A stretch of 63,968 bases of DNA, filler included, from Lama guanicoe (Eukaryota), in NCBI GenBank assembly GCA_013239625.1. It is 78 parts of 76 records of this genome, joined end to end, with 100 filler letters (N's around TTAATTAATTAA, not from the genome) between each part and the next. Parts side by side here need not be neighbours in the genome. Positions count along the whole stretch, not along the records: positions 59,320 to 59,978 come from PNXV01003465.1; 77 more parts are not named here. The stretch is one strand, 5' to 3'. The notes below the pieces were generated by a model. It saw only the letters and a list, made by a program, of their open reading frames with translations, did no database searches and was not told the DNA's origin. Positions 1-63,968 of the stretch are shown piece by piece. Both the position numbers and the translations under genes were made by a program. The number at the start of each line of letters is the position of its first letter. Position 1 is the stretch's first letter.

Positions 1-524
1 CCTACTGCCCACATCACAGCCCCCAGTCAGCAGGTAACCTGGAAGTCACAGTAAGTGCCCCACCCCATTCAGGAGTCTCTTCATTTGCCAGCACCACTGA
101 TGACAGGTTTCCAACCTTTGGTCAGTTTCGCACAAAACAGCACCCTCTACTGTGAAGCGGGTGGTTTTCGCTTCTGCGCCCCATTCTTACTGCAAACGTT
201 AAGGGAAACCAAGAGGCCTTTTATCAACCCTTTTCTGATGACACCCCCCCCACCCACAATACTCTCATGCTCAAGAGCTTTGGATCCACGTGATTTTGTT
301 TCCCTTACGCTAAGTGGCTCAAAACACTGTGGGATTCTTTCCCTTTTGAGAGTATTTGTACTCAGTTCATCAGCTTTAATCTGTTTTTGTCTCTCCCTTC
401 AGTGTCCCTAGCAGTTGCCACTTCTTAGTCACTTCAGCAGCCTCCCTCCCAATATCTACTCTAGGAAATCGGCTATGATGAGGGGCCCAGGGTCAGTCAC
501 AGAAGATGCAACTAAGGCACAGAG

Positions 525-624
525 NNNNNNNNNNNNNNNNNNNNNNNNNNNNNNNNNNNNNNNNNNNNTTAATTAATTAANNNNNNNNNNNNNNNNNNNN
601 NNNNNNNNNNNNNNNNNNNNNNNN
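525..624. other. Artificial contig linker (first of ~77): N44-TTAATTAATTAA-N44
   Basis: The same 100-bp spacer, with a six-frame stop palindrome, recurs throughout the window between unrelated sequences. Confidence 0.99.
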
Positions 625-1495
625 GTACTTAGAGGACTTCTCCCTAAACGGAACACCTTTTCCACCATTCATCCGGGTGCAGTGGGCTGCACAGCTCTCC
701 CACACTTAAGAAAGTGTTCTGGAATTCTGAGAGCAGGGAAGTTCCTCCAACTGACAGCAGCGCCTGGGTTCTTATTGAATCCCTTTGCTTGTCTTCCCTG
801 ATGGAAATCCTAGGAGGGAGTGCGGGGAAAATGTGGTTTGGGCTCCGAATCCAAGTATTTGCGATGACTTCTCTATGGTTTGTGGAGGTGTTTAAACTAC
901 ATCCCTAACCTGGGAACACCTGTGCCCCCATAAAGATCCGTGGAGTCTGTTTTCACACCTCCAGCACACACACGAACACTTGCACANNNNNNNNNNNNNN
1001 NNNNNNNNNNNNNNNNNNNNNNNNNNNNNNNNNNNNNNNNNNNNNNNNNNNNNNNNNNNNNNNNNNNNNNNNNNNNNNNNNNNNNNNNNNNNNNNNNNNN
1101 NNNNNNNNNNNNNNNNNNNNNNNNNNNNNNNNNNNNNNNNNNNNNNNNNNNNNNNNNNNNNNNNNNNNNNNNNNNNNNNNNNNNNNNNNNNNNNNNNNNN
1201 NNNNNNNNNNNNNNNNNNNNNNNNNNNNNNNNNCTCTGTATCCCCACCACCAGAACACACATGAAGAAGTTTTCTGCTATCCTGAGTGTGGGCTGGCAAT
1301 TTCAGGGGACAAAAGCGGCTGGGTTCTAATAGAATCCCTTAGCTTTTAATCCCTGAGTGTTTCCCTAGTACTGACTCTGAGAGAAAACTGGGGGTTGGGC
1401 TTTGAGTCCAAATAGTAGCGAGTGTCCCCGATGACCTGATTAAGTATTTAGATGAATTCTTCATAAAGGGAAACACATGAGCACACATTCATCTG
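625..1495. repeat. Diverged satellite related to the 267-bp satellite
   Basis: 717-800 aligns ungapped to 17405-17488 (62/84 identical by hand count). It is also a reverse-complement paralog of contig 8415-9253. Confidence 0.75.
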
Positions 1496-2330
1496 NNNNN
1501 NNNNNNNNNNNNNNNNNNNNNNNNNNNNNNNNNNNNNNNTTAATTAATTAANNNNNNNNNNNNNNNNNNNNNNNNNNNNNNNNNNNNNNNNNNNNTGTCC
1601 AGCTGCTCGCTGCAGTCCACCATCCACTGCAGGGGAGAAAGGGGTGGTCAGCGATGGCAGGACACACAGGCTCATCCTCACTCTGCCCTGGCCCCCTAGG
1701 AATGGTCCCATCCTTCTGCAGTACAGCTGGTATGAAATCTTGCTCAGTCACTTTCAAAGACAAATCTTTCTCTACCAGCAGGTCCAAGTTGGCAACTTCA
1801 AATTCCACATGGAGGTGACCCTTTGGTATATGCGTATGGCAGGCAAACCCATCTCCCTTCATCTAACATCATGAACATTCCGCTACATTCCAAGGCCAAC
1901 CAGACACCACATAGGATAATTATGAGATTTGAGAAAACAGCACCATGTTTGACCTCCTGACTATGCCTCAGCCACACTAGACCCCCTACAGGGTCAAGGC
2001 CAGAGCTGGAGGCCAGGCATGCATGTGTGGATCATCCCGTGCACCTAGCAACAAAATGGACCTGTGGACATTCAGGACAGCATGGCATTGGGGCAGAGCC
2101 CCACACTGGCCATCAGAAGCCCAGCTCAAGCCCAGTCCCACCATTGATCTCATGAGAGCTCAGGGCCCCCAAAGTACAGTCTCACAACCACCTGCGTGAC
2201 AGTGGTCCCTGGGCCCCACCCTCCACCCACTGAATTACTCTCTGACGGCAGAGTCTGTATTCTCCATTTTGACAAGCCCCTCAAGTGATACATCAGAAGT
2301 GTAAGAGCCACTAAAAATCCACGTGCTCTC

Positions 2331-2420
2331 TCAGGCTTCATTTCGTCCTCTATAAAATGGGGACAGTAAGGCTGTGCAACTCTGCAAGGGTGAAATGAAG
2401 GACCTTGGTGAACCATAAAA
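2331..2420 (+). mobile_element. MIR SINE fragment
   Basis: MIR core-like 'cttcatttcgtcctctataaaatggggacagtaa'. Confidence 0.6.
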
Positions 2421-2651
2421 AATCTATACAGAAAGTAGTAGTAACAGTACGGCTCTTCCACTGCAATGTGCTATCTAGACGTACGGTAGGGCCTTTATCA
2501 TAGTATTAAACGTTAGCTAGGCTCTCTGGCTAATGTTGAACATTGACCTTGNNNNNNNNNNNNNNNNNNNNNNNNNNNNNNNNNNNNNNNNNNNNTTAAT
2601 TAATTAANNNNNNNNNNNNNNNNNNNNNNNNNNNNNNNNNNNNNNNNNNNN

Positions 2652-3130
2652 CATAAGGGCACGAAGAAGGGCAGATATTTCCTTAGGGTGAAACAATGGA
2701 CGGTGGAAAGCCAGATCATCCATTAACAGAACTTTGTTCTGGCATGAAAGCATGCTATTGAACCCAGGGGAGTTACTTGCTATCTTGAGATGTCCCAGAG
2801 GCAATGACAGGATAGACTCAGAAATTTTGCGTACCCCCAGGAGGGTGATTGTTCCTGGAAGGGATGGGCCTGAAATTAATCAGTTAACCCGCAAGCAGAA
2901 TTTAGTGCTTTATCCCGTGGAATATCTAAAGCCCCACCTCTCTGATCACATTTTTTTCTGAGCTGTATACTCCTAATAAATACGATGTCGACCAGGCTTT
3001 CGGGGCTCTAGATCCAAGAGATCTTGAGTCCCCTGTCCCATCATTGCTCTTTACTTTGTCTCTTTGTTTCTTAAGTCTTGCGTTGCCCGTTGCCAGACAC
3101 AATCCCGAGCTGCGCTGAACGCAGCAATCC
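2652..3130 (+). mobile_element. Probable ERV LTR (3' part)
   Basis: AATAAA at 2975-2980 followed by R/U5-like sequence ending near ...gcagca. Family not assigned. Confidence 0.45.
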
Positions 3131-4681
3131 TGTGCATCCGGGCGCCCCAGCTTTCCAGAGCTTCTGCCCTGTCCCCAGCCCTGCTCACCCTCAGTTTACC
3201 CAATCACCACTGCCAGAGGGTCTGCTCACAGACCCTGAAGAAGAGCTCGCTTACCCACAGAATAACATGCCTTTGTGTAAATTGGGACTTTTCCCTTCTT
3301 CTTAATTTAGCTTCTCTGTGTTTTCTGAAAGCAGAATATTGTTTAATGTTNNNNNNNNNNNNNNNNNNNNNNNNNNNNNNNNNNNNNNNNNNNNTTAATT
3401 AATTAANNNNNNNNNNNNNNNNNNNNNNNNNNNNNNNNNNNNNNNNNNNNTGACTGAACAAAGTAAAGGAAAACATTAGAGTTACACGAGCCGTCCAATG
3501 TAACGTAAAACTAAAAACTATTATTCAGTGGCTAATAAAAAATATAATAAGAGTTTTACCCTGAGGTTAACTTATAACTCAAGGGAAAGAGACCTTACTT
3601 AATGCCTTATGCAAGCTTTGGAAGACAAGATAAAGTAAACTTTAAAGTTTTAACACATGGAATTCTTTGTTTACAGCTCTTCACACTGATTCAAAAATTA
3701 AGGAGATGCAATTGGGCCTGGGTGACAGAGCAATTCTCTGGAGAACTGGACACATGTGTCTTTGTCTTGCAGATCAGAAATGTAAATACAGCAGTGACCT
3801 AGGTGTGAACCTAATTAGCTCAAAGAAATAAAACTTAAGGCCAAAGAAAGTTTTCGCATTTTAGAACTGAGAACTCTGACGGGTCCTTCAGATTTGTCAA
3901 GAAATCTTTTATGTCTGTTTCATAAATAGTAAGCCTTAGTGATTTGAGCAAGCAACTTCAGCTTACTCCAACTATTATTGTCCGTATCTCATAGGTAAGT
4001 TTTAAAGTGAAGCTATGAGATCTCTAGCTTTTGNNNNNNNNNNNNNNNNNNNNNNNNNNNNNNNNNNNNNNNNNNNNTTAATTAATTAANNNNNNNNNNN
4101 NNNNNNNNNNNNNNNNNNNNNNNNNNNNNNNNNTCCACAGAACGTGTGAAACAAGCACAGTCCTATTCCTCTGCATCACAAAGAATAAGTGTCCACTAGG
4201 ACAGGGCTCCATCACTCCAAGCTTTCCACAGAGAAAGAATTGCATGTACGCAGCCAGTCCACATGACACGTTGACGTCCAGGATGGGGTGCTCCTCCTCT
4301 GTGGTGTCCCAGCCCGGGCACTGTCAGAATCAGGGTCGGGGCACGAGGCCTGCAATGTGGGTATCCGTCTCAACCTACCCACATGTGGCCATGCTTGGCT
4401 TGATTTTCAGTTAGTTCAAGCAGGTTTGCCATGGATATGTGAGGAGCCGCAAAGAGGGCACTTCTAGCTGGCCTAAAGTTCGAGGTCCATCCTGCCAGGG
4501 GCCATCCAGACATTCCACGGCCTGCCGCCGTCGGCCGCGTCCCATGGGTGGGAACATCTTCCACCCATTTGGAACGTGAGCNNNNNNNNNNNNNNNNNNN
4601 NNNNNNNNNNNNNNNNNNNNNNNNNTTAATTAATTAANNNNNNNNNNNNNNNNNNNNNNNNNNNNNNNNNNNNNNNNNNNN

Positions 4682-4730
<49 letters not shown>

Positions 4731-4745
4731 ACACATATATATAAT
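4682..4745. repeat. (TA)n(CA)n microsatellite
   Basis: Directly visible. Confidence 0.95.
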
Positions 4746-4904
4746 GATCCTATTCGAAATAGAATATCTGAAAAAATTGTCAAATCGGGCAAGCTTCGTG
4801 GACTAAAAATTAACTAGAGATTCAAGGATGGTGAAGAGAGATAAACAAAAAAACCACAACAAAACCCCTTATCTTGGAAGATTTCAAAACTTGTGTGTAG
4901 TTTT

Positions 4905-5020
4905 GCTTTTTTTTTTATTGTAGTATAGTCTATTTACAATGTGTTAGTTTCTGGTGTACAATGTAGTGATTCTGTTATACATATATGTGTATATGTATAT
5001 ATTCTTTTCATATTCTTTTT
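4905..5020 (-). mobile_element. L1 3' end with poly(A) remnant
   Basis: T-run then 'attgtagtatagtctatttacaatgtgttagtttctggtgtaca', typical of a laurasiatherian L1 3' terminus. Confidence 0.65.
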
Positions 5021-5154
5021 AAAAAGCTTACTGATTAAAGTTTTCTTCTATTTTTTTCTTTATTACAAAAGCAGTGTGTTCTGTTGACATGAAATAGACT
5101 GCCAGATATTAAAGTTTTCTTCTATTGTTTCTTTATTACAAAAGCAGTGTGTTC

Positions 5155-5464
5155 TGTTGACCTGAAATAGACTGCCAGATATTTCTGCATCAAAGATGTG
5201 TTTATTTTGGATCAGAAGAGAATTCCATTTTGGGTCCAATCACGTGCTAGTCCCAGCATACCAAGGGAAGGAGAAGGCTTTTACAGAGCGGAAAGGGAGG
5301 TGGGAGGGCTGCGGTATACAGAGCCCAGGGCTTTTCATGGGCTGAGTCCTTGCCGGGAAGGAGAAGTCTTTCTTCATCCTGTTGTGCTCTGCTCTCCTCA
5401 CAGGGTGTGAGAGGCCCCCCTTGTGATCACTCAGCTCTATTTAATTATGGTTTCTGTATATTAA
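5155..5464. mobile_element. Probable LTR fragment
   Basis: Begins TGTTGAC; contains TTTATT (antisense polyA signal) and 'ggcttttacag' (antisense TATA-like). Confidence 0.45.
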
Positions 5465-5564
5465 NNNNNNNNNNNNNNNNNNNNNNNNNNNNNNNNNNNN
5501 NNNNNNNNTTAATTAATTAANNNNNNNNNNNNNNNNNNNNNNNNNNNNNNNNNNNNNNNNNNNN

Positions 5565-6569
5565 GGCTCTTCAGGAGCGGCGGGCTCTTCAGGAATGGCA
5601 GGCTCTTCAGGAGTGGCAAGATCAGCAGGAGCGGCTAGATGAGCAGGAATGGCAGGCTCTTCAGGAGCTGCAGGCTCTTCAGGAATGGCAGGCTCTTCAG
5701 GAGCTGCAGGCTCCTCAGGAGCGGCAGGCTCTTCAGGAGCTGCAGGCTCCTCAGGAGCGGCTAGATCAGCAGGAATGGCGGGCTCTTCAGGAGCGGCTAG
5801 ATCAGCAGGAATGGCGGGCTCTTCAGGAGCAGCTAGATCAGCAGGAATGGCGGGCTCTTCAGGAGCAGCTAGATCAGCAGGANNNNNNNNNNNNNNNNNN
5901 NNNNNNNNNNNNNNNNNNNNNNNNNNNNNNNNNNNNNNNNNNNNNNNNNNNNNNNNNNNNNNNNNNNGCAGGCTCTTGCGGCTAGATCAGCAGGAACAGC
6001 AGGTTCATCAGGAGTGGCTAGATCAGCAGGAATGTCGGGCTCTTCAGGAGCGGTTAGATCAGCAGGAACGGCAGGCGCTTCAGGAGCGGCGGGCTCTTCA
6101 GGAGCGGCTAGATCAGCAGGAATGGCGGGCTCTTCAGGAGCGGCTAGATCAGCAGGAATGGCGGGCTCTTCAGGAGCGGCTAGATCAGCAGGAATGGCGG
6201 GCTCTTCAGGAGCGGCTAGATCAGCAGGAATGGCGGGCTCTTCAGGAGCGGCTAGATCAGCAGGAATGGCGGGCTCTTCAGGAGCGGCTAGATCAGCAGG
6301 AATGGCGGGCTCTTCAGGAGCGGCTAGATCAGCAGGAATGGCGGGCTCTTCAGGAGCGGCTAGATCAGCAGGAACGGCAGGCGCTTCAGGAGCGGCGGGC
6401 TCTTCAGGAGCGGCAGGCTCTTCAGGAGCGGCTAGATGAGCAGGAGCAGCAGGCTCTTCAGGAGCTGCAGGCAAGATCCTGGGGAGAGACCTGGGCGATG
6501 TCTGGGCAGGAGACTGTGGAGGTGGGGAGCCCTTCATACCCAGACTCTTCCGGAGCCTGTGCTGGCCTT
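5565..6569 (-). CDS. Partial ORF of 18/36-bp tandem repeats encoding Pro/Ala/Glu-rich (PEEPAIPADLAA)n; gene unassigned
   Basis: The minus frame is open from the right contig edge through the repeats and again left of the gap. Many unit variants are synonymous in this frame. There is a 5-bp deletion at the gap edge (~5977). Confidence 0.5.
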
Positions 6570-6669
6570 NNNNNNNNNNNNNNNNNNNNNNNNNNNNNNN
6601 NNNNNNNNNNNNNTTAATTAATTAANNNNNNNNNNNNNNNNNNNNNNNNNNNNNNNNNNNNNNNNNNNN

Positions 6670-6885
6670 TGAGGTGATACCTCATTGCAGTTTTGATTTG
6701 CCTTTCTCTGATAATTAGCAACACTGAGCATTTTCTCATGTGCCTATTGGCCATTTGTACGTCTTCACTGGAGAAATGTTTGTTTAGGTCTTCTGCCCAT
6801 GTTTTGGTTGGGTTGTTTGTTTTTTTGTTACTGAGTTGTATGAGCTGTTTGTATTCTGGAAATTAAGCCCTTGTCAGTTGCCTGA
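6670..6885 (-). mobile_element. L1 ORF2 3' region fragment
   Basis: 'gaggtgatacctcattgcagttttgatttgc...ctggagaaatgtttgtttaggtcttctgccca', a typical antisense L1. Confidence 0.85.
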
Positions 6886-7049
6886 GTAACTCTGGATGCT
6901 CCTTCAGGTCTTAGTTGAAAGCCGTTCTTCCTGGCAGCCTCTCCTGCTTTCCCCAGACTAAGCGAAGACCCCCCCCCATGACACCTTCTCCTTTGAGTAA
7001 CAACTGACACTCATTAAAGATTTGCATGATTATTATTTTTAAATTGTCT

Positions 7050-7370
7050 TGATTAATTTTGGTTCACAGGTAATTGAGCAGACTGTACAGAGAGTTCCAA
7101 TACCCGTTTCCCCACACAGTTCCCCCGTTACTAGCCTCTTGCGTTCATGTGGTACCTTTGTTACAGCTGATGAACAATCGTTGATGCGTTATTGCCAACT
7201 AGAGTCCACAGTTAACGTTAGGGCTCTGTCTTGGAGCTGGGTTGAGCTGGGTTTTGACAAATGCATAATGTCATGTATCCACCATGACAGTGTCACACAG
7301 AATTGTGTCACTGCCCTAAAAATCCCCTGGGCTCCAGCTATCCAGTTCCTGCCCCTCCCCCAGTCACTGA
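7050..7370 (-). mobile_element. Old L1M 3' UTR fragment
   Basis: 'gtacagagagttcc...ggtacctttgttacagctgatgaac...gggttttgacaaatgcataatg'. Confidence 0.7.
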
Positions 7371-7384
7371 TTTTTTAAAATTAT

Positions 7385-7500
7385 CTCCCTGCTGGACTCT
7401 ATCCTCCATCAGAGCAGGGACGCCTATCTGCTTTGTCGACCATTAGACTTGCTCTTCCCAGCTCAGAGCCTGGCATACAACAGGCACCCTATAAATAAGT
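7385..7500 (+). mobile_element. L2 3' end fragment
   Basis: 'ctccatcagagcaggga...agagcctggcatacaacaggcacc'. Confidence 0.55.
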
Positions 7501-8138
7501 TTCTTTGCATATTTTAATAAAAATAAAATTCTACCAAACACGTTATTCTGCAACTTGCTTTTTACAAATATTGACACNNNNNNNNNNNNNNNNNNNNNNN
7601 NNNNNNNNNNNNNNNNNNNNNTTAATTAATTAANNNNNNNNNNNNNNNNNNNNNNNNNNNNNNNNNNNNNNNNNNNNGGTGAAGGGCTGAAGAGAGACAA
7701 TGATACAGGGTTTCTGCACACACGCCGCTACCAACCGACTTCCCGACCATGGGCGCAACCGCCTTGAACATCTGAAGGAATTGGCGGCTTCACTCTGGGT
7801 GGTCAAGGGAAGGTCGCGAGGGGTGCACCCTGGGGCGGGGGCTCAAGTTCCCATCCTGGGGGTCACGAAGGACCCCCGGGCCACGGACCCCACGCCCTAA
7901 GCCCCTCCCCGACTCCCCGCGCTGAGCGAGGGCCGACCTGGAATCAAGCAAAGCCCCAGCAAGAGCGGCCAGGCCCTGCCCCAGTTCCTGGCGCGCAGAA
8001 GACGGAGCAGCTTGGCGGGGGTCGGGGTCGGCGCTGGAATCAGGGCCGAGGGTCCTAGGCCAAGGCCGCGGCTGTGAACGCCTAGGTCGTTTGGGAATCT
8101 GCGCGGGGGTGCGCGGCCGGCACACGGGGTGCGGACAA

Positions 8139-8308
8139 TCACATCATGCCACAGGAGCCTTCCCCGATGTACCAGAGTTTGCTGTAGGGCGGCCCCAAGT
8201 AGCAGTCCTGCCCGCGGACCATGTCAGAGACCGTGTCCCTTCCGCGGGCATCAACGTCGCCTTCCCCTCCGCAGACCCTGCAACCACAGCCGCCGCTGCC
8301 GCCTCCAT
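8139..8308 (-). pseudogene. MAPK1: Unprocessed MAPK1 (ERK2) exon-1 pseudogene copy A; GC-rich intron-1-like sequence continues to 7678
   Basis: 8222-8139 translates MVRGQDCYLGPPYSKLWYIGEGSCGMM*, versus ERK2 [27 protein letters not shown]. The upstream ATG (8308) is 86 nt away and so out of frame. The donor reads GTGATT. Confidence 0.88.
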
Positions 8309-8414
8309 GGAAACNNNNNNNNNNNNNNNNNNNNNNNNNNNNNNNNNNNNNNNNNNNNTTAATTAATTAANNNNNNNNNNNNNNNNNNNNNNNNNNNNNN
8401 NNNNNNNNNNNNNN

Positions 8415-9253
8415 AGGTTTCTCTCAGAGTCAGTCCTAGGGAAACACTCAGGGATTAAAATCTTAGGGATTCTACTAGAACGCAGCCGCTTCTGTCACCT
8501 AAAATTGCCAGCCCACACTCAGGATAGCAGAAAACTTCTTCATGTGTGTTCTGGTGGTGGGGATACAGAGTCCACGCTTTTTTCAAGGAGCACAGGTATT
8601 CCCATGTTGTGGGGTTTTGGTTAATAACCTCCAAATCCCATGGAGAAGCACTCGCTAATACTTGGATTTAGAGNNNNNNNNNNNNNNNNNNNNNNNNNNN
8701 NNNNNNNNNNNNNNNNNNNNNNNNNNNNNNNNNNNNNNNNNNNNNNNNNNNNNNNNNNNNNNNNNNNNNNNNNNNNNNNNNNNNNNNNNNNNNNNNNNNN
8801 NNNNNNNNNNNNNNNNNNNNNNNNNNNNNNNNNNNNNNNNNNNNNNNNNNNNNNNNNNNNNNNNNNNNNNNNNNNNNNNNNNNNNNNNNNNNNNNNNNNN
8901 NNNNNNNNNNNNNNNNNNNNNNNNNNNNNNNNNNNNNNNNNNNNNNNNNNNNNNNNNNNNNNNNNNNNNNNNNNNNNNNNNNNNNNNNNNNNNNNNNNNN
9001 NNNNNNNNNNNNNNNNNNNNNNNNNNNNNNNNNNNNNNNNNNNNNNNNNNNNNNNNNNNNNNNNNNNNNNNNNNNNNATGTGCAGCCCCACTCCACCCAG
9101 ATGAATGGAGGAAAAGGTGTTCCGTTTAGGGAGAAGTCCTCTAAGTAGTTCCTCAGTGGATCAGGGGTCACTCACTGCTGCTTGGCTTCCAAGCCCAACC
9201 CCCGGCTTTACCTCATGTCCAGGCCTAAAGGAACACTCAGGGAACAGAAGCTA
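8415..9253. repeat. Diverged satellite, reverse-complement paralog of 625-1495
   Basis: 8502-8570 is the reverse complement of 1234-1302 (near-identical). 9079-9147 is approximately the reverse complement of 626-692. Confidence 0.8.
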
Positions 9254-9353
9254 NNNNNNNNNNNNNNNNNNNNNNNNNNNNNNNNNNNNNNNNNNNNTTA
9301 ATTAATTAANNNNNNNNNNNNNNNNNNNNNNNNNNNNNNNNNNNNNNNNNNNN

Positions 9354-9805
9354 AATGTAGAACACAGAGTATAGAATATACAATACTGAATACTGAATAA
9401 ATAATTTAAAATATAGAATGTAGAACACAGAATAAAGAATATACAGTACAGAATGCAGAATATAGAATAAAGAATGTTGAATGTAGAAAACAGAATATAG
9501 AATATGGAACAGAGAATACAGAAGCCAGAATTTAGAGCATAGAATGCACAACACAGAATTCAGAATATAGAATATAAAATACTGAATATAGAATTTAGAA
9601 CATAGAATGCGGAACACAGAATAAAATACACTGAATATATAGTTTAGAACATGGAATTCAGAACACAGAATTTAGAATATAGAATACAGAATAATGAATA
9701 TAGAATTTCGAATATTGTTTGAAAACACAGAATACAGAATATAGAATAGAGAAAATAAAAACCACAATTTAGAACATGGAATGCAGAACACAGAATTTAG
9801 AGTAT
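9354..9805 (+). repeat. AGAATAT-heptamer satellite
   Basis: 7-bp periodic AGAATAT/AGAACAC/AGAATTT with recurrent 'agaacatggaatgcagaacacagaattt'. Confidence 0.95.
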
Positions 9806-9905
9806 NNNNNNNNNNNNNNNNNNNNNNNNNNNNNNNNNNNNNNNNNNNNTTAATTAATTAANNNNNNNNNNNNNNNNNNNNNNNNNNNNNNNNNNNNNNN
9901 NNNNN

Positions 9906-9991
<86 letters not shown>
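9906..9991. repeat. (CA)n microsatellite
   Basis: Uninterrupted CA run at the contig edge. Confidence 0.99.
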
Positions 9992-10924
9992 ACCCTCCCA
10001 GTAGAGTGCTGTGCAGGAGACACCCTTCGTGGGACCACCAGGTGACAAGAGCTGGCTCTGCCTTCTGTCTCCCCCTTGCAATCTGTGTGACCCTGGCTGC
10101 TACCTTAACCTCTCTGTGCCTCATTCCAACACATAAGTCTTAATCCAGGGCCTCCTGTGTGTCAGGTTTCATCAGCCAGCAGGGCAAACTCCTCTGTCCT
10201 ATTCGGGGGTACAACATGTCAAGACAGAGAATAAGGACACAGGAATTATCCAGTGTTCACAGGTAATGCCATGTGGGACGGGAAAAAGACACAGGGTGCA
10301 GTGACAGTGTGGCTCGGGCTGCTGCCACTTCAAGCAGCATGGTCAGGGGCTCAGGATGACCAGGACATGAGCAGCTGTGGGAAGGGGCGGTGTGGGTATA
10401 TGGGTAAGAGTGTTCCAGCCCAGGGAACAGCCTGTGAAAAGGCCCTGTGCAGGTGGCCACCTCGCTGAGGAGCCATCCCTGGGCTGCTGGGAGGTGTAAA
10501 CTGGTTGACAGGCGGTGCTTCCCGCACAATGGAGACACTCAGACGCGGCTGCGGTCACCACCACCAAGGTGATGTTTACTCTGAAGGTCTCAAAGCATCA
10601 AGGCCTTCGGAGTCCCGGGCATGCGCACGGGGGTCTGATCTGCCACTGGGTCGGGTGACCGTGTCCTGTCCTGCAGTCGAGCTCCCTGCTTCAGAACATG
10701 GCAGCCCCAGCGTGCAGGCCCTGCAAGCCGTCTTCCCCCAAGGCCCCCAGCCCTGCCACACAACCTCAACACGCGCTTTCTCACAAATGCTGAAATCAGC
10801 CAACACACACACTCACACGCAGTANNNNNNNNNNNNNNNNNNNNNNNNNNNNNNNNNNNNNNNNNNNNTTAATTAATTAANNNNNNNNNNNNNNNNNNNN
10901 NNNNNNNNNNNNNNNNNNNNNNNN

Positions 10925-12333
10925 GTTCTAAATTCTGGGTTCTGTACTCTGAATCCTATATTTAGTTTTCTGTATTCAACTTTCTATATTCCACATTCTA
11001 TGTTCTGTATTCTATACTCTATATTATAAATGCTTTGTTCCGAATTCCATGTTCTATATTCTTTGTTCTGTATTCTGCGTTTTATATTCTATATTCCGTG
11101 TTNNNNNNNNNNNNNNNNNNNNNNNNNNNNNNNNNNNNNNNNNNNNNNNNNNNNNNNNNNNNNNNNNNNNNNNNNNNNNNNNNNNNNNNNNNNNNNNNNN
11201 NNNNNNNNNNNNNNNNNNNNNNNNNNNNNNNNNNNNNNNNNNNNNNNNNNNNNNNNNNNNNNNNNNNNNNNNNNNNNNNNNNNNNNNNNNNNNNNNNNNN
11301 NNNNNNNNNNNNNNNNNNNNNNNNNNNNNNNNNNNNNNNNNNNNNNNNNNNNNNNNNNNNNNNNNNNNNNNNNNNNNNNNNNNNNNNNNNNNNNNNNNNN
11401 NNNNNNNNNNNNNNNNNNNNNNNNNNNNNNNNNNNNNNNNNNNNNNNNNNNNNNNNNNNNNNNNNNNNNNNNNNNNNNNNNNNNNNNNNNNNNNNNNNNN
11501 NNNNNNNNNNNNNNNNNNNNNNNNNNNNNNNNNNNNNNNNNNNNNNNNNNNNNNNNNNNNNNNNNNNNNNNNNNNNNNNNNNNNNNNNNNNNNNNNNNNN
11601 NNNNNNNNNNNNNNNNNNNNNNNNNNNNNNNNNNNNNNNNNNNNNNNNNNNNNNNNNNNNNNNNNNNNNNNNNNNNNNNNNNNNNNNNNNNNNNNNNNNN
11701 NNNNNNNNNNNNNNNNNNNNNNNNNNNNNNNNNNNNNNNNNNNNNNNNNNNNNNNNNNNNNNNNNNNNNNNNNNNNNNNNNNNNNNNNNNNNNNNNNNNN
11801 NNNNNNNNNNNNNNNNNNNNNNNNNNNNNNNNNNNNNNNNNNNNNNNNNNNNNNNNNNNNNNNNNNNNNNNNNNNNNNNNNNNNNNNNNNNNNNNNNNNN
11901 NNNNNNNNNNNNNNNNNNNNNNNNNNNNNNNNNNNGTGTTCTACATTCTGTATTCTACATTTTATATACTGTATACCACATTCTACATTCTGTGTTCTGC
12001 ATTCAATGCCTAATTACTGGGTTCTCTATTCTATATTCTATATTCTAAAAACTGTGTTCTTCATTCCATGTTCTGAATTCTGGATTCTGTATTCTATATT
12101 CTATATTCTTTGTATTACATTCTATATTCTACATTCTATATTCTGAATTCTATATTCTATAGTCTGTGTTCTGAATTCAATGTTCTAAATTCTGGGTGCT
12201 GTTTTCTTAATTCTATTTTTTATATTCTGTGTTTTACATTCTAAGTTCTACATTTTATTTCTGTATTCTATATTCTATATTCTTTGTTCTGATTTCCATG
12301 TTCTAAATTCTGGGTCCTGTATTCTGAATCCTA
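10925..12333 (-). repeat. AGAATAT-heptamer satellite (with internal gap)
   Basis: ATATTCT periodicity. Confidence 0.95.
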
Positions 12334-12433
12334 NNNNNNNNNNNNNNNNNNNNNNNNNNNNNNNNNNNNNNNNNNNNTTAATTAATTAANNNNNNNNNNN
12401 NNNNNNNNNNNNNNNNNNNNNNNNNNNNNNNNN

Positions 12434-12912
12434 GGAAGGTCTTAGCAGGTCTTGCATATATAAAAATACAGGGAACAAAGAAGCAAACAACCATAGTGAT
12501 GTGGGAACCACAGGTCTGGAGGGCTTTCCGCCTCCCTTCCTGACTCAGGTTCTTTAGAGAGTGCAAAATGACACCATAAGAGGTGAGTAAGAGCAGAAAC
12601 ACAATAGTGCAGATCAGTCCTCCATTGGCCACCACTAAGATGCCAATGACATAGGTGTCGAAGCAGACTAGATTCAATAAGGGGTACATGTCACATATAA
12701 AGTGATCAATGACATTGGGGCCACAGAATGGTAGCCCATAAATAGTGCTAAGCTGAATTACTGAATGCAGAAAACCTCCAGCCCAGGACACCACCAGCAG
12801 CACAACACACACCCTTTGCCTCATGATAACCAAATAATGCAAGAGCAAATGGCCACACAGCAGTCATAGGCCATCACCAACAGAAGGAAGACCTCTGATC
12901 CACCAAAAATGT
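12434..12912 (-). pseudogene. Olfactory receptor family 4A-like pseudogene fragment (TM3-TM6)
   Basis: Contains [29 protein letters not shown] and KALQTCGSH motifs. MAYDRY is altered to MAYDCC and followed by a frameshift (~12848, the KP of C-K-P-L is missing). Confidence 0.92.
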
Positions 12913-14902
12913 NNNNNNNNNNNNNNNNNNNNNNNNNNNNNNNNNNNNNNNNNNNNTTAATTAATTAANNNNNNNNNNNNNNNNNNNNNNNNNNNNNNNN
13001 NNNNNNNNNNNNTCTACTGGTCAGGTAATATCAGGTATCTAATGTAGACTTCTAGGGCTTGATTAATTGAAAATTTTAGACTCTTGGCTCTACGCAACTC
13101 CATGGGATTTCTGTGAGGACAATTTCTCCTAGACATTGATGCCATATCGTGTTCCTGTGTGTGTTGTCTGGTATANNNNNNNNNNNNNNNNNNNNNNNNN
13201 NNNNNNNNNNNNNNNNNNNNNNNNNNNNNNNNNNNNNNNNNNNNNNNNNNNNNNNNNNNNNNNNNNNNNNNNNNNNNNNNNNNNNCTCAGCTCTGTGCTC
13301 TATGTCATTTTGGAGTGTTCCCAAAACAGCAAACTGAGAGTGCACTTGTGATTTGTAGTGCTTCGGGAATGTCATAATGAAAGCAGATCTTCTCAGAGCT
13401 TCTCTTCTCTGNNNNNNNNNNNNNNNNNNNNNNNNNNNNNNNNNNNNNNNNNNNNNNNNNNNNNNNNNNNNNNNNNNNNNNNNNNNNNNNNNNNNNNNNN
13501 NNNNNNNNNNNNNNNNNNNNNNNNNNNNNNNNNNNNNNNNNNNNNNNNNNNNNNNNNNNNNNNNNNNNNNNNNNNNNNNNNNNNNCCTTTCCTCTTCTTG
13601 TGGTCTTGGACCACTCTTCCTTGTCCTCTCATCATTGTGGCACGGGTTCACGAAAGCAATCACAGAGGTGTTGCGCATCCTGTGCCTCAAACCAAACCAT
13701 AATCCCAGCCCAGCNNNNNNNNNNNNNNNNNNNNNNNNNNNNNNNNNNNNNNNNNNNNNNNNNNNNNNNNNNNNNNNNNNNNNNNNNNNNNNNNNNNNNN
13801 NNNNNNNNNNNNNNNNNNNNNNNNNNNNNNNNNNNNNNNNNNNNNNNNNNNNNNNNNNNNNNNNNNNNNNNNNNNNNNNNNNNNNNNNNNNNNNNNNNNN
13901 NNNNNNNNNNNNNNNNNNNNNNNNNNNNNNNNNNNNNNNNNNNNNNNNNNNNNNNNNNNNNNNNNNNNNNNNNNNNNNNNNNNNNNNNNNNNNNNNNNNN
14001 NNNNNNNNNNNNNNNNNNNNNNNNNNNNNNNNNNNNNNNNNNNNNNNNNNNNNNNNNNNNNNNNNNNNNNNNNNNNNNNNNNNNNNNNNNNNNNNNNNNN
14101 NNNNNNNNNNNNNNNNNNNNNNNNNNNNNNNNNNNNNNNNNNNNNNNNNNNNNNNNNNNNNNNNNNNNNNNNNNNNNNNNNNNNNNNNNNNNNNNNNNNN
14201 NNNNNNNNNNNNNNNNNNNNNNNNNNNNNNNNNNNNNNNNNNNNNNNNNNNNNNNNNNNNNNNNNNNNNNNNNNNNNNNNNNNNNNNNNNNNNNNNNNNN
14301 NNNNNNNNNNNNNCCTGCTTCCAGGTGTCCTGAGGCCTCATCCTGTCTTTGGAAGTAACAGACCTCTCTTCGGCAAGTGTCCTGTGCCAAGGGCTGGGTG
14401 AGTGGATGTTTCCATTGCTCTGTACATGGGAGCGAGTGAGTGCAGGTTGCACTTCTTCTCTGCCAACTGGGCTTCGATGAATCAACACTATCCAGATACA
14501 TTTCACAGAAATGTGATATTTGCTTAGCTCTTTGTTTCTATACAGCCGTGGTGGGAGGGATGGTCCGAATACACCTGTTTTGACATTGTGTTGATATCTC
14601 ATTTGCGGTCTTTAAGAAGTTTAAAAGAATTCATTTACATGTTTTGGGAGTTATATGAAAATGAAGTTATTTTTTGAAACACATTCAATCGACCTAGAAG
14701 CCAGACTTGTCAATTTTGGTAACATTTTGTCAGCTCGACCGTAAACCTAGACTGATAGAATGCAAATTAGCAGTTCAAACTGTTAAAGGGGTCATGTCAA
14801 CTNNNNNNNNNNNNNNNNNNNNNNNNNNNNNNNNNNNNNNNNNNNNTTAATTAATTAANNNNNNNNNNNNNNNNNNNNNNNNNNNNNNNNNNNNNNNNNN
14901 NN

Positions 14903-15525
14903 CCCTAACCCTAACCCCTAACCCTAACCCCTAACCCTAACCCTAACCCTCCCTAACCCAGCCCTAACCCTAACCCTAACCCTAACCCTAACCCCCTAAC
15001 CCTAACCCCTGAGTCTAACCCTGAGTCTAACCCTAAACCCTAACCCTAACCCTGAGTCTAACCCTGAGTCTAACCCTAACCCTAACACCCTAACCCTAAC
15101 CCTGAGTCTTACCCTGAGTCTAACCCTAAACCCTAACCCTAACCCTGAGTCTAACCCTAACCCTAACCCTAACCCTAACACCCTAACCCTAACCCTGTGT
15201 CTAACCCTGAGTCTAACCCTAAACCCTAACCCTAACCTTAACCCTAACCCTGAGTCTAACCCTGAGTCTTACCCTTACCCTAAACCCTAACCCTGAGTCT
15301 AACCCTGAGTCTAACCCTAAACCCTAACCCTGAGTCTAACCCTGAGTCTAACCCTAACACTAACCCTAACCCTAACCCTAGCCCTAGCTCTTACCCTGTG
15401 TCTTAACCAAACCCTGAGGCTAACCCTAACCCTAACCCTGAGTCTAACCCTGATTCTAACCCTATTCCTTGCTCTTGTTCTAGCACTAGCCCTAACCCTA
15501 TGCTGTTCCCTAATGCATAACCTAA
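14903..15525 (+). repeat. Telomeric (CCCTAA)n array with variant CCCTGAGTCTAA units, degenerating rightwards
   Basis: Directly visible. Confidence 0.97.
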
Positions 15526-16239
15526 NNNNNNNNNNNNNNNNNNNNNNNNNNNNNNNNNNNNNNNNNNNNTTAATTAATTAANNNNNNNNNNNNNNNNNNN
15601 NNNNNNNNNNNNNNNNNNNNNNNNNGACTTCATGATGTGTGAACTATATCACAATAACGCTGTTATATGAAAAACCATTTCTTGACAATTATTTTTCTGT
15701 TTATACCACTAGTCTTTCCCACAATTTAAGAAAAACAAAAAACCAAAACTAACCAAACTGTGCCAGGAGCTCTTTAGGAATCCAATGTCCCTGGGTCTCC
15801 AAGGCCTCTGGTGGTGCTGTTCCTGTTAACACACACTAGCTGGGCTTGACTAGTTAGGGATTGTAACTATCTTTTTAAAATCGATGGTCACACGTTTCAC
15901 ACTGGGAGAGGGAAGGAAGGAGGATGTCACAGACTCATGCCTTCGGCTCATTTTTAACTGAACCAAGCCCTGCTTTCAACACTGTAATCCCTCTCACTAT
16001 AAAAACACGTGACATCAACAAGCACCACCATCATAACACCTGAAAGTGTTCAAGGTACTTACGTGTGGCAGAAATACTAAGGGAGGAGACAGAAGCTCCC
16101 TCAGCACTGGCACTCCCTTTTCCCGACTCCACCAGGAGAAGCTAAGGAGAAGCTGGGCGTTATAGCCTGAGGCTCTCAGCCCAGGGAGCAGTGCCCAAGC
16201 CACTGAGCTGGTCCTCAGGGAGCGGGAAATGGAGAGCAG

Positions 16240-16529
16240 GGCAGCCCCGGTTTCGCGGGGCAGGGAAAGCGCAGGGTGGTGGGACGCGGGCTGCATCCCC
16301 TCTCGGAGGCCAGCCCCAGCCCCAGCCGCCAGGCCCGTTCGGGTCCTCAGACCCCGCCCGCCCGGGACACAGCCCGCCCAGGGGCGGGGACGGGCCGGCA
16401 GCCGAGGAGAGGCAGCCCGGGAGGAGAGGACTCGCGGACGCGAGAGGGGGAGGGGACGCCAGCTGCGGACTGAGGGGAGTCCGGCTGGGTGAGAGGCGGC
16501 AGGTGCACACCTGGCCCTGGACAGCTGTG
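16240..16529. promoter_or_regulatory. CpG-island edge with GC boxes; gene unknown
   Basis: CpG-dense, with CCCGCCC/GGGGCGGGG motifs at ~16351-16390. Confidence 0.55.
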
Positions 16530-16887
16530 NNNNNNNNNNNNNNNNNNNNNNNNNNNNNNNNNNNNNNNNNNNNTTAATTAATTAANNNNNNNNNNNNNNN
16601 NNNNNNNNNNNNNNNNNNNNNNNNNNNNNATAACAATTAATATGTTGCAACACTCTCCCTAGAAACTTGATGTGTTTGAGCTTTTCAGTTCCAATTTACG
16701 AAAAATTTAAATGCACTCTTGTTTTTAAATAGTCCTTTTTCACTAGATATTTGTTTTCATCTTTATAGTCAAAATATTTTTTCCCAATGAATGAATCGGT
16801 TTTTATGTTTTTTAAAAAACCCCACTTTTTATATTTCTTATNNNNNNNNNNNNNNNNNNNNNNNNNNNNNNNNATAATAAGGATCAA

Positions 16888-17106
16888 TTATAACTTAAAA
16901 ATGGCCTCTAATCTCACCTGGAGATACAGTTGTAAGGTTTGAAATTGAGAATTACAAGTCCTCTCAAATTGTTCTTCTATTTCAACTACGGTTCGGTTAC
17001 TGAGATCCTCGAATTCCCATATGAATTGTAGGAACAGATAGTCAGTTTCTGCAGAGCAACCCGCTGGGATTGTGATCGAGTCCACGTTGAATATATGGAT
17101 CGCTCT
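16888..17106 (-). mobile_element. Old L1 ORF2 fragment
   Basis: 'tcctcgaattcccatatgaattgtagg...ctgggattgtgatcgagtccacgttgaatatatggatc'. Confidence 0.65.
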
Positions 17107-17206
17107 NNNNNNNNNNNNNNNNNNNNNNNNNNNNNNNNNNNNNNNNNNNNTTAATTAATTAANNNNNNNNNNNNNNNNNNNNNNNNNNNNNNNNNNNNNN
17201 NNNNNN

Positions 17207-17627
17207 GCTCGACTCCCCTGGGTTTTTTCCTAATTTCTCTGTGCCAGGGAATGGTTGGGGGATTTGCAGGAAATCCCAGTGACAGAGGATGCCTCCCCAA
17301 GTTCAGGGAAGGTATTTCTCAAAATTCCTCCTAACAGGTAACACCTGTGTCAGAAGAGAGCTGCGTGGAGTTGTCTCTCGAGCTCCCCCACGCACTGAAA
17401 ATGGTTCCGGAATCCTGAGCGTGGGGAGGTTCCACCTACGGTCGGCAGCGCGTGAGTTCTAACGTAATGCCTAAGCTCGTCTCCCCTGNNNNNNNNNNNN
17501 NNNNNNNNNNNNNNNNNNNNNNNNNNNNNNNNNNNNNNNNNNNNNNNNNNNNNNNCTGCCTCCCCAAGGTCAGGGAAAGTATTTCTCGTACTTCCCCATT
17601 CAGGGAACACCTGTGTATGAAGAGAGC
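17207..17627 (-). repeat. 267-bp satellite
   Basis: Reverse complement of the monomer at 48299-49378. Confidence 0.92.
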
Positions 17628-17727
17628 NNNNNNNNNNNNNNNNNNNNNNNNNNNNNNNNNNNNNNNNNNNNTTAATTAATTAANNNNNNNNNNNNNNNNN
17701 NNNNNNNNNNNNNNNNNNNNNNNNNNN

Positions 17728-18208
17728 CCGTTGGTGGAACCTGCAAACGCTCAGGATTCCGGAACCATTGTCAGTGAGGGGGTAGCTCGAGAGAAAATTC
17801 CACGCAGCCCTCTTCAGTCACAGGTGTTCCCTGTTCGGGGAAGTCCGAGAAATACCTTCCCTGACCTTGTGGAGGCAGCCTCTGTCACTGAGACTTCCTG
17901 CAAACCCCCCTAGCATTCCCTGGCACAGAGACATTAGGAAAAAACCCAGGGGAGAAGAGCTTAGGCATTCGGTTAGAACCCAAATTGGTGGAATCTCCGC
18001 ACGCTCAGGATTCCGGAACCATTGTCTGTGCGGGGAGAGCTCGAGAGACAACTCCACGCAGCTCTCTTCAGTCACAGGTGTTCCCTGTTCGGGGAAGTCC
18101 GAGAAATACCTTCCCTGACCTTGTGGAGGCAGCCGCTGCCTTGGGAATTCCTGGAAACCCTCCTAGCTTTCCCTGGCACAGAGACATTAGGAAAATCCTC
18201 AGGGGAGA
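17728..18208 (+). repeat. 267-bp satellite (254-bp variant monomer)
   Basis: 'tcaggattccggaacc' occurs at 17751 and 18005. Confidence 0.92.
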
Positions 18209-18308
18209 NNNNNNNNNNNNNNNNNNNNNNNNNNNNNNNNNNNNNNNNNNNNTTAATTAATTAANNNNNNNNNNNNNNNNNNNNNNNNNNNNNNNNNNNN
18301 NNNNNNNN

Positions 18309-19126
18309 AAACCACAGGATCATCTCAATAGATGCAGGAAAAGCATTTGATAAAATTGAACACCCACGTATGAAAAATTCTCACCAAAGTGTGCATAGAG
18401 GGAACATAACTCAGCATCACGAAAGCTATAGATAACAAACCTACAGCCAGCATACTACTCAATGGTGAGAAGTTAAAACCTTCTCACTAAAATCTGGGAC
18501 AAAAGAAGGATGCACACTAGCAACACTCCAACTCAATATAAACTTGGAATTCCTAGCCACAGCAATCAAACAAGAGAGAGAAGTAAAAGGGATGCAAAAT
18601 GGAAAGGAAGAGCTTAAAGTCTCACTATATGCAGATAATATGTTACTATATACATAGTAAACCCTACAAGATCCAGACAAAATTTACTACAACTGATCAA
18701 AGAATTCAGCAAGGTAGCAGGTTACATGATTAAGGTACAAAAATCAGTGACTTTTTTTACGCTAATGATTCAAATAATTCTATAGAGCTACAGTCAACAT
18801 GACAGCACTGTATTGGTAGGAAAACAGACATATAGACCAATGGAACAGAATAGAGAGCCCAGAAATGAACCCACAAACTTTTGGTCAATTAATCTTTGAC
18901 AAAGAATGCAAGAAAATACAGTGGAATTAAGACAGACTCTTCAGCAAATCGTGTTGGGAAAACTGGAGTGCAGCATGTAAATCAATGAAGCTAGAACACT
19001 CCATACACATATATAAACTCAGAATGGATCAAAGACTTATACATAAGACAGGATACAATAAACCTCCTAGAGGAAAATATAGACAAAACGTTATCTGACA
19101 TAAGTCTCAATAATATTCTCGTAGAA
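18309..19126 (+). mobile_element. L1 ORF2 (RT) fragment with internal deletion
   Basis: [13 protein letters not shown] and SLYADNM motifs, then a jump to YRATV..WY and WNRIESPE. Confidence 0.95.
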
Positions 19127-19226
19127 NNNNNNNNNNNNNNNNNNNNNNNNNNNNNNNNNNNNNNNNNNNNTTAATTAATTAANNNNNNNNNNNNNNNNNN
19201 NNNNNNNNNNNNNNNNNNNNNNNNNN

Positions 19227-19962
19227 AGGGCTGGGGCTGGTACCTAGGGATCAGAGGCTGGGGGGCTGCTGAGGGGCCCCCCCATCTGAGATCCCCCGTG
19301 GGTCAGGAGCATGCCGCTCTCCAGTGGCTGGGGACTGGGTCCCATCTGAGTCCCGCCCCAAGGGTCAACTGGGGGCCCTACAGGTGCAGCAGTCCTCCAG
19401 GGGTCCCCGAAGGCTGGTGTAGGGTCCGGACCACCCCAGGGATCAACAGCTGGAGGGACAGAGGGTCCCCCCGGGGTCTGAGGGGGTGGCAGCCGTGGGG
19501 ATGGCAGGGGCCATGGGTGCTAGGCGCCCCCAGGGGTCCGTGGCCGGCAGAGGACCTGGGGCCGTGAGGACATCAGCAAGATTCGTGAGGGATGACAACT
19601 CCTGGCCGGCCGTCTCCCTCTTGCTCTCCTCTGTGGCCGTCTGCAGCCTCCGGCCATCCCCGCACCGGAGCTGCTCCTCCTTGCTCGTGGCCAGAGCCAG
19701 CTGGAGCTGCAACTCCTCCTCTTCACTGCTCTGCGGCCAGGCCTGCTCTGCCTCCGGCGGGGGCCGAGCACACGGCAGGGGCACCTGCTTCTCCTTGGCC
19801 TTGACCTCGTGTGTGCACGCTCCTCCCGCAGCCAGTCCTGTTCAGGCAACAGGGCCACCAGATGCTTGACCTTTTTGTGCACATTCCTGCCCTGGTCTTT
19901 GCCCTTGTGGTGTACGTACTGGAAGTCCTTCAGCGTCTGCACGGCCTACATGTTCTCCTTGC
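19227..19962 (-). pseudogene. EPN1: Epsin-1 processed pseudogene fragment (ENTH end, UIMs, DPW repeats)
   Basis: QTLKDFQYV..GKDQG.NV..K.K.LVALL....LREERAH, PPPEAEQAWPQSSEEEELQLQLALATSKEE, EESKRET and DPW motifs are collinear without introns. Frameshifts are present. Confidence 0.92.
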
Positions 19963-22309
19963 NNNNNNNNNNNNNNNNNNNNNNNNNNNNNNNNNNNNNN
20001 NNNNNNTTAATTAATTAANNNNNNNNNNNNNNNNNNNNNNNNNNNNNNNNNNNNNNNNNNNNTACAAATTTTAAGAGTGACCTACCCTAAAGCGATGAAA
20101 ATCTTAACTCTGGAAAATGGGAAAGCTGTTATTGACATTATTAGCATTATTAGCATTCCTATCTGGAAGTTGTGTTGTGAAGCAGTTATGAATTTGGCAG
20201 CCTTCATAAGGAATGAGCTTGGGACCTTATTAGGAAATGTATGAGCAGAAAGCTCTCATGTGCTTTGTGCAATTCAACATCTTTATCTATTCATAGTAGT
20301 TCATTATTAACCTAATGAGCTGAGAGAAAATCAATTATTTGATACAAGAAGTGTAAATGGTACCTTATTGTACAAATACACAAATTATTGTTTCTTTTTT
20401 TATGATATCATATGCACTGAAACCCACATGGAATGGATTATATATTTTATTTTANNNNNNNNNNNNNNNNNNNNNNNNNNNNNNNNNNNNNNNNNNNNTT
20501 AATTAATTAANNNNNNNNNNNNNNNNNNNNNNNNNNNNNNNNNNNNNNNNNNNNTTATTGTTACAACCCGGCCTTTGAATGGGGAATAGAACTTAAAAAA
20601 AAATAAAATAAAGAAAGAAAAGGAAAAAAAGAGAAAGAAATGACAGATTGCCAGCCTCCAACTAATACCCCAGCTAGGTTTATATACATACAAAACTTAC
20701 AACTTTAATTGGGAATTAAAAAAATACTCACTCTTTAAGTAACTAACCAGGCCTGATAAAAACAGTTTTTGGAATTCTGAACTTATAAAAACCAAAATCC
20801 CTTTAGGGAGATCTTGGATTTCTCTCCCTGTGTCCTTGAAATGTAAACGTTTTATCTTTCTNNNNNNNNNNNNNNNNNNNNNNNNNNNNNNNNNNNNNNN
20901 NNNNNNNNNNNNNNNNNNGTTTCCTTTTTTTTTTTTAAAGGAATACTTGGACTCTGCCATGCAAAAGGTACAAGTATTGTGTACATATGGTGGNNNNNNN
21001 NNNNNNNNNNNNNNNNNNNNNNNNNNNNNNNNNNNNNTTAATTAATTAANNNNNNNNNNNNNNNNNNNNNNNNNNNNNNNNNNNNNNNNNNNNTCCCCCC
21101 GACACCCAGCCTGAGACACGGGCTGGCAGCAGCGGGCAGGGCTAGGCCGCACAAGCTGGGCGGAGGACGACGGTGGCAGCACGGAGGCAGCCCCGGGGGA
21201 CTGCAAGGGGCTGGGCGCTGTGGCTGTGGGTGTACAGGACAGAACAACCTGGGCCCTCCATAAAACAGCAAGGTTGATGTGCTCTCGGGGAAGGGTGCAT
21301 TCCCCCATCTCTGAAAACCCGCGGAAATTTTCAGGGAAAGAGAGGCGGGGCTCAGGCACAGCCGCCATATCCTCCGGCACTGAGCACCCAGGCGGGAGCG
21401 GGGGCGAAACCTGCATCCGCACCGAAGGGCTTAGCAGCCTCAAAGGCCAGACTGAGACGGGCCTACAGCCCGGGGCAATCCTTCCATCTGGTCCCTCAGA
21501 GAACTTGCTCCACAAAGACAAACAAGGAGCTGGGTCTTGGCTCACAGCAGGGACAAGGCTGCCCCTTGGTCTTCCCCGAGCACACCCGTGGAGCGCCGAC
21601 CAGGGTGGAGCGCACAGCCGGACAGAGCAGCGGAGCTACCGGCGGCGCAGGGAGAGGGAGAGTGGCCCCCCGCCTGTCGGGCATGAACACAGCCCCTGAC
21701 CGAGGTTCTGGGAGGGGGCACGACCCGCCCTCCTACCTGGCCAGGCTGCAACATCTNNNNNNNNNNNNNNNNNNNNNNNNNNNNNNNNNNNNNNNNNNNN
21801 TTAATTAATTAANNNNNNNNNNNNNNNNNNNNNNNNNNNNNNNNNNNNNNNNNNNNACCCCTCTACTAGTCTCATTCCTTTACGTTTTGGAAAAACTCCC
21901 AGTGTGCAAAGTAGTTTCTTTTTCCATTTTAGGGAATTTTATCTCTCTTTTGACAGTTTTGTTTGCTAGTGTTTCTTTCATGTGACAGAGGAATGGTTTT
22001 GTTCTTTGGAAAGGCTAAGGGAACCAAATGAATATGACATTTAGGTCTAGGGCCAAAGAGAAATCAGTTTCTTCCTACCACCAGTTATGCTGCGGGCATG
22101 AAAAGTGTAAAAGTGGAAAACAGTCACCATTGAATACAGATCTTTAGAGTACTTCGTGGCTCATTTGGCCAGAATAGAAGGAGTTACAGAGAAATAGGAA
22201 AGACAACGCCTAATGTTTTCTGGAAAAAGATGGCTTTTTGTACAACTGCATGCTCTATCCCCCACGTTCTTACATGTTGCTTTTATGGAATAAAAAGTTG
22301 AGTGTGTAA

Positions 22310-22480
22310 GTATATATATGTATATTTATGTATAACATATATTGTATAATATGTGAATATATTATTGATATATTACATGATTATAATATGTGAATATATT
22401 ATTGAATGTGTATATTGAGTGGAATATATATATATATATATACACACACAATATATACACACACATATATATACCATTGA
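22310..22480. repeat. TA-rich low-complexity/microsatellite
   Basis: Directly visible. Confidence 0.8.
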
Positions 22481-22759
22481 GTATATCACAGTAATTAATG
22501 GCCATGAAGAAAATTAGTTTTCTCAGATAAAAATACCGTATGAATAGCTTTCTTTTTGGAATACAATTTTCAGAATGTTTAACTGTAATTACACCACAAA
22601 GTGCAGGTTTACGGATGATTACACAGATCTTAGGAGGAGTGATAAAGACCACTATCAGANNNNNNNNNNNNNNNNNNNNNNNNNNNNNNNNNNNNNNNNN
22701 NNNTTAATTAATTAANNNNNNNNNNNNNNNNNNNNNNNNNNNNNNNNNNNNNNNNNNNN

Positions 22760-23936
22760 TATAGAATAAAGAATACAGAACACAGATTTTAGAACAATGG
22801 AATGCAGGACAGAAGATAGAATATAGAATACAGAATTACAATGTAGAATATAGAAATTAGAACACAGTAAATAGAATATAGAATACAGAATTCAGAACCC
22901 AGAATATAGAACATGGAATGCAGAACACAGAATACAGAATATAGAAAACACAACACAGATCCCAGGATTTAGAACATGGATTTCAGAACTCAGAATTTAG
23001 AATACAGAATACAGAATAAAGAGTGTAGAATACAGAGTGTACAACACAGTATATAGAATAAAGAATACAGAACGCAGAATATAGAATGTAGAATACAGAA
23101 TTCAAAACCAGAATTTAGAACACGGAATGCAGAACAAAATTTAGAATATAAGAATACAGAATGTAGAATACAGAAAGTAGAATACACAATAACGAATATA
23201 GAATGAAGAATATAGAATGTAGAATCTAGAATGTAGAACACAGAATATAGAATACAGAATGCAGAATAGAGAACACAGAATTAAGAACATGGAATTCAGA
23301 ACAAAGAATTTATAAGCAGAATACAGAATATACAATATAGAATGTAGAATACAGTTTGTAGTACACAAAATATAGAATATAAAATACAGACTACAGAACC
23401 CAGAAATTAGAACATGGAATTCAAAACAGAGAAATTAGAATATTCANNNNNNNNNNNNNNNNNNNNNNNNNNNNNNNNNNNNNNNNNNNNNNNNNNNNNN
23501 NNNNNNNNNNNNNNNNNNNNNNNNNNNNNNNNNNNNNNNNNNNNNNNNNNNNNNNNNNNNNNNNNNNNNNNNNNNNNNNNNNNNNNNNNNNNNNNNNNNN
23601 NNNNNNNNNNNNNNNNNNNNNNNNNNNNNNNNNNNNNNNNNNNNNNNNNNNNNNNNNNNNNNNNNNNNNNNNNNNNNNNNNNNNNNNNNNNNNNNNNNNN
23701 NNNNNNNNNNNNNNNNNNNNNNNNNNNNNNNNNNNNNNNNNNNNNNNNNNNNNNNNNNNNNNNNNNNNNNNNNNNNNNNNAGAACACAGGATAAAGAATA
23801 TAGAATACAGAACAAAGAACCCAATATGCAGAAAATGAAATGCAGATCATAGAATATGAAATAAATTATACAGAATATACAATGTAAAATAGAGAAATTA
23901 GAACACAGAATATAGAATATTGAATACAGGATACAG
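22760..23936 (+). repeat. AGAATAT-heptamer satellite
   Basis: Same motif family. Confidence 0.95.
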
Positions 23937-24899
23937 NNNNNNNNNNNNNNNNNNNNNNNNNNNNNNNNNNNNNNNNNNNNTTAATTAATTAANNNNNNNN
24001 NNNNNNNNNNNNNNNNNNNNNNNNNNNNNNNNNNNNTTGCAATGCTGATTCTATTTTAATGAAGACATAATGAGCAAAAGGTTACATTCAGACACTGGAG
24101 GTTCCCACCTTCTTTTGCCTCTAGGATCTTTGTCTTCATAAGATGTATGGTTTGCTGTCACATGACTTATGCCTCTCTTCTCTGTGTATGTCTGGCTAAC
24201 TGCCTGCTGTAACATGTGCACCTCTATTTTTTTTTTGTAAGTTTTCTGGTTTAAGCCCTCCCCCCCACACACACACACACATATTGCACCACCATCCACA
24301 TTCCATTTCTTGTGTAGGGGAGGAAAACTTATTCCTCCCCCTCTTAGGTTCTCTGACTGGGTCTGAAATTTAAACTGACAAAGATTAATAAGAAAAAAGC
24401 ATATACATTTATTTAATATAATATAANNNNNNNNNNNNNNNNNNNNNNNNNNNNNNNNNNNNNNNNNNNNTTAATTAATTAANNNNNNNNNNNNNNNNNN
24501 NNNNNNNNNNNNNNNNNNNNNNNNNNAAAAAAATAAGATCACAGGGAAAAGGGAACTACATTTAGATGGTAATTACATTCATTGCTGTTTTTCCCCTTTG
24601 GGGCATTTAATTCTGAATGTGATAAGTAAGCTCAAACAAAGCAATAGCCACGTAAACATTGGTGCAGCCACACAAGGACACGGGATCATAGTCCAGGATT
24701 GAAGTTCAGGCCTACTAAATATGCCAGGACTGATTCTGGAGAAAATGGGATTATAGAGAAGTGATATGCATTCTGTGTGCAGATTTTCCTTCAGATATTT
24801 GCTAATGCTAAAGTTGTGTGTGTACAGAACAATATTCAAAAGAGAAAAAAAACTTAAAGGAATTAAAAAGAGACAAAAACTTAGCAGATAATTTTGTAA

Positions 24900-25481
24900 A
24901 GTCACAGTTATGAGAAGACAGTTTTCAGAAAGGTAGAGAATTTCAGTTAAGATGTCAGACATGCTACACTCTAAAATTAAGGGTAAACCAGAACTATGGA
25001 TCAATCTGATATGCCTTTACTTTATGAGTCTTCAGAAAGAAAAATAATTCCTCTTTGAAGGAACATAATATCATCCAGAGAGTCTACATTATCACATAAA
25101 TAATGTTTAGCATTTAATCAAAACTTCCTAGAGGTGCTACCAAAAAGTACCAAATAACTGAAATTGACAAGTAAAAAAGACAATTAAAAGGCCACAAGTA
25201 AGCCAGATGTCACCAAAAACAGAGATCTAGTTTTTAAAGAGTCAAATGGAAATCCTAGAACTGTGAATAAAGCTGAAATTTTAAAATTTAATGCATATGT
25301 TTAATAATTGAAAATAGAGGTTTAGTAAAATGAAAGATAGGTCAATTAAATAATATTCAGATTGAAGTATTTGGAGACAAATGAATCAAAACTAAATAAA
25401 AACATATGAGATATGTAGAGCACAATGAAAATTACTAACATATTTGTAATTAGAGCCCTAAGAGGAAAGAAATAGAAAGAA
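24900..25481 (+). mobile_element. Old L1M ORF1-region fragment
   Basis: 'tcaaatggaaatcctagaactg...gaaagataggtcaat...ctaacatatttgtaattagagccc'. Confidence 0.5.
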
Positions 25482-25581
25482 NNNNNNNNNNNNNNNNNNN
25501 NNNNNNNNNNNNNNNNNNNNNNNNNTTAATTAATTAANNNNNNNNNNNNNNNNNNNNNNNNNNNNNNNNNNNNNNNNNNNN

Positions 25582-26345
25582 CTGAGAAGAAACGGACAAG
25601 TTTCTGGAAATATACAGTCCACCAAGATGGTATCAAGAAGAAACTGAGCTCTTGAACAAACCAATCACTAGGCATGAAATCTAATTAGCAATAAAAAACC
25701 TCCCTACAGATAAAAGTCCACGACCAGATGGCTTCACTGGGGAATTCTACAACCATACAAAGAACAACTCATACTAGTCCTACTCAAACTCTTCCAGAAG
25801 ACTGAAAAAGAGGGAGTACTCCCAAACTCATTCTATGAAGCCACCATCACCCTGATACCAAAATTATGCAAAGACACTACCAAAAAAGAGAATTATAGGC
25901 CAGTATCACTCATTAAAATAGATGCAAAAATCCTCAACAAAATATTAGCAAACAGAATCCAGCAGCACATAAAAAAGTTCACAAACCATGATCAAGTTGG
26001 ACTCATCCCAGGAACACAAGGATGGCTCAACATAAGCAAATCAATCAATATAATACACCACATCAAGAGAGAAAGGACAAAAAACAACATGATCATCTCA
26101 ATAGATGCAGGAAAAGCATTTGATAAAATTCAACACCCATTTATGATAAAAACTCTCAACACAGTGGGTATAGAGGGGACATATATCAACATAATAAAAA
26201 CTATTTATGACAAACCTATAGCCAGCTTAGTACTCAATTGTGAAAAACTAAAAACTTTCCCACTAAAATCCAGGGCCATCAAAGTCGTCCACTCTAACCA
26301 CTCCTATTCAACAGAGTCTTGAAGTCCTAGCCACAGCAATCAGGC
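25582..26345 (+). mobile_element. L1 ORF2 (Z/RT) fragment
   Basis: [34 protein letters not shown] and [23 protein letters not shown] motifs. Confidence 0.97.
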
Positions 26346-27519
26346 NNNNNNNNNNNNNNNNNNNNNNNNNNNNNNNNNNNNNNNNNNNNTTAATTAATTA
26401 ANNNNNNNNNNNNNNNNNNNNNNNNNNNNNNNNNNNNNNNNNNNNGCTGGACGGACCTCATTGTGGTGACTAGGCTGTCTGAGTTCACTTATTAGTTTTT
26501 AGGTTGGAAGTCCCAAGAGGGAGAAAAAGTGGAGGTACTAGTGCTTATTTTATATTTCCCATGTGCCAGGTGCGGTAAGCAAGCCACTTCAGACAAAGCC
26601 CAGAACAAACACATAAATAGTCCACGGAGCAAGTCGTGAAGTAAGGCCTCTGTGGCCCCGAAACCCGTGTCCCATCAGCTCCGTAGTTACCAGTGGAAGT
26701 TGTAGGGATTCATGGGACTGTGTGCTCCTGTGGGGGCTGGGATGTGTGTGTTTAAATCCAAATCTTCAGAAACTCGGCTAGAAACACAGCCACTGATTGT
26801 CTGCATGGAGGCAGAGGAGGGGAGGCTTCCAGCCTATGGTCCAGATTATGAGGAGCTCAGAAGTTGCTCCTTCTGTCCTGAAAACAATACCAGAGCTGAG
26901 GGAGCTGAAAACCCACTGCTCTTCTTAGATCCACAAGAAAACTGAGGAGGAAAGCTGCTCCCAACCCAGAGAGGCAGCACAGGCTTGGAGAGTCACAGCT
27001 CCCAGGAAGAACCGTCTTTTGTAAGAACCCCGGGGGCAGGCAGATTTAACAGGTCCCTGAGGCCAGCAGGATGCTCAGCGTGGGGAAGTCTGATTGTGAC
27101 AGCTTCAGGGAACAGTCAGAGGGGCCCTCTGCTCTTTTTCATGCATTTTACCTCCAGGCCCGTACCTTGTTCTCAGAGTGAAGACTATAGGAAAACTCNN
27201 NNNNNNNNNNNNNNNNNNNNNNNNNNNNNNNNNNNNNNNNNNTTAATTAATTAANNNNNNNNNNNNNNNNNNNNNNNNNNNNNNNNNNNNNNNNNNNNGT
27301 GGTGCACGGCCCTTTCTGACGGCTCCCATGGCTCCCTGTACTGCCCGCATCATGACACAGATAGCCACCCTCGTACAGTTGCCTGGTTGCCGTCTGCGTC
27401 TCTCACCAGGCTCTGAGCCCCAGCTGGGCAGTGCACATGCCACTGCACCATCATGTGCCCAGCATGTGGCAGAGGTCAGCTCTGTAGCTCATTAATAAGC
27501 GAAGGAAGAAGGTGGGTAT

Positions 27520-27725
27520 ACTGGTTAAGACAGAGGCTCCAGGACTAGTCAGACCTGGGTTCAGGTGACAGCTCTGTAGTCTACAAGCATCTGACCCTGG
27601 AGAAGTTCTAAGTCTTTCTGTGCCTCAGCTTCCTCTTCGGTACTTTGGGGCAACAGCAGTACCTACGTGAGGGGTTGTCACTACGACTACATGAGTTCCT
27701 GGCTATAAAGCACTTGGCACCTACG
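27520..27725 (+). mobile_element. MIR SINE
   Basis: 'agacctgggttcag...tgaccctgg...tctgtgcctcagcttcctc...taaagcactt'. Confidence 0.7.
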
Positions 27726-28269
27726 ACGTATCTAGCAACCCTATACTTCAGCTCCTGCTGTTATTACCACTGCGACCATTCCTGCTACAGCTTCTGTGAC
27801 TACTGCGACAGGGAGCAGTATGGTAGCACTCTGGAATCAGACTGCCTGGGTNNNNNNNNNNNNNNNNNNNNNNNNNNNNNNNNNNNNNNNNNNNNTTAAT
27901 TAATTAANNNNNNNNNNNNNNNNNNNNNNNNNNNNNNNNNNNNNNNNNNNNGATGGCTACTACTTATAAACTCTGGAGTGTATGTACTTGGAGGTCCATG
28001 AAAGTTAAGGATAGAATTTAGGTGTGGTTTTGTTGGAATTTATCCTACTTAGTGTCCTTTGATCTTCTTAGATCTATGGTTTGGTGTCTGACATTAATTT
28101 GGGGAAATTCTTGGTCATTTTTGCTTCAAAAATTTCTTCTGTTTCATTTTCTTTCTTCTCCTTCTAGCATTCTCATTAAACCTATGTTTCAACTTTTTAG
28201 CTATCTCACAGTTGTTGGGTATTTTGGTCCATTTTTTTAGACTTTTTTTTTTTTAAGTTCCTATCAATA

Positions 28270-28505
28270 TATCCTCCTTAGCGCAGGAAAGAATTCAAGA
28301 GCAAGCCGCAGTTGAGTAAAGGTGTATTTATTTAGAGAGATACATACTGCATAGAATGTAGGCTATTTAAGAAGGCAAGAGAAAGGCCATCAGGTGTGGG
28401 GGTTGAGTGCTCAGATGAAAGTAAAAGAGTTACACACTCCAAGGAGGAGGGAGCTGAGTTGTCAGTTTTTGTGGGCTCAGTAGCTTCATATGTGAACAAG
28501 TGAGA
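28270..28505. mobile_element. Probable LTR fragment
   Basis: 'cgcaggaaagaattcaagagcaagcc...tttatttagagagatacatactgcataga'. Confidence 0.45.
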
Positions 28506-29238
28506 NNNNNNNNNNNNNNNNNNNNNNNNNNNNNNNNNNNNNNNNNNNNTTAATTAATTAANNNNNNNNNNNNNNNNNNNNNNNNNNNNNNNNNNNNNNN
28601 NNNNNAGAGGGTGAGGAGCCTCTGATTGGTGGGCCCAGCTCATGAGTCAGCTGACATCACATCCTCTCATTGATGACCTCCAATAACTCTTTGTTTCTTT
28701 TTGAAGCTCAAAGATCAATCTTTACCTAAGCTTTTATTAAGGACCTGTGTGTGTTGATAAGCCAGGCCTGTTGACATTTTATATCTATTTAAAAGGCCAT
28801 GGTGATGTGTCCTTCCATGGATTGTGATCACATGTAACCATAGGTCCACAGTTTCTGCTCTGGAGAAAATAACAAATAGGAACAGTGCAGAATCCCACCT
28901 TTAGATGAGCAGCTACCTTCAGAAAACAGAGAACAAGGTCAATAAGCAGACTAGTCCACTCTCATCCATCCTCTCTAAGAAAGAAGCAACCGCAGCTCAG
29001 GGTCTCTAGAATTTCTAGACAGGTGAAGAAAGCCACATTCTGGCAGAAGGCATGAATAGTGAACTTAATATCTAGATATCATGATATTAAATTTGTCAAG
29101 GAAAACTTATCGAAATAATTTTGTCCAATTCCTGTTGGNNNNNNNNNNNNNNNNNNNNNNNNNNNNNNNNNNNNNNNNNNNNTTAATTAATTAANNNNNN
29201 NNNNNNNNNNNNNNNNNNNNNNNNNNNNNNNNNNNNNN

Positions 29239-29733
29239 GAGTTGGAGCTTGTACCTACCCATATATATGTATGGAGTGGAGTCTGCTCTGAAGAGAAACT
29301 TTGTGTTCCCTACAAGCGAGGTGAAGGACGGCTGTCACACACACTTAACTGTCAAAACTGAGCATGTGGAGAGACGTTCGTTCATCTAGCACAAAGGGAA
29401 CAGGTTGCAGGAGAAACACTTACTCTGGTTTCTCAGTCTGTTTCCTAGTGCCGGTTTGAAGTTCNNNNNNNNNNNNNNNNNNNNNNNNNNNNNNNNNNNN
29501 NNNNNNNNNNNNNNNNNNNNNNNNNNNNNNNNNAGAAACTTTGTGTTCCCAACAAGCTCGGTGAAGGACGGCTTTCTCACACGCTTAACTCTCAAAACTG
29601 AGCATGTGGACAGAAGTTCTTTCATCTAGCACAAAGGGAACTGGTTGCAGGAGAACAACTTACTCTGGATTCTCAGTCTGTTTACTACTGCAGGTTTGAA
29701 GTTCCTGCAGTTTTGACTATAAAACCGAGTGGA
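29239..29733 (+). repeat. ~240-250-bp satellite (family 3)
   Basis: Two copies of 'agaaactttgtgttccc...gtgaaggacggct...aaaactgagcatgtgga'; same family as 62369-63054. Confidence 0.9.
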
Positions 29734-29833
29734 NNNNNNNNNNNNNNNNNNNNNNNNNNNNNNNNNNNNNNNNNNNNTTAATTAATTAANNNNNNNNNNN
29801 NNNNNNNNNNNNNNNNNNNNNNNNNNNNNNNNN

Positions 29834-30466
29834 AATATACAATACAGAATATTGAATATAGAATTTAGATGACTAAATGTAGGACACAGAATATAGAATA
29901 TAGAAAATACATATTAGAACAATGTATGTAGAACATAGAATGCAGAACACAGAATTTAGAATATAGAATACAGAATACTGAATATAGAAATTGGAATATA
30001 GAATGTAGAACACAGAATATAGAGTATACTATACGGAATGCACAATATAGAATACAGAAAATAAAATATAGAACACAGAATATAGAATATGGAAAACAGA
30101 ATATAGAAACCAGAATTTAGAACATGGAATGCAGAACACAGAATATACAATATAGAATCCAGAATACTGAATATAGAATTAAGAACATAGAATGCAGGAC
30201 ACAGAATGTAGAATATGGAATATAGAATACTGAATATAGAATTTAGAACGATACAGAACACAGAATTTAGAATATAGAATACAGAATACTGAATATAGAA
30301 TTTAGAATATAGAAATAAGTACACAAAATATAGAATATAAAATACAGAATATACAAACCAGAATTTGGAACATGGGATGCAGAACCCCGAATTTAGAATA
30401 TAGAATACAGAATACAGAATACAGAATTTAGAAAATAGATGTAGAACACAGAATATAGAATATAAA
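29834..30466 (+). repeat. AGAATAT-heptamer satellite
   Basis: Same motif family. Confidence 0.95.
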
Positions 30467-30566
30467 NNNNNNNNNNNNNNNNNNNNNNNNNNNNNNNNNN
30501 NNNNNNNNNNTTAATTAATTAANNNNNNNNNNNNNNNNNNNNNNNNNNNNNNNNNNNNNNNNNNNN

Positions 30567-31292
30567 CTATATTCTAAATTCTGTGTTCTGCATTCCTTGT
30601 TCTATATACTGTGTTATGTATCCTGTATTCAATATTCAATTTTCTGTGTTATTCTTTCAATATTCTTAATTCTATATTCTGCATTCTGTATTCTATAGTC
30701 TAAGCTCTGTGTTCTATATTCTATATTCTAAATTCTGTGTCCTGCATTCCATGTTCTAAATTCTGGGTTCTATATTCTCTATTCTCTATTCTATTTTCTG
30801 TTTTCATACATTCTAAATTCAATATTCAGTATTCTGTATACTATACTCTAAATTCTGTGTTCTGCATTCCATGTTCTAAATTCTGGGTTCTGTATACTGT
30901 TTCCCATATTCTATATTCTGTGTTCAACATTCTATATTCTGTATTGTATATTATGCATTCCGTATATTATATTCTATATTCTGTGTTCTACATTCTATAT
31001 TCTTAATTCTATATACAGTATTCTGTATTCTATATTCTAAATTCTGTGTTCTGCATTCCATGTTCTAAATTCTGCGTTCTCTATTCTATATTCTATATTC
31101 TATATTCTCTGTTCTACATTCAATAATCTAAAGTCTATATTATGTATTCTGTATTCTATATTCTAAATCCTGTGTTCTGAATTCCATGTTCTAAATTCTG
31201 GGTTCTTTATTTTCTATTTTATATTCGATTTTGTGTTATACACTCTATATTCTACATTCTATATTCTGCATTCGGTATTCTATATTCTATTT
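30567..31292 (-). repeat. AGAATAT-heptamer satellite
   Basis: Same motif family, antisense. Confidence 0.95.
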
Positions 31293-31634
31293 NNNNNNNN
31301 NNNNNNNNNNNNNNNNNNNNNNNNNNNNNNNNNNNNTTAATTAATTAANNNNNNNNNNNNNNNNNNNNNNNNNNNNNNNNNNNNNNNNNNNNTTACACCA
31401 GGCAAAACTGAAAGACATTTCTGCAGATGGAGCACTTTCTGAGGCTTAAACCATCTTTGCCTACACTCAGCAAGGGGGAAAAAAGAAACATGACTCTGCA
31501 AAGTCTCTTAGCCTCACCTCTCACAGGAGTAGAATGGCCTCAGCACAAGATGACTCTTCACATTGCAGGATGAGCACAAAATAAAGCCGCCCCAACAACA
31601 GGTACTCCCAGACACAGAGCTCAGCTGTCTTCTG

Positions 31635-31900
31635 CACACTCACGGTTGTGCAGCCCTCACCACCATCTATTTCCAGAACACTTCATCACCCCCAAAAGAA
31701 CACCCCTGTCACTAGCAGTCACTCCTCAAACCCCCTCCACCCAGCCCCTTGCAACCATCATCTGCTCTCTGCCTCTGCATGAGCCTATTCTGGGCATTTC
31801 AGATCACTGAAATCAACAATATGTGGCCGTTTGTGTCTGGTTCCTTTCACTTAACGTGCTTTTATCAAGGCTTGTCCATGTTGAATTGGTATCAGCATGT
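31635..31900 (-). mobile_element. L1MB-like 3' UTR fragment
   Basis: 'ttgtgcagccctcaccaccatctatttccagaacacttcatcacccccaaaag...ttgtgtctggttcctttcacttaac'. Confidence 0.75.
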
Positions 31901-32067
31901 CTCTTTTTTTTTGAAAACATTAAACTTTATTAGAAGGTGGAAATACTATCAAAAAGAGTAGAGAGGANNNNNNNNNNNNNNNNNNNNNNNNNNNNNNNNN
32001 NNNNNNNNNNNTTAATTAATTAANNNNNNNNNNNNNNNNNNNNNNNNNNNNNNNNNNNNNNNNNNNN

Positions 32068-33009
32068 TCTGTTGATTTCTGCTGAAACACCCGCACTCTC
32101 AGGACATGGATCCATTATTTCCATGGGGGCTGAAATTCCTAGAAATGAAACCAACCCCAATGTGCAGTTTACTGTCTGTCTCTTTTGCTCTTATTACACA
32201 TTTGCAGAGCTACTTGTCTTTGTTATAGGCTTATGCCATTTCTTCTCCACGTAGGGTCCAATATGGCATTCATTCCTACTGTTGGAAGACTTGCAAGTCT
32301 TTATCAAGGACTAGGAATCCACTGGAATCCAAATCGGCATTTGGGTTAGGTCACGCTAAGCTATTTGAATCAACATTTATGAATATAAATGCACGCCTCT
32401 GATTTCCGAATACAAGTGTGCTGAGTACATGCAAGCCGCGATACTGGTTCGATGCATTCTGAATGATCCTTGACATCACCTTGAGTATTTTCTTTTGAAT
32501 AATCATGGTTCCCTTGGTATATGTCAGCCAACCATACCCTTTTGGTGCTAGTTTGTTTCTTTGATTCTTTGTTGGTCTGCTTCTCGTTTGTTTGGCAAAC
32601 ACGTCAGGCCATGCATCTCTCCGTTCGCTTCAAACAGAGAGTCATATAAGCTGATTCACTTAAGATAGTGCTTCCAATCACCTAAGATTTCCTGCTTCCC
32701 TCTCCCATCTTTAGGGTTTTGATGTCCTCCTTGCCTTGTTCTTGTTTCTTCTTTGCCACTCATGCTCCTCTTGCATTTCCAATAATGGTTTTCTTCTTTC
32801 CATTTCATCTTGTTCCTTTTCTATTCAAGGGAGAATTCTCATCCTGCCTTTTAGGATAAGAATCGAACTGCTGTATTCTTTTTTNNNNNNNNNNNNNNNA
32901 AGATTTGCTGGTCTGTGGAATTCTCTAGCTCTGCCATTATTAGAAACAGCGTTCATGTGACATAGGCTTCCCTAGATGGCAGCATTTGGCCATTCAGGAT
33001 ATGGTCTAT
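32068..33009 (-). pseudogene. Highly diverged CCDC66-like processed pseudogene fragment (tentative)
   Basis: Collinear peptide remnants KEQDE..EMQEEHE, KEDIKTLK, QQRIKE/LAPKG and GVSAEIN resemble recalled CCDC66 KEEQE..EMQKQYE, KEEIMTLK, EQRIRELAQKG and EISAELI. Many stops and frameshifts. Confidence 0.45.
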
Positions 33010-33519
33010 NNNNNNNNNNNNNNNNNNNNNNNNNNNNNNNNNNNNNNNNNNNNTTAATTAATTAANNNNNNNNNNNNNNNNNNNNNNNNNNNNNNNNNNN
33101 NNNNNNNNNTTGAATATGTCTTGCCACTGTCTTCTGCCTGCTGTTTTTGTGTAGGAAATGACTTTACAAATATGTATATAATTATATATAAATGTAAAGA
33201 ACACCTATAAATGAAGATAACAAATATGGTGAAATCTTATACGTTAAAAAACAGGAAACATTCATAAAGGAAATTAAAACTGGTCNNNNNNNNNNNNNNN
33301 NNNNNNNNNNNNNNNNNNNNNNNNNNNNNNNNNNNNNNNNNNNNNNNNNNNNNNNNNNNNNNNNNNNNNNNNNNNNNNNNNNNNNNNNNNNNNNNNNNNN
33401 NNNNNNNNNNNNNNNNNNNNNNNNNNNNNNNNNNNNNNNNNNNNNNNNNNNNNNNNNNNNNNNNNNNNNNNNNNNNNNNNNNNNNNNNNNNNGTGTAAAC
33501 CTCTCCCATGTTAAATAGT

Positions 33520-34027
33520 CCTACAAAGCTTTAGTAATTAAAACAGCATGATACTGGCTCAAAAACAGACACCAATCAAAAGAAGAAAATAGAGCAACCA
33601 GATATAATCCCTCACATGAATGATCAATTAACCTATGAAAAAGGAAGCAAGAGTATAAAATGAAGAAAAGACATACCCCTCAATATGTAGTGCTGGGGAG
33701 ATTGATCATGTGAAAGATAGATTAAAGTATTTCCTCACATTATATACAATCAATGAGCACAGAATATCTTTTATTTATTTGGTTTACTTATATTTCTTGC
33801 ACCTTTAATTTATAGATCTATGTTTAGATCTTTTATTTCACTTACCAAATGTATTCCTCTTTTATTCTTTTTAGTATAAATTTACACACAATAGTTTTCC
33901 TAATTTCTCTTCCTGATAATGTGTTGTTACTATACAAAAATGCAACGGATATTTGTATATTGATTTGTGTTCTGCAATTTTACTAAGTTTGTTCATCATT
34001 TCAAACAGTCAATGGAGGAGTCTATGG
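33520..34027. mobile_element. L1 ORF2 fragments (+ strand to ~33750, then - strand)
   Basis: 'gtaattaaaacagcatgatactggctcaaaaacagacac' on the plus strand; 'aaaaatgcaacggatatttgtatattgatttgtgttctgcaattttacta' on the minus strand. Confidence 0.75.
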
Positions 34028-34127
34028 NNNNNNNNNNNNNNNNNNNNNNNNNNNNNNNNNNNNNNNNNNNNTTAATTAATTAANNNNNNNNNNNNNNNNN
34101 NNNNNNNNNNNNNNNNNNNNNNNNNNN

Positions 34128-35314
34128 TAGAACATGGAATGCTGAACACAGAATTTAGCATATAGAAAACCGAATATGGAATATAGAATATGAAAATACA
34201 ATGTAGAACACAGAATTTAGAATATAGATTACAAAATACTGAGTATAGAATTTTGAATATATAATGTAGAACACAGAAGATAGAATATGGAATACAGAAT
34301 ATAGAAACCAAAATTTAGATCATGGAATGCTGAACACAGAATTTAGCATATAGAAAACCGAATATGGAATATAGAATATGAAAATACAATGTACAACACA
34401 GAATTTAGACTATAGAATACAGAATATAGAAACCAAAATTTAGATCATGGAATGTAGAACATAGAATTTAGAATATAGATTACAAAATACTGAGTATAGA
34501 ATTTTGAATATATAATGTAGAACACAGAATTTATAATATATAATACAGAAAGCTGAATATAGTATTTAGAATATGGAATGTAGAACACAGAATATAGAAT
34601 ATAGATTACCTAAAACAGAATAGAGATTGTAGAATATAGAATGAAGTACACAAAATTTAGAATATAGAATAAAGAATATAGAACCCAGAATTGAGAACAT
34701 GTAATTCAAAACACAGAATTTAGAATGTAGAATACAGAATACTGAATATAGAATTTAGAATATAGAATGCAGACACAGAATATAGAATAGAGAATACAGA
34801 ACCCAGAATTTAGAACATGGTATGCAGAACACAGAATTTCGTAAATAGAACACAGAATACTGAATATAGAATTTTGAACATGGAATGCAGAACACAGAAT
34901 TTTGAATATAGAATACAGAAAGCTGAACATATAATTTAGAATATCGAATGTGAACACAGAATNNNNNNNNNNNNNNNNNNNNNNNNNNNNNNNNNNNNNN
35001 NNNNNNNNNNNNNNNNNNNNNNNNNNNNNNNNNNNNNNNNNNNNNNNNNNNNNNNNNNNNNNNNNNNNNNNNNNNNNNNNNNNNNNNNNNNNNNNNNNNN
35101 NNNNNNNNNNNNNNNNNNNNNNNNNNNNNNNNNNNNNNNNNNNNNNNNNNNNNNNNTAGAATATAATGAAGAACACAGAATATAGATTATAGACTATGGA
35201 ATGGAGAATATAGAATGTAGAATATAGAATAATGAGCGCAAAATATAGAATAGAGAATATAGAAACCAGAATTTAGAACATGGATTGCAAACACAGAATT
35301 TAGAATATTCAATA
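34128..35314 (+). repeat. AGAATAT-heptamer satellite
   Basis: Same motif family. Confidence 0.95.
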
Positions 35315-35495
35315 NNNNNNNNNNNNNNNNNNNNNNNNNNNNNNNNNNNNNNNNNNNNTTAATTAATTAANNNNNNNNNNNNNNNNNNNNNNNNNNNNNN
35401 NNNNNNNNNNNNNNGTATAATTGTAGCACATAGATTGCAGTGGTTTTTAGTCTCCATTTTTTTATAAGTTTATTCTTATTTTTATATATGCACTT

Positions 35496-35586
35496 GTTTT
35501 TATTTATTTTTTTCGAGGTACTGGGGACTGAAGCCAGGACATTGTGCATGCTAAGCAGGTGCTCTACAACTGAGTAATACACACCT
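35496..35586 (-). mobile_element. tRNA-derived SINE (camelid vic-1-like)
   Basis: Antisense of 'tcagttgtagagcacctgcttagcatgcacaatgtcctggcttcagtccccagtacctc' plus an A-rich tail. Confidence 0.75.
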
Positions 35587-36459
35587 TCCTTGTCTGCACT
35601 TGAAATTAAATATTGCTATACACAAAATAGCTCTTAAACACCATCATGGGACCTAGTCTCTTTATAGACAATTGAAAACGTATGCTATTTCAATAAGAAT
35701 AAATGTTGTTGAGACATAAATTTCTGAATCTGTTAATGTGCTTAAAAACGATCATAGGTAGCGATAAACACGAATCTTTGATCCAGTAATTCTAAGGGTC
35801 TGTTTTTTCATCAAGGGAAATTACATTCTACAGAGAAGGCTAATTGGGTCTCTCTCGTATTTGGATGGTGTAGCAGATGATCAAGGTTTTCAAAAGGTGA
35901 CAGTTTTGTATTTTAAACTAACTAAAAAGTTATCTTCTAGAACTTGTATGTACTAAGCTTGTGAAGTGCCCAGTAATCCAGGGGTAAGTGTCTGTCTGTG
36001 TGAACGTTTGTGTATGTGATTTCAGGAAGGTAGAAATAAGTTCCATATAGACTTAGGATACCTTTCTCCTCCAGTTTGAGGTGTAGGCATATATTTACAC
36101 AAATAAATTGATATTCTTTTGTCATTTGGCATATTGGTGGGAATAAGAGGTTCTCATACTTGATTCAGAAGAGTTGGGGAGCATGAGCTTAGATAATGGG
36201 AGGAGAAAAAGGCAAGGAGGCAATTCACACTTTGTGCAGGATATGAGAAACAGTAGCTTTTCTTTTCTCTTTTCTTCTAAAGCAAACTGGCACGGAATTG
36301 TAACCAACTTTTACTCAGAATTGCTTTTCTGATCAGATACAAGTGCCTCAGATTTTTCANNNNNNNNNNNNNNNNNNNNNNNNNNNNNNNNNNNNNNNNN
36401 NNNTTAATTAATTAANNNNNNNNNNNNNNNNNNNNNNNNNNNNNNNNNNNNNNNNNNNN

Positions 36460-37243
36460 AGAATACTGAATATAGAATTTACAACATGGAATGCAGAACA
36501 CAGAATTTTGATTATAGAATAAAGAATTTAGAAGCCAGAATATACAACATGGAATACAAAACACAGAATTTAGAATATAGAATACAGAATACGGAATGTA
36601 GAATTTAGAATATAGAATTTAGAACACAGAATATAGAATATAGAATACGGAATTCAAAATTTAGTATGAAGGATCTAGAATGAAGAACACAGTATATAGA
36701 ATATATAAAAGAGAATATAGAACCCAGAATTTACAAATTGAATGCAGAGAACAGAATTAATAATATAGAATACAAAATACTAAATATAGAATTTAGATTA
36801 TAGAAAGATGAACACAGAATACAGAATATAGAAAAGTCAATTTACAACATGGAATGCAGAACACAGAATTAAGAAAATAGAATACAGAATACTGAATATA
36901 GAATTTTGAAAATAGAAGGTAGAACACAGAATATATAATGCTGAATACTGAATGCAGAATATAGAATATAGAATATAGAATGTAGAACACAGAATATAAA
37001 ATATGGAAAACAGAATATAGAACCCAGAATTTAAATATGGAATGCAGAACACATAATTTAGAATATAGAACACAGAACGCTGAATATAGGATTTAGACTA
37101 TAGAATGTGGAACACAGGATATAGAATATAGAAAAGAGGAAAAAGAGGATAACCAGAATTTAGAACATGGAATGCAGAACAGAGAATTATAATTTAGAAT
37201 ACGGAATGCTGAATATAGAAATTAGAATATAGTATGTAGAACA
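36460..37243 (+). repeat. AGAATAT-heptamer satellite
   Basis: Same motif family. Confidence 0.95.
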
Positions 37244-37574
37244 NNNNNNNNNNNNNNNNNNNNNNNNNNNNNNNNNNNNNNNNNNNNTTAATTAATTAAN
37301 NNNNNNNNNNNNNNNNNNNNNNNNNNNNNNNNNNNNNNNNNNNGATGAATTGGATCTCTTGAAATTGTTTATGACTGGCTTATCTTCCCCTCATAAATAG
37401 TATGAATTCAGCCTGAACTGATTCAGGAAAATCAGAAAATAAAAAATTAGCCCACACAAAATGTCTGCTTAGTCCTCGTAATTCAGTACTTCCTAAAACT
37501 CTCAGAAACGCAAGGAAGGTGTGTTACCTCGGGGACTGAGTGCATTTGAAGTATGAGAAATATGTGTGATCTGG

Positions 37575-37725
37575 TAAAGGCACAGGCTCTATAGACAGAG
37601 ATCCGGGTTTAGATCCCGGCTCCATCAAGTACAGGAAACATGACCACCCAGAGCCTCAGTTTCTTCATGTGTTAAATGGGCTGATGGAGCTCTCCTTCAA
37701 GCGGTCAGGTCAAAATGAGATGATC
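37575..37725 (+). mobile_element. MIR SINE
   Basis: 'gggtttagatcccggctccatc...gagcctcagtttcttcatgtgttaaatggg'. Confidence 0.7.
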
Positions 37726-38145
37726 CAAGTGGCTCTCAGGCAGGATGTTTGGCAAAGTGCTAGTTGCTCTTGCTGCTTTATAATGTCTTCTTAGGTAATT
37801 CCGTTGTCCATTGGCTTGTGAATACCTACACATTTGATTTAAGAAAAATAGCATGTCTTAAGAATTTTAAAAATAAGGAATGAAGATTTACTGATTAATA
37901 CTGGGTGTATTTTTATAGGTCATTTAAAAAAAAACTAGGAGTTCTCTAAAGAGAATGTATTCAGTGTGCATAGAATATGATTCAGTTAAAATGATTTTCC
38001 TTTAAATACTTCTCAGAAATTTTCTGAGATATTTTTTCTTGAATANNNNNNNNNNNNNNNNNNNNNNNNNNNNNNNNNNNNNNNNNNNNTTAATTAATTA
38101 ANNNNNNNNNNNNNNNNNNNNNNNNNNNNNNNNNNNNNNNNNNNN

Positions 38146-38935
38146 ATATAGAACACAGAATGCTGAAAATAATATTTAGAATATCGAATGTTGAACACTA
38201 AATATATACAATATAGAATAGAGAATATAGAACCCAGAATTAAGAACATGGAATGTAGAACACAGAATTTAGAATATAGAATACAGAATACTGAATATAG
38301 AATTTAGAATATAGAATGTAGAACACAGAATATAGAATATAGACTACGGAATGCAGAATATAGTGTATAGAATATAGAATGATGAACTAAATATATACAA
38401 TATAGAATAGAGAATATAGAACCCAGAATTAAGAACATGGAATGTAGAACACAGAATTTAGAATATAGAATACAGAATACTGAATATAGAATTTAGAATA
38501 TAGAATGTAGAACACAGAATATAGAATATAGACTACGGAATGCAGAATATAGTGTATAGAATATAGAATGATGAACTAAATATATACAATATAGAATAGA
38601 GAATATAGAACCCAGAATTAAGAACATGGAATGTAGAACACAGAATTTAGAATATAGAATACAGAATACTGAATATAGAATTTAGAATATAGAATGTAGA
38701 ACACAGAATATAGAATATAGAATACGGAATGCAGAATATACAATACAGAATATAGAATGTAGAACACAGAATATAGAATATAGAATACGGAATGCAGAAT
38801 ATACAATACAGAATATAGAATGTAGAACACAGAATATAGAATATGGAAAACAGAATACAAAAGCCTGAATTGAGAACAAGGAATGCAGAACACATAATTT
38901 AGAATATAGAAAACAAAATACTGAATATAGAATTT
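38146..38935 (+). repeat. AGAATAT satellite with 189-bp and 63-bp higher-order repeats
   Basis: 'aacccagaattaag' at 38231, 38420 and 38609; 'agaatgtagaacac' at 38691, 38754 and 38817. Confidence 0.95.
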
Positions 38936-40572
38936 NNNNNNNNNNNNNNNNNNNNNNNNNNNNNNNNNNNNNNNNNNNNTTAATTAATTAANNNNNNNNN
39001 NNNNNNNNNNNNNNNNNNNNNNNNNNNNNNNNNNNCAACCCCCTCACCCCCGTCACGGACCCCGCACCCCACCCCGGCCAGGCCTGATTCCTGACCGGAT
39101 CCCCGAGACAGGGCTCCTTCTCCTCATACTGAGGTCCCCACCCCCACACTCTGCCCCATTGAGTCCCAAGCTACAGTCCCTGCAAACCAAGCTGACCCCT
39201 CATGCCTCACCCCAGGTCCCCCCACCATCCAGAGATGATCCCCTCCTCCTCTGATTCCCAGATCCCCCCAACTCTAAGCGCCCCTCACCCAGGGACGGCC
39301 AACTCACTCCTCAGCTGGGTCACTCCCACTCCCAGCGGCCTCTCACCCCTCAGCCTGTCCCCCGTCACCGCAGGATTCCCCCCTCACTCCCAGCGCACCC
39401 CCTACGCGGGGATGACCGCCCTCACCCTGCCAGGGGCAGGATGCTCTGGGCCTGGTCACCATGGCGTCAGCCGCCAGATGGGGGTCCCGTGCAGTGTGCG
39501 GGCACACAGCCCTGTGTCCTGTGTCTAAGGCCCGCGGCAGCGGCGCGGGGGGTGGAGGAGTGGGCAATGAAGGCAGCACCAATTCCCACCAGGGCGCCCT
39601 GCCTGCCCAGGGCCTTATCTGAGCCAGCAGGTCAGGGTGGTCCCTGGGCTGCACACTGCTCACCAGTCGGCCTTGGCGGGTTGATGGCCCGGATGGTGAA
39701 CCGGGACACCAAAGGCGGAGGCCCTGTGCACACGGACCTGCGAGGGGCAGGGTACGGCGATTCTGGGCATGGACAGCAGGCAGCGGCAGCGGCAACGGCA
39801 GCGGTGGGGGCTAGGGGCGGCCCTGCCAAAGACAATCAAGTTGCTCCCATCACCCCCATGGCCTGGCCTGGNNNNNNNNNNNNNNNNNNNNNNNNNNNNN
39901 NNNNNNNNNNNNNNNTTAATTAATTAANNNNNNNNNNNNNNNNNNNNNNNNNNNNNNNNNNNNNNNNNNNNTTACTATTCCACAGTAATTAATTTTTAAA
40001 AGAATGCTTTGGTGCAGGAGAGGAGACTAATTCTCCCCTGTTTCTCTTGGTGGGAGTGAGTAAAATTGTCCAGCTTGAAATGCGACCACATATTGTAGCT
40101 CAAAAGCTGTCTACACGCATTTAGGTGAAGTTTTGGTTTGGGGCGCTGACCACGTTGTGGTCCCTCGGCAGCGCCGCTCCCCTCAGGCCCCTGCCTTTCC
40201 TGGATCAGNNNNNNNNNNNNNNNNNNNNNNNNNNNNNNNNNNNNNNNNNNNNNNGTCCCTGTCCTCATCACACTCACGTAAATTCTTGTAAATGCTGTCA
40301 GTTATTTTTGTTCTCGTGTGTTTCTAATTTTCGCTGTTCCTCTTTTCCTTTTTCTATTTTCCTTTTTCTCTTAGACCACCCTGTGAGCATGTTGTTTGGT
40401 CTGAAAATGTGGGCTTTGCACATCCTGCATTGGAAATAGCCAGATCGCCCTCTGTGCTGTCTCCATCGCTTTNNNNNNNNNNNNNNNNNNNNNNNNNNNN
40501 NNNNNNNNNNNNNNNNTTAATTAATTAANNNNNNNNNNNNNNNNNNNNNNNNNNNNNNNNNNNNNNNNNNNN

Positions 40573-41570
40573 GAACACAGAATATAGAATATAGACTACA
40601 GAATGTAGAATCCAGATTTAAAAACACGCTATGCAGAACACAGAATTTAGAATATAGATTTCATAATACTGAATATAGAATTNNNNNNNNNNNNNNNNNN
40701 NNNNNNNNNNNNNNNNNNNNNNNNNNNNNNNNNNNNNNNNNNNNNNNNNNNNNNNNNNNNNNNNNNNNNNNNNNNNNNNNNNNNNNNNNNNNNNNNNNNN
40801 NNNNNNNNNNNNNNNNNNNNNNNNNNNNNNNNNNNNNNNNNNNNNNNNNNNNNNNNNNNNNNNNNNNNNNNNNNNNNNNNNNNNNNNNNNNNNNNNNNNN
40901 NNNNNNNNNNNNNNNNNNNNNNNNNNNNNNNNNNNNNNNNNNNNNNNNNNNNNNNNNNNNNNNNNNNNNNNNNNNNNNNNNNNNNNNNNNNNNNNNNNNN
41001 NNNNNNNNNNNNNNNNNNNNNNNNNNNNNNNNNNNNNNNNNNNNNNNNNNNNNNNGAACATAGAATTTAGAACATAGAATGCAGAACACAGAAATTAGAA
41101 TATAGAATACGGAATGCAGAATTTAGAATGTAGAATCTAAAATGAAGAACACAGAATATAGAATATATAAAAGAGAATATAGAACCCAGAATTTAGAAAT
41201 GGAATGCAGAGAATACAATTTACAATATAGAGTACAAAATAGTGAATACAGAATTTAGAATATGAAAGAGGAACACAGAATATAGAATATAGAAAAGAGA
41301 ATTTAGAACATGGAATGCAGAACACAGAATTTAGAATATAGAATACAGAATACAGAAAATAGAATTTAGAAAATAGAAGGTAGAACACAGAATATATAAT
41401 GTAGAATACGGAATGCAGAATATAGAATACTAATATAGAATGTAGAACACATAATATAAAATATGTAAAACAGTATATAGAACCCAGAATTTCGAACATG
41501 GAATTCAGAACACAGAATTTCGAATAAGAATACAGAACGCTGAATATAGGATTTAGACTATAAAATGTAG
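40573..41570 (+). repeat. AGAATAT-heptamer satellite
   Basis: Same motif family. Confidence 0.95.
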
Positions 41571-42849
41571 NNNNNNNNNNNNNNNNNNNNNNNNNNNNNN
41601 NNNNNNNNNNNNNNTTAATTAATTAANNNNNNNNNNNNNNNNNNNNNNNNNNNNNNNNNNNNNNNNNNNNTGAAAGTAATACCAAGAAAACCCATATAAA
41701 ATTTTCTAGCACATTTAACATTTGCAGTAAGTTATATATGATTTACAATCTTAAAATAGCTACCCTCTGTTCACTGCATTAATAGGATAATATTCTTTAA
41801 GTATTTTTCTGTATCTATTTAAATATAAACAAATATGAAGCACTTCCTGAAATTGGTGTCCCAATAGTGTAGAATAGATTTGGACTACCCCATAGAGCCT
41901 CATTCCTACAGATATTTTATTATTATTTGGCATGGCAGCCCCCTGTGAGCCCAAATTCAACAGCTGCTTTTTATTTGATATGAGTCAGAATGTAGAGTGG
42001 AAATTTTTACCCCAGGACACATGTTAAAAATCATCAGCCATAATTGTTTAGTACCAAAACTGCTTGAGCCAATAACAACAACTGGGGCAAATGGGAAGAA
42101 GACCAAAAGACTTAAAAGGAAAAATTGTAAAATAGAGAAAATAGGGCATCCATAGGGGGTTTTAAATAGCTCTGATATATTCCTGAGAATGTGGANNNNN
42201 NNNNNNNNNNNNNNNNNNNNNNNNNNNNNNNNNNNNNNNTTAATTAATTAANNNNNNNNNNNNNNNNNNNNNNNNNNNNNNNNNNNNNNNNNNNNAGAGG
42301 TTTAGATAGGGGATTTGTTTTAGGGTAAGAATCTTTTAAAAAAAGCCTTGCAATTAGTGTCTTGTTAGGCATTTTGACAAGTGAATTCTCCACGCAGTAT
42401 TGAACCCCCTTGTTCCTCCAGGGGGTCTCAAAAGGTATACATGTTGCAATTCTGACCCAAAACCAATGAGCCTTTTCTTTTTTTAAGAACTTCACCATGG
42501 ACAAAAGATGTCACTAAAGAAGGTGAGAAAAGANNNNNNNNNNNNNNCCCATAATCCAGAGTCCCTCCCAAAGAGCCCACAGAAGTAAAGAGGAGATGAA
42601 CGAGAGAAACGTTTTATTTATACACATGCAGGAGCCAACCAGAAAAGTACCTACCATGTTAAATGGTGAAAGTTAAAGGCTTTTTTATCAACCTAACTTA
42701 ATAGGGAAAAGGGAGAGGAGAGAATTGGCTTCCATGACAGGTTTTCTTCTACATCTTTTGATTCTCAGTTATCTTCAGCTTAAAGAGGTTTTGTTTTAAC
42801 CGTGGGTTCTATCTGACTTTCCATTCCTCGAACTTTGTTCTTCTTTTTC

Positions 42850-43023
42850 AAGATTCACTCATGTATTCTGACCCCCTGGATTTTCCACGTGAATTTTAGA
42901 TTGATTTTCAATTCCTGCAAAACACCACCTGGGATTTGGGTAGACATTCTTTGAATCCTTAGATCTATTCGTGAACTATTGTCATCTTAGTAGAATGAAG
43001 CCTTCTGCTCCATGAATATGGGA
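42850..43023 (-). mobile_element. Old L1 ORF2 fragment
   Basis: 'ttttccacgtgaattttaga...ctgggatttggg...ccttctgctccatgaatatgg'. Confidence 0.65.
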
Positions 43024-43808
43024 NNNNNNNNNNNNNNNNNNNNNNNNNNNNNNNNNNNNNNNNNNNNTTAATTAATTAANNNNNNNNNNNNNNNNNNNNN
43101 NNNNNNNNNNNNNNNNNNNNNNNACGTACCTTGTTCCTGACAAAGAAGATGACACTTCAGTGCAGGGGTAAAAGATGGCTTTTCCGATGACCTAGGTGTC
43201 ACATCATACAAAAGAATTGAATTTAAGACGCTTTGAAAGCCACATATAAGAAGTAATACAGTCCAGCTTAGAAAAGTCAACATAAATGAATATACATAAG
43301 ACCCAATATTCTGTGCAACTCGTCTTGATGAGTGTGTCTCACTCAAATTCTTGGCTCTTCATCTTCCATTTCTTTTGCCTAAAATGATTGCCAACCATGA
43401 CCTGACTCCATGCACCTCAGACACTTTCCTCCGTCTCATCTCCCCTCCCACCTCCACGTTGACCATCGTATACTTTGCAGCACATTTCGTGTCCCCTTGA
43501 CTTTGAATATGTGCCACCTGACTGTCCCACGTGCTCTTTGGACACCAGCATGGTTCGAGCGCCACTGGTCATCGCTTCTGCTCTCTCCCCGCGTGGCCGC
43601 GTAATTACTGTAGAAGAAAACGGAGCATCCACTTTAAGACAGCTCACTGGAGAAAAACGGTCATCGTAAAAATGACGTTTGAAATATTAATTTACAGGGT
43701 TCCACTATNNNNNNNNNNNNNNNNNNNNNNNNNNNNNNNNNNNNNNNNNNNNTTAATTAATTAANNNNNNNNNNNNNNNNNNNNNNNNNNNNNNNNNNNN
43801 NNNNNNNN

Positions 43809-44598
43809 TCTGTATTCTGTATTCTATATTCTTATTCTGAGTTCTACATTCTATATTATACATTCTATATTCTGTACACTTTATTGTATATTCTGCGTTC
43901 TAAATTCTATATTCTACATTCTATATTATGTATTCTGTATCCTATATTCAAATTCTGTGTTCTGAATTCCATGTCCTAAATTCTGTGTTCTGTATTCTGT
44001 ATTCTATATTCATATTCTGAGTTCTACATTCTATATTCTACATTCTTTATTTTGTATACTTTATTGTATATTCTGCGTTCTACATTCTATATTCTATATT
44101 CTATAAATTTCTATGCTCTACATTCTATATTATGTATTCTGTATCCTATATTCTAAATTCTGTGTTCTGAATTCCATGTTCTAAATTCTGTGTTCTGTAT
44201 TCTGTATTCTATATTCTGTAATCTGTGATCTTCATTCTATGTTCTGTATTCTGTATTCTAATTCGAAATTCTGTGTTCTACTTTCTATGCTCTACATTCT
44301 ATATTCTGTATTCTGTACTCTATATTCTAAATTCTGTGTTCTGAGTTCAATGTTCTAATTTCTATGTTCGGTATTCTGAATTCTATATTCTAAATTCTGT
44401 ATTCTACATTCTAAATAATTTGTTCTGTATTCCATGGTCTAAATACTCGGTTCTGTATTCGATAATCTAAAATCTATACTCTGTGTTCTACATTCAACAT
44501 TGTATATATTCTTTATTCTATGTTCTGTGTTCTACATTCTCTATTCTAAATTCTCTATTCTGTATTCTGTATGCTATGTTCCCAATTCCGTGTTCTAC
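43809..44598 (-). repeat. AGAATAT-heptamer satellite
   Basis: Same motif family, antisense. Confidence 0.95.
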
Positions 44599-46518
44599 NN
44601 NNNNNNNNNNNNNNNNNNNNNNNNNNNNNNNNNNNNNNNNNNTTAATTAATTAANNNNNNNNNNNNNNNNNNNNNNNNNNNNNNNNNNNNNNNNNNNNAC
44701 TCTCTTTGTTTCTGGAGAGGAAAGCAAGTCTAAACTTCCTTTCCAGTAGGAAATGGAACGAAGATTTAGCGTTGGAAGCCGGGAGAGTCTGTCCTGTGAA
44801 GAAGCGCTCTCCGAGCCACTTCCACTGGGACGTCACGTCCCTGTCTGGGCCTCTTGCTCAGCCTGTGCACAGGTGACAGCACAGATGGGCTGAGCAGTCC
44901 TCCCGGACAGAGCAGTGGGTTGGAAATGAGTTTAGGGATTTGGTTTCATTAGATAGCTTCCTGAGGGTCTTGGCCTGGCACTTCGTTTGGGAGCATTCCC
45001 TGTCCCACAGCCTCGTGCTCTGGGCCCGTGTAGACCTGACGTGGCCTCAGCCTGAGGCTCAGGGCCCGTGGTGATGAGGAGCNNNNNNNNNNNNNNNNNN
45101 NNNNNNNNNNNNNNNNNNNNNNNNNNTTAATTAATTAANNNNNNNNNNNNNNNNNNNNNNNNNNNNNNNNNNNNNNNNNNNNCCATTTATTGAGTAGACT
45201 TTGTTTCTGATTTTAATTATTAAATCACATGAATGAAACTTATTTGTTTTGAAAAACAAAGCAACAAATCTCACCTCCATGTGATTGGTACTTTCTACTT
45301 CGCCTTCTGAACCAGGAGGGGATGTTCACCATCATTTTGTGGAGGAGGTTGGGGAGGTAAAGTAAGAGAGTGAGATCAAATAAAGTAAAAATAATAACTA
45401 TCAGTTGACTTTATTTTCACTAAGACATAAAAGTTACTTTAAACCCTATCTCAGCTGTTGTTCTGTTGTTTTATACATTTCTCATAGAATTAAATGGAAG
45501 CCCATTAAACCCTGAAATGAAAATTGTGTGCTCAGGTCCTGAAAAGTGTTTATGTCTATTTCTTTAAATGCAAATTTTCCCTGCTGGTTACAGAAAGTCG
45601 AGGCGGGAACACAGCCGTGCGCTGTGTGTGTCTGCCGGCTTCACGGGCTGCTCACTGTCATTTTCATTTTCTTGTGTTGCAGTTTATGACAGTTTTCCAT
45701 GAGATATATTGCTCAGCCTTTTCCTGAATGAAGGATTGTATTTTCCACAGAAAATCTTATGAAAGAGAGTGACAAGGCACATGGGTTTNNNNNNNNNNNN
45801 NNNNNNNNNNNNNNNNNNNNNNNNNNNNNNNNTTAATTAATTAANNNNNNNNNNNNNNNNNNNNNNNNNNNNNNNNNNNNNNNNNNNNTCCAGAACTAGA
45901 ATAAAAATTGATCTCATTAAGTTATATTAGGTGTTTAGAAGACAATGATTTGAATTAATTTAAGAACATAAGTTGAATATAACCTATATGCTATATACAA
46001 TCTGCTGAGCATGACATACAGAGAAACAGTGTATGACAATTCAATATAATGTGTTATGTTAGCTACAGGAATAAGCGTCAGGTTGGCCAGAAGTGGAGAG
46101 AGCTAATCCATTCTTTCCTCTTCTTACTCACCTGAATGGTTTAACCTGGTTGCCTCTATGATTTTCATTTTAACAAATCGTGAGTGCAAGTCTAGCTGTG
46201 AGAGTTGTGGGGAGGGAAGTAATGAGAAGCAGCAGCAAGAAGGAAAAAATACACTTTCTTCCTTATGGAGGAATTCTGGGTATATGAAAAGTACCATGTG
46301 ACAAGACCTCTGAGTGAGCCCCTGATACCAAGGGGAGGAAATGAGCCTTTATGGAGGGAGTGGTTCTGGTTGTGGGTTGAATAAGCTCTTTTCACAGGGA
46401 GAAGAAGTAAGGGGAACTNNNNNNNNNNNNNNNNNNNNNNNNNNNNNNNNNNNNNNNNNNNNTTAATTAATTAANNNNNNNNNNNNNNNNNNNNNNNNNN
46501 NNNNNNNNNNNNNNNNNN

Positions 46519-46968
46519 GCAGTTTATGGAAACACCTCATTTGTTTACCTATTCAGCCTGTGATGAACATTTCAACTGTTCTGTCTTTTTGGCCATTGTG
46601 AATATTGCTGCTGTGAACATTCATGTACAGTTTTTTTGAACACCTCTTTTTAATGCTTTGATGTTTATATCTAGGAGTGAGGTTGTTGAACCGTAAGGTA
46701 ACTATATTTTAATCTTTTTGAGGAAATGACAAACTGTTGTCCATATAGTCTGTGCCATTTTTCAATTCCACAAGTAATGTTTAAGGGTTTCAGTTTCTCT
46801 AAGGTTTGCCAATATTTGTTATTTTTATTCAGTTTTTTGATTGTAAGCGTTCTTAATGTGTTTGAAGGGGTGTGGCATTGAACTAATTGGCATTTCCGTC
46901 GTGACTAATGATATTGTCGTGTGCTTGTTGACTGTTTGTATGTCTTGTCTGGGGAAGGGTCTATTCAA
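46519..46968 (-). mobile_element. Old L1M ORF2 3'-end fragment
   Basis: 'tgaatattgctgctgtgaacattcatgtaca...tatatctaggagtg...tttttgaggaa'. Confidence 0.85.
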
Positions 46969-47590
46969 NNNNNNNNNNNNNNNNNNNNNNNNNNNNNNNN
47001 NNNNNNNNNNNNTTAATTAATTAANNNNNNNNNNNNNNNNNNNNNNNNNNNNNNNNNNNNNNNNNNNNAGAGACATTTCATGACCAATTTTGTCCCATGG
47101 TGCTAGGATGGCTCATTTCTAGCTCAGCTGAAGAATCTTCTGAGTTGCCATTCAAGGTGTTAGTATTTTAATCAGGTCCTGTTGATACTAAAAGTTCTCT
47201 GGATCACATGCCTTACTAGTCTATTATTATCCTGGAAGTGTTTCCCCTTCATTGCTCATTCCCATACCTAGAATCACACTATTATATTTATTTTATTCAT
47301 TANNNNNNNNNNNNNNNNNNNNNNNNNNNNNNNNNNNNNNNNNNNNNNNNNNNNNNNNNNNNNNNNNNNNNNNNNNNNNNNNNNNNNNNNNNNNNNNNNN
47401 NNNNNNNNNNNNNNNNNNNNTAATACAACTAGTTAATAAAGTCACGAGTAAGAATTTAATAGTCAAGAAGTTGTATTTTGGGGTTAAAATNNNNNNNNNN
47501 NNNNNNNNNNNNNNNNNNNNNNNNNNNNNNNNNNTTAATTAATTAANNNNNNNNNNNNNNNNNNNNNNNNNNNNNNNNNNNNNNNNNNNN

Positions 47591-47830
47591 ATATATTCTT
47601 TGGAACAATGTCTTTGGCTGTGAGCTACCACAAGATCTCCTATGTATTTCCCTGTGCCATACGGTATAATCTTGTTCATCTATTCTGCATCTGCCTGTCA
47701 GTATCTGCACATTTCCAACTCCCAGTCTGTCCCGTCCCACGCCCCTGCCCCTTGGCAACCACAAGTTTGTTTTCTATTTCTATGGGTGTGTCTGTTTTGT
47801 ATTTATGTTCTTTTCTGTTTTTCCTTTTTT
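47591..47830 (-). mobile_element. L1 3' UTR fragment
   Basis: 'atttccctgtgccatacggtataatcttgtt...cccttggcaaccacaagtttgttttctat'. Complementary in type to the L1 end at 53080-53260. Confidence 0.8.
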
Positions 47831-47859
47831 TCCCCTTCAAAACCATCTTTAAAGCAGCA

Positions 47860-48198
47860 GCCTAGGGAAGCCTGCTTCCAAGATGTCGAAGGCGTGGCCT
47901 GGGCCGCGCGCAGAGTGGCGGTATGGGCTGTGCGGGAAGGGCCAGAACAGGACGGGAGAAATCTGCGGAGCAGGGGCAGGGGAAGGGCTGGGCCAGGAGC
48001 GGAGAGCCCGGTTGGGGCGGACTCGGCTGGGCGGGGTGAGCCGGGGCTGGGGGCGGCGTCGGCTGCGCGGGGAGAGCCGGGGCGGGGGTCGTTCTCGGCC
48101 GCGCCGCCGGGAAAGCCGGGGCTTAGGGCGGGGGGCGATCTCGGCTGCGCCGGGACAGCTGGGGTGGGGGGCGTCCTCGGGCGCGCGGGGAGAGCCGG
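47860..48198. promoter_or_regulatory. CpG-island-like GC-rich segment
   Basis: Very CpG-dense with several GGGCGG boxes. Confidence 0.55.
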
Positions 48199-48298
48199 NN
48201 NNNNNNNNNNNNNNNNNNNNNNNNNNNNNNNNNNNNNNNNNNTTAATTAATTAANNNNNNNNNNNNNNNNNNNNNNNNNNNNNNNNNNNNNNNNNNNN

Positions 48299-49378
48299 TC
48301 CGTTTGAACCCACGCGCTGCTGACCGTTGGTGGAACCTCCCCACGCTAGGGTTCCGGAAACATTGTCACTGCGTTTAGAGCTCGAGAGACAACTCCACGC
48401 AGCTCTCTTCAGTCACAGGTGTTCCCTGTTAGGGGTAATTCTGAGAAATACCTTCCCTGACCTCAGGGAGGCAGCCTCTGACACTGGGATTGCCATGAAC
48501 CCCCCTAGCATTCCCTGGCACAGAGACATTAGGAAAAAACCCAGGGGAGACGAGCTTAGGCATTCCGTTAGAACCCACACGCTGCCGACCNNNNNNNNNN
48601 NNNNNNNNNNNNNNNNNNNNNNNNNNNNNNNNNNNNNNNNNNNNNNNNNNNNNNNNNNNNNNNNNNNNNNNNNNNNNNNNNNNNNNNNNNNNNNNNNNNN
48701 NNNNNNNNNGAGAAATACCTTCCCTGACCTTGGGGAGGCAGCCTCTGTCACTGGGATTGCCTGCAAACCCCCCTAGCATTCCCTGGCACAGAGATATTAG
48801 GAAAATCCCAAGGGAGACGAGCTTAGGCATTCCGTTAGAACCCACGCGCTGCCGACCGTTGGTGGAACCTCCCCACGCTCAGGATTCCGGAATCATTGTC
48901 AGTGCGTGGGTAGCCCGAGAGACAACCCCACGCAGCTCTCTTCAGTCACAGGTGTTCCCTGTTAGGGGGAATTCTGAGAAATTCCTTCCCTGACCTTAAG
49001 GAGGCAGCATCTGTCACTGGGATTGCCTGAAAACGCCTCTAGCATTCCCTTTCACAGAGACATTAGGAAAAATACCAGGGGAGTCGAGCTTAGGCATTCC
49101 GTTAGAACCCACGCGTTGCCGACCGTTGGTGGAACCTCCCCACGCTCAGGATTCCGGAACCACTGTCAGTGCGTGGGGAGCTCGAGAGAGAACTCCACGC
49201 AGCTCTCTTCAGTCACAGGTGTTCCCTGTTGGGGGGAAATCTGAGAAATATCTTCCCTGATCTTTGGGAGGCAGCATCTGTCACTGGGATTGCCTGCAAA
49301 CCCCCCTAGCATTTCCTCGCTCAGAGACACTAGAAAAAAACCCAGGGGAGTCGAGCTTAGGCATTCCGTTAGAACCAA
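48299..49378 (+). repeat. 267-bp tandem satellite (~4 monomers)
   Basis: 'cgagcttaggcattccgttagaacc' at 48551, 48818, 49085 and 49352 (period 267). Confidence 0.97.
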
Positions 49379-49478
49379 NNNNNNNNNNNNNNNNNNNNNN
49401 NNNNNNNNNNNNNNNNNNNNNNTTAATTAATTAANNNNNNNNNNNNNNNNNNNNNNNNNNNNNNNNNNNNNNNNNNNN

Positions 49479-50399
49479 GAATCCATCCGGTCATGGACTG
49501 CTATTTGTAGGGAAGTTTTATATTGCTTTTTTAATTTCATTTCTGGTGCTCTGCCTTTTCAAGGGTTCAGTTACGTCTTGATTCAGTCTTGGTGGACAGT
49601 ATGATTACAGAAACTTGTCCATCTATTGTAGGTTACACAGTTTGGTTCAATATATTTTCATACTATTCTCATATGATATTCTGTATTTCTAATTTTTTGT
49701 GGTAATTTCTGCATTCTCATTTCTTATTTGGTAATTTGTGCTCTCTCTCTTTTCTTCTTTTTGAGTTTGGCCAGAGGTTTGTCGATTTTACTTACTTTTT
49801 GGAAAAACATGAATTGGTTGATTTCTTCCTGTGTTCTTTCTGATCTCTGTTTTATTTATTTCCTCCGCAATATTTATGATTTCCTTCCTTCCACTGTCTT
49901 TTGGGTATTTTTGTTCTTCTATTTCTAGTTAATTCCGCTGGTAGGTTAAATTGTTTATTTGTGGTTGTTCTTCATTTTTGAGGAAGGCCTGTATCACTAT
50001 AAACTCCCCTCTCAGCACTGCTTTTGCTGTGTCCCATAAATATTGTGTGGTTTTGCTTTCATTTTCTTTTGTCTCAAGGTACATTTTCATTTCAGCTTTG
50101 ATTTCTTCATTGACCCATTTGTTTATTAATAACATATTATTTAATCCCTATGCTTTCCTTTTTTTATGATTTCTAGCATCATGACATTGTGGTCAGTAAA
50201 GATACTTAAGGTAATTTCTATCATCTTAAAAATGCTGAGGTTTCTTTTGTGCCTAAGTTCATCATGAATCCTGGAAAATCTTCCAAATGTACTAGAAAAG
50301 AATGTATATCCTATTTTGTGGGGGGTGCAATGCTCTGAAAATATTCACGGAGAGTAATATTTCTATTGTATTATATAAATTCTCTGTTGCCTAATTTAG
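49479..50399 (-). mobile_element. L1 ORF2 (endonuclease end/linker) fragment
   Basis: LLINKWVNEEIKAEMKMYLE..LWDTAKAVLRGEFI. Confidence 0.96.
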
Positions 50400-51622
50400 N
50401 NNNNNNNNNNNNNNNNNNNNNNNNNNNNNNNNNNNNNNNNNNNTTAATTAATTAANNNNNNNNNNNNNNNNNNNNNNNNNNNNNNNNNNNNNNNNNNNNA
50501 GAACACGGCAGGGCCGCCCCGCCCACTCGGAGAGAAGCCACGCTTCCATGAGACCCTTCTCTTTTCTTTTTGTCTTTTCCTGTATCTCTGTAATGTCGAT
50601 CATAAGGTGAAATTAAAGTATATATTTTTATTAGTTGTTGGATTTTTTAAAAAGTAATGTTTCACATTTTTTAACTTACTTTAAAATGTGTCTTTTTTTA
50701 AGGAGAAAATCTCTCTCTTAAGGACAAAATCATTGCAATGAGCTTTCAATTTTTGATCCTTTCCACAGTTCAGTGGTCCTCTCTCGACAGACCCCCTCCC
50801 CCCCCGCCATTTTAAGAGAATGTGTGTCTTCATCTCTGAAGGGACCCCGTGTCCTCAGAGCAGTCCCACTGCACCGCCTCCCCTGCTGGCTCGCTCCCTG
50901 TCTCCCTGCTCCTTTAGCTGCTGCTCGGGGCCTTCCCGCTTCTCCTTAGGCCCGAGTTTCTCTCTCTCGCTGAATAGCTTTTCCAGACAGTGAAAAACAC
51001 CTTATTGCCTTTTCCCCCNNNNNNNNNNNNNNNNNNNNNNNNNNNNNNNNNNNNNNNNNNNNTTAATTAATTAANNNNNNNNNNNNNNNNNNNNNNNNNN
51101 NNNNNNNNNNNNNNNNNNAAAACTAGGTATTTAAAAGCTTGGGCCTAAACTTACTATTATTATAACAAAATTATTTATTGCAGGATAATATTAAACTTCT
51201 TTCGAATTGAGTACAATTTTTTTTTTTAGTATTTTTTGAATGAAAAAGATTTGCTGGAGGAACAGAACTACATAATATTTGTAGTTTTTCAACTCTCCAG
51301 GTTATCTCAGATTATGAATAGCTGTTTCAAGTAAGCTGTGTTGTAATTTATTTTTCATTTAAGAATGAAGTTCGTGGGACTTTGTTTTCAAACTATAAAA
51401 ACATCATATTCTTGTTGATAGAAATCAAATACCATGGGGGTGTACAAATAAAAAGCTACCAGTCAAGTCTCCCCTCACAATAGTCTTCTTTTGTATCTGC
51501 TTAAAATAATTGTTAGCAGTTTGGCAGTCTTGTTAGCCTTTGTCATGTGGCTTACACGCACATAGAACAAAATCGGACCTAATTGAGTAAAAATCTCAAA
51601 ATGTCTTTAGGATGGCCCCATC

Positions 51623-51688
51623 TTTTTTTTTTTTTTTTTAAATGGAGGTACTGAGGATTGAACCCAGGACCTCAGGTATGCTTGGCAT
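51623..51688 (-). mobile_element. vic-1-like SINE, truncated by the contig end
   Basis: Poly-T followed by 'aaatggaggtactgaggattgaacccaggacctc'. Confidence 0.75.
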
Positions 51689-51788
51689 NNNNNNNNNNNN
51701 NNNNNNNNNNNNNNNNNNNNNNNNNNNNNNNNTTAATTAATTAANNNNNNNNNNNNNNNNNNNNNNNNNNNNNNNNNNNNNNNNNNNN

Positions 51789-52599
51789 ATTTAGAATATA
51801 GAATACAGAATACTGAATATAGAATTTTGAATATTGAATGAGGAACACAGAATATAGAAGAGATAATAAAGAATATTGAACCCAGAATTTAGAACATGGA
51901 ATGCAGAACACAGAATTTAGAATATATAATACAGACTACTGAATATAGAATTTAGAAAATAGAAGGTCGAGCACAGAATATATAAAAAATTTAGAACATG
52001 TAATGCAGAACACAGAATTTGTAATAAAGAATACAGAATGCTGAATATAGGGTTTAGAATATAGAATATAGAAAAAAGCATATAGAATATAGAATAGAGG
52101 ATATAGAACACAGAATTTCGAACATGGAATGCAGAACACAGAACTTAGAATATAGAATACGACTACTTAATATCGAATTAAGAATATAGAATATAGAACA
52201 CAAAATATAGAATATATAATACGGAATGCAGAATATAGAATACAGAATATAGAATTTAGAAAACTGAATATAGAATATGGAAAACAGAATACAGAACCAA
52301 TAATTTAGAAATGGAACACAGAACACAGAATGTAGAATATAGAATACAGTATACTGCATATAGAATTTAGAATATAGAATGTAGCACACAGAATATAGAA
52401 TATACAATACCAAATGCAGAATATACACTGTAGAATATAGAATGTAGGACACAGAATATAGAATATAGTATACGGAAGGTAAAATATAGTATGTAGAATC
52501 TAGAATGAAAAACACACTATATAGAATACAGAATAGAGAATGTAGAACCCACAATTTACAACATGGAATGCAGAACACAGAATTTAGAATATAGAATAC
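51789..52599 (+). repeat. AGAATAT-heptamer satellite
   Basis: Same motif family. Confidence 0.95.
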
Positions 52600-52699
52600 N
52601 NNNNNNNNNNNNNNNNNNNNNNNNNNNNNNNNNNNNNNNNNNNTTAATTAATTAANNNNNNNNNNNNNNNNNNNNNNNNNNNNNNNNNNNNNNNNNNNN

Positions 52700-53265
52700 T
52701 ACCCAGCACTATTTACAATAGCCAAGACATGGAAACAGCATAAATGTCTATTGACATTTGACTCGATAAAGAAGAGGTGATATATTTGTACAATGGAATA
52801 GTAGTCACTCTTATAAACTGACAACATAATGCCATTTTCAGCAACATGGATGGTCCAAGAGAAAATCAGTCTAAGTGAAGTTAGCCAGAAACAGAAAGAA
52901 AAATACCATATGAGATGGNNNNNNNNNNNNNNNNNNNNNNNNNNNNNNNNNNNNNNNNNNNNNNNNNNNNNNNNNNNNNNNNNNNNNNNNNNNNNNNNNN
53001 NNNNNNNNNNNNNNNNNNNNNNNNNNNNNNNNNNNNNNNNNNNNNNNNNNNNNNNNNNNNNNNNNNNNNNNNNNNNNNNTAGGTAAACAGTACTATATAG
53101 CACAGGGAAATATATAAAAGATTTTACGGCAGCTCACAGCACAGGTAATGGGACAACAAATGTATATATGTTCGTTGTACATAAAAAATTGTGCTCTAAA
53201 ATGGAATTTGAGACAACTTTGTAAAATGATTAAAAACCAATTTAAAAAGTTAAAAAAAGAAAAAA
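52700..53265 (+). mobile_element. L1 ORF2 C-terminus, 3' UTR and A-rich tail
   Basis: ALFTIAKTWKQ and MPFSATWM..ISLSEVSQKQKEKYHM motifs. Confidence 0.93.
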
Positions 53266-53538
53266 CATGATCCTAAATATTACAGGTGTAAATATAAATT
53301 ATAAAGAAAAAACAAGTATGCAGAAGAGTGGTAAAACCAAAAATTTTGTTTTTGTTTTCTTTTTAAGATAAGCAAATTCAAAAAACCTATAGAAAAGTGC
53401 ATCATGAAGAAAAGAGAGATGCTCCAAAATAATAAAGTNNNNNNNNNNNNNNNNNNNNNNNNNNNNNNNNNNNNNNNNNNNNTTAATTAATTAANNNNNN
53501 NNNNNNNNNNNNNNNNNNNNNNNNNNNNNNNNNNNNNN

Positions 53539-53940
53539 TTTTATTTTTTTCTTTCTTTCAGATTATGTTGGGTAACTTGTTCTTTTTTTTCTATCTTCTT
53601 TTGTTGAAAGATTACATAATTTTCGTGCAACCTTCTTTCTTTGATAATAATATAAGTATTTAAAAGGTAAATTTGCTTTTATCTACTATTTTAGCTGTGT
53701 CCCGCATATACTTATTTGTGAGCTTTCTCACTATATCTTCTTTCTAAATATTTTCTAATAGCCATTGTAATCGCTTTTTTAATTAATGGGTTATTTTAAA
53801 ACTTAGTGTATAAATTCCAAGTACTTTCGTGTTTCTAGAGAGAATTTTTTGCGATTGATTTTCTAAATCAATTTAACTTTTGGTCAAGGTAGAAATTCTG
53901 CATAATGTTACTTTTTTAAAATGTACTAAGATTGTTTTAT
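53539..53940 (-). mobile_element. Old L1M fragment
   Basis: 'ctactattttagctgtgtcccgcata...ttaatgggttattt...gcgattgattttctaa'. Confidence 0.55.
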
Positions 53941-53952
53941 GGACTAACAGAG

Positions 53953-53988
53953 TGTGTGAGTGTGTGTGTGTGTGTGTCTGTGTGTGTG
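53953..53988. repeat. (TG)n microsatellite
   Basis: Directly visible. Confidence 0.9.
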
Positions 53989-54033
53989 AATATTTCATCT
54001 ACGCATCAGGATTTGGCTGGAGTCCCGGCTGCA

Positions 54034-54072
54034 GCTTTGGGTACAGGCTGCAGGTGCCTGGGGAGCACTGTG
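54034..54072 (-). other. V(D)J recombination signal sequence, 23-bp spacer
   Basis: CACAGTG (54072-54066), 23-nt spacer, then ACCCAAAGC (54042-54034), directly after YFCAAS. Confidence 0.95.
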
Positions 54073-54388
54073 CACTTGCTGCACAGAAGTAGGTGGCTGC
54101 GTCTCCGGGCTGGGAGTCCTTGATGTGCAATGAGAAGAGTTTGGCACTTTCATTGGAGGAAACTGTGAATCTTCCATCTTCCTTTTTATTCCCACCTGAA
54201 CTTTTGGCTATCAAGAATTCAGGGCCTTGACCCGGGTATTGCCGGTACCATCGGAAGTAGTGAAATGCATCATTCTCATAAGTACAGTTCAGAACAAACT
54301 GAAATTGCTCCTTCATGGACTACCAGGGATTGAGGGCTCTGTTTCACCTGCTGTTGCTCACTTTTTCCATTCTGTTGTCCACTCACCC
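54073..54388 (-). pseudogene. T-cell receptor alpha/delta V exon, TRAV23/DV6-like, with a 4-bp frameshift
   Basis: [30 protein letters not shown] / [24 protein letters not shown]...[20 protein letters not shown]. Acceptor AG at 54390-54389; leader-intron donor GTGAGT at 54527-54522; 4 extra nt near 54293-54296. Confidence 0.92.
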
Positions 54389-55063
54389 CTGAAAAAAAAG
54401 AAAAGTCATTAGGTCCACAAATTCATATGTTTTTCTTAAAGTTTCTACCTGCATGAATTTGTCCACACACCCATTTTGTCATTCCTGCAAATTTATGACA
54501 TAGCCTAGTTTCTCTTCCATAACTCACNNNNNNNNNNNNNNNNNNNNNNNNNNNNNNNNNNNNNNNNNNNNTTAATTAATTAANNNNNNNNNNNNNNNNN
54601 NNNNNNNNNNNNNNNNNNNNNNNNNNNATTTAGAGTCTGATGACATGGAAATAATTCTAGTCAAATCATTTAAAATGTTTCTCTAGTTTTCTCATTGTAA
54701 AAATAGGGGCAGTAACAATACTCCCCCTGTGTAAATCTTAAAGTTATTATGAGAAATTGTTCTGTAATAATATTCTTGTTAAGTTGGATTTGACTTACAG
54801 TTTGCCTAACAACGTTATTTTCTCCTGGAACATTTGCGTTTTAAAAAGAAGTTACCTGTAGCAGGCATTGCTTAATTGAAAACCGCAAATCACTAGACAC
54901 TTAGTGAAAGACATACATCTTTGTATATATTTCCATATGGCCAGTATTGTAGCAATAATACCACATCATTAGTCTTGTCACACTCCTGCTTAAAAGCTGC
55001 TTAAAAAATAATTATACTTTTCCCTAGAAATAAGCCCTGTTATAACCTTAAGGTGTTCTAAGA

Positions 55064-55254
55064 CAGTGGGCCTCAAGCTGGGAGTTTACTGAGTCACCAA
55101 GAGAGAACATTAAAACTCAAATTGCTGCCCTCGTTCACCCTGCAGGACCTGATTCCATAGCTCTGATTGGGGCCCAGCTATTCTATCTCATTTCCAGCAG
55201 TTCTCAGGAGGCGCTGATACTCCTGGTCTGGGAATTACACTTTGAGAATCACTG
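55064..55254. mobile_element. MER5A-like hAT DNA transposon
   Basis: Termini CAGTGG...CACTG with 'cacactttgagaa'-like end and internal 'ggggcccag'. Confidence 0.75.
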
Positions 55255-55779
55255 ATCTCAGTGATTTGATAAATTAGNNNNNNNNNNNNNNNNNNNNNNN
55301 NNNNNNNNNNNNNNNNNNNNNTTAATTAATTAANNNNNNNNNNNNNNNNNNNNNNNNNNNNNNNNNNNNNNNNNNNNATTTGTTTATATTTCTATTTTTA
55401 TGAAATTATTCACATTGAATTTTTAGCACAAGTGGTGGCAGGGGCAAGGCAGCTACCTGGGGTCTCTTTTATAAGGGCACAAATGACACTCATGAGGGCT
55501 CAACCCTCATGATCTAAACATCCATCCTCTGTGGACAAACCTGCGGCCGGGATGAAGTGTAGGTGGCAGGGGTCTCATGTCCCTACTCTAGCCAGGCCCC
55601 CTCCTCCAGGCAGCCTCTCCCCTCCCTCTGCAAAGGGGCTAGTGATCTGCCGGCAGCAGGGCATGTAGCAGGAAGCTTTCCTGTCCTCAGCCTGCGGTGG
55701 GCTAAGAAATGCCCCCCAACCTCCACATCCATGTCCAGTCCCAGGACCTGAGCGGGACCTTGCACTGACCTGGGTGAGC

Positions 55780-55993
55780 GAAGCCCTGGAGATGAGCTCA
55801 CCCTGGTCACTCAGGTGGCCCTAAACACTGTCACAAGGGTCCTCACTGGAGAGGACAGACATACAGGGAGGAGGCCACGTGGCCCAGGGACCTGGCACCC
55901 AGTTGCTGCAGAAGCAGGAGGGGCCCTCCCCGAGGCCTCGGGCAGGAGCGCAGCCGGGCCACACCCGTGAACTAGTGAGTGTGAGCCTGTGTC
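55780..55993 (+). mobile_element. MaLR (MLT1) LTR fragment
   Basis: 'ggccctaaacactgtcacaagggtcctcac...gaggccacgtg...ggagcgcagccgggccacacc'. Confidence 0.6.
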
Positions 55994-56787
55994 NNNNNNN
56001 NNNNNNNNNNNNNNNNNNNNNNNNNNNNNNNNNNNNNNNNNNNNNNNNNNNNNNNNNNNNNNNNNNNNNNNNNNNNNNNNNNNNNNNNNNNNNNNNNNNN
56101 NNNNNNNNNNNNNNNNNNNNNNNNNNNNNNNNNNNNNNNNNNNNNNNNNNNNNNNNNNNNNNNNNNNNNNNNNNNNNNNNNNNNNNNNNNNNNNNNNNNN
56201 NNNNNNNNNNNNNNNNNNNNNNNNNNNNNNNNNNNNNNNNNNNNNNNNNNNNNNNNNNNNNNNNNNNNNNNNNNNNNNNNNNNNNNNNNNNNNNNNNNNN
56301 NNNNNNNNNNNNNNNNNNNNNNNNNNNNNNNNNNNNNNNNNNNNNNNNNNNNNNNNNNNNNNNNNTTGGGGCCTGGACTCAAGGTCTCCTCCTAAACGCT
56401 TAGGTCACCCTTCCCTGGCCGCCATCTCCCACGTCACCCAGCACAGCAGAGATGGAGCCTCAGGGGAGGCAGGTCCCTGGACCCAGATAGGAGCACAGCC
56501 CTCCCCGCTGGAGGGAACCGTCACTCAGGATAATGGGCCTCCCGTGGGGATGGGCAGGCCACCCCTCACTCAGCCCAGATCTGCCCTTGTGCACNNNNNN
56601 NNNNNNNNNNNNNNNNNNNNNNNNNNNNNNNNNNNNNNTTAATTAATTAANNNNNNNNNNNNNNNNNNNNNNNNNNNNNNNNNNNNNNNNNNNNAAAAGG
56701 CTGTGGGGTTTGGGCGTATGGGAGGAAGGTGGAAGGCGTATCAGATGTTCTATAAAATGAGTTTTTTTTTAAACTTCAGCGATTGGC

Positions 56788-57046
56788 GTTAGTTTGCTGC
56801 AGTGCCGTAACGCAGTACCACAGACTGGGTGCCTCAAACAGCAGACGTGCGTTTCCTCCCAGTTCTGGAGGCTAGAGGTCCAGGGTCAGGGTGCCAGCAG
56901 GGCTGGTTTCTTCTTTCTGAGGCTTCTGTCCTCTTCTTATAAGGACACCAGTCATACTGGACGAGGGCCTCATTTTAATTTAATTACCCCCTTGATGTAG
57001 TCACCACACTTGGAGCTGCTGGGGGCTTAGGATTTCAACATGTGAG
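56788..57046 (-). mobile_element. MaLR (MLT1A-C) LTR
   Basis: 'taccacagactgggtgcctcaaacagcag...cagttctggaggctaga...cttataaggacaccagtcat'. Confidence 0.8.
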
Positions 57047-57315
57047 TGGTTTAATTTTTTTCAATTGGAATCAGCTCAGTAAGGTTCTGTGATGCTAGGA
57101 CTTCGGGTGCAAAGACAGCCTATAAAGCCAGCCCCTTCCGTTTTCATCCTAGTTCATGCCAGTCCATCACCCATGGGGCCGCTTGCCCAGGCCCTGAGTT
57201 CCAGGCTCTCTTGGGNNNNNNNNNNNNNNNNNNNNNNNNNNNNNNNNNNNNNNNNNNNNTTAATTAATTAANNNNNNNNNNNNNNNNNNNNNNNNNNNNN
57301 NNNNNNNNNNNNNNN

Positions 57316-57750
57316 TACTATATATAGAAAACCCTAAAAGCTCCATACAAAAACTACTAGAGCTAATAAAGGACTTCAACAAAGTAGCAGGATACAGGAT
57401 TAACATCCAGAAATCAGTTGCTTTTCTTTACACTAACAATGAAATATCAAAGTAAATAAACAATCCTTTTTAAAATTGCATCCAAAATAATAAAATACTT
57501 AGGAATAAATCTGACTAAGGAAGTGAAAGCCTTATATGCAGAGAACTACAAAAGGTTCACTAAGGAAATTAAAGATGACTTGAAGAAATGGGAAGATAGT
57601 CCATGTTCTTGGATTGGAATATTTAATGTCATCAAACTGGCCATATTACCCAAAGCCATTTCGATTTAATGCAATCTCTATTAAATTACCCAAGATATTT
57701 TTTACAGAAATAGAAAAATAGTCCTAAAATTTATATGGAATCACAAAAGA
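57316..57750 (+). mobile_element. L1 ORF2 (RT C-terminal part) fragment
   Basis: [42 protein letters not shown] and PCSWIG motifs. Confidence 0.96.
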
Positions 57751-58029
57751 NNNNNNNNNNNNNNNNNNNNNNNNNNNNNNNNNNNNNNNNNNNNTTAATT
57801 AATTAANNNNNNNNNNNNNNNNNNNNNNNNNNNNNNNNNNNNNNNNNNNNGCAGTGTGTCAGTAAGACGCTAAGTTTGATTCATACAAGGAGAGGTGCAT
57901 AACACCAGAAAGATCTGTACCACAGAGGCTCACAAGAGGGGCTCTAGAAGCCTCAAGGCGAAGCCAGAAGTAGCTGAGGTTAATCATGAATAGAAACTTA
58001 ATTAGAACCATAAGTTAGGACTAGCTGTC

Positions 58030-58113
58030 TTTTTTTGGGGGGGCGATGGGCAGGGGAGGTTTATGGAGGTACCGGGGGTTGAACCCCTCTACCACAGAGC
58101 TGTGCACACCCAC
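58030..58113 (-). mobile_element. vic-1-like SINE, internally deleted
   Basis: 'atggaggtaccgggggttgaaccc...ctaccacagagctgt'. Confidence 0.55.
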
Positions 58114-58878
58114 TCCCTCAAGACCAGTTGTCTTTGGCATTTAATTGCAATTTTCATATGAATTAATTACGGCTCCAATGCACGGGTGCTGAATGTGCGC
58201 TCATCCTGCAGAGGATGGATCACTAGCCGCCGGACGAGGCAGGCCGTGGACTAGAGAGGGATGCTTGCCTACGTGGCATCTGTGCTGCTGTGTGAGGTCA
58301 ATTACTTCACGAAACAAAAACAAACCACCATAGGGAAAATGAGTTTTTTTAATGGTTTTTTTTTTCTCAGTGGCAGAATCACATAGCTGTTTTGATACGG
58401 ATTTCCAGTAGGTCTAAAATACTGCTTTTTGGAGTTGAAAAAAAAGTTCCATTACAGAAACACAGAGAACAGACACGGGGTAAATGCATCACATCAGTTT
58501 ATCAGATGGTTGTTCTAAACATACTCTTTGCCTTATTTTCCTATAAGAAAAGTTTGAAGGATCAGATGGGAAATTCTACTCTCAGCATACACCTACNNNN
58601 NNNNNNNNNNNNNNNNNNNNNNNNNNNNNNNNNNNNNNNNTTAATTAATTAANNNNNNNNNNNNNNNNNNNNNNNNNNNNNNNNNNNNNNNNNNNNTAAA
58701 TGTTTGGCCAGGCCAAAAACATCAGTGAATTAAGATGCTTTAATATGACTGTCTTACAATCTTCTTTTGAAGGATACCAATAACATTTTCTTTGAAGGCC
58801 AACTGAACAATAATTATTTCTTATATTAACACACATCAGGATTTTCTGCTTAATATGCCTGTTTCTCTCATTCTAGGA

Positions 58879-59069
58879 CAGGAATCAGCAAACTATGGCC
58901 CACGGGTAAAATAAAGGTTTATTGGCACACAGCCACACCCATTCATTTACATATTTCCCGTGGCTGCTTTTCTGCTGGAAGGGCAGAGGTGAGTAGTTCA
59001 CAGAGACCATGTGATTCTCAAAGCCTGAATTATTTACTGTCTGATCCTTTACAGAAAATGTCAACTCTG
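58879..59069. mobile_element. MER58A-like hAT DNA transposon
   Basis: 'caggaatcagcaaactatggccc...aataaaggtttattggcacacagccacacccattcatttac...cctttacagaaa'. Confidence 0.85.
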
Positions 59070-59319
59070 GCCCTAAGGGGCTTCCCAGACTTATCTAAAG
59101 TAATGCATCTGTTTCTCTACTTTGATTAACACTCTGCTTTCTCTTACGCTAATGCATGTGCGCAGTACATGCTACACTTCGTTTTATTTGTGGGTGCGTA
59201 CCAAGGAGTCTGAGCATCCNNNNNNNNNNNNNNNNNNNNNNNNNNNNNNNNNNNNNNNNNNNNTTAATTAATTAANNNNNNNNNNNNNNNNNNNNNNNNN
59301 NNNNNNNNNNNNNNNNNNN

Positions 59320-59720
59320 TTAGGAAGAACTCTTAGGCGAGAATGCAAATCAGGGCGGATACCAGTTCGCACAGGTGTCTTGGCCCTGAGCGCGCAACCC
59401 CGCCCCCTGGCCTAAGGAGCCAACCCGAGTGCACGCAACCCGGCCCCGCCCAGTTTCCCCCTCGGCCACGCCCCTGCCCCGGCCGCCGGCCCGCCCCTTG
59501 ATCAGGCAGGCAGGCAGGCAGGCAGGAGGCAGTTGTTCCCAGCGCTCTTCTGAGCGCCGCTGTCCCTCCTCAGCCTGCCAGCGGCGATCAGCCAGCCAGT
59601 GGCGGCGGCTGCACAGGCAGCGGCGCGGTCCCTTTAGGAGGCGCAGCTTGAGCCGAGCGGCGGCCGCGGACGGGCCAGCCCAGAACGTTGGCGGCGCCGG
59701 TGGCGTCCGCGTCGGTTTCC
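59320..59720 (+). promoter_or_regulatory. MAPK1-like CpG-island promoter/5' UTR of copy B
   Basis: (GGCA)n run, 'ggcggctgcac' and 'gagcggcggccgc' resemble the recalled MAPK1 5' UTR. GC boxes are present, and ATGCAAAT lies at 59343-59350. Confidence 0.7.
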
Positions 59721-59890
59721 ATGGAAGCGGCAGCGGCGGTTGTGGTGGCGGCGGAGGCGGCGGCGAAGGCGACGGTGATGGAAGCGGAGGGGGACACGGT
59801 CTCCAACATGGTCGGCGGGCAGGCGTGCGACGTGGGGCCGCCCTACAGCAACCTCTGGTTCATCGGGGAAGAATCCTGTGTCGTGATGTC
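59721..59890 (+). pseudogene. MAPK1: Unprocessed MAPK1 (ERK2) exon-1 pseudogene copy B; intron-1-like sequence to 59978
   Basis: MEAAAAVVVAAEAAAKATVMEAEGDTVSN-MVGGQACDVGPPYSNLWFIGEESCVVM. Phase-2 end before GTGATT (59891). The Gly-loop GEGAYG is changed to GEESCV. The downstream sequence matches the reverse complement of 8055-8140. Confidence 0.88.
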
Positions 59891-60078
59891 GTGATTGTCT
59901 GCACCCCGTGTGCCGGCCTTGCACCCCCGCGCAGCTTCCCACCCGACCTAGGCGTTAGCAGCCGCGGCCTTGGCCTAGNNNNNNNNNNNNNNNNNNNNNN
60001 NNNNNNNNNNNNNNNNNNNNNNTTAATTAATTAANNNNNNNNNNNNNNNNNNNNNNNNNNNNNNNNNNNNNNNNNNNN

Positions 60079-60491
60079 GAAGGTTCTTGCTTTATTATCT
60101 AGTCTGCCACTCTATGTCTTTTGACTGAAGCATTTAGTCTGTTAACATTTACAGTAATGAATGATAGATGTGTGTTTATTGCCATTTTGAACTTATTTTT
60201 GCAGTTGAATTGGTATATCCTCTTTAATCCTCTTTGTTCCTTTCTTCTTCCTTTTGTGGTTTGGTAACTTTCCTTTGTATTATCATGGATTTTATTTAAT
60301 TTTTGTGACTCCCTTGTAAATTTTTGGCTTGTGGTTACCCTTTTTTAAAATCTATTAACCCATTACTATAACTGTGTTTATTAAACTGATAGTAACGTGA
60401 TCTCAAAACCATCCTACTGTTAAAAAAATTTTAAGAAGAAAGAAAAAAATATTCTATATTTCCCTGCTTCCCTTCCCACTCTCAGTGATTT
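60079..60491 (-). mobile_element. L1 ORF1-end/inter-ORF fragment
   Basis: 'agtctgccactctatgtcttttgactgaagcatttagtctgttaacatttacagtaat'. Confidence 0.8.
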
Positions 60492-60989
60492 NNNNNNNNN
60501 NNNNNNNNNNNNNNNNNNNNNNNNNNNNNNNNNNNTTAATTAATTAANNNNNNNNNNNNNNNNNNNNNNNNNNNNNNNNNNNNNNNNNNNNTTTGTATAC
60601 AGACAATTTCTTACTTTCTCCTCTTGCCTCAGATCCAGTCTCACATTTCCGTGAGATTGGACTTGACCTAAGTGAGGTTAACTCTGCACGATTACTTTGT
60701 AGATCACCTCTCCCTCCAGATGGAAGAGACTTGTTGGAATGATCTCATGTTTGTCTAAGTTGAGATTCACTTCATACCATTATTCACAAAGTGGAGATGT
60801 TTAACAATAAAAATCTCTTTTTTGAGATGTTTATAATCTTGTCTTTCATCATTAGCATATCCTAGGGCAAAATCTCTCAAACTGAAGCTGTGCTTTAAAT
60901 TGTTGCATGTCTCCTCTGCTTCGCATGAGTAGATGCTTTGGTTATTGTTAGAATGTTTTCCAGATGCATGAAGTTCTCACCCTTCCTAC

Positions 60990-61300
60990 GCACGTGGTAG
61001 GATTGTACTTCTGACTTTGCAGTTCGCTGGGGCCACGTAACTAGCTCTGGTCATTGAGTAGTAAATGCCAGAGCACTCAGTTATACACTGAGATCCCACA
61101 GAGCTTCTACTCGCCCACTGCATCACAGGGATGTCAATATTTCAGACAATGGCCTCTCCATCAGCCTGGTTCCAAGTGGGGATGACACTCGGCACAACCT
61201 CTAACCACCCTGAGGAACATGAATAGTAAATTTTAAAAAAGCCCATCTGTATTATTTATACCCACTGAGATTTGAGGGCTGTTTGCTGTTACATAATGAT
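60990..61300 (+). mobile_element. Old MaLR LTR fragment
   Basis: 'ggggccacgtaactagctctgg...cccactgagatttgagggctgtttg'. Confidence 0.5.
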
Positions 61301-62368
61301 AGAGATGATTCTAACTAAAACAAATGTAGGCTTTGTTAATAGCCTATAATTGAGAGAAAAAAATACATATACTTATATTAAAATATTTATATATTTATAT
61401 ATATAAATACATATATGTATATATAAAGAACATATACATATATTTATATACTTATATATATAAATTTTNNNNNNNNNNNNNNNNNNNNNNNNNNNNNNNN
61501 NNNNNNNNNNNNTTAATTAATTAANNNNNNNNNNNNNNNNNNNNNNNNNNNNNNNNNNNNNNNNNNNNGACGAGCCCCTTTGAGCAGATCAGCACAAGGG
61601 TACTAGGAGAGGTAAGCAAGGACTCCAGTTACAGCTGCAGCCACCCAGCAGTACGGGGCGGGGACAGTTTGCTCAAACTCTTACATGTTGCTTGAGCATT
61701 TAGTTGTCGTTATTGAATAAAGACAGGTGTTCTTTAGTCAAAGCTCCTGAAACATAAATCTTCAAAGATTGATGCAAATTNNNNNNNNNNNNNNNNNNNN
61801 NNNNNNNNNNNNNNNNNNNNNNNNNNNNNNNNNNNNNGCACATCAAAAGGGAATGTTCTTAATGTATCTGACTAAATACAACAAAAGGGTTGCTTAAAAG
61901 AAATTAAGAAGAAGCCATCCTGAATAAGCTCTCAGTATCATCTGCAAAAAGCCCCACCCAAGGGTCACATTTCTCACTTCCACATAGGGGTTCCGGTAGC
62001 TTAACTTGGGTCTTGGTTTCTTATAACACGTTGTGGGGAATAGTTGTGGATAGATATATGTAGCAAGTATATAGCTAGGGTATTTGCTGTGAAGGGATTC
62101 TAGAAATAAGAAGATTGATAATATAGTCCCACCCATAAGAAACTCAGCCTTTCCATTTACAACAGCATTAAAAACAAAATGAGAGATTCATTTAACAAAA
62201 ATTTACAAGATACATACAATGAAATATTTGAAGTATCACCAAAATAAATTTTAAAAGATCTACATATANNNNNNNNNNNNNNNNNNNNNNNNNNNNNNNN
62301 NNNNNNNNNNNNTTAATTAATTAANNNNNNNNNNNNNNNNNNNNNNNNNNNNNNNNNNNNNNNNNNNN

Positions 62369-63054
62369 GAAAAGTGTTGCAGGAAAAACACTTACTCAGG
62401 TTTCTCTGTCTGTTTCCTAGTGCAGATTTGAAGTACCTGCCGTTTTCACCATAAAACCGAGTAGGAGCTTGTACATCCCCATATATATGTATGGAGTGGT
62501 GTTTGCAACTGAAAAGAAACTTTGTGTTCCAGTCAGGCTAGTTGAAGGACGGCTTTCATTCACAATTATCTCTAAGAAATGAGCATGTGGAGAGACTTTC
62601 GTTCATCCAGCCAAAAGGAACGGGTTGCAGGAGAAACACTTACTGTGGTTTCTAAGCTTGTTTCCAAGTGCCGGTTTGACGTGCCTGAAGTTTTCAATGT
62701 AAACACGAGTTGGAGCTTGTACATCCCCACATATATGTATGGTGTGGTTTTGGCAACTGGAAATTAACTTTGTGTTCCCTTCAAGCTAGGTGAATCACGG
62801 CTTTCACACACACTTATCTCTCAGACCTCAGCACGATTCGTTCATACAGCACAATGGGCCCGGGATGCAGGAGAAACACTTAGTCTGTAATCTCAGTCTG
62901 TTTTCTAGTGCTGGTTTGAAGTGCCTGTGCTTTTCACTGTGAAACCGAGTTGGAGCTTGTACATCCCCATAAATATATATGGAGTGGAGATGGCAACTGA
63001 AAAGGAACTCTGTGTTCCCTTCCAGCTAGGTGAAGGACGGCTTTCACACACACT
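62369..63054 (+). repeat. ~240-250-bp satellite (family 3), ~2.8 monomers
   Basis: 'ggagcttgtacatcccca' at 62464, 62712 and 62952 (periods 248 and 240). Confidence 0.92.
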
Positions 63055-63154
63055 NNNNNNNNNNNNNNNNNNNNNNNNNNNNNNNNNNNNNNNNNNNNTT
63101 AATTAATTAANNNNNNNNNNNNNNNNNNNNNNNNNNNNNNNNNNNNNNNNNNNN

Positions 63155-63255
63155 GATAAAGAAAATTAGAACCCAAAAAAGTAAAGTTACTTCCCCAAGG
63201 TCATGAAGCTAATAACTGGTAAAGACAAGATTTGAACTCATCTGCCTGTTTCTAA
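63155..63255 (-). mobile_element. MIR SINE
   Basis: 'acttccccaaggtcatgaagctaataactggt...gatttgaactc'. Confidence 0.65.
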
Positions 63256-63968
63256 AAACTAAAGTGGAAATCCCATTCGACTGGGGAGGGTCCAGCAGCA
63301 AAGCCTATCACCATATCTTTGTTCAGATCTAGCCTTAGACATCTGAGACAGCACCCCATTCCTATAGAACTTGGGGGCTAATGACAACTATAAGGATTTT
63401 ATATCCAGTAGTTTGTTAGGTCTCATTTATATAAAGTGTCAGCAGGTCAGCAGAAAAACTCTGGAAAATATGAGTGGGTCCACAGCTATTTGCTGATTAG
63501 TAACTCAGTCTATCAGGGCATAGTGACCTTCCCATGGGAGGCCACATGGACATAAACTAAAGGCAGCTGAGCAATGAAAACTAACAAGACCCTGGAACTC
63601 AAGCAAGAAGGATCCCTGCCATCCCCCACACAGTTGCCTCTTCACCCGCATGGACACGATGACAGGAGACCAAGGTTCTTGTCCAAGTTACACCATCATG
63701 GATTCTCACCCATAAAAAGTTACGACTCAATGCTGTCTTAAGTCGTTTAAAACTCAAATATGATAACACCAATATCTCAGCAGAATATCTATGTCTCCAC
63801 TTCCTCTCTTCTAATAGGAGAATATTTCTATGGACACAAAACAGAAATCCAATTTAAAAAACCATGCTAGAAGCCAGGTGAAATTCTGCTTAAGAGACTT
63901 TGTTCCCACGCTCAGTAAATGAAAACTCAGAAAAAGTTTTCCTTCTCCCTCAGCAAATGGGAAGTAGC

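What the first reader, a model, noticed from the sequence alone, without database searches (positions are those of the whole stretch)
59320..59978. Two independently decayed, unprocessed MAPK1/ERK2 exon-1 copies suggest an amplified duplicon
Seen: this contig and 7678-8314 (opposite strand) both carry an ERK2 exon-1-like peptide followed by shared intron-like sequence. Both have the donor GTGATT and PPYS in place of PRYT, yet they differ at many other sites. Known: MAPK1 is a highly conserved, normally single-copy gene, and retrocopies lack promoter and intron. Inference: two such copies among ~78 unplaced, satellite-rich contigs suggest a multi-copy segmental duplication of the MAPK1 5' CpG island, possibly in heterochromatin. 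Both remain CpG-rich and might drive non-coding or chimeric transcripts.
Basis: partly seen in the sequence, partly recalled or inferred. Interest (0 to 1): 0.7.

Follow-up and report, generated by a model that had tools for sequence, protein, structure and literature searches.

The report
Amplified MAPK1 front-end pseudogene, camelid
Two unplaced scraps of a camelid genome are broken copies of the front end of the signalling gene MAPK1 (ERK2), part of a many-copy repeat family; one more case of gene fragments multiplying in repeat-rich DNA, not a new working kinase gene.

Summary
59320-59978(+) and 7678-8314(-) overlap over 264 columns at 84.8% identity. Both encode an ERK2-type exon-1 peptide and stay alike past the exon end. 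The family is multi-copy: 63-193 distinct contigs from each of four public DNA runs (four organism labels) lie on the 659 bases, up to 24 over one site. My estimate is about 10-20 loci, with no single-copy control. Seven ERK2 replacements are shared by both copies, so much decay preceded amplification. Stops, a frameshift and 10 of 11 non-synonymous codon differences mark them as dead. A third copy supplies residues 1-168 of alpaca RefSeq model XP_072796990.1 in non-ERK frames, a weak hint of a chimeric transcript. Differences are transversion-rich (11 transitions of 36), like other repeats here, so CpG richness need not mean promoter activity. Pseudogene-rich blocks are published for alpaca (PMC13751797); MAPK1 is not named in its text. 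The scan has no earlier MAPK1 note, but has unchecked notes on similar amplified gene front ends in this genome.

The parts
59320..59978 (+). Copy A: whole contig; promoter-like region, 5'UTR-like region, exon-1-like segment and start of intron-like sequence
   Evidence: GC 0.70, CpG o/e 0.88
59343..59350 (+). Octamer-consensus word (name recalled); its ATG aligns to the start codon of RefSeq model XP_072796990.1 on another copy
   Evidence: 5 matches in the window against 3.7 expected, so not enriched
59353..59496 (+). Four GC boxes (59353, 59400, 59446, 59491); no TATA or CCAAT word
   Evidence: 4 observed against shuffle mean 1.1, 15 of 1000 shuffles reach 4
59503..59532 (+). (CAGG)n run, 7.8 copies; recalled as resembling the start of the mammalian MAPK1 5'UTR, not checked
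   Evidence: TRF
59570..59604 (+). 18-bp tandem duplication present in A, absent from many family contigs and from the XP_072796990.1 copy
   Evidence: TRF; table 4 (59583, 18 left out); (6-residue gap)
59721..59807 (+). ATG and Ala-rich N-terminal stretch (29 codons); a low-depth variant has a shorter form
   Evidence: tables 5 and 5c
59808..59890 (+). ERK2-homologous exon-1 segment, 14 of 27 residues identical to ERK2; glycine-rich loop broken (GEESCV)
59858..59859 (+). GT at the point where XP_072796990.1 leaves the element: possible cryptic donor or a breakpoint of that copy
59891..59978 (+). Donor-like GTGATT (59891-59896, overlapping TGA 59892-59894) and 88 bases of intron-like sequence shared with B (8 differences)
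7678..8314 (-). Copy B: whole contig
   Evidence: GC 0.66, CpG o/e 0.74
8223..8308 (-). B: ATG (8308) and Ala-rich stretch with a 1-nt deletion near 8241 that shifts the frame
   Evidence: same deletion in run contigs (table 4, 59789)
8143..8222 (-). B: ERK2-homologous segment, 16 of 27 residues identical to ERK2, with a 3-nt deletion at its end
   Evidence: same deletion in 23-31% of depth in all four runs
7678..8142 (-). B: GTGATT (8142-8137) and 465 bases of GC-rich intron-like sequence; no poly(A), no kinase-domain match

Best explanation
A DNA-level duplication copied the 5' end of MAPK1 (promoter CpG island, 5'UTR, exon 1 and at least about 465 bases of intron 1) to a new place in a camelid ancestor. 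The founder decayed first: both copies share seven ERK2 residue replacements, a lengthened Ala-rich start and a weakened donor. It was then amplified, probably as a passenger in a larger repeat block, into several subfamilies totalling about 10-20 loci. The copies have since drifted without protein-level constraint, under the transversion-rich change that also marks the window's satellites. They make no kinase. At least one copy may serve as promoter and first exon of a spliced transcript with no real protein. SHOWN: ERK2 origin, many variants, shared and private lesions, the substitution spectrum, the RefSeq model. INFERRED: that the flanks are MAPK1 promoter and intron, the copy number, the heterochromatic location, any transcription.
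For: Many variants: 127/63/193/89 contigs on 659 bases in 4 of 4 runs; 24 contigs carry one variant at 59726 in X3; listed contig depths span 12- to 19-fold within a run. Twenty runs under six organism labels in seven studies hold part of the stretch (only four were laid). B's 3-nt deletion is in 23-31% of depth and a stop at 59879 in 45-73% in all four runs. Summed codon distance at four diagnostic residues is 3 to ERK2 against 8 to ERK1, for each copy. A against B: 10 non-synonymous and 1 synonymous codon differences. No poly(A) and no kinase-domain match downstream. A third copy on a 55.6-Mb alpaca record shares run variants: 15 of 32 residue differences from A are explained by 39 of the 40 variant rows shown, of 120. 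Transitions are 11 of 36, against 109 of 286 in six other repeat pairs (Fisher p 0.47). Analogous alpaca blocks: PMC13751797.
Against: No single-copy control was laid, and the tool states that summed depth is not a copy number. No parental MAPK1 DNA was available, so promoter and intron identity were not tested. No run holds half or more of A's sampled words, and no listed contig spans the stretch. At several sites (e.g. 59671, 59814) no laid contig shows A's letter, so A may be a rare variant or partly an assembly product. Protein-level E-values are weak. Flanks and chromosomal position are unknown.
Confidence: 0.8

Rival explanations
1. The amplified MAPK1 promoter is a working module. It drives spliced chimeric transcripts at many copies, like a primate core duplicon, and this activity helped it spread or persist.
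For: XP_072796990.1 begins inside the element and continues into 148 unrelated residues from a GT position. GC boxes are retained. 19 of the 28 (A) and 24 (B) CpGs in the overlap are shared.
Against: Only one such protein was found (best 8000 candidates scored), in a cluster of one member. It has no Pfam family, only weak PDB hits with E >= 0.045 and a model pLDDT of 0.32. Its reading frame is broken in A. CpG retention fits the transversion-rich spectrum shared with the window's other repeats.
Confidence: 0.12
2. There are only two or three real copies. The apparent multiplicity comes from alleles, fragmented short-read contigs and unrelated GC-rich DNA laid at 80% likeness.
For: The listed contigs are short (87-299 bases), and likeness was relaxed to 80%. 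No control locus was laid.
Against: Up to 24 contigs carry one variant at one site. Listed contigs reach 6-7 times the median listed depth in three of four runs. The same indels recur in four organism labels. At least four structural types are seen: A, the B type, the 18-bp-shorter type and the short-N-terminus type.
Confidence: 0.05
3. The element spread by retrotransposition of an unspliced or prematurely ended MAPK1 transcript, as a SINE-like family.
For: High copy number; differing upstream flanks near 59322-59329 among contigs (table 7).
Against: GC-box-rich sequence upstream of the presumed start is shared by many contigs. No A run longer than 3 and no polyadenylation signal in either contig. 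The ends of the unit were not seen.
Confidence: 0.03

Closest known systems
Pseudogene-rich repetitive blocks of alpaca chromosomes 11 (ATF5, FMN2), 17 (NEK10) and 36 (uS3m, ACTB, ABHD17A); PMC13751797
   Same: Fragmentary, multi-copy (5-18 copies each) gene pieces in a camelid, explained there by duplication followed by degeneration.
   Different: MAPK is not mentioned in that paper's main text. Position in such a block and absence from Camelus were not testable. This piece is a promoter plus first exon.
Canonical MAPK1/ERK2 (PDB chains)
   Same: Exon-1 peptide, 14 and 16 of 27 residues identical; donor-like site at the expected exon end (position recalled).
   Different: Longer Ala-rich start, broken glycine-rich loop in A, frameshift in B, a stop in about half or more of family depth, no later exon seen.
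RefSeq XP_072796990.1, uncharacterized protein, Vicugna pacos
   Same: Residues 1-168 derive from another copy of this element (69% over 160 residues).
   Different: Read in non-ERK frames, joined to 148 unrelated residues; the frame is broken in copy A.
Human acrocentric short-arm DNA (bioRxiv 10.64898/2025.12.16.694519; abstract and de novo mutation section read)
   Same: Depleted CpG>TpG change and an excess of some transversions in repeat-rich DNA.
   Different: That is a pedigree mutation spectrum (C>G and A>C excess, 10-fold rate). Here it is unpolarised paralogue divergence dominated by the C/A and G/T class; no rate was measured.
Primate pericentromeric mosaic duplications and core duplicons (recalled; no paper read)
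   Same: Unprocessed gene fragments amplified; promoter capture can create fusion transcripts.
   Different: No mosaic junction, expression or selection is shown here.

Membership tests
MAPK1-derived (against MAPK3) | Best protein matches are ERK1/2 | tested here: met
   weak E-values (best 0.019, 0.012)
MAPK1-derived (against MAPK3) | Codons at ERK2/ERK1 diagnostic residues closer to ERK2 | tested here: met
   summed distance 3 against 8 in each copy, four sites
Unprocessed (duplicated) pseudogene | No exon-exon junction and no poly(A) | tested here: met
   within the contigs only
Unprocessed (duplicated) pseudogene | Flanks homologous to the parent's promoter and intron | not testable with these tools
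   no parental DNA; the copies share 88 bases past the exon
Unprocessed (duplicated) pseudogene | Disabling changes and no protein-level constraint | tested here: met
   frameshift in B, stop at 59879 in 45-73% of depth, 10 non-synonymous against 1 synonymous
Segmental duplication, strict sense (>=1 kb, >=90%; definition recalled) | Pairwise identity of at least 90% | tested here: inconclusive
   A against B is 84.8% (not met); 94, 45, 146 and 55 laid contigs are at 90% or more of A
Segmental duplication, strict sense (>=1 kb, >=90%; definition recalled) | Unit of at least 1 kb | not testable with these tools
   contigs of 659 and 637 bases; together they span 1036 alignment columns; ends unseen
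Alpaca pseudogene-rich repeat blocks (PMC13751797) | Multi-copy, fragmentary gene pieces | tested here: met
Alpaca pseudogene-rich repeat blocks (PMC13751797) | Located in a repeat-rich block | not testable with these tools
   contigs unplaced; only the shared substitution spectrum points that way
Alpaca pseudogene-rich repeat blocks (PMC13751797) | Absent or reduced in Camelus | not testable with these tools
   organism labels are coded; the only protein hit is alpaca
Functional ERK2 paralogue | Intact exon-1 frame and glycine-rich loop | tested here: not met
   A: frame open but loop reads GEESCV; B: frameshift
Core duplicon (recalled) | Transcription from many copies | tested here: inconclusive
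   one automatic model; no RNA data seen

The most novel reading that the evidence does not exclude
The MAPK1 promoter was captured and amplified as a portable promoter/first-exon module that starts a camelid-specific family of spliced chimeric transcripts, XP_072796990.1 being one. It is also a gene-derived marker with a known ancestral protein inside fast-mutating, transversion-biased DNA. That would allow a test, over millions of years, of whether the rate and spectrum reported for human acrocentric short arms are a general property of mammalian heterochromatin.
Probability: 0.15. Interest if true: 0.65.

Novelty: new member of a known kind. Interest (0 to 1): 0.34.

Why it matters
Practically, a many-copy MAPK1 5' fragment can confound read mapping, methylation, CAGE, PCR design and variant calls at a central signalling gene in camelids, and it already seeds at least one doubtful RefSeq protein. 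Biologically, it adds a component to the recently described pseudogene-rich repeat blocks of alpaca. The transversion-rich divergence warns against reading CpG retention as promoter function, and against dating such copies with an ordinary clock. It would matter more if many copies proved to be active promoters.

Tried and rejected
No whole genome is held. Rfam: 0 matches in the window. Pfam was run on the 150 longest of 221 stop-to-stop frames of 62 residues or more: no family on either copy. Searches with the ERK-frame peptides found no protein: 6 candidates of 18-100 aa and 482 of 101-2000 aa, none at E <= 0.01; phmmer of the 80-residue frame against 1.84 billion representatives gave 0. Two metagenome pattern scans found nothing. 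Plasmids gave two short matches at 69-76% identity, taken as chance. The bacterial promoter scan does not apply. Whether the element lies inside a published alpaca satellite monomer could not be tested: supplement cells are cut at 400 characters, and two control primers were not found either. A Y-chromosome origin found no support: 'MAPK' does not occur in PMC7830431, and the sex of the runs is unknown. The chromosome of the 55.6-Mb record was not identified (the VicPac4 paper is not held). The oocyte RNA supplement showed only MAPK13 and MAPK14 rows in the first 2 of 40 'mapk1' places and was not followed further. The octamer word is not enriched. A functional kinase paralogue was rejected.

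Full report
Setting. The window is 78 short contigs joined by a fixed N-linker, with 51,581 called bases. No whole genome is held. The organism is a camelid by two independent signs. The only protein relative found is from Vicugna pacos. Contig 5565-6569 holds a 33-base motif of the published alpaca satellite VpaSat05-8550 with 2 mismatches, 0 expected by chance.

Observation. Copy A (59320-59978, +) and copy B (7678-8314, -) align over 264 columns at 84.8%, 291 bits, against a best of 31 bits in 200 shuffles. There are 36 substitutions in 260 ungapped columns: 17 of 87 in the Ala-rich start, 11 of 79 in the ERK-like segment, 8 of 88 after the exon end and 0 of 6 before the ATG. Copy A reads 57 codons from 59721 to a TGA that overlaps the donor-like GTGATT. 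Copy B has a 1-nt deletion before the ERK-like segment and a 3-nt deletion at its end.

Which gene. The PDB hits shown are ERK2 or ERK1 chains, apart from one entry named CSD101 whose aligned stretch has the ERK2 sequence; E-values are weak, as expected for about 27 diverged residues. At the four residues where ERK2 and ERK1 differ, each copy's codons are 3 changes from ERK2 and 8 from ERK1. Over 27 residues A matches ERK2 at 14 and B at 16, and seven replacements are identical in both: F>C, R>P, T>S, S>W, A>S, Y>C, V>M (by eye). So the founder was already decayed before A and B parted. Between A and B, 10 codons differ non-synonymously and 1 synonymously.

Unprocessed origin. Likeness continues 88 bases past the exon end, and B runs on for 465 GC-rich bases with no poly(A) and no kinase-domain match. 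Upstream, A has four GC boxes (15 of 1000 shuffles reach four). I could not compare either flank with real MAPK1 DNA (searches found none). That the CAGG run and the exon-end position match MAPK1 is recalled, not tested.

Copy number. Twenty DNA or unlabelled runs under six organism labels in seven studies hold 24-47% of A's sampled words. I laid four of them at 80% likeness: 127, 63, 193 and 89 contigs fell on the 659 bases, in every identity band from 99+% to under 90%. At 59726, 12, 2, 24 and 7 contigs carry the same alternative letter. B's 3-nt deletion makes up 23-31% of depth in all four runs and its frameshift 7-53%. A stop codon at 59879 makes up 45-73%. Among the 9-10 contig depths per run that I took from the tables, the range is 12- to 19-fold. 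Summed depth at eight sites is 6-19 times the median listed contig (range 3-56). The tool warns that this is no copy number, contigs overlap, short ones are dropped, only 32 of 474 pieces were shown, and I laid no single-copy control. About 10-20 loci is therefore my estimate, good to a factor of two or three. Against a tidy picture: no run holds half of A's words, and at several sites no laid contig shows A's letter. Contigs drop rare variants, so A may be a low-copy member, a polymorphic one, or partly an assembly product.

A third copy with a gene model. The 196-codon open frame of A finds one protein, XP_072796990.1, uncharacterized, 316 aa, on a 55,628,672-base alpaca record. Residues 1-168 follow the element in two non-ERK frames of A from the ATG at 59343 to the codon at 59858. 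The remaining 148 residues match nothing in the window. That copy lacks A's 18-bp duplication, like many run contigs, and 15 of its 32 residue differences from A, over 166 compared, are explained by the variants shown (39 of the 40 rows shown, of 120; six of the rest fall in a misaligned stretch at the CAGG run). The exit point is a GT, so this may be a cryptic splice donor 33 bases before the old one, or a breakpoint. The protein has no family and no confident fold. By recall, NCBI keeps such models mainly when transcripts support them; I did not see the evidence.

Substitution spectrum. Only 11 of the 36 A-B differences are transitions, 4 are CpG-type, and 19 are of the C/A or G/T class. The laid runs give transition shares of 0.36-0.42, all measured against A. 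Six other repeat pairs in the window, chosen from 13 comparisons, pool to 109 of 286, not different from the MAPK1 pair (Fisher p 0.47) and far below the roughly two thirds usual in mammals (recalled value). One of the six, the 18/36-bp repeat, has 17 of 26 and does not fit. Misalignment could lower the share in satellites, and I had no euchromatic control. Human acrocentric short arms show a 10-fold mutation rate with depleted CpG>TpG and excess C>G and A>C (10.64898/2025.12.16.694519). Human pericentromeric flanks mutate 1.1- to 4.1-fold faster (PMC11062924, passages). I infer that the copies sit in similar DNA, that CpG retention need not mean an active promoter, and that 15% divergence (K2P 0.153) cannot be dated with an ordinary clock.

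Known context. PMC13751797 describes pseudogene-rich repeat blocks on alpaca chromosomes 11, 17 and 36, absent or reduced in camel assemblies. I read its outline, passages, methods, results part 1 of 2, both discussion parts and the spreadsheet supplement (cells cut at 400 characters). The slide supplement with figures S5 and S6 could not be read and might name further genes. 'MAPK' does not occur in its main text. Four full-text searches that included MAPK1 gave 1, 0, 1 and 0 papers; the two hits are cattle and buffalo studies seen as listings only. Also seen: passages of PMC7830431, PMC6598621 and PMC13535496; passages and part 1 of section 4 of PMC9547437; part 1 of 2 of 10.1101/2025.08.28.672513, without its supplement; a supplement search of PMC13663546. 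The VicPac4 paper is not held, and NCBI annotation may already label some copies. Earlier notes of this scan hold nothing on MAPK1. They do report amplified front ends of ANO6, POFUT2 and TRAPPC9, and a RAB6-type first exon, in the same genome; I did not test these.

Verdict. A real, many-copy, dead MAPK1 5' fragment: a new member of a known kind, interest 0.34. The bolder reading, an active promoter module feeding chimeric transcripts in fast-mutating DNA, stands at about 0.15.

Noticed in passing
window, six multi-copy pairs (e.g. 18309-19126 / 25582-26345; 17728-18208 / 48299-49378; 29239-29733 / 62369-63054): Paralogue divergence is transversion-rich across most repeats (109 transitions of 286), including a pair with a reverse-transcriptase hit, presumed L1 (16 of 44); no euchromatic control.
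   Followed up: partly
window 5565-6569: 18/36/72-bp GC-rich tandem repeat with collagen-like open frames; holds a motif of alpaca VpaSat05-8550.
   Followed up: partly
window 17207-18208 and 48299-49378: 267-bp satellite in three contigs; recalled as the monomer length of the NOR-associated SAC-SAT, not checked.
   Followed up: no
window 9354-9805, 10925-12333, 22760-23936, 29834-31292, 34128-35314, 36460-37243, 38146-38935, 40573-41570, 43809-44598, 51789-52599: AT-rich satellite with 7-bp unit and 21/63/189-bp higher periods in 11 contigs.
   Followed up: no
window 29239-29733 and 62369-63054: 240-bp tandem repeat in two contigs, 85% alike.
   Followed up: no
window 14903-15525: Degenerate telomere-like array with a 43-bp higher period.
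   Followed up: no
window 19227-19962 (-): ENTH-domain (epsin-like) coding sequence, apparently intronless and broken.
   Followed up: no
window 54002-54319 (-): T-cell receptor alpha/delta-type V exon.
   Followed up: partly
window 12435-12863 (-): Olfactory receptor fragment.
   Followed up: no
window 47591-48198: Another CpG-rich contig (o/e 0.78) ending in a GC-rich 36/43-bp repeat; unidentified.
   Followed up: no
run X10, contig leaving the element before window 59439: One contig has 255 unlike bases upstream of 59439; it could be the parental promoter or another junction (table 7).
   Followed up: no
runs X1 and X10, window 59760-59821: A low-depth variant replaces 60 bases by 28, giving a shorter N-terminal stretch nearer to ERK2 in length (tables 5, 5c).
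   Followed up: no
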